Notes under the pieces: model-generated
The model's database searches: none
Seen by the model: the letters and a program-made list of their open reading frames with translations, nothing else
What the model was told of the DNA's origin: nothing
Shown here: positions 1 through 64,000 of the stretch, one piece after another
How the letters are laid out: each line of letters begins with the position of its first letter
Position numbering within the stretch: position 1 is the first letter of the stretch
Made by a program: the position numbers and the translations under genes
Assembly: GCF_022045235.1 (NCBI RefSeq)
Contig: NW_027266282.1
Location: forward strand, 5,270,001 to 5,334,000
DNA from: Haliotis cracherodii
Taxonomy: Eukaryota
Reading direction: 5' to 3'
Length of the DNA: 64,000 nucleotides

Positions 1-752
1 GGTGATCAGACAGGTGATGAGGGTGATCAGAGAGGTGAGGAGGGTGATCAGAGAGGTGACGAGGGGGATCAGACAGGTTTAGGGTGATAAGAGAGGTGAT
101 GAGAGTTTTCAGAGAGGTGATCAGATGAGGGTGATCAGAGAGGTGATGAGGGTGATCAGAGAGGTGATGAGGGTGATCAGAGAGGTGATGAGGGGGATCA
201 GAGAGGTGATGAGGGGGATCAGAGAGGTGATGAGGGTGATCAGACAGGTGATGAGGTGATCAGACAGGTGATGAGGGGGATCAGAGAGGTGATGAGGGTG
301 ATCAGAGAGGTTATGAGGGTGATCAGACAGGTGATGAGGGTGATCAGAGAGGTGATGAGGGTGATCATACAGGTGATGAGGTGGATCAGACAGGTTTAGG
401 GTGATCAGAGAGGTGATGAGAGTTTTCAGAGAGGTGATCAGATGAGGGGGATCAGAGAGGTGATGAGGGGGATCAGAGAGGTGATGAGGGTGATCAGACA
501 GGTGATGAGGGTGATCAGAGAGGTGACGAGGGGGATCAGACAGGTGATGAGGGTGATCAGACAGTTGATGAGGGTGATCAGAGAGGTGACGAGGGTGATC
601 AGAGAGGTGAGGAGGGCGATCAGAGAGGTGACGAGGGTGATCAGACAGGTGATGAGGCTGATCAGAGAGGTGATGAGGGTGATCAGACAGGTGACGAGGG
701 TGATCAGACAGGTGGTGAGGGTGATCAGCGAGGTGACGAGGGTGATCAGACA
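1..752. repeat. 21-bp minisatellite (GGTGATCAGAGAGGTGATGAG), about 35 units, continuing off-window
   Basis: Tandem periodicity is directly visible; it explains the SDHPHHL and MRVIREV pseudo-ORFs. Confidence 0.97.
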
Positions 753-1149
753 GATAGAAATGTTGACAGCACTTCCGAAACGAAGCTTTGGTCCAGGGCA
801 TTTATCATTATAGGATCATGAGGATCATGAGGATTACTGAAGATGGTCTACAAAAACACAACCTTCCTATTAAAATGAGGAAGAGCATGTATAGTCTTGC
901 TTGTTACAAAAGTCATCTTCAAGGCTACAGAGTGTAGAGAAATTACATTATCATTGTTACATCATGATCACTGTCAAATTATAAAAGGAAATCTGTTGAC
1001 AGTGAAACTCACATACAGTGATAAACATGGTGAAAGATTTGTGTGAAACCATAGCAACATGCTAACTGTTGGTAACCATGGTAACCATGTAGAGATCTCT
1101 GCGCAAAAGACATGCTCGGCATCTATCAACAACATCAGATCAACAGTGT

Positions 1150-1390
1150 TCGTAAGCCCTCACAGATTTCTGAAGCAACCTATTCTTGTAAGAGGTGACT
1201 ATGCTTGTCGTAAGAGGCGACTAATGGAACGGGGTGGTCAGGCTTGTTAACTTTGTTGATGCATGTCATCATATCCCTATTGTGTGGATCAATGCTCATG
1301 ATATCAATCACTGGATTGTCCGACTTGATTATATACAGATCACTGTCATTTAGCTGGAATATTGGGAGTGCGACATGAAACAAAATTAGA
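1150..1390 (+). mobile_element. Family-A short retroposon, degenerate copy
   Basis: CTTGTCGTAAGAGGCGACTAA...GCTGGAATATTG matches the other family-A copies in the window. Confidence 0.8.
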
Positions 1391-1674
1391 ACCAAAGAAA
1401 AGAAGGATTTCTGCTGCATTATGACTCCTGGCAATGTCTACATCAATTTGAACTTAACAGTGATCATGGTAACAGAACCTTTGTCCTCCACCATGCATTT
1501 CTGAACACAGAACAATGCTGAATAATGTATGTTCCTCTGCTTTTTTAGCTTTAACCTTGCTTATTGCATTTGCTTTTTAATAAAATATTGATAGATGTTC
1601 AATAAAATATTGACAGAAACATAGATCTACACATTTACATGTGAATGACAAATGTCATTAATACTCTCATATGG

Positions 1675-1950
1675 TGGTGTGTGCACGTACATGTGCTTGT
1701 ACAAATCCGGACTAATGCCGTTTAGAAAGTGCTAGCCCACTGAGATACCATGCCGCAGCCTATTATGGATACCCCTCTCAGACACAGTATACTGACTCTG
1801 AGCCGACCAGTCCTTGGGTAACCATGGTAATCTAGAGGACCAGGCAGGGGAACTAAAAACATAATCTTTTACGTCTTTTAGTATGACGCAGACGGGGATT
1901 GATCCACCGACCTTCCTGTCTCCGGGCGGACACTATAATCCACTGGACCA
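1675..1950 (-). mobile_element. Family-D tRNA-derived SINE (Meta-domain-like), degenerate
   Basis: Reverse complement matches the copies at 10203-10529 and 27186-27720. Confidence 0.75.
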
Positions 1951-2355
1951 TGGACACATGATGGAGTCTGTCCACAAATGTCAAAGGGTCGTGTAACCCA
2001 GTCAAGTGGAATCTGTAGAATCAAGACTAGTCTGTCTTACAGACCCTGATACAAATATATAACAAATACAGCCCATGCAAGTCTATAATGTTTGGCAAGT
2101 CCAGATTACTGCAATAATGAAGAGAGTCACTGGACTCCCTTTTATTATATTTTTATTAAGATAACTTAACAACTGTTTTTTCTGTACGATATGTTCATTT
2201 CAGAGACTAGATGATAGTCTAAATCAAGACTTGAACATGTTGTAATAACAATCTGTATATTTCGCAATTTATCGGAGCACTTAACATTTTCTGGAAATAA
2301 AAAAATCCACTTCACTACATGACCCTTTTTAAGGATAACTACTATTATATATTCT

Positions 2356-2441
2356 TTGACGCGATGTTTCAGATCTACTTCTTGCTAGTCACCTGAATAT
2401 TCACCTGATTAAGCAGCAAGAAATAGCTCTGAAACATTGCC
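2356..2441. mobile_element. Inverted pair of decayed Penelope-like terminal/hammerhead motifs
   Basis: Inverted repeat GATGTTTCAGATCTACTTCTTGCT ... AGCAAGAAATAGCTCTGAAACATTG, with CTGATTA...GAAAC resembling a degenerate hammerhead core. Confidence 0.4.
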
Positions 2442-3789
2442 ATGATTATGACAAAGAATTAAAAAAACGTTAAACCATAAAAAATTACATGTATTCATGT
2501 TCTTCCAACTTCTAAATGCCTATCAAAAACTTTAACATGTTTAAGGAATTTAGTTTTTTATCCTATTGAACTTTTGAACTGGTTCTTTGAGCAATGTTGA
2601 GGCCACATAAAAACAATTGTTTCTAATCTCTGATTTTATTTTATTTCTTGGTAATGCAAATTTGTTCTTACTTTCCATTTTCCAAGTTATTTTCCTTTCC
2701 ATAGTTGCGCTTTTTGAAGTAACCCATTATGATGACCATCACTGGCATATAAACATGAAATGTGTCACATGAACATACTCTCTAGCTGTTAATCATGATA
2801 ATGTTTTTTAACCATTTGGTACAATAGTGAATTTGGTTTTGAATGGTTGGGAAAACGAAACAAAATAAAATTCATATTCGACATACCTTCCCATTTTTCA
2901 AAACAAAATTAATTTTTCCAGAAGAATCATCAGGAGATGACATATACCATACCCCTGGTCTGGTGCAGCTCTGAAATGGAGTTTGGCTACTTATACCCCA
3001 CTAGCTATTTGGCATGATTTGGTATGTTGAGTTCAGCACAAGAAAAAATAATGCTGTTCATTATTTTTCAACTTCCCAAATCATCAAAAGGCACAAGTTC
3101 CCCACTAGACTTATCTGTATAGCAAGTTTCATAAAAAAATGTTCCACAGTTTTGGAGTTTTGTTTCCAAAACGAGCACTACCCTCATTTTCAGCATAAGT
3201 CCATCTTGTCGTCTTCATCATGTTCATGGTCATAAAAAAATAAATCATAATTTTGTTTTCTTTAAATCCCAAATCATCCAAAGGCAACAGTTCACAAACA
3301 GACTCATCTGTATAGCAAATCTCCACAAGATGTGTTCAACAGTTTTGGAGTTCTTCTCCAGAAATGGAAAATGGAAAACAAACGGACAGACGGACATGCT
3401 GATCAGTAACGGTAATCAATTTTAATGTTTCATGTTTTTGTTGAACCCAGACTTGCATTCTTCAGTCACATTGGACTCCAGCGAGCTGCCACGTCCAGGT
3501 CAGCCTGGATTTTCAGCAATCGCTTATGAAACATTAATCACTTTGTAATGCACCTACAAAGTGAGAGCCAGTGTTAGGTAACAGAGGCACTGATCAGTGA
3601 TGCCGAGTTCTGTGTTGGGAACATCAATGAAACTCATTTTATATTTATCTAAACAGTTGCATGTGGTGGTGCATGTCAAATGAGGATATCGTGTATGATC
3701 GTTAATATGGATTACACTCTGTGACAAAATTACAAACCTACTAACCCGAACCTATCATTGTGTATCACATCTGTAGACGTTAGTCTAAG

Positions 3790-4140
3790 GTATTGATGTG
3801 GTGGCAAAGGCCCTGTGTACTGGACACAAATCAGGCAAAGTTAAGCAACGTTGGTCATGGACAGTAGGTGGATGGGTGACCGGGTTCAACATCTTGACTC
3901 CTGAAAGTTTCTAGTTCCTCGGTCCTGCCCCACACTAAACACGTTACATGTGGTGTCTCCTTAGGCAAGAGACTTTGTTTGAAAGATGCATCTGTTCACC
4001 CATCACTAAATGAGTACCAGGTAGGATGAGCTTGACTATTGACCTTCTAGCGCCTCACAAACAGCTTGGGTGGTATGCTCTGCAGGGAGGTGAAAATGAC
4101 ATTTGAGTGCACACTGATCCATTGACCAAGGTAATCATAA
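3790..4140 (+). mobile_element. Family-E SINE relic with 5S rRNA-like segment and CORE-like domain
   Basis: AAGTTAAGCAACGTTGGTCATGGACAGTAGGTGGATGGGTGACCG aligns to 5S box A/box C; GTGTCTCCTTAGGCAAGAGACTT...CACCCATCACTAAATGAGTACC is CORE-like; the 3' body recurs at about 49275-49460. Confidence 0.6.
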
Positions 4141-4586
4141 AGTAGTGCTGTGACTGTGAGCATACATCTGTTGGTGGATTTCAGCCCACAAATTTGAAAG
4201 AACAAATCATCAGATTGTTACAGCAATTCGTACAAGAGCGATCTGTCCAACTTAATAAGAGTATTCCTATCTAATCTGTCTGTCTGCATACATGTCTGTA
4301 GTTATTTAGCTATCTAAACAATACCATGGAATTGGGATTGGAACTTTATATTTGTTTGAAATGTCCTTTTTTGCAAAGAAAACCTTGGTGATTGGTCCAG
4401 GGGTTAGTGTAGGTTTACAGAAATGCGAGCCCTGGAGATATAGAGGATGAGCTTGTGGATGTCGCACAACTGGTCCAAGGCTTATGCTGTTGCATTTCCA
4501 ACTATAGATATCAATAGTTACTGACGCTCACCTTTCATATTAACCTTACAAAATCATATATATTGCAGCTTAATAGAAATATAGAT

Positions 4587-5003
4587 CAAGGTTCACACGG
4601 ATATGGGAGACTAAACTTCAAGGTCTTTTCAAAGCTTTTTCAAGGTAGTTTATGGTTGTCTTTTTAGCCTTAGTCTGTCAATATTTTATAAAATCCAGTA
4701 CACTACATATTAGTCACAAGACCTAAAAGTCAGTATGACCATCACCCATTTTCCAACAAGATTGAAAAAAAATAAATTGACACCTAAATCTATCATTGTG
4801 ATAAATTTCACGTAAACATCTTTGGTACATATTTTTGTTTCTTTTAATACTTTGATTAACAAATATATGTCATTTTGTACAAGTTCAAGGCTTTTCAAGC
4901 TATTTTTGGTGATTTTCAAGGCTTTTCAATGCTGACACTAAAAATCAAGGCTTCACGATGGACCTTAAAATTCAAGGCTTTTTCAAGCTTATACATGAAA
5001 CCT
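4587..5003. mobile_element. Non-autonomous DNA transposon (hAT-like MITE) with TTCAAGGCTTTTCAAG subterminal repeats
   Basis: Ends CAAGGTTCA...TGAAACCTG; a sister copy lies at 9405-9744. Confidence 0.6.
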
Positions 5004-6311
5004 GTAGATATAAATATTTTCACAGAACGTTTCCCTTCTGTTACCTTGGTTACCTTCACTGGTGAATAGTCATCCAGATAATCTTGTGGTCTGACCAGAG
5101 TCAAAATCAACCTTGTTGCCATGGAAACGGAAAAAAAATAAAAATTCTATAAATCCCTAAATAGCAAAAGGCACCATTGACAACCTGGTCTTTGTGTGTG
5201 CAAAGTTTCATGAAAGAATACCTGTCAGAGCGATGGCTGGACAGACAGACAAGCTAATTACTATATTCCTTTTAGTACTTATCAGGAATAACATATTCCA
5301 ATATCGTTTAAAAAATATATATACAATAAAATACATATATATAAAATAATAATCAAAAGTGAAGCTCTTTTGTACAGCTGAGAATGCTATTGCCCGAAAT
5401 TCTTTACGTATGGGACAATTTAATCATTCATCATCGAGGCTCTTGTGCTCGCGATCATGTTGACATATAATAGTCAAACTACAACATGTACAACAAATAT
5501 GACTTTTAACAAGTCATTTATGATATACTTTTCCATTCTCTGTCAAATAAAATTTGTTTCAAGATGTCAATATTTGTAACCTGAGCATGGTTGCTGTAAA
5601 TAACAGTGAGTTGTGTGATCTACTGATCACATCACAAACCCTTTCCCTGAAATTCAGGCTGAATGAAATTTTGAATAAAATTAATTAAATAGGTTACAAA
5701 CATTAGTCCAGATATACAATGAACACTTTTTATAACCAGACAGTCTAATTACATTTACAAGATTAATTTGCGTACTTCAGAAAAGATTTGTGAATAGTAT
5801 TTCACTTGTTACATGCTCACAGTAATGTCTTTGTGTTGGGGGAAAAACATAAAAAATGATGATGGCATGTATAATGTGCATCCCTCTTAAGACAGCTGTG
5901 TTTTGGGGAAAGAAAGTGTGCAAGGTAGAAAAAAGGTACAGTTTGCAAGATAATGTCAAATCTATAATAAGTATTTATCTCTCGCAAGTCCTCAGAAATA
6001 ATGACGATGTACGTGTCACTCATATCATTAATAGATGGCATCCTTGGCAAGTGTCAGTTAAAGAAATAAACAGAAAGTTTTTAAAAGGAATGTTATCATA
6101 TTTATAATGTTTGTCTTAAGTGAATTGGCGAAATGATTGTAGTGGCAGGGACAGGGATTCAGGGACAGAGAATTATTTTGTACTGTCTGTTATAAATATC
6201 CTCAACTATTAGATCCAAAGTCTTGACTAGTGATTGGGTTAAATGATGATTAGTTCAGAAATGAAACATCAACATGTCAAGGGAAAGTAGGAAATATTCT
6301 CAATACTGTGA

Positions 6312-6555
6312 TTTTTGTTTGTTGTTTAACGCCGCACTCAGCAATATTCCAGCCATATGATGGCGGTCTGTAAAATAATCGAGTCTGGACTAGACAATCC
6401 AGAGATTGATATCATGAGCATTGATCCACGCAATTAGGATACGATGACATGTATCAACCAAGTGAACGAGCGTGACCACCCGATCACGTTAGTCGCCTTT
6501 TACGGCAAGTATGGGTTGCTGAAGACCTATTCTAACCCGGAATCTTCACAGGTCT
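6312..6555 (-). mobile_element. Family-A retroposon, full length
   Basis: Starts GACCTGTGAAGATT on the minus strand with an (AAAC)n tail; 12-bp TSD TCAAT(A/G)CTGTGA. Confidence 0.92.
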
Positions 6556-9404
6556 TCAATGCTGTGAACATGAACAAGCTAGGAATTAACTTCAGTCTGC
6601 ACAACATCATGCAAAATCACTGAATATGTTTGTGAATTTTTACTTTATAAAGGTTAATTCCAGAAAATGGTAATAATAACTGAGAACATGCAACTTAATA
6701 AAATCTAAAAGAGCAAGAGAAAATATTGCAGGACGCGTACAAAATAATATCTACTTGCCCTGGACAAGTTCGGTTTGAGAAATTTTAGAGCCCTGATATG
6801 ACCATGAGCAATTTTAGAGGAAATGAGTAACATGAAATATATTTTTATATATATATTCAGACAAGAAAACATTTCAGGATGTTAATTTCTACCACAGAGA
6901 ATGAGTTTATCTAAGTTGTTGAAGTTAATAGCTGATGCAGTAACTCTACATCATGCTACATCACGCTACATCACGCTACATCATGCTACATCGACCATCA
7001 GAAGCAACTGTACCAAGTTTTCCTGTCCCCTCACAGCTGTCACAACCCAAACAACTAATATTGATGGCATTGATAACACAAGATGCTTCTCAGCTCTAGG
7101 CAATGAAAGGATAAAATATCAGATGTTTCTACTTTCCCAAATGATATACCAAAGACACGCTGTGCATCACTAGAGTGACTCATTCTCCCTGATCATGCTG
7201 ATAGGGACATTACATCCCCTATGTGCTGGGAATGCCTTATCAAAGATCCCAAACTAAGAGCCTTGCAGGCAAATTGAGAAAAAATATCGTTCATTTGTTG
7301 TCAATAGTTCTAATTTTCTATATACTAATTACTATCATTGTCAACATTTGAACATTTTGACCGTTTGACAAGTAACCAACTGGTAATTTAATCCATATGG
7401 CTGAGATGATACATCGTTGCACTGGTGCAATGTGAGTTTTTATACTATGATACGATACATGATACGTTGTTTTCTGTATTGATACAAGACAATAAACTTG
7501 CAAAAATACATTACATGTACTTACTACTCGTTGAATGACACCCAGCATTTTTGTCAGTCAAATATGTTATGTGTTGTAATTAGGGTTTCAAATTCACTCA
7601 TAAAAATAGCTGCTATGAACACATGTCTACAACTAGCTTTACCTCTGAAATACTCATAGTCAAGATTTGACGTAAATAAGCGTATTGCAATACACATCGT
7701 ATCATGACCACACTGTAACGTTTCAACCCTAGGATTTAACATTGTAAACTGTATAAAAAAATGGATAGTCATAACAGCTAGGTACAAACTTAAATTCATA
7801 TGACCGGCACTGTTATACATGACTTTATCGGTTATCAGATATATTACAAACTAAGCTAAAATGTCAATATACCTCAAAATTACGCCTTTAGACTCTCAGA
7901 AATGAAAACAAAATATGACCAGCAAGTGCCGACTTCAGAAACAACACTATGAGTGATTGGTTGATTCGGCAGTCTAAATAACAAGTTACACGACCACAGT
8001 TCCTCATAGGCTTTCAAAGTCAAAGTTTAAAGTAAACCTCAGGTTAATTTGCCTTTTAGCCGACATCGTGACTCGTCTGCACAGAAATATCAACACATCA
8101 AACCTTTTCATATTTCGCGAGAATGAATCATGTGATGATTTTTACGCAAATTGATTGGCTAATCCTAGATCGGCAATCTAATTTGATGAGATTAATACAC
8201 GTCTAGGTCAGAAAGGTCAACAACGACAATGAGGCACTTTCATTTTTAAATCGTAGTAAAAACATAATGCACTTCCAAATATGAAAGACTATTAACAGAC
8301 TACAATAGGCAGAAAAAACAAACTATTTTTTAATGAAATTAAGGGATATTATGTTGGCTCAGGATAAATGCACTTGATATTTCTTTGTCATATTTTAACA
8401 AAAATTGCACCAAGACTGCGTCAGCCCAGAAGATCGGATTGAACACATCGTTACATGGTCATGCCACCAGTCATACGTTTTCTATTTCAGTTTGCATTTA
8501 TCTGAGATGATCTTTGACCGATAAGTGATATTATTCCTTATTTGGTTGAAAAAAACTCTCAAAGTACAATGTTACAATACCTCCAAATTTTGAACAAAAT
8601 AACATTTTGTTCCTAATTTGGCTGTCTGGGCACTTAGTTTAGAATCTTGGTTTAATCTGTGTATTTTAGAAAACTTATGACTCTTGGGTTTAACAGTAAT
8701 CCTAGACACAAAGACAAATATTATGGTTATATGGTATATAGAATAGATAGTTGATTATCATGATTATTTATGAATTAAATCTGGTCATATACAAGTAAAT
8801 ATTATCAATACTTGGTATATAACATGTACGAATATCTAGACATAATTTTTCGGCCACTTTACAGATAGGTAATGGCATGTCAAACCTTCACTTGCCCATG
8901 GAGCTTATATCATCACTGATCAATCAATCATATTGTCGGATAATTTAAAGAATAACTTCATTAACCCACAGGAATACATAGCTGTAAACACGCAAAATAT
9001 GTTTAATTGACCCCTGTATCCTTCCGCCTCATAGGATACATAGAGCAATAATAATACATAGATTGACAATCTACCTTTATTTAACTAAGCATAAACATGA
9101 TAAAAACCTCATTCTATATCATGCTATATACTGGTCCCATTAAATATAGGTTATTTCTATAAAAGCCATTACATTAGAAAATAAGATATTATTTATCATG
9201 TTTTTCCATATGAACATGAATTTGAAAGTTTTTAATGACATTTTCTGCCAACTTGTTCTAATAAGCCAGGCAAGCCAGGCACTGTCATCATCCGCAACCA
9301 TTACAAAGAAGTTAAGGTATACCATTTGGAATGTAAGAGTGCAACAACAAGAAAACATTTGATCCCCATTCATGCCTGTTGAAGGTCATCACCATGAACA
9401 AGGT

Positions 9405-9744
9405 CAAGGTTCAAACAGATTGAGAGACTTAAAATTCAAGGTTTTTTCAAGGCTTCCGCCATCATCTTATTCGTGAGACCAAAGAAGCAGTAATGCCTGT
9501 ATAAACATCACAAATTTCCCAACAAGATTTATTTTCACAACCAACAAAAGAAATAAATTAAGCCATGAAATTTGATACTTTAAAAAACAAGTATATGTTA
9601 TTCATACAAATTCAAGGCTTTTCGAGCTATTCTGGAGATTTTCATTTCAAGGCTTTTCAAGATTGACCCTAAAAATGAAGGCTATTCAACATGTTCGAGA
9701 AGGACCTTAAATATGAAGGCCTTTTCAAGCCTGTATGAACCTTG
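9405..9744. mobile_element. hAT-like MITE (same family as 4587-5003)
   Basis: TIR CAAGGTTCA / TGAACCTTG and TTCAAGGC subterminal repeats. Confidence 0.6.
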
Positions 9745-10202
9745 TAGATATTAAGCAGTTGTAATCAATCAGTTTCATTGAGACTGAAAACATCATAGTG
9801 AATTAGAATCCTGGGGCTTATTTTATTAATTATTCCAAGCACTAAGTATATAAAGCATATTTGTATATTCACTCTAAATGTTTGCACAGAGTACTTTTAT
9901 TTCATTAGTTGATATACTTTCTCCTTGAAGGTGAATCATAACACTGAATCAGTTATGTTTAAATTTCAGAGACCTAGATGGGTAATTGTGGGTCAGAAAC
10001 ACAGGGTACTGCATGTGAATCATTGTGAATGTTATGCTGATATTAGCCAGCTCGGAAATACTAGAGAATCTGCATAACTAAGCTGGTTGTTCAACAGTTT
10101 CTGTTATCTTTCATGTGTTTTTACACCAGTGTAACCTGTAATGTAATGTAATGTAGTGTATGTATCGATATACTTGAGTTGTAAATTGATGTATTGTACG
10201 AC

Positions 10203-10529
10203 GGGTGAGGTGAAATGGGAACGTCGCGTCCAATATTATTGCACTTATATAGCGACGTGCATGTACGTGTGTGTGTTTGTGTGGCTGCTTGTCCTAGTCC
10301 GGACTGATGCCGATTTATAGTGCCAGCTGACTGATATACCATGCCGCAGTTTAACATGAATACCCCAATCAGACACAGTCCTTGTTTTAGCCCCTTAATG
10401 CCGAGTGCCAGACAGGGTAACAACAAGTACCATCTTTAAATGTCTTTTGGTATGACGCGGACGGGGATCGAAACCCCGGACCTTCCGCTCTCCGGGAGAA
10501 CACTCTACCACTAGACCACGGAGGCGGTC
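10203..10529 (-). mobile_element. Family-D tRNA-derived SINE (Meta-domain-like), near full length
   Basis: tRNA-like A/B boxes, GTCATACCAAAAGAC...GATGGTACTTG core and CACCTCACC tail; TATTGTAC duplicated at both flanks. Confidence 0.88.
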
Positions 10530-11477
10530 TATTGTACCATGGGCCTTGTATAACAATACAATACTTTATCGCTGTGTCATTACACCACTATCAGGCACAA
10601 GGAACCTATTTTTACTGTACCTGTACAATCTTAACCATGTCACTGGCACTCTCATACAACAACAGATACAAGGAAAACAATGACTTAGCAATAGATTCCC
10701 AATTATTTCACATACTGTTCACACATTGTACCCATGTGAGGAATCAAACCCAGGCCAGATGAGCAAAAAGTTTTAACCACTAGGCTACCCCACCGTCCTG
10801 ATCATTGCAGGGGGCAGGGGGATAGCCTAGTGGTTAAAGTGTTCGTTTGTCATACCAAAGAGCTGAGTTCGATTCCCCACATGAACATAAAGGTTGAATT
10901 TCTGGATGGTTGCTGCAATCATTGTGTTTGTCCCATTGTGTTTGACCCAGTTCTACCAATGTGACACATGCTCATATAACATCACCACTGAAGATAAAGA
11001 AACACCTCATTATTGAGGGCTTCTGTTACACTCTACAAGTCATTATTAATGATTATTTTTTCATGCTTATTTCAACATTATTGCACTGAATGCAATGCTA
11101 AAACCTCAGAATTTAACTTTAAACAAAATAATGCCTTTTTTCCAAATTTGCCTGACACAGGCACTTACATTAAATCCTAAACAAGTCTGACATGAGTGTG
11201 GAAACTTTTGCAAAATTAATGGATGTCGCAGGGTCCTTGGGCATGTGGATGTTTGCTCCTAATCCTATAGCCTTTTATCCTATGAACCAGTGTGCCAAAC
11301 AAGTACCTGTCTGGTAGCCTGTGGCAGCTTTCTTTTTTATCTAAAAATAAAATGTAATTAGCCACGAGTGGGTAGCTTCATTTTCTCTCTACTGTGATAA
11401 AATCCTGACAATAATGTTATTCAAGTGTCAAATATATATTTCCAAACAAAATGGTAAGATTTTAAAAGACTTATTTC

Positions 11478-11720
11478 TGTTTGTTTGTTGTTTAACACCA
11501 CACGTAGCAATATCTAAGCTATATGCATGATATGACGACAGTCTGTAACTAAATAATCAAATCTGGACCAGACAATCTAGATTGACATCATGCGCATCAA
11601 TCTACGCAATTGCGATATCATGACAAGCATCAACCAAGTCAGCAAGCCTGACCACCTGATCCTGTTAGTCACATCTTACGACAAGCATAGGTTGTTGTAC
11701 ATTCTAACCCGAATCTTCAC
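11478..11720 (-). mobile_element. Family-A retroposon, diverged
   Basis: Reverse-complement match to family A. Confidence 0.8.
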
Positions 11721-12044
11721 TGATTTCTGACATCAGGGATTTACTGTACCATTTACCGCGCTTGTTATGGTCGCTTGCTACTAGTTCTGACTCTTACAGA
11801 AACCTGTTTGATAAACACTCAGATTGAAGTTCTAACCTTGATGAAAACGTAAAATTGAATAAAAAATTTTTCTGCTACAAGCATGACCAGATTTCACCTT
11901 TTATTTGGTAGTGTAGAAATACCTGGCTACTCGAGTCTAAAATTGCCTGGTAAAATATTATTTGCTAGCCTGGCTTGCTACTACTGTTGAACAATTATTT
12001 TACACACTGACAGGGACACACTAACTTTATACCCATGAACATTA

Positions 12045-12590
12045 TGATGAAGTGAAATGAGGTTTGACGTTGTGTCCAAGATCACTGCACTTATATAGGG
12101 AGCATGCACGTGTGAGTGTGTGTATTTGGCTGCTTGTACTAGCCCATTTCATAGTTCTAGCCCACCATGAGTGAGTGAGTATGGTTTTATGCCGCTTTTA
12201 GCAATATTCCAACAATATCGCTGCGGGGGACACCAGAAATGGGCTTTACACATTGTACCCATGTCGGGAATCGAACCCGGGTCATCTGCGAGACGAGCGA
12301 ACGCTTTAACCACTAGGCTACCCGACCGCCCCCTAGCCCACCATGACACATTATACCCCACTCAGACACATTATACCGACTCCAAGCTGACCAGTCCTTG
12401 TTTTAGCCCCTAACACCACGCAGGGTAACAACAAGTACCATCTTTTAACATCTTTGGTATGGCATAGCTGGGGATCGAACATCCACTTTCCAGGCAGACG
12501 CTCTACCACTTGACCACGGAGACAGGCGTGGCTGGGGATCGAACATCCACTTTGCAGACAGATGCCCTACCACAAGACCACGGAGGCAGC
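12045..12590 (-). mobile_element. Family-D SINE interrupted by a family-B SINE
   Basis: Family-D body lies on both sides of the insert; the head is duplicated at 12466-12590. Confidence 0.75.
12171..12332 (-). mobile_element. Family-B short tRNA(Asp-like)-derived SINE
   Basis: TAGCCTAGTGG A box, GGTTCGATTCC B box, (ACTC)n tail; 14-bp TSD CTAGCCCACCATGA. Confidence 0.93.
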
Positions 12591-12989
12591 CATGAACATT
12601 ATGGTTATCATGGCTTAATTCAGTACAAGGGAATCACTATAAATGGCAGACAAATGGTAGATGCTTACATCCAGTGAAGTTGATAACCTTTGATCTGCTT
12701 TTTTCAGGACATTAATTTTTAATGTTGCGTTTAAGGTTATCATGATTATTGCACATGTGTGTCTGCTTGTACTTGTCCGAACTAACACCTGTTTGATAGT
12801 GCTAGCCCACCGAGACACCATGCTGCAGTTTAACATGGACTCCCACTCAGACACAGTATCCATGGTATACTGACTCCAAGCCGACTCCTACATGACCTAT
12901 GTGCCTACATATTGATAAAGGTCTGCTCTGGATTATTTGGTTGATTAATGACACCAAATGTTAAGGGATGCAAAAAGATTAGTACTTAC

Positions 12990-13035
12990 CATATAAGAGC
13001 CATAAGCATGGTCGAACATCTCTAATACTTTTAAT
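12990..13035 (-). CDS. EDEM3: EDEM3-like ER degradation-enhancing alpha-mannosidase, coding exon 2 (K|LKVLEMFDHAYGSYM)
   Basis: TTTCTTCTCTTGCAG acceptor and GTAAGT donor; 46 nt, in phase with exon 1; VLEMFDHAYGxYM is the start of the GH47 domain of EDEM3. Confidence 0.88.
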
Positions 13036-13358
13036 CTGCAAGAGAAGAAAATGTAATCATAAATCATGCAAATACGAACATTTACCATGTTTACAGAATT
13101 AAATCTTAATAATCATGACAACAAATTATGAACTTAACTGACAGGAAGGCAAATTCCCTCTACATGCTAAACATTCTGACATGTTCTACAGGGTTAGAAT
13201 CTAACAGTTTTTGTCTACTAATCCTTACAATGATAACATATAGCAAAATCCTTAAACCAGGGCAATTTCTACTAGTCCTTAGTATACCTTTACCATTGGG
13301 CAGTTTGGTAAGGACTACAGGACTAGTGCCAATTTCTAACGCTGTTCTACAGGCAGGT

Positions 13359-13550
13359 CATCTTCCCGAGGCAAGGGAGTTAACTGACTGACAAAGTCCA
13401 GTTTCCACCCTTGCTGAAATAGGCTGGAATTATGCGGCTCGATTGTAGTGCCACCAGTGGCTATTTCAGATTATGTCCCTCCAAGTGATCAGATTCCATC
13501 TCTCATTTCACTTGCACTTGCTTCAAATAAAATTGCTTGGCCTGGTCAAG
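13359..13550. mobile_element. Left-end fragment of the CATCTTCCCGAGGCAAG TIR element
   Basis: Matches the terminus of the complete element at 39647-40131; a similar fragment lies at 23967-24170. Confidence 0.7.
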
Positions 13551-15011
13551 ACAATCTGATCGATAATGAAGATCGATATTGTGATAAAATGGGTCTTACT
13601 TCATGAAGTGGATCCGATCAGGTGAGCACCTTGATTAAACATGCTAACACCAGTGACATTTGGATGTGTTCAGTGCCGATATAATATACCTAATAAACTG
13701 CATTCTTGTGCATAATAATGAAAATGAATAAACTGAAAAAATAATATATGTATATTAGTTCCCATTACAGCCATTTTAGCCACTTGAATTATTAACAAAA
13801 AAAGAAATAAAAAATATATTGAATAAAACTAGTGCTTGCTATAAAATGTGCCACTGCAGGCTATATTAAGTAAACAAATATTCAAAACTCTCAACATCTT
13901 TGGGCGTATTCAATGATATTGTATACAGCTATGATAGATCACTGGGATGCACATTCGATGACCCCTGACGTCACAGGGCATTGTTTCGCTGGTGTGAATG
14001 GCTACAAAATACTACAAATTACTTCATAGGGTATTGTTGATTGCTTAAAATGTTTGTGGTAATGTATTCTAAAGGTAGGCTGGTCGCTGAAGACCTATTC
14101 TAAACCTGAATCCCAAAAGGGGTTTTACAGAAAATACAAATATGTAGAAATATACATGCTGTATAAGGGGTGCATATTATCATGATTATATACGCAAACA
14201 TTTAGATACTTTCCCAAAATGAACACATAATCATTACTGCTGGCAAGTCACAAAACTGACTGCGAATGGTTTTAACGAGCGAAACCTTCAATTTTTAATA
14301 ATGGTGAATATGGTAAAATCATGAAATTTGGGAAAGGGAAAAACTTGACTGACAGGTTCCATAAGAAAAGTAAATAACTTGGTTTTGCCTTATAAGGTTA
14401 CTCTCAGTTGGTCTGGTGGTTGGTCATACACTGTTAGAAGGCACTAATTGGACCTGACGCTAATACAATGACTATTGTAATATATAGATGTAGGTTGTGC
14501 GTAAGTCATAATCATGAGATATGTTGACAAAATTCTATTACTTTCGACCTAAGTACCCCAGTCCTCTTCTAATAACTCCAAACCCCCTTTTGGTAAAAAA
14601 TGTTATGAGGCACCTGTTCCTCAATCCATCATGATGCATGGCACCTCTTGAGTTAACATGACAATGATAACTACAAAACATGCTTGAGTTGTATCGACGA
14701 GCAATGGCTCTCGTCATCATGAAACTAGTTTACCAATTTTTCCACTGTTTGTACACAGTCTTTGAAGACAAGAACCATGCATAGTTACATGCCTACCTTA
14801 TGACAAAATAGTATATTTGACACTTTTTTCAATTTTAATCAAAAACATGTTAACTATTGTATCACATTTCATCTATAAGTGGAGGCACTGTTCTAGTTCA
14901 CGATAAGCTGATACATGAGCGTATTTCATTTTAAATCACACAATATCACATTACATAATGGTAATGACTTTTTAAATCGTTACGAATATTTTCATAACCA
15001 TAATGACTTAC

Positions 15012-15118
15012 TTCACGCTGTTCTTTTCTGTCGATGACAAGGCCAAAGCAGAATCATCAAGTAAAATTATTACAACAGCAATAAACATCACAAACATGAC
15101 TGTATGTTGTCGATCCAT
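15012..15118 (-). CDS. EDEM3: EDEM3-like, coding exon 1 (signal peptide MDRQHTVMFVMFIAVVIILLDDSALA-LSSTEKNSV)
   Basis: ATG at 15118, hydrophobic signal peptide, and a phase-2 GTAAGT donor that joins exon 2 in frame. Confidence 0.82.
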
Positions 15119-15823
15119 GTTTCTCCTAACCAACCGGGTCGTGGGATTACCGGTCTTTATTAATGGAAGACTGTATATTCAATTACTTTGAGGCTGTCAT
15201 TTTAATGTTTTCATTCTGGCCTGCCATGTCAGAAGTGAAACAAGTCTCGCGAGAAAGTACGTGGCATGTTTTTGTCTACTATATTCTTACGCCTACTCGC
15301 TGGTATTATATAAATTACTAGATCTTAAACGAACCGGTTAACAATTGGTATATAAAGGTTGTTCGTTACATGAAATGAAAATTATTTTCGTTTCAGATAT
15401 TATTTTTTGCATTAGGCTGAAACCCAACCGCGTTAAAACAAAACTAAATAGACCAGACGAAAACGATATCAGATTTCCTTGCCTTCTTTCATTTTGTTCC
15501 TCGTTAAACACTGTAACATATTACACGCAGCATTTACGACGTAAAGATCCAGTGTTTGTCGTAAGAACCAACACAAACAGTTGATCAATAGGCATCAGAT
15601 GACCAGGATCGGTGATATTGCTGATGGCGTATCAGCGTTCCCGGATGACGTGGATAGATGTTCATGCTTTCGACCACGCGTTAGCTTGTTCAAGATTCCA
15701 TTACTTACACGAATCCGTTATAAAGAGGGAATGTTGTTGAATGTCTGCGCCGATAAACAACATTCATTTATGATTATGATGACGCGGTCTGATTCAGGGT
15801 CCCGTGTCATTCATATTCCAGTC

Positions 15824-16068
15824 GAACCGTGAAGGTCCGGGGTAGAAAAAGTCTTCAGCGACCCATGCTTGTCGTAAGAGGCGACTAACGGGATCGGGTG
15901 GTCAGGCTCGCTGACTTGGTTGATGCAAGTCATCAATCCCATTGGCGTGGATCGATGCTAATGATATAAATAAGTGGATTAGCTGGTCCAGACTCGATTA
16001 TATACAGACCGCCGTCATATAGCTGGAATATTGCTGAGTGCGGCATTAAACAACAAAACAACAAACAA
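15824..16068 (+). mobile_element. Family-A retroposon, full length
   Basis: GAACCGTGAAGG...GCGGCATTAAACAACAAAAC; 12-bp TSD CATAT(T/C)CCAGTC. Confidence 0.93.
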
Positions 16069-16293
16069 CATATCCCAGTCAGTGCATTAACTCCCCTGTC
16101 GTTTCGTTCCCCAGACTGCTTATGTATTATAATACATCTATTTGTGGTTAACAATTTCACAAATTCAATTTCATAAAAACGTTACATGAAATTATTATGA
16201 TTGGAGACAAGTCCAATGTAAAAATGTTACAAAATGTATCCATATTCATTGGCACGGCAGGTACTGTTTCGGTGTTTTAATAGGAACCTCTTG

Positions 16294-16766
16294 GCAATCT
16301 CATTAAAATCAGACCTTAGTTCTCGCTACCGCTAAACAAAGATCTGAAGACACCCCATTAAGGGTCACGTCAGAACGACCTTTCATCCGACCATTCAGTG
16401 CGTCGCTTACCAGATTATGAAAGTGACAGTCGGAATGTGATTTCTAATCATGCAATCTCGGAAACTTTATTCCGAACGATAGTTACGGGTGAGTCCATAC
16501 AATCCAGCCCATCTATTAGCCATTCCAGAATGGGTTTTTTGTTCAGGTTTCAAATTTGTAATCGAGAATTTGTCAAAATATGTTTCGAAGCGTAGTCGCC
16601 AATTTGAAATTTGTGCCGTAAAGCACGAGAAAACTGCCTTCTGATTGGTCATTCCATTGGTCGGTCAAAGTTCTCGCTAGGTCGGCCTGACGTGACCCGT
16701 AATGGGATGTCCTCAGATCTTTGTTTAGCCACAGCGAGAACTAAGATCTGATTTTAATGAGATTGC
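16294..16766. mobile_element. Non-autonomous DNA transposon with about 90-bp TIRs and an 8-bp TSD
   Basis: TIR GCAATCTCATTAAAATCAGA... / ...TCTGATTTTAATGAGATTGC; perfect TSD ACCTCTTG. Confidence 0.92.
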
Positions 16767-16799
16767 ACCTCTTGGTTACTTCTAAAACTGTGTCTGTTT

Positions 16800-16965
16800 G
16801 TTGTTCATCATGAACATCGATCCACGCATTTGGGATACCATGACATGCATCAACCAAGTCAGCGAGCCTGACCACCCAATCCCGTTAGTCATCTCTTACG
16901 ACGAGCATAGTCGCCTTTTACGGCAAACATGGGTTGCTGATTACCTATTCTCTACATGGGGTGTC
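16800..16965 (-). mobile_element. Family-A retroposon, partial
   Basis: Reverse-complement match including the duplicated hairpin module. Confidence 0.8.
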
Positions 16966-17204
16966 ACGTGTATACTAAAACTATGACTAAAGCCAGCTGA
17001 CCTTTTTTGTCAGGTAATAGCAGACATTCCCGTCCTTGTAAAAAAAGCCTTCATCTAAACAACTTGGTTACCAAAAAACGACCCGTAAGATACAATACTT
17101 CCAAGTCACGAAAGGACACAAGAGATACAAAACTACTGGGGTACGAAATGATCTGGTTCCTCATGCAGTGGGATGTGCTCTTACAAGTGACAACCTCAAG
17201 CAGC

Positions 17205-17466
17205 GGGGGAATGGGTGGCCCAGTCGTCTAAGGCGCCGCGATTCGCTGTACAGAGTTGCGTCCCTTGGGCACGCCAGAAACCTATGATTGTGGGTTCGAA
17301 TCCCGGTTCGGCCCGATTATGTTTCTAGGTTTGTCAGCACCATACCCGTGCTCGTGGGTTTCACCGAAGTGGTAAACGTCTGTGACCTGCATCACCTCGG
17401 GCTTTCCTCCCACATTAAGCTGACACGCCGCGATATAGCGTTAAACCGTACTCACTCACTCACTCA
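17205..17466 (+). mobile_element. Family-C tRNA(Leu-like)-derived SINE
   Basis: TGGCCCAGTCGTCTAAGG A box, GGTTCGAATCCC B box, (ACTC)n tail. Confidence 0.9.
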
Positions 17467-17705
17467 CCTCCAGCAGCAAAACATTACCAGATACCAATGG
17501 CCAGCCATGAGTCCTGACCTTTCTCCCATAGAGCACGTCCGTGACATGATCGAAGGATGTGTTCGCCGGCCTCAGAGGCCACCCGCTACGTCAGCCGAAC
17601 TGGGCCATTCGCAAGACACCCTCAAAATATCATAGGGAGATTGATTCGGAGCATGCCACGCCGTATAAACGAACGTTTGACAAATCGTGTGGCATGACCC
17701 ATTAC
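17467..17705 (+). pseudogene. Tc1 transposase C-terminal fragment
   Basis: WPAMSPDLSPIEH motif typical of Tc1 DD34E transposases; frameshifted downstream. Confidence 0.8.
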
Positions 17706-17924
17706 TTGTCAAGCCATCTCCAACGTCTCCACGTCTCCATGTCGTCTGACGACTTACAATATACATCGCCATCATGTCCTGATTGTCATGTTACACCCAG
17801 TCCCTCCCTTTGCCAGAGACCATATAATCTATTATATGGTCTCTGCCTTTGCTTATCCAAAATCAACACCCGATACCATTTGTAATTCAGTAATTATATG
17901 GTTGCTTTCGAATACCCCCCCCCC

Positions 17925-17955
<31 letters not shown>

Positions 17956-18287
17956 ACACAACCACCACCACCACCACCCCCTCCTTCCCTGTAAGTGGAA
18001 TTTGATGTATGGTTTCATCTTTTGTGAGTGATAATGTTTAAGCGTGAATTCAGTAGAGTGCCACAGAATTTCCCTTGACTAGAATATGTTTTACGGGAAA
18101 TAGAATTAGTAATTAGACTGGTCTCCTGCCTCTGTTGCGCACGCTCACTTATGCTACACAATGCTGGCTTGGGCGAAGCATTTAGAGCAGAGGACCAGTC
18201 TCAATCAGTTGTGCGCATGTGAACGTGGGTGACTTTGACATCCGGTTTGTCTGCTTTCGGAGAAGAGCATGCAAGTGTGCCCGAAAA

Positions 18288-18422
18288 ATGGCATTTCACG
18301 TTCGACTTTCAAATCATAATCTATTCAAACTGTCAAAAATCAGGGCTCTACCCTTTGCAACTCAGGCTGATGACAAAGTTTTTGAACGAAGACAAGCCGA
18401 TCCTTCTACAGAACATGTTTAT
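18288..18422 (+). CDS. C6orf136: C6orf136/DUF2358-like protein, exon 1 (MAFHVRLSNHNLFKLSKIRALPFATQ...)
   Basis: AAAATGG start, 45 codons, phase-0 GTAAGA donor; basic N-terminus resembling a mitochondrial presequence. Confidence 0.7.
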
Positions 18423-19376
18423 GTAAGAGTCGGTCAATCAATCCAAATCTCAGTCGCTGACTTTGCAGAGGCATGACCTCTCGTGTTTCCTTTCAGCATC
18501 GATCAGTTCTTATATTTGTAACACAAATCAATAATGAGATAACATTTTGCATTATACGAATACTATTTACACAAGGTGTGTACTTCGAGACATGTTATTA
18601 AAGATGTCAACAGATTACCTTGTCAGACCATGTGCAGTCATTCCGTCAAGTCTTGAATGTCTATGATGTCATTCACATGTTTCGTATAGTTTTTGTCCGC
18701 CAGTCAGCATCGTCGATGTAATAAGTGGCTTTTAGTAATACATCCTTTCAGGTCTAATTTGCACAATGTGTTGTCACATTTACCAATTTATTCTTTACTT
18801 ATTTAGCACCCAAGATCGTGGGTTCGAATTGTCAGCATCATGCATGCCAATGGGTTTTACCAAAGTGGTAAATGTCATAAGACCTGAATCACTTTTGGAT
18901 TTGCTGTGACATCAAGCTGAAACGCCATCCTACATCTGAAATATTTGTCAAAGAGGGGTTAAACCAAACTTGCTCACTCACATATTTTAATAGCTAGCCA
19001 AACTATAACATTTCTTGCCATGGAGTCATTCCACAGATGTCATCTGTGACTTGTCATCTAGCTTACAGGGTTAACCCCATTTGTCATGTGGACAGGGTGT
19101 CTGAACTAAAATCAGGTCTAGTTTCAATCCGAACACACAACTCTCATATGTTAAGGCAGTAGACATAATATTATAATTTCAATCCTGTTGAGAGAGTTAA
19201 AAGTTAGTATTGCATCACTAGGTTATCTGTCAAATATTCTAGTTGAGATATAAAACTTTTGAATGTGTACATTGGATTTATTGTCTAAGAGATTGGCAGA
19301 TTCGGAATGGCAATGAACTTTCATCCCCAGATTTGTGTACGGTATCCAATTGATAACTGCTTCTTGATCCTTTCAG

Positions 19377-20057
19377 AAAACCTGTCCAGCATCTGTATGT
19401 AAGAAAGCCTCACTGCATGATAAACATCTGTATATGACAAAGCTTCAACAGAATACAGTTCGGTCAAAGTCATCAGAAGACAAGTCAAGGTCACTTCATA
19501 GTGACACACTATCTAGCTTGTTGTTGTCAGTTTATAACATTGGTTTTCAAGATGGTGAAAAGTTCAGCCAAAATTGTCAATGCGGGTCAAGGTCATGTCT
19601 TTGCCCTTCAGACCAAGGAACAAGGTCATTGGAGGGACGAAAGGCTTGTTTACCTGAAATAAGTCTGGAAAACGGTTTCTTGCCGATGACCTTGACTGAC
19701 CTTGAAAACCTGTTTCAGGGTCATAGTAAGAGCAATGTTGTTGAAAAAGCGGAAAATCAGTGCATCGCTGAATTCGTCAAGGCTGTTTCATACTCAGAGG
19801 ATGACATTCTTGCTTTTGAAAGCAACAAAAACAGGTCACAGGGGATGTCTAGGGACATTATTAGTCATGAAAATCATGACGTAACAGTACTACAGGACAA
19901 TGTTAGCCATATGAACACCGTGAACATTAGCTGTCAGTCCTTGCCTGATGTCCACACAGTGTTTTGTGATGGAGCTGGGGATGAGGCAAACAAAGGTCAA
20001 GGTCAAGGGCCATCGGAGGAGCAGCTGCTTGTTGTTCATAACTTTTTCGAACGAACT
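19377..20057 (+). CDS. C6orf136: C6orf136-like, exon 2 (227 codons, poorly conserved)
   Basis: CCTTTCAG acceptor, long open frame (track ORF 19434), phase-0 GTGAGT donor after ...PSEEQLLVVHNFFERT. Confidence 0.8.
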
Positions 20058-21009
20058 GTGAGTATTTTGTCAGGCATTAATCATGATGATCAACTTGTTT
20101 CCTCAGGCGAAGTGGGATAATCAGTGACAAGAGTTGACCAGAGTTCTACATCAGCTGCGTATTTGCATAAAATATGCTTTAAATAAACTGAAATATGCAG
20201 ACAAATCAAATCCCCAGCGTATCAAATATGCGACAAAAATATAAATATGCTACTGAAATAAAACAAGTGGTACATTACAACTGTTAGATAAAACGATTGC
20301 GGGTCAGCCGATCGCAAAATAACATTTACCAATTGTTTGTTACATTCAGAAAAACATGTGCGACTCAAATATATCGTGCCTATATCATGTATATCTTAAA
20401 AAGCCGCTGATTGGTGCTTATAACAATAGCGCCCAATGACCAAGTGTCGAACGCAGTCGCTAACGGGTCAAAACAAAATTTCAAGCTATCTCAGCATTGG
20501 AAAGAGTTCTTATCCCAATGATAAGTTAGGTAGAGGTATTCTTGATGAATTGATTGAGAAGTGTTGTTTGTCAGAGTGAGTTTTGGGTACTAATTTGAGT
20601 GAAGTTATCTTCTCTGTCACCAACTCTAATGCATGGAAAAAGCATGACGGTAACTATGTGTCAAAAAAGACAATAGATGAATGTATAAATATCCTTGGCT
20701 GATATATAGGTGTAAAGACAATGAAACGTGATTGTGTTGTCGCTCTTGTCAGAAAATGAGAACTAGCATTTTTCGTACCAGCATCTGGGCTTTGGAAGGC
20801 ACACCAAGCATACAGATTTCAAGCATTTAACTAAAACACCCAAATGTCCAGAAACATGTGTGTAAAAAGAAAATGACAACCCACTAAAAATTGTGGATAC
20901 CCAATCAAAATCAAACCTTTGGGTAAAATTCCCAAATAACCGAAAGCTTATCTAGAGTTCTTGTTGACCATATGTTTTTATCAAGTTTAACATGTTTAAC
21001 CTAGTAAAT

Positions 21010-21382
21010 CCCTGTGGGGAGCCTGGGTTTGAATAGACCCAGCATGCTCAGTAACCGGCATTCGTGACCAACTCGTGTTATTCCGGGACAAGCCGAATAG
21101 CGACTCGTGCCCCTCTCATGGCCATTTTTGCGACCGGGTTCTGTCTTAGCGCAAACGGGCATAGCTAAAACAATTGTCAACTTTGCCGTAAAAGGCGACT
21201 TACGGGATCGAGTGGTCAGGCTCGCTGACTTGGTTGATGAATGTCATCGATCTCAATTGCGTGGATCGATGCTCATGATATCAATCACTGGATTGTCTGG
21301 TCCAGACTCGATTATTTACAGACCGCCGTCATATAGCTGGAATATTGCTGAGTGCGGCGTTAAACAACAAACCAACCAACCA
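21010..21382 (+). mobile_element. Long variant of the family-A retroposon with about 135 nt of extra structured sequence
   Basis: A family-A-like head, an extra segment, then GCCGTAAAAGGCGAC and an intact family-A body and tail. Confidence 0.75.
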
Positions 21383-21835
21383 AGCATTCTGATTGGTTTG
21401 GTGTCGTATTTTCGCACATAACATTCATCGATAGGGGGACATGTCTTCTTGCAGGTTACGGAAAGGGGCTAGGTTGTGACGAATGAGTAACCAGGTTGTC
21501 AAGCTCAGGGACAGGGTTAGGTCTGAACTCAAAAGCTTCACTTGCTCAGGTCAAGATAATGTCTTTGTGATGTTAAATTGGCTAATTGGGAAACCTCTGC
21601 CACATCAGGGATTTGTACAAACCCCGGGCTGGTGAGAAGTTCTAACCCTGTGTGACATGGTTGATAGCAGGTCAATGTGTTCAGGCAGTTTGAACGTTGC
21701 TCTGAATATCGTTCACTGGTTTGCCTTGTCCAGACTCTATTATATCGAGGCTACTGTGATAAAGCTGGAATATTGCTGACTCCAGTGTTCAACAACATAT
21801 GTTAAGAAATAAATAGTAAGTAAATTTCTATGTGC

Positions 21836-22160
21836 TCATCATTATCATGATTATCATGATTATGCTTAAAGTGAATTTACATGAATGATTATCATGATTA
21901 TGCTAAAAGTGAATTTACATGAATGATTATCATGATTATGCTAAAAGTGAATTTACATGAAATATTATCATGATTATGCTAAAAGTGAATTTAGATAAAT
22001 GATTATCATGATTATGCTAAAAGTGAATTTACATGAAATATTATCATGATTATGCTAAAAGTGAATTTAGATAAATGATTATCATGATTATGCTAAAAGT
22101 GAATTTACATGAATGAATATCATGATTATGCTAAAAGTGAATTTACATGAATGATTATCG
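21836..22160. repeat. 38-bp minisatellite (ATTATCATGATTATGCTAAAAGTGAATTTACATGAATG), about 8 units
   Basis: Direct tandem repeats. Confidence 0.95.
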
Positions 22161-22447
22161 TGTTTATGAACATGATCATGATGATGAACTTGTTGACATA
22201 TTGTTATGGGTTTCCACCTTTCCTACATTGCAGAACATTTATTGAGAGATGACTTTCAATTATTGTTAGTATTATCGTGAATATGATTGATATGATCGAT
22301 GTTCTGTTGTTAACATGGTTACTGCCATCACATAGCTGGAATATTGCTGAGTGCAGCATTAAACAACAAACTGTCAATCAACACAAAACCATGGTTACTG
22401 CTATGGTAAATTGTCTTTGTGATAATAAACTTCCTCTTCTTTTTCAG

Positions 22448-22542
22448 TTGCCAGATTTCTTGAAATCAAAGCAAGACTACAGGATTTATCATAAAGACAT
22501 AATATTCGAGAACAATTACTTTGGGAAAAATGTTTCAACTCA
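22448..22542 (+). CDS. C6orf136: C6orf136-like, exon 3 (LPDFLKSKQDYRIYHKDIIFENNYFGKNVSTQ)
   Basis: TTTTCAG acceptor and GTAAGT donor (phase 2); resembles the LPxxFxxxHDYxxYxxDVxFxN start of DUF2358. Confidence 0.9.
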
Positions 22543-22705
22543 GTAAGTTGCTTCAGTGATTGAGTTGCTTGATGATATTTGTGTTGCCAGTAACCATGGT
22601 AACCATGACTTTGTTTTGTTAACCTGTACCAGCATGACCAGGGTAATTACATGAAATAATCATGCTTATCAAATGCAGTGTTCAGGAAATCTCATCAAGA
22701 CTTAA

Positions 22706-23802
22706 GGGACAGGACATCGACCGTTGTAAAATTTGTTTGTCATCAATAGCCGATAACCTCTGAGCTTACTCTGCACTGCTCGCCATATTCCGCAACCGAA
22801 TATTCTGCTCCAGTGGCCGCATGGTGGGTGGAGCTGGTACATCACATGACCAGACTTTCCTCTTGTTCGTAAACAAACACTTATTCTGAAATTAGAACAG
22901 AGGGGTCCAATGCAAACCTTTTGGTACGCTTTACATATTGTTTTGAATAATTATATAGATATACTACTACAACTGTAACAGTGAGGAGCATGGCAACATA
23001 GCTTTACACATCAAAGTGATACCTGTGAACATTCGGGGTAGAATAGGTATTCAGCAACCCATGCTTGCTGTAAACGGTGACTTTGCTTGTCATAAAAGGG
23101 GACTAACGGGATCGGGTGGTCAGGCTCTCTGACTTGGTTGATGCATGTCATCCTATCCCAATTGCGTGGATTGATGTTCATGATGTCAATCACTGGATTG
23201 TCTGGTCCAGACTCGATTATTTACAGACCGCCGTCATATAGCTGGAATATTGCTGAGTGCGGCGTTAAACACCAAACAAACAAAATCAAATTGACTTGCT
23301 TTCCATAGAGTTTATATGAGAGCATTTGAAATAGTTTTTTGCATGTTTAGGGATATTTTTTTAGTGAAAGTTTATATCGTCCAAAATGTAAACGAAAAAC
23401 ACATGAATAGACTGTGTAGGATGTGACGATGGTACGATGGCAGAGGTACTAGGCTGGCCACACTAAACTCTCAATAGAAGAGTGATTGGCTTCATAAATC
23501 AGATGCATATTAGTATTGTCATCTAGGATTTGCATTTGATAAACACTGGTTTCTCATCTTGTTAGTATTTTGTTACTCATCCGTAAGAAAAACACACAAG
23601 CTTTCTCTTCAGTTTGCCACTAATATGAAACATGACTGAAGCCAGTTAACTCTGCGCAGCACTTGCGTTGTAGGCTTCGCTGTGCAGAGCTCTATTGTGT
23701 TGGTTTGAGAATTGAATCAGGCATGTGACGTCACGCTCAATAATTATTTCGTGCATTATTTTAGAACACACCAGGCACACACTTCCGTCTACGTACTGCC
23801 CC
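22706..23802. mobile_element. Possible TTAA-flanked (Kolobok-like) non-autonomous element containing a family-A copy
   Basis: TTAA|GGGACAGGACATCGAC ... GTCTACGTACTGCCCC|TTAA, imperfect TIRs. Confidence 0.4.
23021..23284 (+). mobile_element. Family-A retroposon, full length
   Basis: Complete head, body and GCGGCGTTAAAC tail. Confidence 0.9.
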
Positions 23803-24649
23803 TTAAGTAAAACAAGACTGCTTACGATTTGGTCTTAATTTGAATGCGGCGCCAATGATTTTCTCATGTCCACGATGGAAAGTTAGAGGGTATCCATTCA
23901 TGGAATTCTTCCACATGGCTACGTGTTGTGTTATTATCATTAAACATGGTGTATCTCTCTCTTGGGGCATCTTCCCAGGGCCAGGCGTTAACTGACTCTA
24001 AAAAGTCCAGTTTTCACCCTTACCGAACTACACTGGAATTTTGTGGCCTGATTGTAGCACCACCAGTGTCTATTACTAGTTATGTAGCTTCTATGTCCCT
24101 CATTGACCAATCAGATTCCACCTCTCATATTACTTGCATTGACTTCAAACAAAATGACTTGCCCAAATTACTTGAGCACTTTAATTAAAGACATGAAAAG
24201 ATTTGGAAAATATCTGTTGATGCCCAGTTGATGGTACATGTTTTGCAAATCCTGCAGTCGACCGAAATATGCAGGTTGAAATCCATTGTTGCTCATAATA
24301 TCAATCATTGGATTTGATTGGTTCAGACTTGATTATCTACATGCTGTCGTCAATCTCGTCATGAGTTTTGTTGACCGACCAACTAGTGTTGTGAAGACAT
24401 TGTACCTGTAACACAAGTATATCTTAGAGGATGGGTGGCTAACTTATTATGTCTGTGGGGGTGAGGCATTCAGGTCATCGATACTGTGACTATGTCAGCA
24501 GTTCTGTGGAACTACAAACACAGACTGACAGGGTTACATGGGTTAGGGATGACAGACCAAGGATCTTAATCCAAGTAAATGGAAACTCACAGGCTGTGGA
24601 CTTGGGTAACCAAGGGACACAACTCTGATTCTGTAACGAAATCCTCTGC

Positions 24650-25804
24650 CATTCCCAAGGCAAGAGTGTCCACTAGCCTATATCAAAGTCTAGTTTTCAC
24701 TTGGCCATTTCCAGCTGACTTTTCTTGACACACCAGAAACCTATGATTGTGGGTTTGAATCCTGGTTCACCCCAATTATGTTTCTAGGTTTGTCAGCACC
24801 ATACCCGTCTTGTGGGTTTCACCGAAGTGGTAAACGCCTGAGACATGCCTCACTTCGGGCTTTCCTCCCACAGTAAGCTGACACGCCGCGATATAACTGG
24901 AATACTGTTAAAAGCGGCGTTAAACCCAACTCACTCACTCACGCTTATTCAGGATGGCTTCACAAAGATTGTGACTGCCATTGAAAATGACCTGGTCATT
25001 TTTCATCGGGTAACCAATATTTTTTCACTCATCTATTTATCACTCTATTGGAGTTTTCCTCCAAAGAGTAAAATTTTTAAGATGTAAAAAAAAAATGAAA
25101 TAATGTTTTAGATGTATATAACTGTTCTAAATATATAGGCTTGACTTTGAAAGTAAATTAACTCGTAATTGTGTTTTGGAAATTAGCTCCTTTGTATGCA
25201 TGCTGAAAAAGCTTAATTGGGAATTAGTATACTATTTACGAGTGCTGTTTTTATACATTTGAGTTTTTCATTTAATGTGTGTGTTTCTGTACTCAAGGTA
25301 ATTGGGATTTGAATAGTTTTTTTGGGTATTTTACACAAATATGCAGCTTATCTGCAGCTCTGCCTCCCCATTTCTCTCTTACAGTAGTAGAAACTCACAT
25401 GCTACAAGTATCACCAGTGTAAGAAACTGGCACTAGTCCTATAGTCCTTGCCGAACTGCCCAAAAGTTAAGGTATCATAAGGACCAGTAGAAACTTGCCA
25501 CATTTAAGGGTTTTGCTATGTGTTATCATTATAAGAACTAGCGGACTAAAAATTTTGATTTCTAAGGTGACTCACTGCACATCACAAAAACATGAAACGC
25601 TCAGCATGGGTTGTCTAAAAATAGCACTCCATCTCAGTAATTTCAGTGTAAATTCAACACGCAATGACTGGCCTCAGAGAAACAGAAATGTTGACTTTGT
25701 AAAATGTTCTGATTGGACTATCACTTTGTGTGAAGGTCCTTGAAAGAGCAAGGGTGAAAACTAGACTTCGATATAGGCTAGTGGACACTCTTGCCTCCGA
25801 AAGA
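24650..25804. mobile_element. TIR element (related to 39647-40131) carrying nested SINE-C and MITE fragments
   Basis: GGCAAGAGTGTCCACTAGCCTATATC...AGTCTAGTTTTCAC at the left end and its reverse complement at 25750-25797; SINE-C fragment at 24729-24941. Confidence 0.7.
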
Positions 25805-26631
25805 TCAACCTTTGCATGAAGAAATAAAGTTCATACATGGCAGACTTAACATGTTTGGAAATGTGGAGCCTGTCAGAAAGATTTAGTATGATTTATTGAA
25901 TTTGTGTTCTATTTCGGGAGTTTATGATAAGCTTTGCGGGGAAAATATTACTACGTTCTCATAAACAGTCTACTCTGTGTTTAGGAAATCTGCTTTGCAA
26001 CTAAAATGTCCTGTTTTCTGTATGTTTATGTCATAATTCAGGGACTTGGTGAGAATTTTAAGTAGTTTTTGTATATTTTAAGAATACTTTGTTTTCACGA
26101 ATGGGGCTGTGGGGTAGCCTGGTGGTTAAATCCGTCACTCGTCACGCCAAAGCCCTGAGTTTTTTAAGTCACATGGGTACAATGCCTGAAGTTTACTTCT
26201 GGGGCTCCTCACCATGATACTGCTGAAATATTGCTAAAACAAAAGCGGTGCAACACCATACTCATTATTCATACGGATGGTTTATTAGTTATACCAAGGT
26301 TCCTTCCGTCCGTCCTTCGAAAACTTTGTCCCCGCGATTTCTCTTAAACTATTCAGTGGATTCATCTCAAACTTAGTACATATAATCTGTGTAATATGGA
26401 TGGGTGCAGTCAAAATCAAAATATTCTTTCATTAATTTTTCATTTTTTTATTAATTTTTCAAACCCTTACCCTATCCATTATTTAATTTGAAACTACTGA
26501 CACACTAGGCAGGTCAGGGGGAATTAGTGAGCCACGCTCACTTTTGCCCTTGTTTAAGAATGAGTTGTTGTGTGGTGTGAAATGTAAATCATTCTCAGTG
26601 AATGGAAATGTTCTTATTTGCATTTCTTCAG

Positions 26632-26850
26632 GGGAATAACAGCCTACGTGACCCAGGTGACGAAGATCCGCATCCTGACACACTTCATGTACGCCCACGC
26701 TCAGTTCAGTGTGCTGAAGATCACCCATCACCCCGAGGACGGGACAGTCCGCATCCGATGGCGGATCAGCGGTCTGCCACAGCTCAAGACGCTTCTCATC
26801 TGGAAGTTCATGCCGTGGAACTATCGGAAAAACCGAGATGCTAATTCAGA
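26632..26850 (+). CDS. C6orf136: C6orf136-like, exon 4 (GITAYVTQVTKIRILTHFMYAHAQFSVLKITHHPEDGTVRIRWRISGLP...)
   Basis: TTTCTTCAG acceptor and GTAAGT donor; the HPExxTxxxRWRxxGLP motif of C6orf136/DUF2358. Confidence 0.93.
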
Positions 26851-27185
26851 GTAAGTGCAGCAGTGAGGGTAGCTGCTGCCTGACAATGACCCCTCGGGGA
26901 AAAAAGGTTCCTTGGATCACATTCTTGTGGGCTTGTGACGATTGGGTGGTTCAATATACAGAGGGGGGCTGATGCAGGTCATTGTATCCCAATTACGTTG
27001 ATTGATGCTCATGATGTCAATCACTTGATAATCTGGTCCAGATTTGAATATTTACAGACTCATAGCTGGAATATTGCTGAGTGCGGTATAAAAAAGGCCC
27101 TCTCTGTGTGAAGATGTGAGGACAGCTCCAGAGGATAAAATCATCAGCTGGATTTTCACTCAAGAATCTCCAGTGGAGCTCTCAC

Positions 27186-27722
27186 TGCCTCCGTGGTCTA
27201 GTGGAAGAGCGTCCGCCCGGAGAGCGGAAGGTCTGGGGTTTGATCCCCGACTGCGTCATACCAAAAGATGTTAAAAGATGGTACTTGTTGTTACCCTGTC
27301 TGGCGCTCGGCATTAAGTAGCTAAAACAAGGACTGGTCGGCTCGGAGTCAGTATACTGTGTCTGAGTGGGGTATTCATGTTAAACTGCGGCATGGTATCT
27401 CAGTGGGCTAGCACTATAAATCAGCATCAGTCCGGACTAGTCCAAGCAGCCACACACACTCACACACGTGCATGCACCTCGCTATATAAGTGCAATAATC
27501 TTGGACGCGAAGGGGCGGTCGAGTAACCTAGTGGTTAAAGCGTTCGCTCGTCATGCCGAAGACCAGGGTTCGAATCCCGACATGGGTACAATGTGTGAAG
27601 CCCATTTCTGGTGTCCCCCGCCGTGATATTGCTGGAATATTGCTAAAAGCGGCGTTAAACCAAACTCACTCACTCACTCACTTGGACGCGACGTTAAACC
27701 CAATATCACCTCACTTCACCAC
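27186..27722 (+). mobile_element. Family-D SINE with a family-B SINE inserted in its tail
   Basis: Full D head and core; the B insert at 27511-27680 is flanked by TSD CTTGGACGCGA. Confidence 0.9.
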
Positions 27723-27970
27723 CTCGTCAGATCTTGATGCAGAGGTATAATATCGGAGTAAAAGATCTAATTTTAATGAGATTGTTGAAATTAAGCATGG
27801 GCGTCAATGAGTCCTTGAAATGGCGAAGACCTTTAATTTGGGGAATCTTAATAATAGAAAAGCAAGGATCTCTGCACAACACTTCAGCCTCATGATTTCA
27901 GTTGCTATTTTTGAACGCTGTATTTCATATTCATCGATGATGTTCTCAAGTGTTGTTTCTGTGGTTGCAG

Positions 27971-28040
27971 GTGGCACGATGGGTTTTCCATATTCACTGT
28001 TGGCTCTGATGGCTTTGTCCATAAACACCGGGTCGACCGG
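27971..28040 (+). CDS. C6orf136: C6orf136-like, exon 5 (E|WHDGFSIFTVGSDGFVHKHRVDR)
   Basis: TTGCAG acceptor and GTGAGT donor; the DGFSxFxxxxDGxxxxHRxDR motif; phase consistent. Confidence 0.92.
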
Positions 28041-28364
28041 GTGAGTAGATGGAGAGAGGGAGGCTCCATTGGAAGTACTTGTATTAATGTCGACTGTTCC
28101 ACAAATTGTTCGCTGGGCAAAGACAGTCATAAGTCAGTGTTTAAGTTGCGATCACCTCAGCGCTTTGATAGCTTTGTGGAACAGACCCCAGATAAATATC
28201 TTCATATATACTACTCAAAAGAAGTTAAAGATATAGCTTGATGGGTTTAACTATAGTGATAGGAAAGAATCTGGTGTTCTTTAACTTCATTTGAATAGTA
28301 TAGATCAAATATTAGGAATATAAATTGTATTATGCAAGTCTTTGGCTGAATTATCATTGTGTCT

Positions 28365-28542
28365 TTTTGTTTGTTTGTTTGCAATATTTCCTTTCATTTT
28401 CAAATAATCGAGCCTGGACCATATAATCAAGTGATTGATATCATGAGCATCAATCCATACAATTAGGATATGATGATATGCATCAACGAAGCCAGCGAGC
28501 CTGACCACCCAATCCTGTTAGTGAACTCTTACGACAAGCATG
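28365..28542 (-). mobile_element. Family-A retroposon, partial
   Basis: Reverse-complement match. Confidence 0.75.
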
Positions 28543-28626
28543 GTGATTGTTTCACAGTGGTTCAGGCTTGATAACTGACTGCTACTGCAGTGTAGAGCAT
28601 CATTCACTCACTCACTCACTCAAGCA

Positions 28627-28996
28627 GGGAGACATGGGTAGCCCAGTCATCTAGAGTGCTGGAATTTCGCTGTGCAGAGTTGTGTCCCTTGGGCACGCCA
28701 GACACCTGTTATCATGGGTTCTAATCCCGGTTCGCCACGACTATGTTTCTAGGTTGGTCAGCATTATACTTGTGTTCGTGGCTTTTAACAAAGTGGTAAA
28801 TGTCTGAGACCTGCATCACTTTGGGCTTTTAACAAAGTGGTAAATGTCTTAGACCTGCATCACTTTGGGCTTTTAACAAAGTGGTAAATGTCTTAGACCT
28901 GCATCACTTTGGGCTTTCCTACGACATCAAACTGACATACTGTGTTGTAACTGGAATACTGTTAAAAAGGACGATGTTGTGACCCAACTCACTCAC
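28627..28996 (+). mobile_element. Family-C SINE with an internal 44-bp triplication
   Basis: GCTTTTAACAAAGTGGTAAATGTCTGAGACCTGCATCACTTTGG occurs three times. Confidence 0.85.
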
Positions 28997-29379
28997 GTTT
29001 GTCATTATGAGGGGGTTCAAATTTGTTCAAGGCATGAAAACCGTAATTTCAATATGGCCGCCAGGTAACCATTTTAATAACCCTGAAACCTCTTATGGTT
29101 ATTGCCCAATCCATTTTTTTCAGTAGTTTTTTTGTGTAGTTGGAAGGTCTCAACATGTTGTTGTTTTTTTCACAATATTTGAAATTTCGACCTTAATTTG
29201 CCCTTCCTCTTGGATCATTAGTGATTTTAGTGTTAGATTTTAGTCTTAGAATTTCCCTTTCAGTGTAAATGCTAAAAATATTTGAATATCAGTGCTCACA
29301 ACAACTTTTGTTAAGTGGCTGTCTTTGTTGACATTTCAAACTGTTGACTACATAACCATTGGAGCTACAGTGCTGTGGG

Positions 29380-29725
29380 TTGGAGAGCGGAAGGTCTGGG
29401 GTTTGATACCTAGCCGCATCATTCCAATAGACGTTAAAACATGGTATTTGTTGTTACCCTGCCTAAAACATGGACTGATCAGCTCGGAGTCAGTATACTG
29501 TGAGTGAGTGGGCATTCATGTTAAACTGGCGCATGGTATCTCAGTGGGCTGGCACTATGGAAATGACACCTACATAAGTGCAATAATTTAGGACATGACG
29601 TTAAACCCCATTTCACCTCACCTACATAAGTGCAATAACTAAGGATGTGACGTTAAACCCCATTTCATCTCACCTACATAAGTGCAATAATCTTGGACGG
29701 GACGTTAAACCCCATTTCACCTAAA
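29380..29725 (+). mobile_element. Family-D SINE fragment with a triplicated 3' tail
   Basis: CCTACATAAGTGCAATAA...GACGTTAAACCCCATTTCA occurs three times. Confidence 0.75.
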
Positions 29726-29756
29726 CCTGATGTTTATTGTTGTTTTCTTGTCCCAG

Positions 29757-29900
29757 GTTATGAAGGACGAGGAGCTGCAGATGGCCAAGCCAGCCAGCCT
29801 GGCAGCCCGACTCTCCATCATGCTTGGACTCGCCCCTAAACCCAGCCTCAATGACTTCAGCTCACTCTTCCTAAAGAGGACATCGTTTGCACCCAAGTAG
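29757..29900 (+). CDS. C6orf136: C6orf136-like, terminal exon 6 (VMKDEELQMAKPASLAARLSIMLGLAPKP...PK*)
   Basis: TTCTTGTCCCAG acceptor, phase 0, TAG stop, AATAAA at 29924-29929; total CDS 1344 nt. Confidence 0.85.
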   Translation, partial: VMKDEELQMAKPASLAARLSIMLGLAPKPSLNDFSSLFLKRTSFAPK

Positions 29901-30006
29901 TTTGCCTGTATACATAACCATAGAATAAAGTGTGTACTGCTTGGGAACTGCTTTTGAAATATATGATGTGAAATTCATAGTTAATAGACCGTGTGATGAA
30001 GGGTTA

Positions 30007-31005
30007 GGAAACAGGTACTTGTATGTATGTCTTGGTATGAATGTCGCTACAGGACAAGAGTTGTTGTCAGGAAACAGGCACTTGTATGTATGTCTTGGTA
30101 TGAATGTCGCTACAGGACGAGAGTTGTTGTTAGGAAACAGGCACTTGTATGTATGTCTTGGTATGAATGTCGCTACAGGACAGGATTTGTTGTTAGGAAA
30201 CAGGCACTTGTATGTACTGTAAACAGCTTTATTTCTGCGGCGTTAAAATATTGCGAATAGCACACCAAAGACAATACTGCGACGAGATATTTTTGCGTTT
30301 TGCGAGTTGCCGTGTTGAGATGACCTCTCGATTACCAAACAATAGACAGCTTCTCTCAGAAGCTAGTTAATCTGAGTTGGCCGGAAAGTTGACTGGAAGG
30401 CATTGCGACCAATTATCAAATACAATAATTGACTAAACTCAGTGTCATGACTGTGAGTTTGAATGCAAACAAAATTGTGGACAAAATTGCAAAGGACACT
30501 GACGCAATCAAGCGAGGTTGGAAGAAGGCAGGATTACTGTGAGGTAACAGTGACACTGATTGGTCTGTTTACACTGTCATTTGTGATGTATTGTGTGACC
30601 ATTCTGCATTCATTTGTGTTTTTAACTTATTGAGTAACTTGTGGTTCTGGTTGATGATTTCAACATTTGATGACGTGTTGCAATGAATAAAGTATGTATG
30701 TATTATTTATACTTATTTTTGCGTTTTTAATTTTTGCAATTGAGTCTCGTTCGCAAAACTCGCAATAATTAAAAGGTCGCAAAAAATTCCCTGTTTACAG
30801 TATATCTTGGTATGAATGTTGCTACAGGACAGGAGTTGTTGTTAGGAAACAGGCACTTGTATGTATGTCTTGGTATGAATGTTGCTACAGGACAAGAGTT
30901 GTTGTCAGGAAACAGGCACTTGTATGTATGTCTTGGTATGAATGTCGTTACAGGACAAGAGTTGTTGTTAGGAAACAGGCACTTGTATGTGAGTCTTGGT
31001 ATGAA
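30007..31005. repeat. 63-bp minisatellite split into two blocks by a transposon insertion
   Basis: GGAAACAGGCACTTGTATGTATGTCTTGGTATGAATGTCGCTACAGGACAAGAGTTGTTGT(C/T)A units at 30007-30214 and 30803-31005. Confidence 0.93.
30217..30800 (+). mobile_element. Internally deleted pogo/Tigger-like (Tc1/mariner superfamily) element
   Basis: TA|CTGTAAACAG...CTGTTTACAG|TA; internal DAIKRGWKKAGLL* resembles a pogo transposase C-terminus, followed by AATAAA. Confidence 0.82.
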
Positions 31006-31267
31006 TGTATGTCTGTTTTACTCTATTTTACTGAAGCATAAGGAAAGGATATTAATATCAGTATGTTCATATTGTAAGCACGTTTCTGACCTTATTGCAA
31101 AGGAGAAACCTTGACAAATGCTTGAAACAGTTGGCTTGAAACACAGAGAAAGAGTTCCACAATTACAAGTGATCCCGTTTATGGTAATTACATTTAGGTA
31201 AAATTAGGCTTGGACTGGTAATTCATGTGTTTGCCAGTCCCGGTGGACAGGCAAATAAAGTACCTTA

Positions 31268-31569
31268 CAGCGGTAGAAACTAACATTTTTCTTCCACTAG
31301 TCCTTATAATAATATTCCGTGCTTGTGGGTTTCACCAAAGTCGTAAACGTCTGAGACCTGCATCACTTCGGGCTTTCCTCCCACATTAAGCTGACACCCG
31401 TGATAAAACTGGAATATTGAATAAGAGCGGCGTTAAACCCAACCTACTCACACATAATGATACATTTAGCACAAACTGTAAAATGGCAAATTTTGTCTAG
31501 TCTTTATGATACCTTAACTATTGGTCAGGTTGGCAAGGACTACGGAACTAGTGCCAATTTCTAACACTG
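31268..31569. mobile_element. hAT-like MITE with a SINE-C fragment; relatives at 13189-13345 and 25382-25560
   Basis: CAGCGGTAGAAA...ACTAGTGCCAATTTCTAACACTG termini are shared among the copies. Confidence 0.55.
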
Positions 31570-32277
31570 CCTTATATCAATCTTTGTTGTTGAACAAAAC
31601 ATCGGCAATATTCATGTAAGTATATTTTTCAAAGAAGTCAGCTTGTCTGTAACCATTAGGGTTTACCCTTGTCTACTTTTAGTGCGAGAAATAACATTTC
31701 GCTTTGCTTTGAGGTTTAATATATACATCTATTTGTAGCGACCTAGTATCCAAATATTTAAAAAAAAAAGAAAATTGTGACTGAACTTTGTGTGAATGAC
31801 ATGTAGACCTATCTAAGTTACTTCAGAGATGCCGCATTACATTGAATATGATGTTGAAAGAATTAGAAACAGCTAATTTTCACATGTTTTTTGGTTGGGG
31901 GAAAGTTAGGACTGACAAAAAGTAGTGCAGACCGGTAATTTTTTGAACAGGTGACAAACTTTGCAAAGGGAGATAACTCCCAAGGGAGACATAATTAGCA
32001 CTATTGACGATGATCTTTCTCATGCTCTATTAATCAACCAGTAGAGCCTGCATATCCCCAAGAGATCTGCTCCCTTTCTTTTTATCTGTTAGTGTAACTG
32101 TAACCTGTTGATATGAAAAATGTGAAATGGGATCTCATCAATATGCTTTTGTCCAATTTAGGTCTGGTAGTTGACCATTCATTGATATTTCTGTCAAGAA
32201 ATTGTGGCCTCGGTCAGGGAGAGCTTGTGCACACAAGGATTGTTTCTGCTGAGCGAATCCACCAGTCCAGTCAGCCT

Positions 32278-33392
32278 ACCTTAAACCTTAAAGAAGACCA
32301 TATATGGAGGCCCCCACCTTAATGAAGACCATATATGGGAGTACCACCTTAAAGAAGACCATATATGGGAGTACCACCTTAAAGAAGACCATATATGGAG
32401 GCCCCCACCTTAAAGAAGACCATATATGAAAGTCCCACATTAAAGGAGACCATATATGGGAATACCACCTTAGTGAAGACCATATATGGAGGTCCCACCT
32501 TAATGAAGACCATATATATGGCGGTCCCACCTTAAAGAAGACCATAAATGGAGGTCCCACCTTAAAGAAAACCATATATGGGAGTCCCACCTTAAAGAAG
32601 ACCATGTATGGGGGTCCCACATTAAAGGCGACCATATATGGGAGTCCCATCTTAAAGAAGACCATATATGGAGGTCCCACATTAAAGGAGACCATATATG
32701 GGGGTCCCACTTTAAAGGAGACCTTATATGGGAGTCCCACCTTAAAGGAGACCATATATGGTAGTACCACCTTAAAGACCATATATGGGAGTCCCACCTT
32801 AAAGAAGACCATATATGGAGGTCCCACATTAAAGGCGACCATATATGGGGGTCCCACCTTAAAGGAGACCATATATGGAGGTCCTTCATTAAAGGAGACC
32901 ATATATGGGGTTCCCACCTTAAAGGAGACCATATATGGGAGTCCCACCTTAAAGGAGACCATATATGGGAGTCCCACCTGAAAGGAGACCATATATGGGG
33001 GTCCCACCTTAAAGGAGACCATATATGGGAGTCCCACCTTAAAGGAGACCATATATGAGAGTCCCACCTTAAAGGAGACCATATATGGGGGTCCCACCTT
33101 AAAGGAGACCATATATGGGAGTCCCACCTTAAAGAAGACCATATATGGAGGTCCCACATTAAAGGCGACCATATATGGGGGTCCCACCTTAAAGGAGACC
33201 ATATATGGGGGTCCCACCTTAAAGGAGACCATATATGGAGGTCCCACATTAAAGGAGACCATATATGGGAGTCCCACCTGAAAGGAGACCATATATGGGG
33301 GTCCCACCTTAAAGGAGACCATATATGGGAGTCCCACCTTAAAGAAGACCATATATGGAGGTCCCACATTAAAGGAGACCATATATGGGGGT
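32278..33392. repeat. 30-bp minisatellite (TTAAAGGAGACCATATATGGGAGTCCCACC), about 37 units
   Basis: Direct tandem repeats; source of the 364-aa and 299-aa repetitive ORFs. Confidence 0.97.
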
Positions 33393-34194
33393 TCCTCAAG
33401 GCTTTCGCTGAAAAGTGCTCAGAATTCTTCTCAGGCCTCTGAATATCAAGTTCTAATTATACCCCCAACCTAAAAGGACAGGGGTATATAGTTATACCAA
33501 GGAATTCCATTTGTCCTGAAGGCATATTTTGTGTGAGACCTACAACTTAAAAACTACTGCATAGATTCTTTAAAACTTGGTGAACACTTTTTATAACAAC
33601 ACAAGAGCTGCAGAGAAGTTTGATTTCAACATTTGGGTTTTCAGAAAAAATAGCTATTTTTCTTTCTTTTTTGACTTAGAATCTTTTTATTTAAACATCT
33701 GTGCAACCTATAACTTGAGTATTTCTCTATAGGTTCTTTTCAAATTTAAGGAACACTTTCTATACTAATAGGAGAAGTGCTAAGTTTCTTTGTGATATGT
33801 CTTTTTGCGAAAAACAATATGATTTTTGTCATGTTTTGAACGTAGAATTTTATTTACATCAACATTTATCCGACCTATAACTTGAAATCTACTTAATAGA
33901 TTCTTTTCCAATTGGGTGTACAGTTTCTATGCCAATAGGAGAGGTGCAGTGAAAAAGTTTGATTTTGATAGGTGGATTTTCTGAGAAAATATTGCTCTTT
34001 TAACATAGAAATATGTTGGAGTCAAAGTGAACCCTGCTCACTTTTTGCCTTGTTATTGTTTTGAGATGATTGATGATGATTGAGAGTGAATGATGTGGTG
34101 ATATATATGGTTGGTATGTTGTATACAGCCTGGCTTACACTGATCATGTACATGTAGCAGGAAGCCCAAGACAGTTACTCTAGTAACAGTGCTG

Positions 34195-34630
34195 ACTAAC
34201 AGCACTCTGGAATAGGATTGACCAAGAGCAGTCTGGAATATGATTGACTAGCAACATTCTGGAATATGATTGACTAGCAACAGTCTGGAATATGATTGAC
34301 TATCAACAGTCTGGAATATGATTGACTAACAAGTCTAGAATATGATTGACTAACATCTCTGGAATATGATTGACCAACATCAGTCTGGAATATGATTGAA
34401 TAGCAACAGCCTGGACTATGACTGACCGACAACAGTCTGGAATATGATTGACTAGCAACAGTCTGGAATATGATTGACTAACAGCTGTCTAGACTATGAT
34501 TGACTAACAACAGTCTGGAATATGATTGAATAGCAACAGTCTGGACTATGATTGACCGACAACAGTCTGGAATATGATTGACTAACAACAGTCTGGAATA
34601 TCATTGACTAACAACAGTCTGGAATATAAT
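34195..34630. repeat. About 26-bp minisatellite (AACAGTCTGGAATATGATTGACTAAC)
   Basis: Direct tandem repeats. Confidence 0.93.
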
Positions 34631-35179
34631 TGCGAAAATGCAGTCTAAACATGATTCACTAAATGTTATTTTTTACTTTGAAAAATTGCAATATTGAATG
34701 TCAGGCTTATCCTTTAAACAAGAGTGATCTGGACCCAGTTTCACAAAGTACTCTTAGTGCTAACTCCCACTTTGATAATAATTTATGGAGGTTTAGCTTT
34801 ATGCAAGAGGGTCCTGACTAAACCTTAAGGTACTCTCAAATGTAACATGTTTTGGCTATTATATAACATCTGCCAGCTTTTTTGAGCCCAGGAAGATTAG
34901 GGTGGATTTTTGTTACTGATAGCAAGTTTCTGTGTAACTTGTTGAAGTGTAGAATATATTTAACTTGATGAGATATAGATAATTCTGTAGGTGTGGTCAT
35001 GTGGTTGTTAAATGTTTGTTGGAATCAATTTATGTATGGAGCATTGTTGCGTGACCTTGATGCAAGGCATTCTGTGATTGCTGCTAAAGTGCTATTAGAT
35101 AATACTTGTAATAAACTTTGTTGATCAATAGCCAAGTCTTCATTCTCTCTTTGTGTGTATGTGTGTTGGATGTTTTTTT

Positions 35180-35441
35180 CTTTGTTTATTTGTTGTTTAC
35201 GCCGCACTCAGCAATATTCCAGGTTTATGATGGCGGTCTGCAAGTAATAAGTTTTGACCAAACAATTCAGTGATTGACATGATGCGCCTCGATCTGCACA
35301 GTTGGGAAACCTGACATGCATCATACAAGTCAGCGAGCCTGACCTCCCGATCCCTAAGTCGCCTCTTACCAAAGGCATTGTCACCTTTTACGCTAAGCAT
35401 GGGTTGCTGAAGACCCATTCTACCCCCGATCTTCACGGGTC
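35180..35441 (-). mobile_element. Family-A retroposon, full length
   Basis: Begins GACCCGTGAAGATC on the minus strand. Confidence 0.88.
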
Positions 35442-35546
35442 TTGGAGGGATAGTGTTGTGGTGGTCCAGGCCATGGGGGGATACATGCGTCCCTCAAATG
35501 TGCCGGAATCCAACAATGGTGGTTTCATTATGATGCTTGGTTTACC

Positions 35547-35780
35547 TGACCGCCTCTAGTGGTCTAGTGGTAGAGGTTCGGGGCTCCATTTCTAGCCGCG
35601 TCATATAAAATACGCTAAAAGAAGGTATGTCTTGTTACCCTGTCTGGCGCTTGGTACGAAAGGGCTAAAACAAGGACTGGTCGGCTCGGAGTCGGTATAC
35701 TGTGTTTGACTGGGGTATCCATGTTAAACTGGATCATGGTATCTCCGAAGGCTGGCTCTATAAAATAAGCGGTAGTCCGT
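35547..35780 (+). mobile_element. Family-D SINE, diverged
   Basis: GACCGCCTC..GTGGTCTAGTGGTAGAG head and Meta-like core. Confidence 0.75.
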
Positions 35781-35910
35781 ACTCGAAGTCAGGACCTTCT
35801 ACTCTCCAGGCGGAAGTTCTACCACTAGACCATAGAGGCCGTCAGATAAAACCTGAATGACCTGGGTGTAGGGGTCTCACGATCACCACCCCCAAGCTAC
35901 CCCTCCAACA

Positions 35911-36195
35911 GACCCGTGAAGATCCGTGCAGAGAATAGGTCTTCAACAACCCATACTTGCTGTAAAAGGAAACTATGTATGTCGGTCGCAAGAGGCGACT
36001 AACGGTATCGGGTGTTCAGGCTCGCTGACTTGGTTGATGCATGACATCGTATCCCAATTTGCGTAGATCGATGCTCATAATGTCAATCGCTGGATTGTCT
36101 GGTCCAGACTTGATTATTTACAGACGCCGTCATAGCTGGAATATTGCTGAGTGTGACGTTAAACAACAAACACTCACAACCAACCAAACAAACAA
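35911..36195 (+). mobile_element. Family-A retroposon, full length
   Basis: GACCCGTGAAGATCC start and (AAAC)n tail. Confidence 0.9.
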
Positions 36196-36519
36196 AGCAC
36201 CCGGCATGCAATTTAAGGACTTTTAAGTTAATCAGTGTACACAACTGTTAAAAGTAAAGCGTTCAAATAGAATGCAGGACCACGCGAGCTCATAAGTTTA
36301 GGGCTAAAACATTTATTGATTTTTCATTCTTTACAAGAAAATAGGACGAAAAATAAATGTCAACATTGACAACTGCGTTCTAATTTTAAACATTTCTTCA
36401 TGACATCCAGCGTTCTGCACTGCAACATACAGAATACATCTGACCCACTTGCACAAAGCGATCTTAGCACTAAGACTATCGTAAGTCTATGTTAAAGAAT
36501 GGGAGTTACGATCATCTTA

Positions 36520-37228
36520 AGGGGCCGTCACACCATGACGTTCTGGTCAACGTTCTCTGAACATTTCAATCGTTCAATTTTTGAGCGTTCTAGAATGAGG
36601 ATGACACATCTGGCGTGTGATTAACGTGTGCCTAACGCATGACTAGCGTGTGTCTAACGCACGAGAAACGTGTAACAGCGACCAAGTAAGATACCCCTGA
36701 AAACCATTAGCGTGAGCTAACGTGCCACTGGCGCGCCACGAACGATTTGTCAACGTTAGACGAGCGTGTTGAGCGTGTGACTAACGTGTGAATAACGACA
36801 GAATAGCGTCTTGCTGGCGTGTTATTTTTACGGTGCGCTAGGGGACCGTTCAGCGGTCGTTGACAGGTCGCCAGTGAGTCGTTCAATGCAAAGCAAACGA
36901 TTAGTAACGCTAGAGTAACGACTGACTAACGATAGTCGAGCGCGTGCAACGCTCGGCGAACGTTAGTAAAACGTTCCACGAACGTTCTTAAACGTTCTTC
37001 AGCGTTTAAAATTAAACGTTGAAGAACGCTGGTCTCAGTTTGAACTTTTGTGCATGTTCAAAACTTTTTTTCCGGACCAGCGTTCTCCGCCGATTCACGG
37101 CGATCACCGACGTTCACTAGCGTTCACACAACGCTCTTCTGGCGCTATCCCAGCGACCATGGGCGACTACCAACGTTTCCTCAAACGTCATAGAACGCTG
37201 ACCAGAACGTCATGGTGTGACGGCCCCA
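36520..37228. mobile_element. PIF/Harbinger-type MITE
   Basis: TIR GGGGCCGTCACACCATGACGTTCTGGTCA / TGACCAGAACGTCATGGTGTGACGGCCCC; 3-bp TTA TSD inside a smaller palindromic MITE. Confidence 0.92.
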
Positions 37229-37254
37229 TTAGCGCTAACAAACAGAATACCTCT

Positions 37255-37361
37255 GACCCACTTGCACAAAGCGATCTTAGCGCTAAGACTATCGTAAGTC
37301 TATGTTAAAGAACGGGAGTTACGATCACCTTAGCGCTAAGATCGCTTTGTGCAAGTGGACC
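37255..37361. mobile_element. About 107-bp palindromic MITE (relatives at 36443, 37378-37490, 49751-49850)
   Basis: CCACTTGCACAAAGCGATCTTAGCGCTAAG / CTTAGCGCTAAGATCGCTTTGTGCAAGTGG inverted ends. Confidence 0.85.
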
Positions 37362-37499
37362 CTGGACACTGCACTAGCCGCCATTGTACAAAGCGATCTC
37401 AGCGTGAAGGCGATCTACTCCCCTAACTCCCATACCTTGACATAGACTTACGACAGTCGTAGCGTTAGGTTTGTTTTGTACGACACCTGTCTCCAGCCT

Positions 37500-37765
37500 T
37501 CAGAGGGCACAGTTTCTGTGATACATCACGTATCCGTACGCCGCAGTGTCGCGGTCGGTGGCGGCGACGTCGAACCACGTGGCGTGGGTGAGGGTGCAGA
37601 AGCCGTCAGCGGGGTAACGCTCCACAGTGAGACACAGATACCCTGACTCGGACGTACACAAACCCAGACACGCCTCCTCGCTGTAGCCCCAGTCGCGGAA
37701 GGTGTTGGTGTCCCGCAGACCACGCTCGATGTAGGCGGTGAAGTCGGTGCCGTACCTTGAACAAT
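37500..37765 (-). CDS. PAN-EB-PAN protein, terminal exon 3 (second PAN/apple domain)
   Basis: CACTCATTCCAG acceptor (phase 1); GC-rich coding-like sequence; C-x3-C-x7-C-x11-C...YHRNC PAN pattern; TGA stop. Confidence 0.82.
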
Positions 37766-37847
37766 CTGGAATGAGTGAGTGAGTTGGGTTTAACTCTGTG
37801 TTGAACAGTATTTGAGTTATATCAAACCGTGTCATCTTGATCGGGGG

Positions 37848-38610
37848 TAATGAAATATACACACAATGTGATGAAATATACACAAAATGCGATGGAATAT
37901 AAACACAATGTGATGGAATATACACACATTGTGATGAAATATACACACAATGTGATGAAATATACACAAAAATGCGATGGAATATAAACACAATGTGATG
38001 GAATACACACACAATTTGATGAAATATACACACAATGTGATGGAATATACACACAATGTGATGAAATATACACACAATATGAGTGAGTGAGTGGGTTTGG
38101 TTTAACGTCGATTTTAACATTATTCCAGTTATATCACGGCGTGTCATCTTGATTTTGGAGGAAAGCCCGAAGTGATGCAGGTCTCAGACGTTTACCACTT
38201 TGGTGAAACCCACGAGCACGGGTATGGTGCTGACAAACCTAGAAACATAATCGGGGTGAACCGGGATTCGAACCGAAAATCAATCACATGTTTCTGGCGT
38301 GTCCAGGGGACGCAACTCTGCACAGCGAATCGCGGCACGACTGGGTCACCCGTGCCCCCACACACAATGTGATGGAACATACACACAAAGTGATGAAATA
38401 TACAAACAATGTGATGGAAATATACACACAATGTGATGAAATATACACGTAATGTCATGGAATATACACACAATGTGATGAAATGTACACACATTGTGAT
38501 GAAATATACACACAATGCATGATATGTGATGAAATGTACACATATTGTGATGAAATATACACATATTTTGATGAAATATACACAAATTGTGATGGGATAT
38601 ACACAGATTA
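37848..38610. repeat. 21/22-bp minisatellite (CACAATGTGATGAAATATACA) interrupted by a family-C SINE
   Basis: Tandem units flank the SINE at 38079-38359 (minus strand). Confidence 0.92.
38079..38359 (-). mobile_element. Family-C SINE, full length
   Basis: Reverse complement of the copy at 50713-50997. Confidence 0.9.
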
Positions 38611-38879
38611 TGGTGAAATGTCTGGTGTATATATCAACCCCCCACTAAAAATATACGGAAGTTGGAAAGGGAAAAGACATTTTGAGGCCTGACTGGCCGT
38701 TTTACCCAATAATGTGCTAAAAACGCCACCAAAAGACCCTGGTGACAGTGATTTGTTTGGTACACACAATATTGCTTAATTTGATAGTTCATATCATAAT
38801 TCATAGGTCCCAGTTTTATAATGATATCAATGATCACAGTTACTTTTGTTGTGAACATGTCATGATATTCGTATATAGT

Positions 38880-39150
38880 AGTTGGGTGGTTGGTGTGTTG
38901 TTTAACGCCGCACTCAGCAATATTCCAGCTATATGACGGTGGTCTGTAAATAATCGAGTCTGAACCTGACAATCCAGTGATTGACATCATGAGCATCGAT
39001 CCACGCAATTGGGATACGATGACATGCATCAACCAAGTCAGCAAACCTGACCACCCGATCCCGTTAGTCGCCTCTTACGACAAGCATCGTCGCCTTTTAC
39101 GGCAAGGATTGGTTGCTGAAGACCTATTCTAACCCGGATCTTCGCGGGTC
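38880..39150 (-). mobile_element. Family-A retroposon, full length, duplicated-hairpin subtype
   Basis: Starts GACCCGCGAAGATCCGGGTTAGAATAGG on the minus strand. Confidence 0.92.
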
Positions 39151-39646
39151 TCGAAAAACAATGTTTATTCCTAATACAAGATATTTACCATCCCCAAACA
39201 CACAAGCGTGATAACCTCTCTATATACAGGACAACTTAATAAAACACGAGCCTCGTCTTCTACACAGTGACCTTGACAACTAAAACAGTATCTGTATCCG
39301 TCTGGATGTTCTCAAAGCGTCCAGTCTCTCGTCTTATGAGGGTTACACCACATTCGAAGTGGTGTTTGTAGGTTCGAAGTTTTCGATTTTCATCCTTATA
39401 TCTTACATCTGAAAATATAATTTGTGATAGCATCGTCCAGACCTAGACCTAGACTGACATTATATAACCCATTGTGGGCCATTGTGCCTCTTTGAACAAT
39501 CATACAAAATCACGGACATGTAACAGATGAACTGTTGAATATATGGCGCCACGTATGCGAGGGAGGGTCACTATTTTTCACATGAAGGTTATCTTTGTCT
39601 TTGGCCAGTGTCGCGACTCAGACTTTGTCAGGATTCAGGAAACAGG

Positions 39647-40131
39647 CATCTTCCCGAGGCAAGTGAGTTAACTGACCATAAAAGTCCAGTTTTCACCCTT
39701 GCTGAACTAGGCTGGTATTATGGAGTTACAATTTGGCTGGCCTTACGAGTCTATGCATAGTCCAATCAAAATCGCGCAACGAAATCGAAATCCGGTTCGT
39801 AAACTGTCATGCCTAGTTCGGTCGACTTTCATGTTTTTAAGCATTGTGCTCACGTGATGTGAGGCACTTCGCGATGTAAGACTCGTTTTATTACAATATA
39901 GATCTTGATTATCGATCAGATCGTTTTGGCCGGGCGCCACCGTTTTGTTTGAAACAAATGCAAGTGATACGAGACCTGGAATCTGATTGGTCAATAGGAG
40001 AGGCATAGAAAGGACATAACCCGTAATAGCCACTGGTGGCGCTACGATCGAGCCCAGGAATTCCAGCCTTGTTCGGCAAGGGTGGAAACTGGACTTTTAA
40101 AGTCAGTTAACTCCCTTGCCTCGGGAAGATG
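39647..40131. mobile_element. Non-autonomous TIR transposon with a 9-bp TSD (Mutator-like)
   Basis: About 70-bp TIRs CATCTTCCCGAGGCAAG.../...CTTGCCTCGGGAAGATG; TSD GGAAAC(A/T)GG. Confidence 0.9.
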
Positions 40132-40209
40132 GGAAACTGGTAGCTACAGGGGGTCGTATATGATCAAGCGTGTATGAGGTATATTTTCAACACGTCATAA
40201 AGCACATAC

Positions 40210-40560
40210 AGTCGGCATCTCTCCTGAGAAACGACCCGGAACGATAAAGATTTCACCCAGCTTCTGACGCCTGATCAGATACGACCCGGTTCATCATCAT
40301 TTATGAGACTTTACGTCGTTTTGAAGAACATCCAGCTTATTATGTTGAGCGATTTTTGACCATATGAGCCCTGTGTTCATCTCCATCCACCAGACTAAAC
40401 AAAAGTCAAACCAGTGGAAACAGCCTCTGAGATGGAAGAAGAAGGCCGTTCCATCAGCTGGCAAGGTGGCTTCCGCTTTCTGGAAACTACCTTCCGAAAG
40501 TTGTCAGTATTATACTGATATGTTTAGGCAACTGCATAAGAGTATCATGGCTAAACTCAT
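40210..40560 (+). pseudogene. Mariner transposase remnant
   Basis: TKQKSNQWK...KKKAVPSAGKVASAFW resembles the mariner SKQWK...PSAGKVMASVFWD motif. Confidence 0.65.
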
Positions 40561-40763
40561 ATCATTAGATTGAGAAAATTTCACGCATGTCAACAATCCC
40601 AAAGCTTGTAAGACAGGTTTAGAAGATGCTGAGAACCATGATTTAGAATATATATGGAGAAATAGCAGCCAGCAGGATACAACATGAACATGGTGAGAAA
40701 ACGATCTAAGACAATAGGCAAGACCTGATACTTCTTGTTTCACAAGATAAAGCAAGTTTAACA

Positions 40764-41004
40764 GACCCGTGAAGATTCGGGTTGGAATTGGTTTTCAGCA
40801 ACCCGTACTTGTTGTAAGAGGCGACGAACTGGATCAGGTGGTCAGGCTCGCTGATTTGGTTGATGCAGTCATCGTATCCAAATTACGTAGATCGTTGCTC
40901 ATGATGTCAATCTCTGGATTGTCTGGCCAAGACTCGATTATTTACATACCGCCGTCATTTTGCTGGAAGATTGCTGAGTGCGACGTTAAACAAACAAACA
41001 AACA
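40764..41004 (+). mobile_element. Family-A retroposon, full length
   Basis: GACCCGTGAAGATT start and (AAAC)n tail. Confidence 0.88.
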
Positions 41005-42148
41005 AGTTCCATTTGACACATAAATCTTGCCTCTCACTGTGACATTTGTAAGTGCTCTTTGTACATAACAAAATACAAGTAACTAGAAAGTAAATACACC
41101 ACTGAGTTCTTAATATATATCATGTTAAATCAGTAAAAACATAGAAACAATATTAGACAAGAATGGTGTTGACAATGAAAATACATGTACGAGTGATTCT
41201 ACAACGAAATTAATTAATTCTCAAAGGGGAAAATCAAATCTTTTCTCATCATTTCCTTAAAAAAGTAAGAAAGTGAAAACTAAAAAAAAAGTAAAATATC
41301 TCTATGTTGAAGGAACAAATAAGGAAAATTGTCAGACTATAAAAGAAACACACTTCTGTGATCTATCTAAACATACACTGGAATTCAATGGTATGAAATA
41401 CCGTCTAGATATTTGTATCACTGGGAACACCGAAATTACACAGGTTTACCTTAAGAATCTTGAAGAATGATGAAGGGATGGGGAACCAATACTGGTGGAA
41501 CAAACAGTTTCATGAGCAACCTCTCAATGAAACCAGCGACATAGAAGACAAACTCAACACACCAGAATTGTGTAATTCATGTCGATATTCCAGCAACTCC
41601 AGGCTTTCATGCCTACATTTCACAACTTTTGAGGTACAATCAAGCTTGCTCTTTCAACGAAATGTCACGAAAATTTACGACTCTTGCTCAAACGTCGTTT
41701 GATGAAGGTTAGTACATTGGGGTCTCAGAAAAGATTTTAAACTTTTTTGTGGTAGATATGTGGAGGACATTTCTGAACTGATGTCCGTTGCAATTCCCTA
41801 TTTTTGACTTTTATTTGTAATTATGAATTTGCCTTTGCATGTGTTTTTGATGGTGGCACCGGTGGGGCAGGTTACGCCCACTCTTTTTGCGAACACACGG
41901 TATCGTATCTATTTGATGGTGATTCATAAATTGTTGGTAGGTAATTTGCCCAAAATATATTGTCTAGTAATAATTATACTTCAGACTGTTAAAAAAAGAA
42001 GCCATTGTCTGCCACAAAACTGACATCGGTAAGGTCTATTTCTGAACAAGAAATTAAGGGCACTACCACACCCAAACACCCACCACCACCCCGACCCCCA
42101 CCCCTCGAAATTGACACATGGAGGACACGGAACTTAGGCGATGCTTAC

Positions 42149-42280
42149 GTCGGACGCAGCCCCTGTCGTTGACAGAGAAGCTGTAGCCAATCTCGCAGTC
42201 ACAGACACCAGCGTTGCAGGTACTAGTGGGTGTTTTACAGTCAGCGTTGGAACCACATGGGTAACCGATGTATCCAATGG
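42149..42280 (-). CDS. PAN-EB-PAN protein, exon 2 (EB/EGF-like module: IGYPCGSNADCKTPTSTCNAGVCDCEIGYSFSVNDRGCVR)
   Basis: TCTTCCCGCTTTCAG acceptor and GTAAGC donor; symmetrical phase-1 exon with six cysteines in EB-module spacing; absent from the ORF track. Confidence 0.85.
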
Positions 42281-42654
42281 CTGAAAGCGGGAAGACAGTT
42301 GAAATGGAGCATTCCTATGGAATTATGTATGTTGTATTATTTAAGGTCACTCGAACAGGATATCACTTACATGTTGGCCCTTTGATGGATGTGGAAAGCC
42401 AAGCGTCATCCACGTGGTGGACAATTACGCCTTTGATGAAACCCGCGAGAACAGATATGGAACAAAGAGTCTGACCAGGGCTCCACTATCTATATAACTA
42501 TCATTTAGCTGGGATATTGCTGAGTGGAGCGTTAAACAACAAGCATACAATTAACGCAACACCATATGACAACACCAGAATTGTGCTGTGCAGAAGACGT
42601 TATTTGCACTTTCTAGGACTGTCAATTGATTCGCACTCCCTTGGACTGTTAATT

Positions 42655-42893
42655 GACCCGAAACTCGGGATAGAACAGGTCTTCAGCAACCCATGCTTGT
42701 CGTAGGAGGCGACTAACGGGATCGGGTGGTCATGCTCACTGAATTGGTTAATGCATGTCATCGATCCCAATTGCGTGGATCAATGCTTATGATGTCAGTC
42801 ACTGGATTGTCTGTCCAGACTCAAATATTTACAGACCGCCGTCATATAGCTGGAATATTGCTGAGTTCGGCGTTAAACAACAAACAAACAAAC
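42655..42893 (+). mobile_element. Family-A retroposon
   Basis: Head hairpin, body and tail are present. Confidence 0.87.
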
Positions 42894-42939
42894 ATAAATT
42901 CTACCAATTCCAGGTAACTACTGAACGTTTAATACTCAC

Positions 42940-43261
42940 CCCTGGAAAGGTAGAACAGTTCTGTTCCAGACGATAATGGCGCATCACTGGGCTTGGAGAA
43001 ACATACTCCGTGGATACGACATCCGCTGTTCGCCTTCTTGAAGGTGAAGCTGACGCAGCGCTCATCCCGCAGACAATGCAGTAGGCACATCACTTTGCTT
43101 CCTTGGGTGGAGCTCGAGATGAGGAACCGGGACAGCAGCCTGTTGCTGAAGCTGTTCTGGCGCATAGCGTACTCAGCGATGACCGTCTGGCTGCTTGACG
43201 TGTAGATCAGTCTGGCTATTGTGTCAATAAGGAGCAGAAAGGATGGGATGTGCCTTGGCAT
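42940..43261 (-). CDS. PAN-EB-PAN protein, coding exon 1 (putative signal peptide plus first PAN/apple domain)
   Basis: MPRHIPSFLLLI...; CLLHCLRDERCVSFTF...CRIH PAN pattern; phase-1 GTGAGT donor. Confidence 0.8.
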
Positions 43262-43602
43262 TGTGGAACCGGAGACTACCTTCTTCCACGTCTTGACGAA
43301 AAAGCCACGCTCTGAAATTAAATCTTCACTGTCAGCAGGCTGGTGGTCACTGTTCAAAAGTGAAACGTCACAATGGGATGTTTGGATACGTCATCATGTC
43401 AGATTACTTGTATGAACTAAACACTAATGCTAAAAGAAACCCAAAAAACAAAACCAAAAAAAAACAAAAAAAGTCTAGATTACTGCAGTATCTGAAAATG
43501 AAGAGAGTCACTGGGCTCCCTTTTATTATATTTTTATTAAGATAACTGAACAACTGTTTTTTTCTGTACGATATGTTCATTTCAGAGACTAGATGTTAGT
43601 CT

Positions 43603-43760
43603 AGGATCGGGTGGTCAGGCTCGCTGACTTTGTTGATGCATGTCATCGTATTCCAATTGAGTGGATCGATGCTCATGGTGTCAAGCCCAGACTCGATTAT
43701 TAGCTGGGATATTTCTGAGTGCTGCGTTAAACCAAAAAAAAACAACCCCCCAAAAAACAA
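43603..43760 (+). mobile_element. Family-A retroposon, 5'-truncated and internally deleted
   Basis: GGATCGGGTGGTCAGGCTCGCTGAC body and tail. Confidence 0.75.
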
Positions 43761-43873
43761 ACAAAAGAAACGATAAACAAAACAAAGACTGAATTACAGT
43801 AACTGTTTTCTCAATAAACTAACGGGCAAAAGAAACGATGCCAAATTTTAGAATGTCCAAACTTTCAACCTCT

Positions 43874-44178
43874 CAACTGTGTGCGGTCTGTGTGCGGTCT
43901 GTGGTGGCAACTGTGTGCGGTCTGTGGTGGCAACTGTGTGCGGTCTGTAGTGGCAACTGTGTGCGGTCTGTGGTGGCAACTGTGTGCGGTCTGTGGTGGC
44001 AACTGTGTGCGGTCTGTGGTGGCAACTGTGTGCGGTCGGTGGTTGCAACTGTGTGCGGTCTGTGGTGGCAACTGTGTGCGGTCGGTGGTTGCAACTGTGT
44101 GCGGTCTGTGGTGGCAACTGTGTGCGGTCGGTGGTTGCAACTGTGTGCGGTCGGTGGTGGCAACTGTGTGCGGTCTGT
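43874..44178. repeat. 23-bp minisatellite (CAACTGTGTGCGGTCTGTGGTGG), about 13 units
   Basis: Direct tandem repeats. Confidence 0.96.
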
Positions 44179-44470
44179 GACATTTCGTAAGCCAATCTGC
44201 ATCATACCGATAACCCCACCTCTCTAATCACGTGATGATTGCTGTGATTTGTGTGACCTCAGATGCCAAATGTTAATGTCACAGTGATTTAGTCCCGTTT
44301 ACCGATTAGAGATGGCTCTGCATTTGAATTACATTTGTTATGGTTTAAAACAATTTCTTACATATATGAGTAACCGAATTATTTTTTTCACAATGGGTCA
44401 TGTAGGCTGCGTTTGGTTGAAACATATCAAAATGTACTTTAATATTATGCAGCAGTTGGTTGAAAGTTTG

Positions 44471-44711
44471 GAACAAGTACTGTCAGTGTTGCTCTGACGA
44501 TCAGAAACGAATACTGTCAGCGTTGCTCTGGTGATCAGAAACAAGTACTGTCCGTGTTGCTCTGGCGATCAGAAACAAGTACTGTCCGTGTTGCTCTGGC
44601 GATCAGAAACAAGTACTGTCAGTGTTGCTCTGATGATCAAAAACAAGAACTGTCAGTACTGCTCTGACAATCAGAAACAAGGACTGTCAGTGTTGCTCTG
44701 ACATTCAGAAA
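44471..44711. repeat. 34-bp minisatellite (AACAAGTACTGTCAGTGTTGCTCTGACGATCAGA), about 7 units
   Basis: Direct tandem repeats. Confidence 0.93.
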
Positions 44712-44834
44712 CTTCTCGTCTGAGGCGGACGGTGTTGCCAGGTTCGCTGACTTGGTTCATTGCGAGAAGGACGCTGCACATGATATTGGTCACCGGTTTG
44801 TCTTTCCGAACTTGAGCTGGAACATTGCCGAGAG

Positions 44835-46482
44835 AGGAATATTTGCTAGTGAGACGTTAACAAACCGACGTCATATAGCTGGGATATTGCCAAGCGAGAC
44901 GTTACACAAGCCGACGTCCTATAGCTGGAATATTGCCCAGCGAGGCGTTACACAAGCTGACGTCATATAGCTGGGATATTGCCTAGTGAGACGTTACACA
45001 AGCCGATGGCATATAGCTTGAATATTGCCCAGCGAGGTGTTACACAAGCTGACGTCATATAGCTGGGATATTGCCTATTGAGACGTTAATCAAACCGACG
45101 TCATATAGCTGGAATATTGCCTAGTGAGACGTTACACAAACCGACGTCATATAGCTGGAATATTGCCTAGTGAGACGTTACACAAGCCGACGTCATATAG
45201 CTGGAATATTGCCTAGTGAGATGTTACACAAGCCGACGTCATATAGCTGGAATATTGTCTAGTGAGACGTTACACAAGCCGACGTCATATAGCTGGAATA
45301 TTGCCAGGCGAAGCGTTACACAAGCCGACGTCCTATAGCTGGAATATTGCCAAGCGAGACGTTATACAAGCCGACGTCATATAGCTGAAATATTGCCTAG
45401 TGAGACGTTAAACAAGCCGATGGCATATAGCTTGAATATTGCCCAGCGAGGTGTTACACAAGCTGACGTCATATAGCTGGAATATTGCCTAGTGAGACGT
45501 TACACAAGCCGACATCATATAGCTGGAATATTGCCTAGTGAGAAGTTACACAAGCCGACGTCATATAGCTGGAATATTACCTCTTGAAACGTTAATCAAA
45601 CCAATGGCATATAGCTGGAATATTGCCTAGTGAGACGTTACACAAGCCGACGTCCTATAGCTGGAATATTGCCTAGTGAGACGTTAAACAAGCCGATGTC
45701 ATATAGCTGGAATATTGCCTAGTGAGACGTTAAACAAGCCGACGTCATATAGCTGGAATATTGCCTAGTGAGACGTTACACAAGCCGACGTCATATAGCT
45801 GGAATATTGCCTAGTGAGACGTTAAACAAGCCGACGTCATATAGCTGGAATATTGCCAGGCAAAGCGTTACACGAGCCGACGTCATATAGCTGGAATATT
45901 GCCAAGCGAAGCGTTACACAAGCCGACGTCATATAGCTGGAATATTGTCAAGCGAGACGTTACACAAGCCGACGTCATATAGCTGGAATATTGCCCAGCG
46001 AGGCGTTACACAAGCCGACGTCATATAGCTGGAATATTGTCTAGTGAGACGTTAAACAAGCCGACGTCATATAGCTGGAATATTGCCATGCGAAGCGTTA
46101 CACAAGCCGACGTCATATAGCTGGAATATTGCCCAGCGAGAAGTTAAACAAGCCGACGTCATATAGCTAGAATATTGCCAGGCGAAGCGTTACACAAGCC
46201 GACGTCATATAGCTGGAATATTGCCCAGCGAGACGTGACACAAGCCGACGTCATACAGCTTGAATATTGCCTAGTGAGACGTTACAAAAGCCGACGTCAC
46301 ATAGCTGGAATATTGCCAGGCGAAGCGTTACACGAGCCGACGTCATATAGCTGTAATATTGCCAAGCGAGGCGTTACACAAGCCGACGTCATATAGCTTG
46401 AATATTGCCAAGCGAAGCGTTACACAAGCCGACGTCATATAGCTTGAATATTGCCCAGCGAGGCGTTACACAAGCCGATGTC
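44835..46482 (+). repeat. 46-bp satellite derived from the family-A 3' tail, about 35 units
   Basis: Unit GCCGACGTCATATAGCTGGAATATTGCCTAGTGAGACGTTACACAA versus SINE tail ACCGCCGTCATATAGCTGGAATATTGCTGAGTGCGGCGTTAAACAA; a decayed family-A body lies immediately upstream. Confidence 0.95.
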
Positions 46483-47599
46483 GACAAACCTCACCTTACC
46501 TTAAAAATGTGACGATCAGGCCAGCATTCAACAGAACAGGTTCCTCTGAGTCTTGATCATCTAACAATGACCGTGTATACAACCATCCCCTGTAGCCATA
46601 ACCGTAGGCATTAGGTCATGGGGGAGCTATTTGAAATGGTTTTGTAAAATAAATAAACAAGTTCCAAACGACGCTGAAAAACATTCATACATATAAAATT
46701 AACACAATTTCCATCTCACCTGGAATCCTTTGCTAAATCTTTGGCTATCAGAAAATAATTATCAATAAAGACCTCAGTCTATTTATTCTGAGAAAAAAAT
46801 AATTATCAAAGTTATCAAGTACACGTTCAACAATGACTCCACCTCGCCTCGGGGACAGGCAATGAGAGCGCAGGCCAATGAATGTTTAATGTTCTTGTTT
46901 CTTGAAGAATGTGCCTTGAAGTACATGCATGTATGAAGGTCGTGAAATATTGAAGTAACATACTAATTGCGGTTGTTTTCACCTTGCACATGCATCTTTT
47001 TAATCAACATAAATTTTAAAAGCAAGAATAATAAATTTTCGGGGATTATGAAACGTATGCCATGTTGCTGCATGTAAATAAAGTGTACATGTACTTTTAC
47101 ACTGATAAAAAGTCACAAAGCTTTTTATTGAGTTCATATCGATGATTCGCTTTCTTGGGAAACTGAAAAGCAGTTTTCACTTGCAAAGTCATAAACGTTG
47201 TCACGGGATTATTGGACAAGTTTATTATTTATGTCGTTTTCACAATTCATTCAGTCATAGATTCAGGATTTTTACTGCCGTCCTTGATAGGACCATTCCC
47301 GATTAAAATTTGTCAAAGGTTTTGTCAAGATCCTGTGATTCGTGGCGGGAAATTCACAAACAATCAGATATTGTTCAGGAAGCGTCCCGATTCAGCCGTT
47401 TCCAGTCGAATTCGTCCCGATTCTCAATCCGAATGTGATCCGACTTGTATCTTACGCATGGTAAAAACCGACCAAATCTGTCCCGACAGCGTCCCGATTC
47501 TCCCGAATGCGATCCGACACACACACACACACAAGTCGATTTAATATTATACATACAGATATGAAATTTGGGAGCTCAATAGTCACATGTTGTCGTACA

Positions 47600-48925
47600 A
47601 AGGCATTGAAAACTGTTCATTGTCATGTCACATAAGGCCACAAGGTTGCGCATCTTCTCGGCACTGGCTGGATAGGTGTACGAATTCTGTCCTGCGGAAT
47701 TCTGCGCCATTAAGCTTGTAACGCATTGGCCAGTTGTGGGAGTGTCTGCGGCGTGTTCTGACGTTGACGTACCCATCGATCGAGTTCATCCAAGAGGTGT
47801 TCGATTGGGTTGACATCTGGAGATCTCGACGGCCAGGGCAAGTCGTTGATGGTGACATTATGGTGGTAGACTACCGAGACACGAGTTGTGTGCGCTGGAG
47901 CGTTGACCTGTTAAAATAGTTACATCTGGTAGTCAATGATTGGAAGAAGGTGAGGTTGAAGAATGTGATTCATGTAGCGATTTGCTGTCAAATTTGCTTG
48001 AACAACAACCTAGTCAGATCTCGAGGTGTAGGATATGGCCTCCGCACCATGACACTACCGAAATTGTCGAATTCACGTACACAATGTGCGTGAAAAAGCT
48101 CGTTTCGACGACAATAAACACGTTGTTTTCCATTTCGCCGGTAAAGAAGAAATTGTGATTCCTCGCTAAACCACGCTCGTCTCCAGTTTCTTCAAATTCC
48201 AAAGCTGTGAGGTATGGCACCAACGCAAGCGTCGCTGTCGGTGGATCTGTTGCAAAACAGGGACAATAACTGGTCTTCTGGGTCGGATTCCAGCCTCGCG
48301 AAGATGGTTCCTGACAGTCTGGTCCGATATCCTCCTCAAACCAGGGATGCGTCCTGCAGTCTCCGTAGCTGTGGCATTGCGATGACGTAGGTGGAACAGT
48401 CGAATGTAGCGATCCTGTGCAGGGGTGGTAACTCTTGGTCGGCCGGTTCTCGGACGGTCTGCAGTGGAATTGAACAGTTACTGTGTGTACCGGTCCCAAA
48501 GGCGGCAAATGGTGCTGTGGTGGATGTTGAAGTGGCGTGCAACAGGAGACTGCGATTCCCCTCTTTGGATACGTCCTATGGCCATGTTCCGATCGGCAGC
48601 GCTGGGTCTCGGCATTTTCGAACTTGATAAATGTTGACAATTGAACGACAAATTATTAGTTTGTGCTTGCCTTTTTATAGCCACTACCACGAGTTACGAA
48701 TCCCATAATTGCACGTGCATTTTGCTTTACTGTTTTTCTCCTTGACATTTTGGAACAAGTGTGAAAACAATGCCGTTTAAGACATTGCACATCGACAATG
48801 GCTGCGTTTTCAGGCCACCAGTATTTTCCAATAACATATATCCAATTTATGTCCCGGATTTTTTGTGTAGTCAGGTTCAATTAACTACATACTACCTGTG
48901 CGGTTTTTGTTGTTGCTAAAGTGTA
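47600..48925 (-). mobile_element. Tc1-family DNA transposon with a decayed full-length transposase (about 48615-47620)
   Basis: MPRPSAADRNMAIG...VARHFNIHHSTICRL HTH, RPRTGRPRVTT, WFSEES and WPSRSPDVNPIEH motifs, with stops and frameshifts. Confidence 0.9.
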
Positions 48926-49515
48926 TTAGTGCAATCATTTTGGACACGACGCTAAACCCTATGTCACCTCACCTCAACGTGTAACTGGAAAACTGACAGA
49001 TATATGTGCCACCTTAGCCGCTTTTCTAGTTGTGCCTTTTATAATGAAAATGTGGGTATGAGTGAGTCTTTATCCGATTCTTGTAACTTTCAGTCACATC
49101 ACTGCAGGGAACACCAAAGACTGCATGGGCTTCACTTATTGTTCCCTGGTCTTCGACGTGTCTAGTCACCGCTTGGAGAATTTCACCATTATATTCATCA
49201 ATAAATGCCTTAAAACATTGTACATTAATATAGCACCACATTCACTTAGTAAGTACGTATATAACTATACGATGTATCCTTGGGTAAGTGAGTTTGTTCG
49301 AAATTGTCCTCTGCTCACCCAGCAGTGAATGGGTACTCTGTAGGATGAGATGGTATTGTGGCAGTTAACCTTCTAGTGCCTCACAGTCAGCTTGTGCTGT
49401 ATACTTCCTAGGAAGCTGAGAATGATAAACGCGTGTACACTGGTCCATTGACCCGTGTTATGAAACATTGTTATTATTCATATTCTTCTTCTTCTTATTA
49501 TTATTATAATTATCT

Positions 49516-49546
<31 letters not shown>

Positions 49547-49571
49547 CAGTAGTAGTATGACTAGTGTCCCT

Positions 49572-49737
49572 GGGGGGCGGTCGGGTAGCCTAGTGGTTAA
49601 AGCGTTCGCTCGTCACGCCAAAGACCCGGGTTCGATTCCCGACATGGGTACAATGTGTGAAGCCCATTTGTGGTGTCCCCCGCCGTGATATTGCTGGAAT
49701 ATTGCTAAAAGCGGCGTAAAACTATACTCACTCACTC
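49572..49737 (+). mobile_element. Family-B SINE, young full-length copy
   Basis: Intact A/B boxes; 12-bp TSD ACTAGTGTCCCT. Confidence 0.94.
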
Positions 49738-49894
49738 ACTAGTGTCCCTAGCCTTGTTTCACAAAGCGATCGTAGCCAAGGCGATCATAACTCCCATACT
49801 TAAACATAGACTGAAACAGTCGTAGCCGTGCGGTCGCTTTGTGAAACGGGAACCTGAGGTGAAATAGTACTCAATTAGAATTTAGTACCTTCAG

Positions 49895-50062
49895 TGAGTG
49901 AGTGAGTGAGTATGGTTTTACGCCGCTTTTAGCAATATTCCAGCAATATCGCGGCGGGGGACACCAGAAATGGGCTTCACACATTGTACCCATGTCGGGA
50001 ATCGAACCCGGGTCTTCGGCGTGACGAGCGAACGCTTTAACCACTAGGCTACCCGACCGCCC
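49895..50062 (-). mobile_element. Family-B SINE, young full-length copy (inverted relative to its neighbour)
   Basis: Near-identical reverse complement of 49572-49737; 11-bp TSD AGTACCTTCAG. Confidence 0.94.
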
Positions 50063-50506
50063 AGTACCTTCAGACAATACGTAAACATAACCATTGGACG
50101 CCTTGTGAAACATTGAAGAATTGACAGTAATAGTTTTGTGTGTGTTCGTGGATGTGTTAATGTTAAAGCCGATGAGCACACTGGGTCTATTCTATTATCA
50201 GCCAATCAGGAATCAGTAGTCCTTGGTCAGCCAATCAAATGTTCCGGAACAATTTGCAATTGATACATTTTGTCATCGTGAACTCTTGAAGTTAGCATAT
50301 ATTGTGTTAATATTTGTTGTTGGAGTGCAGTGCGATTATGATAATCTACATATTGTTGTCTTTGTCATTAAATATACAACATACAAATGCCAACAGTGAC
50401 AAGTCAAAATTATTCTCAGAATGTACGTTGTTTTCTGTCAGTCTAGGCTGATTCAGTTAGATTTTATCAAATAAAAAAATAAATATTCAAATGAGTGACT
50501 TACGGG

Positions 50507-51224
50507 TAGGGCTGGGACGGGTTACTCGGGTATTCGGGTTGGGTGGGTACTGAGTAGGACCCGGGGACCCACAGGACTACCCGAGACCCGTGGTTAGTCA
50601 CGTGAAATATTGTTTAAAGACAAACATTATCTCGAACTCTATGTTTAAACTTCAAGTCACTAATGTTCACAGTTCTTCCTGACTACTACGCCCATTCCTT
50701 CTGATATTTATAGGGGGCACGGGTGGCCCAGTCGTCTAAGGCGCCGCGATTCGCTGTGCAGAGTTGCGTCCCTTTGGCACGCCAGAAACCTATGATTGTG
50801 GGTTCGAATCCCGGTTCGCCCCAATTATGTTTCTAGGTTTGTCAGCACCATACCCGTGCTCGTGGGTTTCACCGAAGTGGTAAACGTCTGAGACCTGCAT
50901 CACTTCGGGCTTTCCTCCCACATTAAGCTGACACGCCGTGATATAACTGGAATAATGTTAAAAGCGGCGTTAAAACCCAACTCACTCACTCACTCACTCT
51001 GATATTTATATGTTTGAATAAAAATAAAACTTCAGTCAGTTCAAGTGTATTCACCAGATCGTTTTATACGTGTATCTAAACACATTTTGCCAGGGCTACG
51101 GTCAGACTTTTCTCATTTGGACAGTTTGTACCTTCCTCTTGAGACCTAAAGCTGGTATCCGGGTTGGGTCGGGTAATAGGGGGATGGGCACCCGGGGAGT
51201 AAATTTTGACTCGTCCCAGCCCTA
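50507..51224. mobile_element. hAT-type MITE hosting a family-C SINE
   Basis: TIR TAGGGCTGGGACG / CGTCCCAGCCCTA; degenerate 8-bp TSD CTTACGGG/CCTTCGGG; ACCCG/CGGGT subterminal motifs. Confidence 0.8.
50713..50997 (+). mobile_element. Family-C SINE, young full-length copy
   Basis: A/B boxes and (ACTC)n tail; 13-bp TSD TCTGATATTTATA. Confidence 0.94.
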
Positions 51225-51721
51225 CCTTCGGGACTGAACAAATTTAACATTCTCAGTAAAGGGATCTTGGATTAGACTTTTGAGATAGAATATTTTATTT
51301 TTGAACTGCTTTTTCAATAATAACCCGTTTTTCTTTCCAATGAAATATTTTAAGGGTAACAGAACAAACCATTCAGGACATTAAGGGAATACTTAAAATG
51401 TGTGTGTGAAAAATCTGAATTTATAAAACACACTTTTTAAAAAAGATTCCAGTGCTGATGATGTTAACACCCATCCCTTGAATCCCGAATACTACTTTAC
51501 ACAAATCTGAAAATCATTTAGAAAAGGGTGCGATTTTATTTACTGACAAACTATCGATAAAATACAAAATATGAAGGGAATTATTTTTCTTTTTAGATTT
51601 TGAAGCTGCGTACCAAATACATTTTTTTTTGCGTACCGTGTACCACACTATGAATTCCGAATACACTGAGTCTCTAAACTGACCCTGAATCCCACGTTCC
51701 CACGGGAGGTTAACAGCCTAA

Positions 51722-52590
51722 TGCCCCCCTTTCACTACGACCACGAATATCCCGAATCACTCCGAATCGGAAACTTTCGAAAATCGTGATAATTCGGCCA
51801 AATATGCAAACTTTTTGTGAGAATTGGTAGCAGGTGCGAAGCGGTTACGACAAACGTACGACGGAGTTACGAAAACTCGTGGCTAATTAGGTTGAAAAAT
51901 ATGAAGAATGCCAGGAATGGGTTAAGAAACATGTACGAATTACATAAGTCATGTACGGATCATGCACGCATTGTAAGAATCACCTACGACTAAGTTACGA
52001 ATATGCCGAATGCATGTACGAATGCAGGACGATTGCAACGAATAATATACGAGTAGATAGCGAAAATCGGTACTTTTCCTGATACTTCGGCATGTTCTTG
52101 GGTCCCGAAAGGCTGGTCAACCCATCATTTCCACCAAAGAGGTTCAACGGAGAGCGCGTGTTGCTCTGGTCCTGGTCCTTGAGGAATCGTGTTGTTCTTA
52201 CTTAATTCTTACATGATTCGTAGTTGACTCGGGACATCCGTGGCTGTTTCGGGATGTTTTCGGGTTGAGGACAAGAAATTTTGTGTGCCACGAATCGCTA
52301 AGAATAGTCAAGAATGCAAAAGAATCGATTACGAAGCTGTACGGAACATAACAATTAATTACGAAAGGATTACGATACAGCCACGAATTTGCAATTCGGG
52401 GACCCTTCCACGAAAGTTTTTGACAAACAAAAACTTTCTCGCCGATTCGACGAACTCCCGCGAACTGTACGAATGTTTGTGAATCAAATAAGATTCAATT
52501 AAGAACTTCAAGAAATGACTGAGATTTATCTACGAAAATTTACAATTCGGGGTGATTCGGGATATTCGTGGTCGTAGAGAAATGGGGACA
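51722..52590. mobile_element. PIF/Harbinger-type MITE
   Basis: TIR ...TTTCACTACGACCACGAATATCCCGAATCAC / GTGATTCGGGATATTCGTGGTCGTAGAGAAA; TAA TSD. Confidence 0.9.
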
Positions 52591-53357
52591 TAAGCACTGC
52601 ACATCCCGACACAAAATATAGTGTGTCGTATGTATAGTTAGACTTTATAGCTGTTGAAAATATTTACCTTCCCGTGCATGAAAATAGTCTCTACTGAATT
52701 TTCTCCCTTGTGCTTCGCTGACGGATGATTGGTACAAATTTCACATACCCCTCTTGGAAATGCCGAATTTCTAATGTGTCATCGAAACAAGACGCATATC
52801 AAATGCGGTTTAGCGAACTTAACCGAGCATTTCCGATGGTAATGCAAGGGAGATCACTGTGGATGTGGTTATGTCGTTAGACTGGTTTGTCTGTCTTAGA
52901 GCGCTTGCGCTCCTCGTCGCAACACAGCCGCTAGAAGACGAAGGGCAGGGTACCAGTCTTGCTATGTCGTCTGCTACCTGTCAGGATGTCCGTGAAACTA
53001 TTCGATACCCGGCCCATAGAATGAAAACGTTTTCTATGAACGAAAATTATGCCGGTAAGATAAATATTTTGTCAACCGGTTCCTCGGGGTACCGCAAATC
53101 ATTGAATAGACGGTGGACGTCTATTTAGGCCCTACTAGTATTTCAGAGACGCCTTAGGTTTATACGCCCAGGCGTCTAGCCTGTTTATGACAGGCATCTA
53201 CTGTTTGATTACGGTCAACACTATGAAGATATGAAACGTATGTATTTTGCATTTGTATGATAACGACTTTCGTTTCAAAATCACTTTTTGAGTACCTAAA
53301 GGAATAGCTATCATTTAAATAGTAAGAACATCCTCACCCCCCGGTACTCTGACATAG

Positions 53358-53563
53358 TTGGTTGGTTGGTTGGTTTGTCGTTTTACGCCGCACTCAGCAA
53401 TATTCCAGCTATATGACGGCGGTCTGTAAATAATCGAGTCTGGACCAGACAATCCAGTGATTGATATCATGAGCATCGATCCTCACAATTGGGATCGATG
53501 ACATGCATCAACCAAGTCAGCAAGCCTGACCATCCGATCCCGTTAGTCGCCTCTTACGACAAG
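53358..53563 (-). mobile_element. Family-A retroposon, 5'-truncated at the hairpin
   Basis: Reverse-complement match with an (AACC)n tail. Confidence 0.88.
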
Positions 53564-55498
53564 AATAGATCTATATGTATTGAATAAACACGATAGGCCA
53601 GAGGACCATGTAACTACTACTAATAAAAAAACAGACTCGCAGACGAGACCTCGTCCACGAATTTTTGTGTGAGTTTGTTCATTATTATTATTATGAGTTA
53701 GATCTACATTGTCCTGTGGATAGGCCTTTAGATATTAATACTAATACGTAATTTTATGTACATAGAGAATCTCATCCGATTGTCTTTTGATATATAATAT
53801 ATCAACACGAGTTTATAAAAGTAGAAAAAGTCCGAGGGTTGCCGAGGAGTTTTTCCACTTTCATCAACGAGTGTTGATATATTTGATATCAAAAGACACT
53901 CGGGTGAGATTTTATTTATCATCCAACATCATTCTTCCAATTTTTTCAGTTTGTAGACAGTAATAAGCAGTGTCGTAAGAGTAAAAAGGACGTCATGGTA
54001 ACCAATGAGGTCACAATGGTCTGCAAAGCATTGTGAGGCAATTTTATTGCAGCCATATCTACAATAGCGATATCTCTTGTGCGGTCCAGTTTTGGATGAT
54101 AAAATGTAATAGTCAATAGATACTCATCACACTCACATAGAAAATATATCAATATTTAGTTGTTGTTTTTTACGCCACAGTTACGCAATAGGCCAGCTAT
54201 TTCACACCCTGTATGTTTGGTTACATAAATATTGTGGACCACTGCACACTTATTCTTCTTTGCATTACTTTTTGTGCCCTAAAACTGAGTATAAAGTCAC
54301 TTATTGTCGTGTCATGGTGATACCTTCTCAGAAACAATTAATGGATAACATAATTGCGTTCATGGGTAACTATGTATTCATGAATTGACATATGTCCTGC
54401 CTGTATTAGCACAGCCAAGAGTGAGGCTATTGTGCAAAACTAGGTCTGCATGCAATTCACATCCAGGTCAGTCGCAAGCCTTCACTAGAAATGCACTTTC
54501 CCCGAGAATCCAGGTTTAGTATTTGGCATAGTGACAAAAGAATTCTTGCGACACCAACATATGGCGGGATTGCACAAACGGGTTTTCTTTGATATTCGAC
54601 TCTGAACCAAACTAAATTAGCTTGTACATTATGTCAACATTTTCATCCATGGACTGAGAGAGAATATACCTTTACCAACCATGGATGATCTATAACATGA
54701 TGGGATGTACTTTTATTCTGGGACCACTACAGGTTAGTATTAGGATATAATAATACAATTACGTGTACGTCAATACAGAAGTCTGTGTCAGATTTAAAGC
54801 CACGGTTGTGGACACGAGCCCCCTCTGTATTTAAATCATGGATTGGTCGTGTTCACTGGCGTAGTTCTATATACTTATATGTGTTTGGTGTCGAAATTGG
54901 TGCTATTCGCAATTCTTCTGCATAAATGAGGCAGGTGTTGACCTACGTTTTTCTTTAAAAAAATAATTCGAGCACAAAAAGGTAAACTCCATAAGAGAAA
55001 ATATAACCATAAAAACCCTTAAAGTTAAAGTTAAGTGTAGTGTTTGATAATCATTCCAGGCACCAACAGGCGTTGTGGATACCACATTGGTCAATTCAAA
55101 TGAGGTCATCGTATTAATGATCGTATTTAAATTAATGATTAAATTAAATGCCCATTGTAGAACTATTGATACGTTCTTCAACATTTACTGTAAATACTTA
55201 CCGGATATCTTCTACTAGGGAAACAGACAGATTGTTTTCTTATATATAATTTATTCGTTCTTAGATGAACATTTAAAGAGGTAAACATTGAAAACCAGTT
55301 TTAAAGAATTCGCACACGCAACGTATCCGTTTATAATGTGTATGCTACTCACTAGGAACTGATGAACTTATTATAAAGTTATCAATTATATGGGGTCTAT
55401 GTAATACGCGGGGAAACAAGAGTAGACTACCATAGATACACTGTTACTGTTAAACCCCGTTAGTTCGGACTCCGATAGTGAGGAAACACACATACCTG

Positions 55499-55502
<4 letters not shown>

Positions 55503-55572
<70 letters not shown>
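55503..55572. repeat. (CA)n microsatellite
   Basis: About 34 CA units. Confidence 0.98.
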
Positions 55573-55574
<2 letters not shown>

Positions 55575-56301
55575 TATTCAACATTCTGTAGGGATGTTAT
55601 TGAACATCATCGCCTTATATTTTAAATATTTGATTTCAACTACACAATATTTAACAGTAACAGTGTTGATAAACTTGAAATACACGAAGTGTTGTTCACA
55701 GTTATCTCCCTTATGTGATCAACCAGGAAGTTCATAAAAATGAGTAAACTGGTGATCTGACCCCAGCAGTTTTATTATTCCGCTTATCTATTGTGACCGT
55801 CATAATGTACTCGTTTCCTGTCGCTTCCGATGGTGACATAAAACATGATGCCACATTTAAAATTAACGGAATTGAAAGCCTTTGAAGGGCTTTGATATCA
55901 AATTACGTTAAAACAATCATAACACAGTGTGTAATAGATACAAAAATAGTTGTCTTTTTAGTCTTGGGTGTTTTAGGCGTGATTTAGGATGTTCAGTGCA
56001 TGTTCATACAGCATGAAGACATTCTGTCACTGCACTCCCAGAATCCGCAAATTGTATTCATCGATATTGGGCAAACGGATAAGGCATGACACAATAGTAT
56101 ATAACGCTTGTTTCATTACACGGATCAGTTATAAATAACAACGCAAAGTTTACGTGTTTAAGTCTTCCAATTTAAAATGTGTAGATATTGTGATAAAAAT
56201 AGATCCGCCGAATCAGAATTTACGATAAAACGTAAAGACATTAGCGAGCCTGTCAGTTGATCTGCAGTAGGGGAGAGAACGCTCTGGCAGTCGCTGTACA
56301 C

Positions 56302-56391
56302 ATGGCAGGGAGATGTAACAGGCCGCCGTCCTTCAGAAGAGTAGGTCTCAACATGAAGGACCTGTGCTGCTGTTTCTGGTCAGGATATCAG
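56302..56391 (+). CDS. Death-domain-only gene copy 1, exon 1 (MAGRCNRPPSFRRVGLNMKDLCCCFWSGYQ)
   Basis: ATG and a phase-0 CAG|GTAGGT donor at the same position in all three units; frame preserved through in-frame indels. Confidence 0.65.
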
Positions 56392-56871
56392 GTAGGTCAC
56401 TCCACCTGCCGCTATATATCCTCAATTTCTTTTGTTAATCTAGTTTATTCCGTCCGTCATAACTCCCATCCCGTTAACATCCTTAATTTCTGCGGTTAAT
56501 TTACTTTGTTTCGTCCGTCGTAATTCCTATCCCAAATCAGCATTATCAAGTGATAATGAGTAGCTCTGAAGTAAATAGTTTTCAATCACAAATTATTTGT
56601 GTTTGGAATTTGAATGTACATGTCTTTACCCATCGAAGGCCAAGCATGATAAATATTTCAAGGAATGAATCTATTTTATTTATGACTTCATATTTTAAAT
56701 ACATTTTATTTCCTAATCCCTACAGACGCATATCGATACAAATTGATCTGACAATACACTTATTTATTCCCCATAGAAGTTGAACGTTATACTTTTGGCG
56801 CCAATAAAACTACTGATATTCTATCTACTCATGTCACATGTTGAACTCGCTGTTTCTCCCACTGTCGCCAG

Positions 56872-57210
56872 CTGGTGCCACCAGACGAGGACCTGGAGGA
56901 CGAGGACCGCCTGACAGAAGATGAAAGAAGGTCCTGTGTGTCCGAGAGGGCACTAATGCAGGTGTCCCAACACATTGGTGGGGGTTTCCAGGTCCTGGGA
57001 CTGAGACTGGGCCTTTCGTATGTCAGTGTGGAGAGATGCACGCTGTCACAGTCATCACCTCAGATGCAGATATTCGTCATGTTAAACACGTGGAGACAAC
57101 TGAAGGGCAGACAAGCGACTGTTGAAGTACTGGTTCAAGCTCTGTCCGACAGCATGTCTGTCTGCACGGTAGACATGCCTCATGTGTACAGTGTGATCCG
57201 TGAAATGTAA
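56872..57210 (+). CDS. Death-domain-only gene copy 1, exon 2 (CRADD/RAIDD-like death domain)
   Basis: TTTCTCCCACTGTCGCCAG acceptor; SERALMQVSQHIG...LGLRLGLS...MLNTWRQLKGRQATVEVLVQAL death-fold pattern; TAA stop; AATAAA at 57455. Confidence 0.88.
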   Translation: MVPPDEDLEDEDRLTEDERRSCVSERALMQVSQHIGGGFQVLGLRLGLSYVSVERCTLSQSSPQMQIFVMLNTWRQLKGRQATVEVLVQALSDSMSVCTVDMPHVYSVIREM

Positions 57211-57876
57211 AACTACCAAAGACTGACACCATATACTCATGTGAAAGAAAGAAACTTCAGCTGCCTGTGATATTTAAATGCTTTCAAGAATGTTTCTTTG
57301 ACATGGCTTCATGTGTGCAGCTCTTTGGATAAAACGATAACTCGCCTGATGATTTCATTATTGTAATAATGATCATGTACCCCTCCTCGGATTTTAAACC
57401 TTTTATTTCTTCTCTGCTGTGTTAACATTGGATATTTTATGAATCTGTTATCCTAATAAAACCTCAAAGTACAACAATACTACTTTCTTGTGATTTTTTT
57501 AATAACTGTTTTTGAAAGAATGACAGCATGCCTTTCTGCGCGGTAAACATACCGCTTGTATACAGGGTGATCCGTGAAGTGTAACATTACCGAAGTATAA
57601 AATGAAAACGTATCGCACTCTGTGTGTAAACGTGATACCAACTGTGTCTGCCCAGGTTGATCTGCTTACTGACCATTTAACGGATCACTTATAAATATCA
57701 GAAAAAAAGTTAACCTGTTTAAATTTTCCAGTTTTATATGTACATGTACACATTGTGAAATCAATAGATCCCTCGATTCAGGTATTGCCATTTACCTTAA
57801 ATGACATAAAGATATTAGAGGGCCTGTCAGTTGGTCTGCAGTCGGGTGGAGAGAACACTCCCGGAGTCCTATACTC

Positions 57877-57966
57877 ATGGCAGGCAGAAGATGTAACAGG
57901 TCAACCTTCGGAAGAATATGCCTCAACACGATGAACCTGTGTTGCTGTGTCTGGACGGGATATCAG
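57877..57966 (+). CDS. Death-domain-only gene copy 2, exon 1 (MAGRRCNRSTFGRICLNTMNLCCCVWTGYQ)
   Basis: Paralogous to copy 1; weaker GTTGGT donor. Confidence 0.6.
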
Positions 57967-58424
57967 GTTGGTCACTCCACCTGCCGCTATATGTCCTCAG
58001 TTTCTGTGGTTAATTTACTTTGTTTCGTCCGTCGTAATTCCTATCCCAAAACAGCTCCCCCAAATTGAGTTGATCCATTTATAAAGTGATAATGAGTAGC
58101 CCTGAAATAAACAGATTTCAATCACATTTCATCTATGTTTGTAATTTGAATGTATATACCCATCGAAGGCCAAGCATGATACATATTTCAAGGAATGAAT
58201 CTGTATCATTTATAACTTCATTTTTTAAATACCCTTTTCTTCCCAATCCCTACAAACATATCGCCTTTACCAATGTCACTTTGTGTATCGATACATATTG
58301 ATCTGACAATACACTTACTTATTCCCCATAGATGTTGAACGTTACTTTTGGCGCCAATAAAACTACTGATATTCTATCTACTCATGTCACATGCTGAACT
58401 CGCTGTTTCTCCCACTGTCGCCAG

Positions 58425-58763
58425 CTGGTGCCACCAGACGAGGACCTGGAGGACGAGGACCGCCTGACAGAAGATGAAAGAAGGTCCTGTGTGTCTGAGA
58501 GGGCACTAATGCAGGTGTCCCAACACATTGGTGGGGGTTTCCAGGTCCTGGGACTGAGACTGGGCCTTTCGTATGTCAGTGTGGAGAGATGCACGCTGTC
58601 ACAGTCATCACCTCAGATGCAGATATTCGTCATGTTAAACACGTGGAGACAACTGAAGGGCAGACAAGCGACTGTTGAAGTACTGGTTCAAGCTCTGTCC
58701 GACAGCATGTCTGTCTGCACGGTAGACATGCCTCGTGTGTACAGTGTGATCCGTGAAATGTAA
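58425..58763 (+). CDS. Death-domain-only gene copy 2, exon 2
   Basis: Near-identical to copy 1 exon 2; intact acceptor, stop and AATAAA. Confidence 0.88.
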   Translation: MVPPDEDLEDEDRLTEDERRSCVSERALMQVSQHIGGGFQVLGLRLGLSYVSVERCTLSQSSPQMQIFVMLNTWRQLKGRQATVEVLVQALSDSMSVCTVDMPRVYSVIREM

Positions 58764-59419
58764 AACTACCAAAGACTGACACCATATACTCATGTGGCAG
58801 AAAGAAAATTCAGCTGCCTATGATATTTAAATGCTTTCAAGAATGTTTCTTTGACATGGCTTCATGTGTGCAGCTCTTCGGATAAAACGATAACTCGCCT
58901 GATGATTCTATTATTGTAATAATGTTTATGTACCCCTCCTTGGATTTTAAACCCTTTATTTCCTCTCTGCTGTGTAAACATTGGATATGTTATGGAGCTG
59001 TAATCCTAATAAAACGTCAAAGTACAACAATACTACTTTCTTGTGAGTTTTTTAGAACTGTTTTGGAAAAAAAGACAGCATGCCTTTCTGCACGGTAAAC
59101 ATACCGCCTGTATACAGGGTGATCCGTGAACTGTAACATTACCGAAGTATAAAATGAAAACGTATCTCACTCTGTGTGTAAACGTGATACCAACTGTGTC
59201 TGTCCAGGTTGATCTGCTTACTGACCATTTAACGGATCACTTATAAATAACAGTACAAAGTTACCTGTTTAACTTTTCCAGTTTTATATGCACATGGTCA
59301 AATTGTGAAACCAAAAGATCCGTCGATTCAGGTATTGCGATTTATGACGGAGAGTTATTACTGGGCCTGTCAGATGATCTGTAGTCGGGTGGAGAGCACG
59401 CTCCCGGAGTCCTATACTC

Positions 59420-59512
59420 ATGGCAGGCAGAAGATGTAACAGGTTGTCAACCTTCGGAAGAATATGCCTCAACACGATGAACCTGTATTGCTGTGTCTGG
59501 TCAGGATATCAG
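59420..59512 (+). CDS. Death-domain-only gene copy 3, exon 1 (MAGRRCNRLSTFGRICLNTMNLYCCVWSGYQ)
   Basis: Paralogous; GTAGGT donor, phase 0. Confidence 0.63.
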
Positions 59513-59970
59513 GTAGGTCACTCCACCTGCCGCTATATGTCCTCAATTTCTGTGGTTAATTTACTTTGTTTCGTCCGTCGTAATTCCTATCCCAAAACAG
59601 CTCCCCCAAGTTGAGTTGATCCATTTATAAAGTGATAATAAGTAGCCCTGAAATAACCAGTTTTCAATCACATTTCATCTATGTTTGGTATTTGAATGTA
59701 TATACCCATCGAAGGTAAAGTATGATAAATATTTCAAGGAATGAATCTATATCATTTATAAATTCATTTTTAAAATACCCTTTTCTTCCCAATCCCTACA
59801 AACATATCGCCTTTACCAATGTCACTTTGTGTATCGATACATATTGATCTGACAATACTTTAATTTATTCCCCATCGAAGTTGAACGTTACTTTTGGCGC
59901 AAATAAAACTACTGATATTCTATCTACTCATGTCACATGCTGAACTCGCTGTTTCTCCCACTGTCGCCAG

Positions 59971-60309
59971 CTGGTGCCACCAGACGAGGACCTGGAGGAC
60001 GAGGACCGCCTGACAGAAGATGAAAGAAGGTCCTGTGTGTCTGAGAGGGCACTAATGCAGGTGTCCCAACACATTGGTGGGGCTTTCCAGGTCCTGGGAC
60101 TGAGACTGGGCCTTTCGTATGTCAGTGTGGAGAGATGCACGCTGTCACAGTCATCACCTCAGATGCAGATATTCGTCATGTTAAACACGTGGAGACAACT
60201 GAAGGGCAGACAAGCGACTGTTAAAGTACTGGTTCAAGCTCTGTCCGACAGCATGTCTGTCTGCACGGTAGACATGCCTCGTGTGTACAGGGTGATCCGT
60301 GAAATGTAA
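59971..60309 (+). CDS. Death-domain-only gene copy 3, exon 2
   Basis: Intact death domain with three amino-acid changes versus copy 2. Confidence 0.88.
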   Translation: MVPPDEDLEDEDRLTEDERRSCVSERALMQVSQHIGGAFQVLGLRLGLSYVSVERCTLSQSSPQMQIFVMLNTWRQLKGRQATVKVLVQALSDSMSVCTVDMPRVYRVIREM

Positions 60310-60889
60310 CACTACCAAAGATCATATACTCATGTGGCAGAAAGAAACTTCAGATATATTACATATTCTAACCAGGTAGTCTGTATATATCTTAGTATAG
60401 TGTCCCTGCTTTAACGAATGTTTCCCTAACATGGACTACATGTGTGCAGCAGTTTCGTTATAACGATAACTCACTTGAATATTTTTGTCATTGTAAACAA
60501 TTATTCATGTACTTCTGCGTGGATTATGAACTCTTTATTTCTTCTATACTTTGAAAACATTGGATATATTATGAAACGCTAATCTTAGTAAAACGTTAAA
60601 AGGATTACAATATGCAGATTATCTTGACTTTTCTATTACTGTTCTGGAAAGACTGATCCTTGAAATGTACAGTTGGAGAGGGTGAATGAATTATTGGAGC
60701 AAGCCCTGCCCCACAGCATTCCTGTCTGCGTGATGGACCTGCCTCATCTATAAACAAGGCAACATCGATATTGGCTGAAAATATTCAGTCAATATACTTA
60801 TTAATTTAATCTCATTTTAATCTGGATCTATTTTGCTCGTACAATTTGAGTAAGCAGTTTACACAATATATTGGAAGCAATCTGATGTC

Positions 60890-61130
60890 ATCTCGGGGCC
60901 AGATCGACCTGGTCGACAGGTAGCCAATGGTTAAGGGCTCGTACAAGTGGATAGTGTATATCAGGACTATCTCACGAAGTATTGTGTATTGCGTCCACTG
61001 ACATCTGAAGGTGCTGCGGGGGGAGGGCTGATGGGCAGTTTATTATTGCATGGTCCACCTCGGATTTTGCAGAGTGATAATGGTAGTAAATTGACTTCAA
61101 CTGTTATCACTGAGCTCAAGTGCCAATGGT
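60890..61130 (+). pseudogene. rve-type integrase remnant (SCAND3/KRBA2/Ginger-like transposon)
   Basis: QIDLVD...YQDYLTKYCVLRPLTS...GPPRILQSDNG motifs, with a stop and a frameshift. Confidence 0.78.
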
Positions 61131-61167
61131 CATATACATATTGCATGATTATAGACACTGACTAATA

Positions 61168-61512
61168 TATACAGGATGATCCGTGAAATGTAACATTACC
61201 CAAGACAACGGGACTATGTACCCCTATGTGGGACATGCAGCTCCCTGAGATGTTTTACATACTTTAACGATTGATTGCTTAAGATGGACTTCATGTGTGC
61301 GGTACTTTGGTGAGATAGATAGCTCACTTGATTCCATTATTGTAACAATGTTGATGTACCCCTACTTGGATATAGAACCCTTTATTTCTTCTATACTGTG
61401 TAAACATTGAGTATGTTATGAAGCTGTAATCGTAATAAAACCTTAAACTATTACTATATGACGATTATTTGAATTTCTATTACTGATTGGAAAGAATGAT
61501 CCGTGAAATGTA
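61168..61512 (+). pseudogene. Relic fourth death-domain unit (last codons plus 3' UTR only)
   Basis: TACAGGATGATCCGTGAAATGTAA followed by sequence alignable to the 3' UTRs of copies 1-3, including AATAAA. Confidence 0.7.
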
Positions 61513-62474
61513 AAATGCAGCTGGAAATGGCGAATGTGATTTCCACTGCACATCTTTCACAACTCGAGCTTATCAGCGAGAGAAATTCTGTGTAAAGTTA
61601 GTGATGTGGGAGACGGATATAGCTATGTTGGTGAATAGGTCTAGGATATATATAATCATAGAAATGATGTATGATACACTGGATAATTGAGGATCTGGAT
61701 CATAATGATGTGTTGAATATGAACGTTTCCCTTATTAGAAACAGATAACATTCTGACATTGAATATTGACAAACTGAGATATTATCGACGTTATGCAAGA
61801 TTAACTTAATTCTAAATTGAAATGACAAATTGCGGATTACAACACCAGGCACTCAAGCTATATTTCTCCAATATTCGCTAAATAGAAATTGATGAGACAA
61901 ATGCTTCTTTACGTCATATATTTATAACAGTACGGACCACCGATGGTTCTGTTGCTGGCAAACTCCTAGGTCAGTAGCCCTGGCGTTTTGATTGGCTGAA
62001 AGATACAACGGACATCTACGTCCTGATCGGGCAAGATCGTAAACGGTTTGTGTTTTTTGCGGAATCTGTATTTCAATTTACTAATTACAGACTGTGACAC
62101 ATGTGTATTGACTGCATGTGATAAATAGCCTTGTACCAGTATGAACCATGTTATTTGTCATGGTGTATAGACAACGCATTATTGTTTGGACACCGAACGA
62201 TGCCATAACATATGTTTTCATAGTTGTATGAGTCACACACACACACACACACGCACGCACGCACGCGCGCGCGCGCGGACTGTGACCCCTTATTATTTAT
62301 TAATAATATAAAAACATATTTTGTTTTGAATGTAATTTTGTTGTTGATTCTGAATCATATGTAGTGTTCAAATTGACAAATACTTGTATGTTATGTATTG
62401 AAATGAAATCCGTATATTTATTTAACATTACAATATATCTGCAGGAGGTAACACTCAGATACTTGGGATTGGCG

Positions 62475-62700
62475 AGTGGTATGGTCGGTCAAGTTCCTAA
62501 GGATCCTCAATTCGCTGTGCAGAGTTGCGTTTTCGTATGCATGACATCTAAAGATCCCGAGTTCGAATCCCAAATTAGCTATGATGATGATCCTTGATTG
62601 ATGGGATCACCAAACTGGTAAACGTTTAAAGACCCGCATCAATCTTACCACGTGCACGTATGGTGAAATGCTGTTCAAGGCGATTAAAATGCAGCTCACA
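62475..62700 (+). mobile_element. Old family-C SINE
   Basis: ATTCGCTGTGCAGAGTTGCGT...GTTCGAATCCC...TGGTAAACGT. Confidence 0.65.
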
Positions 62701-64000
62701 TACTCTGTGTCAAAAAATGTGAATATAAAAGTAATGAATTATCCTCACTTAGGGATACTATCAAACATAATATGTACATGACAAATATACTTGGCATATC
62801 AGGACAAACCCAAAGTCAAGAAACTTCAATAAAGTGCAAATAAGAATGTATTTATATATTCTGGGATAACAAGCCTTGTGCCAGTATGAACCATACTATA
62901 GCCATAAGACATTTGTCATAATGTAGACACCGTATTGTCTACTGGACATCGAACGATGCCATAGCATGTGTTGTCATAGTTGTATTAAGTGTCCATGGTT
63001 GTCCGAATCACTAAAATCGGCTGTATTCACGTTCTATAAAAGTCATGCGAGTTAGGGGGCGATATTGAAATAATTCAGTATAACAATTTGCGGATTACAA
63101 AGCACGGACCGGGAGCTATGATTTCATTTGGTGTCAACGTGCAGCATTTTTTTGTTCGAATCCTACGTCATATCAGATCAATGAGCAGTCTACGCAAATG
63201 GATTGGCGACTCTAGTCACGTGATCGTTTCAGTGGCCTTATAGAAACGCGTTAAGCTCGCAACGAGCACACAAAGTGGATTGTTGCGCACCTGTGCAGGT
63301 GAGCCCCGGACTACTCCAGGATGTAAAGGTATGTGACTCCTGGTATCGTTCCACAGAGTGACGTTAGAGCCACGACTGTCGAAGGTTTATGTTTAAGTAT
63401 GGGCGTTAGTCTAAGTATCGCTCTACTGAATTACGCCCTTGACCATATTCCACTTATCGAGTCTATTGACACTATTTTGACAGATACAGTGACAAAGTCA
63501 CGCAACAGGTGTCCTACTTCTCTACTTACTCAATGGTTATCGATGCGTGTCTACTTTGCCATTTTGCAACTGCACAAAGTCATGACGGGGTCCTATTTAT
63601 AGATGGGAATTTCCAAGCGCGCGTTCAATGGGTATTTTTAGCACATGGAATTTCCATGACTTGTTTGTATTGTTAGCTATTGGTTGTGTTCTTCGCTGTG
63701 GATAAAGAGACTGCAGTGACAGGTAAGGTCCCGTGTGAAACTGTATCCATTTCAAGCATTCATTAACTTAATTTAAATGGTTCGGGTAATAAAACTTGGT
63801 TGACTGTATATGTCATAATATACCCCGGCGGTGTATGGTTTTGCTCATTATATTAACTACAGGTTTGTCTGGCCAAGACTCGTTAATTTAAGGCCACCGT
63901 AACATATATAACGAAAGATATTTGTGGCAACAATAAACAAGCAAACAAACAAAGAAATAAACAAATACATAAATATAAATATAAAAGATTTAATGGAAAT

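Follow-up and report, generated by a model that had tools for sequence, protein, structure and literature searches.

Death-domain-only genes with a predicted N-terminal lipid anchor form a tandem array and a multigene family in abalone

The window analysed here, a stretch of 64,000 nt of the Haliotis cracherodii genome, contains a tandem array of three small genes that each join a short anchor-type exon to a single death domain (DD). The array is part of a genome-wide family with two anchor types, which is the new part of this work beyond the three units. We tentatively read the encoded proteins, at slightly under even confidence, as lipid-anchored DD-only docking adaptors, most likely for the abalone CARD-DD (CRADD-like) protein. 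An architecture combining a lipid anchor with a lone CRADD-class DD was not found described in the open-licence literature, and the terms 'death', 'CRADD' and 'immune' are absent from the main text of the abalone copy-number paper (PMC9936805).

The units are direct repeats of about 1.55 kb with start-to-start spacings of 1553 and 1546 nt (Table 1). In units 1, 2 and 3, respectively, coding exon 1 has 30, 30 and 31 codons and ends in phase 0 at CAG/GT, the introns measure 480, 458 and 458 nt, and the proteins of 142, 142 and 143 aa are identical to the unnamed H. cracherodii RefSeq entries XP_071111716.1, XP_071111484.1 and XP_071111593.1. The gene models and RefSeq identities bear out the initial annotation of three units, each with a short exon and a DD exon encoding about 142 aa, and the AATAAA signals that it placed in copies 1 and 2 are present. 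Exon 1 of unit 1 has a second in-frame ATG at 56353. In RefSeq, the H. rufescens ortholog is represented as one gene with three isoforms.

Table 1 Features of the death-domain array (window coordinates).
Feature	Position	Strand	Remarks
Non-coding leader exon common to units 1 and 2	54564..54732	+	RNA-like contigs
TATAAATA, candidate TATA box, unit 1	56130..56137	+	Putative function
Unit 1 coding exon 1	56302..56391	+	Basic tail, CCC cluster, phase-0 donor
Unit 1 intron, GT-AG, 480 nt	56392..56871	+	Spliced out in RNA-like contigs; covered by X19
Unit 1 exon 2 CDS: acidic linker, death domain, stop	56872..57210	+	
Unit 1 AATAAA	57455..57460	+	RNA-like contigs end at 57414-57499
TATAAATA, candidate TATA box, unit 2	57690..57697	+	
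Unit 2 coding exon 1, CCC cluster	57877..57966	+	Joined to a DD exon in X3
Unit 2 exon 2 CDS, death domain	58425..58763	+	99.4% identity to unit 1
Unit 2 AATAAA	59008..59013	+	
TATAAATA, candidate TATA box, unit 3	59242..59249	+	
Unit 3 coding exon 1, CC pair	59420..59512	+	Covered by no RNA-like contig
Unit 3 exon 2 CDS, death domain	59971..60309	+	
Unit 3 AGTAAA, variant polyadenylation signal where units 1-2 have AATAAA	60587..60592	+	
Partial further (fourth) unit: exon 2 last codons and 3' UTR only	61152..61499	+	73% identity to unit 1

Splicing was followed in contigs of seven runs that we class as RNA-like, a guessed class in which none is recorded as RNA and whose contig depth gives no ranking of expression. 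The junction expected for unit 1 (56391>56872, GT..AG) was found in six of these (X1, X2, X3, X4, X6 and X8), its short side in X4 and X8 being just 27-30 letters long, and appeared as a loose end in the seventh, X5; X19, the sole genomic-type run, covered the intron and did not contain the joint. Removal of this intron was seen in RNA-like contigs of four studies. For the other units, X3 alone joined a unit-2-type exon 1 to a DD exon, and unit-3-type exon 1 was uncovered, a unit-3-type 3' end being present as a loose end in X5 (29/30 letters matching window positions ~60359-60388). The leader exon, whose 5' boundary at 54564 is merely where a contig begins, uses acceptors at 56268 (unit 1) or 57782 (unit 2). 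Its connection to unit 2 was seen as the joint 54729>57779 (cut +3) in X1 and as a loose end in X2, and that to unit 1 as a loose end of X4 at 56265 that maps to 54703-54729. Since none of its seven upstream ATGs gives in-frame coding, the possibility that the DD exons are the last exons of a larger upstream coding gene is ruled out for this leader; no exon beyond it, upstream of 54564, was seen in the contigs, although some may exist. The view of three separate small genes holds only in part, given that units 1 and 2 have this leader in common and that RefSeq treats the H. rufescens ortholog as a single gene.

The TCAG(T/A)T motif proposed as an initiator is present before the ATG of each unit (56253, 57827 and 59370), but this function was unsupported: the motif is common (nine occurrences in 56000-60700; 0.83 per kb across the window), contigs of X1, X2, X3 and X5 extend beyond it in the upstream direction, and the unit 1 copy sits within the 3' splice site that the leader exon uses. 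The sequence TATAAATA occurs once per unit and at 0.14 per kb across the window and is, on its sequence, a better promoter candidate than TCAG(T/A)T, contigs being unable to reveal a transcription start. TATA boxes are no general feature among the paralogs.

Pfam Death (PF00531) was detected in all three proteins (30.6-31.3 bits, cut-off 22.6) as the sole family, with neither CARD nor TIR found by Pfam in the window protein P0008, in agreement with the DD-only build first described. The predicted model comprises six helices (residues 55-62, 69-75, 80-87, 93-111, 114-123 and 132-141), with a pLDDT of 90 or more across residues 51-140 and low confidence for residues 1-33. The DD of RAIDD was the best fold match (Foldseek E 3e-4; Z 13.9, with 90 residues aligned at rmsd 1.7) and CRADD/RAIDD the best sequence match among solved DDs (E 3e-6), NRADD matching weakly (E 0.09); ESM Atlas matches were to generic DD clusters only. 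The predicted six-helix death fold is thus nearest to the RAIDD/CRADD class, as initially suspected. Of the PIDDosome-, TNFR- and TLR-type signalling routes then suggested, the CRADD class fits best, whereas TNFR1 (Z 10.4) and MyD88 (Z 8.3) fit worse. A search of the genome for PIDD was uninformative, because the PF10461 profile matched nowhere at all; of the ZU5 loci, three were inspected and none of these resembled PIDD. Roc-COR-DD, NACHT, HEPN-Ig and kinase proteins carry DDs of the same class.

Genome-wide, 32 related DD exons were located in five clusters on four contigs, so that the array is not the local expansion it was first taken for. An upstream anchor-type exon, detected with a pattern seeking Cys or MG, precedes 24 of them and was not found for the other 8/32 DD exons of the anchor clades; outside the window, pairing of anchor and DD exons is based on position and RefSeq models. 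Fourteen anchor exons (3 in the window, 5 on C1, 2 on C4 and 4 on C5:12.9 Mb) encode a tail that is basic (net charge from +1 up to +8) and has a CC pair within the last 12 residues, and ten begin MGN (MGNxxS/L), with Ser at position 6 in eight and Cys at position 7 in six. All 24 end at a phase-0 donor. The same tails are found in full-length RefSeq models of H. rubra, H. asinina, H. rufescens and H. cracherodii; among 131 other Met-starting DD matches, none had CC within the first 40 aa and one had the MG pattern. No transmembrane segment was detected (best 19-residue hydropathy 1.17). Window tails were not more amphipathic than shuffles (p 0.40-0.50), and the amphipathic-helix test was positive for most C1 tails and several MG tails. 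A membrane anchor is favoured because two chemistries, the CC pair and the MGN start, occupy one position. The basic Cys-rich tail is likely palmitoylated, judging from its sequence, and the earlier suggestion of a lipid anchor gains strength from paralogs that retain the Cys pair or swap in a myristoylation-type start, with acylation as a prediction.

Every relative found with the anchor and DD build was from Haliotis (4/4 and 11/11), which narrows the mollusc module of the initial annotation to this genus among the relatives found. The genome also has its own CARD-DD (CRADD-like) gene at C56:2565488-2567941, whose DD shares ~23% identity with those of the family, and some paralogs are labelled 'CRADD-like' in RefSeq. 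In the careful tree, built with a simpler model from 38 of 100 rows (near-copies, multi-DD proteins and most unlabelled short proteins left out; the 100-row tree was a quick tree only), support was 100/99 for the Cys clade, 100/97 for the MG-cluster clade and 87/83 for both together, and the two nest in a group, supported at 89/86, that they share with CARD-DD proteins from gastropods and elsewhere, the C56 gene among them. The DD exons of C56 and C23 have the same phase-1 acceptor as those in the MG cluster. In approximately unbiased (AU) tests, a tree constrained to unite the family and Roc-COR DDs was not rejected (p-AU 0.39), and the same held when vertebrate/amphioxus CRADD-like DDs were the forced partners (p-AU 0.19). 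The family may have arisen by duplication from a two-domain CARD-DD parent, given the 89/86 grouping and with the alternative trees not rejected.

The DDs are under purifying selection, with dN/dS of 0.11-0.28 in the 8 pairs that span subfamilies or are older and have a usable dS exceeding 0.5, and of 0.11-0.62 in four younger pairs; in recent pairs the ratio is near 1 on very few changes (1 synonymous and 4 non-synonymous between units 1 and 3). Within the array, the DD exon is homogenised (98.5-99.4% mutual identity) and the anchor exon is diverging. An 8-nt deletion truncating the DD was present in the main contig of 3/7 RNA-like runs and at least 7/32 paralog DD exons are broken; single copies are therefore dispensable, and the family turns over through tandem duplication and loss.

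In the role that we favour, tails of the Cys clade would be S-acylated, and those of the MG clade N-myristoylated with or without S-acylation, holding the DD at the inner face of a membrane. The anchored DD would dock CRADD-class DDs, most likely that of the soluble CARD-DD protein of C56, and docking would seed a local PIDDosome-like assembly that recruits CARD caspases. By analogy, the mode of action would be that of TRAM, a sorting adaptor of TLR signalling, except that a DD replaces the TIR domain. CRADD has been proposed as the sole activator of CARD caspases in molluscs, without an apoptosome, in a study whose supplement gives CRADD as N/A for Haliotis diversicolor (PMC11463336). A complex prediction for the window DD and the C56 DD, run with alignments unused, scored 0.01, which is evidence neither way. 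A bolder version, which we consider a long shot, is a membrane-addressing code in which some two dozen DD-only adaptors, with palmitoyl or myristoyl anchors that can be exchanged, would direct a single soluble CARD-DD protein to different membranes, the pair being a split stand-in for a CARD-DD-TM MAVS and the family the first DD-type sorting adaptors.

A close rival to docking, which we regard as a real possibility though on balance unlikely, is that the proteins are membrane-bound decoys: a lipid-anchored DD without a CARD would cap or sequester CRADD-class partners and damp cell death or inflammation, in the manner of CARD-only and pyrin-only proteins (COPs and POPs). Such a role would suit proteins with no effector domain, whose tandem, lineage-restricted and often-lost copies match the history reported for primate COPs and POPs (PMC3775265), and oyster TIR-only MyD88 copies have been proposed as competitors (PMC4346834). 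A pure decoy, however, needs no anchor, yet the anchor exon is retained across old subfamilies in two chemistries, and the family DD is far from that of C56, whereas COPs remain near their parent. Both seeding and sequestering are compatible with the present data. It is appreciably less probable that the proteins are anchored adaptors outside the caspase-2 route, with Roc-COR-DD GTPases, the HEPN-like-DD protein of C23 or members of their own family (self-assembly) as partners. This would draw on the shared DD class of the Roc-COR-DD, NACHT, HEPN-Ig and kinase proteins, on 14 COR-A matches in the genome, on the C23 HEPN-like-DD gene that adjoins DD-only genes (HEPN_Swt1 E 0.02-0.03, below cut-off) and on a Roco origin that survives the AU test; free trees nevertheless put the family with CARD-DD proteins rather than Roco DDs, and the 31 matches include no Roco DD of this genome.

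That the Cys cluster forms a metal, disulfide or redox site in soluble proteins seems very improbable. The 3-5 Cys per tail, arranged as CxxCxCC in C1 copies, would suit such a site, but their spacing varies between subfamilies and the sister clade starts MG, 4/10 of its members having no Cys in the exon; we also count against it the absence of a hydrophobic signal or transmembrane stretch. Least probable of all is that the genes are redundant recent duplicates of little function, drifting to loss: the near-identical DD exons, the remnant fourth unit, the frameshift allele and the broken paralogs are what such drift would leave, but against it stand the low between-subfamily dN/dS, intact orthologs in four Haliotis species and spliced contigs from four studies. 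As docking adaptors, the proteins would likely set the membrane site of cell-death or immune complex assembly. For the question of where and how mollusc CARD-caspase complexes assemble, the family offers small, clonable candidates for testing the role of anchors in signalling; its copy-number and frameshift polymorphisms could be compared with resistance to disease among farmed as well as endangered abalone.

Among known systems, the abalone proteins share their DD class with CRADD/RAIDD, the PIDDosome adaptor (PDB 2o71, 2of5), but carry an anchor-type tail in place of its CARD. The family has about two dozen copies against one CRADD/RAIDD, and the separate CARD-DD gene is kept on C56. NRADD has a transmembrane helix, unlike the abalone proteins, and is a relative of p75NTR. 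It is a small membrane-held DD protein (p45; PDB 2ib1), as the abalone proteins are predicted to be, and is reported to tune DD signalling (PMC3720591, PMC4122344). CARD16/17/18 and POP1/2 resemble the family in their single death-fold domain, tandem duplication and restriction to one lineage (PMC3775265), but the abalone proteins belong to the DD subfamily, have a predicted membrane anchor and have moved much further away from their presumed parent. Oyster MAVS is described as a CARD-DD-TM protein (PMC5557890) and would offer a parallel, a membrane-held DD beside a CARD, if the DD-only proteins and the C56 protein cooperate; in abalone, reported to be without MAVS (PMC11103948), the CARD and the predicted DD anchor reside in two proteins and the DD-only chain has neither CARD nor TM. 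The C56 CARD scores as CARD and not as the RIG-I/MAVS-type CARD_2, a TM was absent from all 12 CARD-DD matches checked, and a search for longer relatives of CARD-DD-TM build found none, which is weak evidence. TRAM, TIRAP and dMyD88 likewise have a lipid or basic anchor at the N terminus ahead of one homotypic domain (PMC6901815); in abalone this anchor is predicted. These adaptors use TIR, whereas the abalone family uses a DD and is multigene with fast turnover. The anchor of TRAM is reported to combine a myristoyl group with basic residues (PMC6901815), and the abalone MG clade has a similar myristoylation-type start.

The three genes of the array are real, spliced, selected and uncharacterised. 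The units follow each other at spacings of 1553 and 1546 nt, and each joins a short phase-0 exon (exon 1, the tail) to a death domain (DD) exon (exon 2), giving proteins of 142, 142 and 143 aa that are identical letter for letter to three unnamed Haliotis cracherodii RefSeq entries. Pfam detected a death domain and no other family. Gene models, RefSeq identity and Pfam thus bear out the initial annotation of three units, each with a small exon and a DD exon and the DD as sole domain. The predicted model, built from an alignment of 17 rows, has six DD helices with pLDDT of at least 90 across residues 51-140 and a low-confidence tail. The RAIDD/CRADD DD was the best match both to the unit protein sequence (E 3e-6) and to the model in Foldseek (E 3e-4), and full structural alignment gave Z 13.9 and rmsd 1.7 over 90 residues (second-best match, Z 11.2). 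The proposed resemblance to the CRADD/RAIDD type was therefore supported, and the unit proteins are death-domain family members of the CRADD DD class.

Contigs were examined from 8 of the 23 listed runs, seven guessed to be RNA and one genomic-type. The 480-nt intron of unit 1 was spliced out at the predicted junction in six of the seven RNA-like runs, with a loose end in the seventh, and was retained in the genomic-type run. RNA-like runs with intron evidence came from four studies under four organism labels, with X6 matching the window at 99% or better and the remaining runs diverging by a few percent. Unit-2-type exon 1 was spliced in one RNA-like run, and unit-3-type exon 1 lay outside the coverage of RNA-like contigs in the seven runs. 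A non-coding leader exon, with seven upstream ATGs and zero in-frame coding added, splices to 57782 of unit 2 (runs X1, X2) and to 56268 of unit 1 (run X4). Because units 1 and 2 have this leader in common, the array works partly as one locus, in keeping with H. rufescens, for which RefSeq lists one gene and three isoforms. The suggested TCAG(T/A)T initiator found no support: the motif is common and its unit 1 copy sits within the leader's splice acceptor. TATAAATA, found once per unit about 170-190 nt 5' of the ATG, would be the better promoter candidate. Three H. rubra RefSeq isoforms (P0011, P0017, P0018) have exon 1 in a different frame, with a later donor and no Cys cluster, and are either genuine splice variants or model artefacts.

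In the main contig of X1-X3, all from one study, 8 nt are deleted between short GT repeats, a change that frameshifts the DD and leaves a predicted product of 111 aa, 78 of them in common with the intact protein. The site is intact in X4 (same study), X5 and X8, and X6 has no coverage there. Since the frameshift falls in the last exon, the transcript would likely escape decay. In the genomic-type run X19, unit-2 upstream sequence runs straight into an exon 1 and intron of unit-1 type, which suggests that this animal has a chimeric unit or another copy number.

Features of the array, its surroundings and related loci
Feature	Position	Strand
Non-coding leader exon	window 54564-54732	
Unit 1 intron	window 56392-56871	
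8-nt deletion	window 57018	
Joint in run X19	window 57901>56330	
Second in-frame ATG, units 1-3	window 56353, 57931, 59477	
Additional copies of the DD exon's last ~74 nt, behind each unit	window 57522-57595, 59074-59147, 61159-61206	
Similar DD-end repeats	G000:C4:19799942-19807136	
HEPN-like-DD gene and DD-only genes without anchor, same DD class	G000:C23:19675037-19699914 (L056, L057, L064)	
Single-exon ankyrin-repeat ORF (~2060 aa)	L059:3807-9998	
Single-exon ankyrin-repeat ORF (~1890 aa)	L066:853-6510	
LRR-Roc-COR ORF, 1043 aa; DD exon of other class downstream	L060:6213-9341 (G000:C22)	-
PAN/apple domain exon	window 42932-43390	-
Tc3-type transposase fragment	window 48169-48477	-
Inverted repeats	window 49575-50062 and 51718-52594	

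A genome search returned 31 matches; 36 DD-exon matches lie in the fetched clusters and the window, and 32 of these fall within five anchor-clade clusters (window, 3; contig C1, 5; C4, 2; C5 at 12.9 Mb, 5; C5 at 31.7 Mb, 17), a spread at odds with the supposed local expansion. An anchor-type upstream exon was found for 24 of the 32: fourteen encode a basic tail bearing a CC pair close to its end (Cys clade), and ten start MGN, with Ser6 in most and Cys7 often (MG clade). All 24 have a phase-0 donor, preceded by ends of the Tyr/His/Phe/Arg-x-Gln/Arg type, and some MG exons end C-W-S-G-x-x-Y-Q, resembling C-(F/V)-W-(S/T)-G-Y-Q of the window; judged by sequence, the two types are probably homologous. 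As these exons were located with a pattern seeking Cys/MG motifs, a control was needed, and of the 131 other DD proteins with a Met start in a wide search, none had CC in the first 40 residues and one had the MG pattern. The long ankyrin-repeat ORFs lie near the window array and directly adjoining the MG cluster. Immediately 5' of the Cys cluster, each unit has a second in-frame ATG with A at -3 (C for the first ATG); it aligns with the MG clade start, is matched by Ile in one H. rufescens model and could yield a 124-125-aa form.

Relatives of the same build were all Haliotis (4/4 in one search, 11/11 in another), as were the named short anchor-type proteins among the 150 matches listed of 2492 DD proteins. 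As far as searched, the anchored DD-only family thus appears abalone-specific and not the mollusc module first supposed. A careful tree covering 38 DDs over 101 columns pairs the Cys clade (100/99) as sister (87/83) to the MG-cluster clade (100/97). Both nest among short CARD-DD proteins, in a group (89/86) to which the C56 gene, the single close CARD-DD gene of the genome, also belongs; Roc-COR DDs fall separately. With so few columns the grouping falls short of proof, and trees with alternative origins were not rejected (p-AU 0.39 and 0.19). The DD exon acceptor is phase 1 in C56, in C23 and in the MG cluster and has shifted to phase 0 in the Cys clade, the common phase 1 fitting replacement of a CARD exon by the anchor exon. 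The three units share 98.5-99.4% identity in exon 2, and unit 1 shows 82-83% identity to the other units in exon 1 and 83-84% in the 5' intron. Tails of both unit-1 and unit-3 type occur in H. rufescens, so the duplication is older than that split, and the DD exon was probably homogenised by gene conversion.

Basic residues with a Cys cluster form a typical S-palmitoylation signal, and MGxxxS a typical N-myristoylation signal. What argues most strongly for a membrane anchor is that both lipidation-type signals occupy one position in sister clades; that the Cys cluster is instead a non-lipid Cys site seems very improbable. P0136, a DD-NACHT protein of 1086 aa, starts with a myristoyl/palmitoyl-type motif, which places a putative lipid anchor and DD on an NLR-like protein also. 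At least seven of the 32 anchor-clade DD exons are broken. The dN/dS of the DD between subfamilies is 0.11-0.28 (pairs with dS >0.5; two pairs saturated), and drift is the least probable reading.

Most likely, the tail would be acylated, the acidic linker would set the DD off from the bilayer and the DD would dock partners of the CRADD class. We tentatively prefer a role in which the anchored DD would dock and seed the CARD-DD adaptor, through putative binding, to one as a decoy, because conservation of the anchor in two chemistries implies that location matters; the decoy reading is less likely but a close rival, and other partners are distinctly less likely. Beyond docking and seeding, that the lipid-addressed DD adaptors and the soluble CARD-DD protein jointly replace the MAVS reportedly missing from abalone is the boldest proposal, and a doubtful one.

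Passages of PMC11463336, PMC6901815, PMC3775265, PMC4346834, PMC5557890, PMC9334734 and PMC11103948, and a term search of PMC9936805, yielded no description of such a family, and a search of open-licence papers on 'death domain-only' invertebrate proteins returned none. The unit proteins belong to the DD class of CRADD but lack its CARD; in predicted build they resemble a sorting adaptor, but they lack the TIR of TRAM/TIRAP and, unlike NRADD, have no TM. They are not a MAVS, and the history of the DD-only family resembles that of a CARD-only protein.
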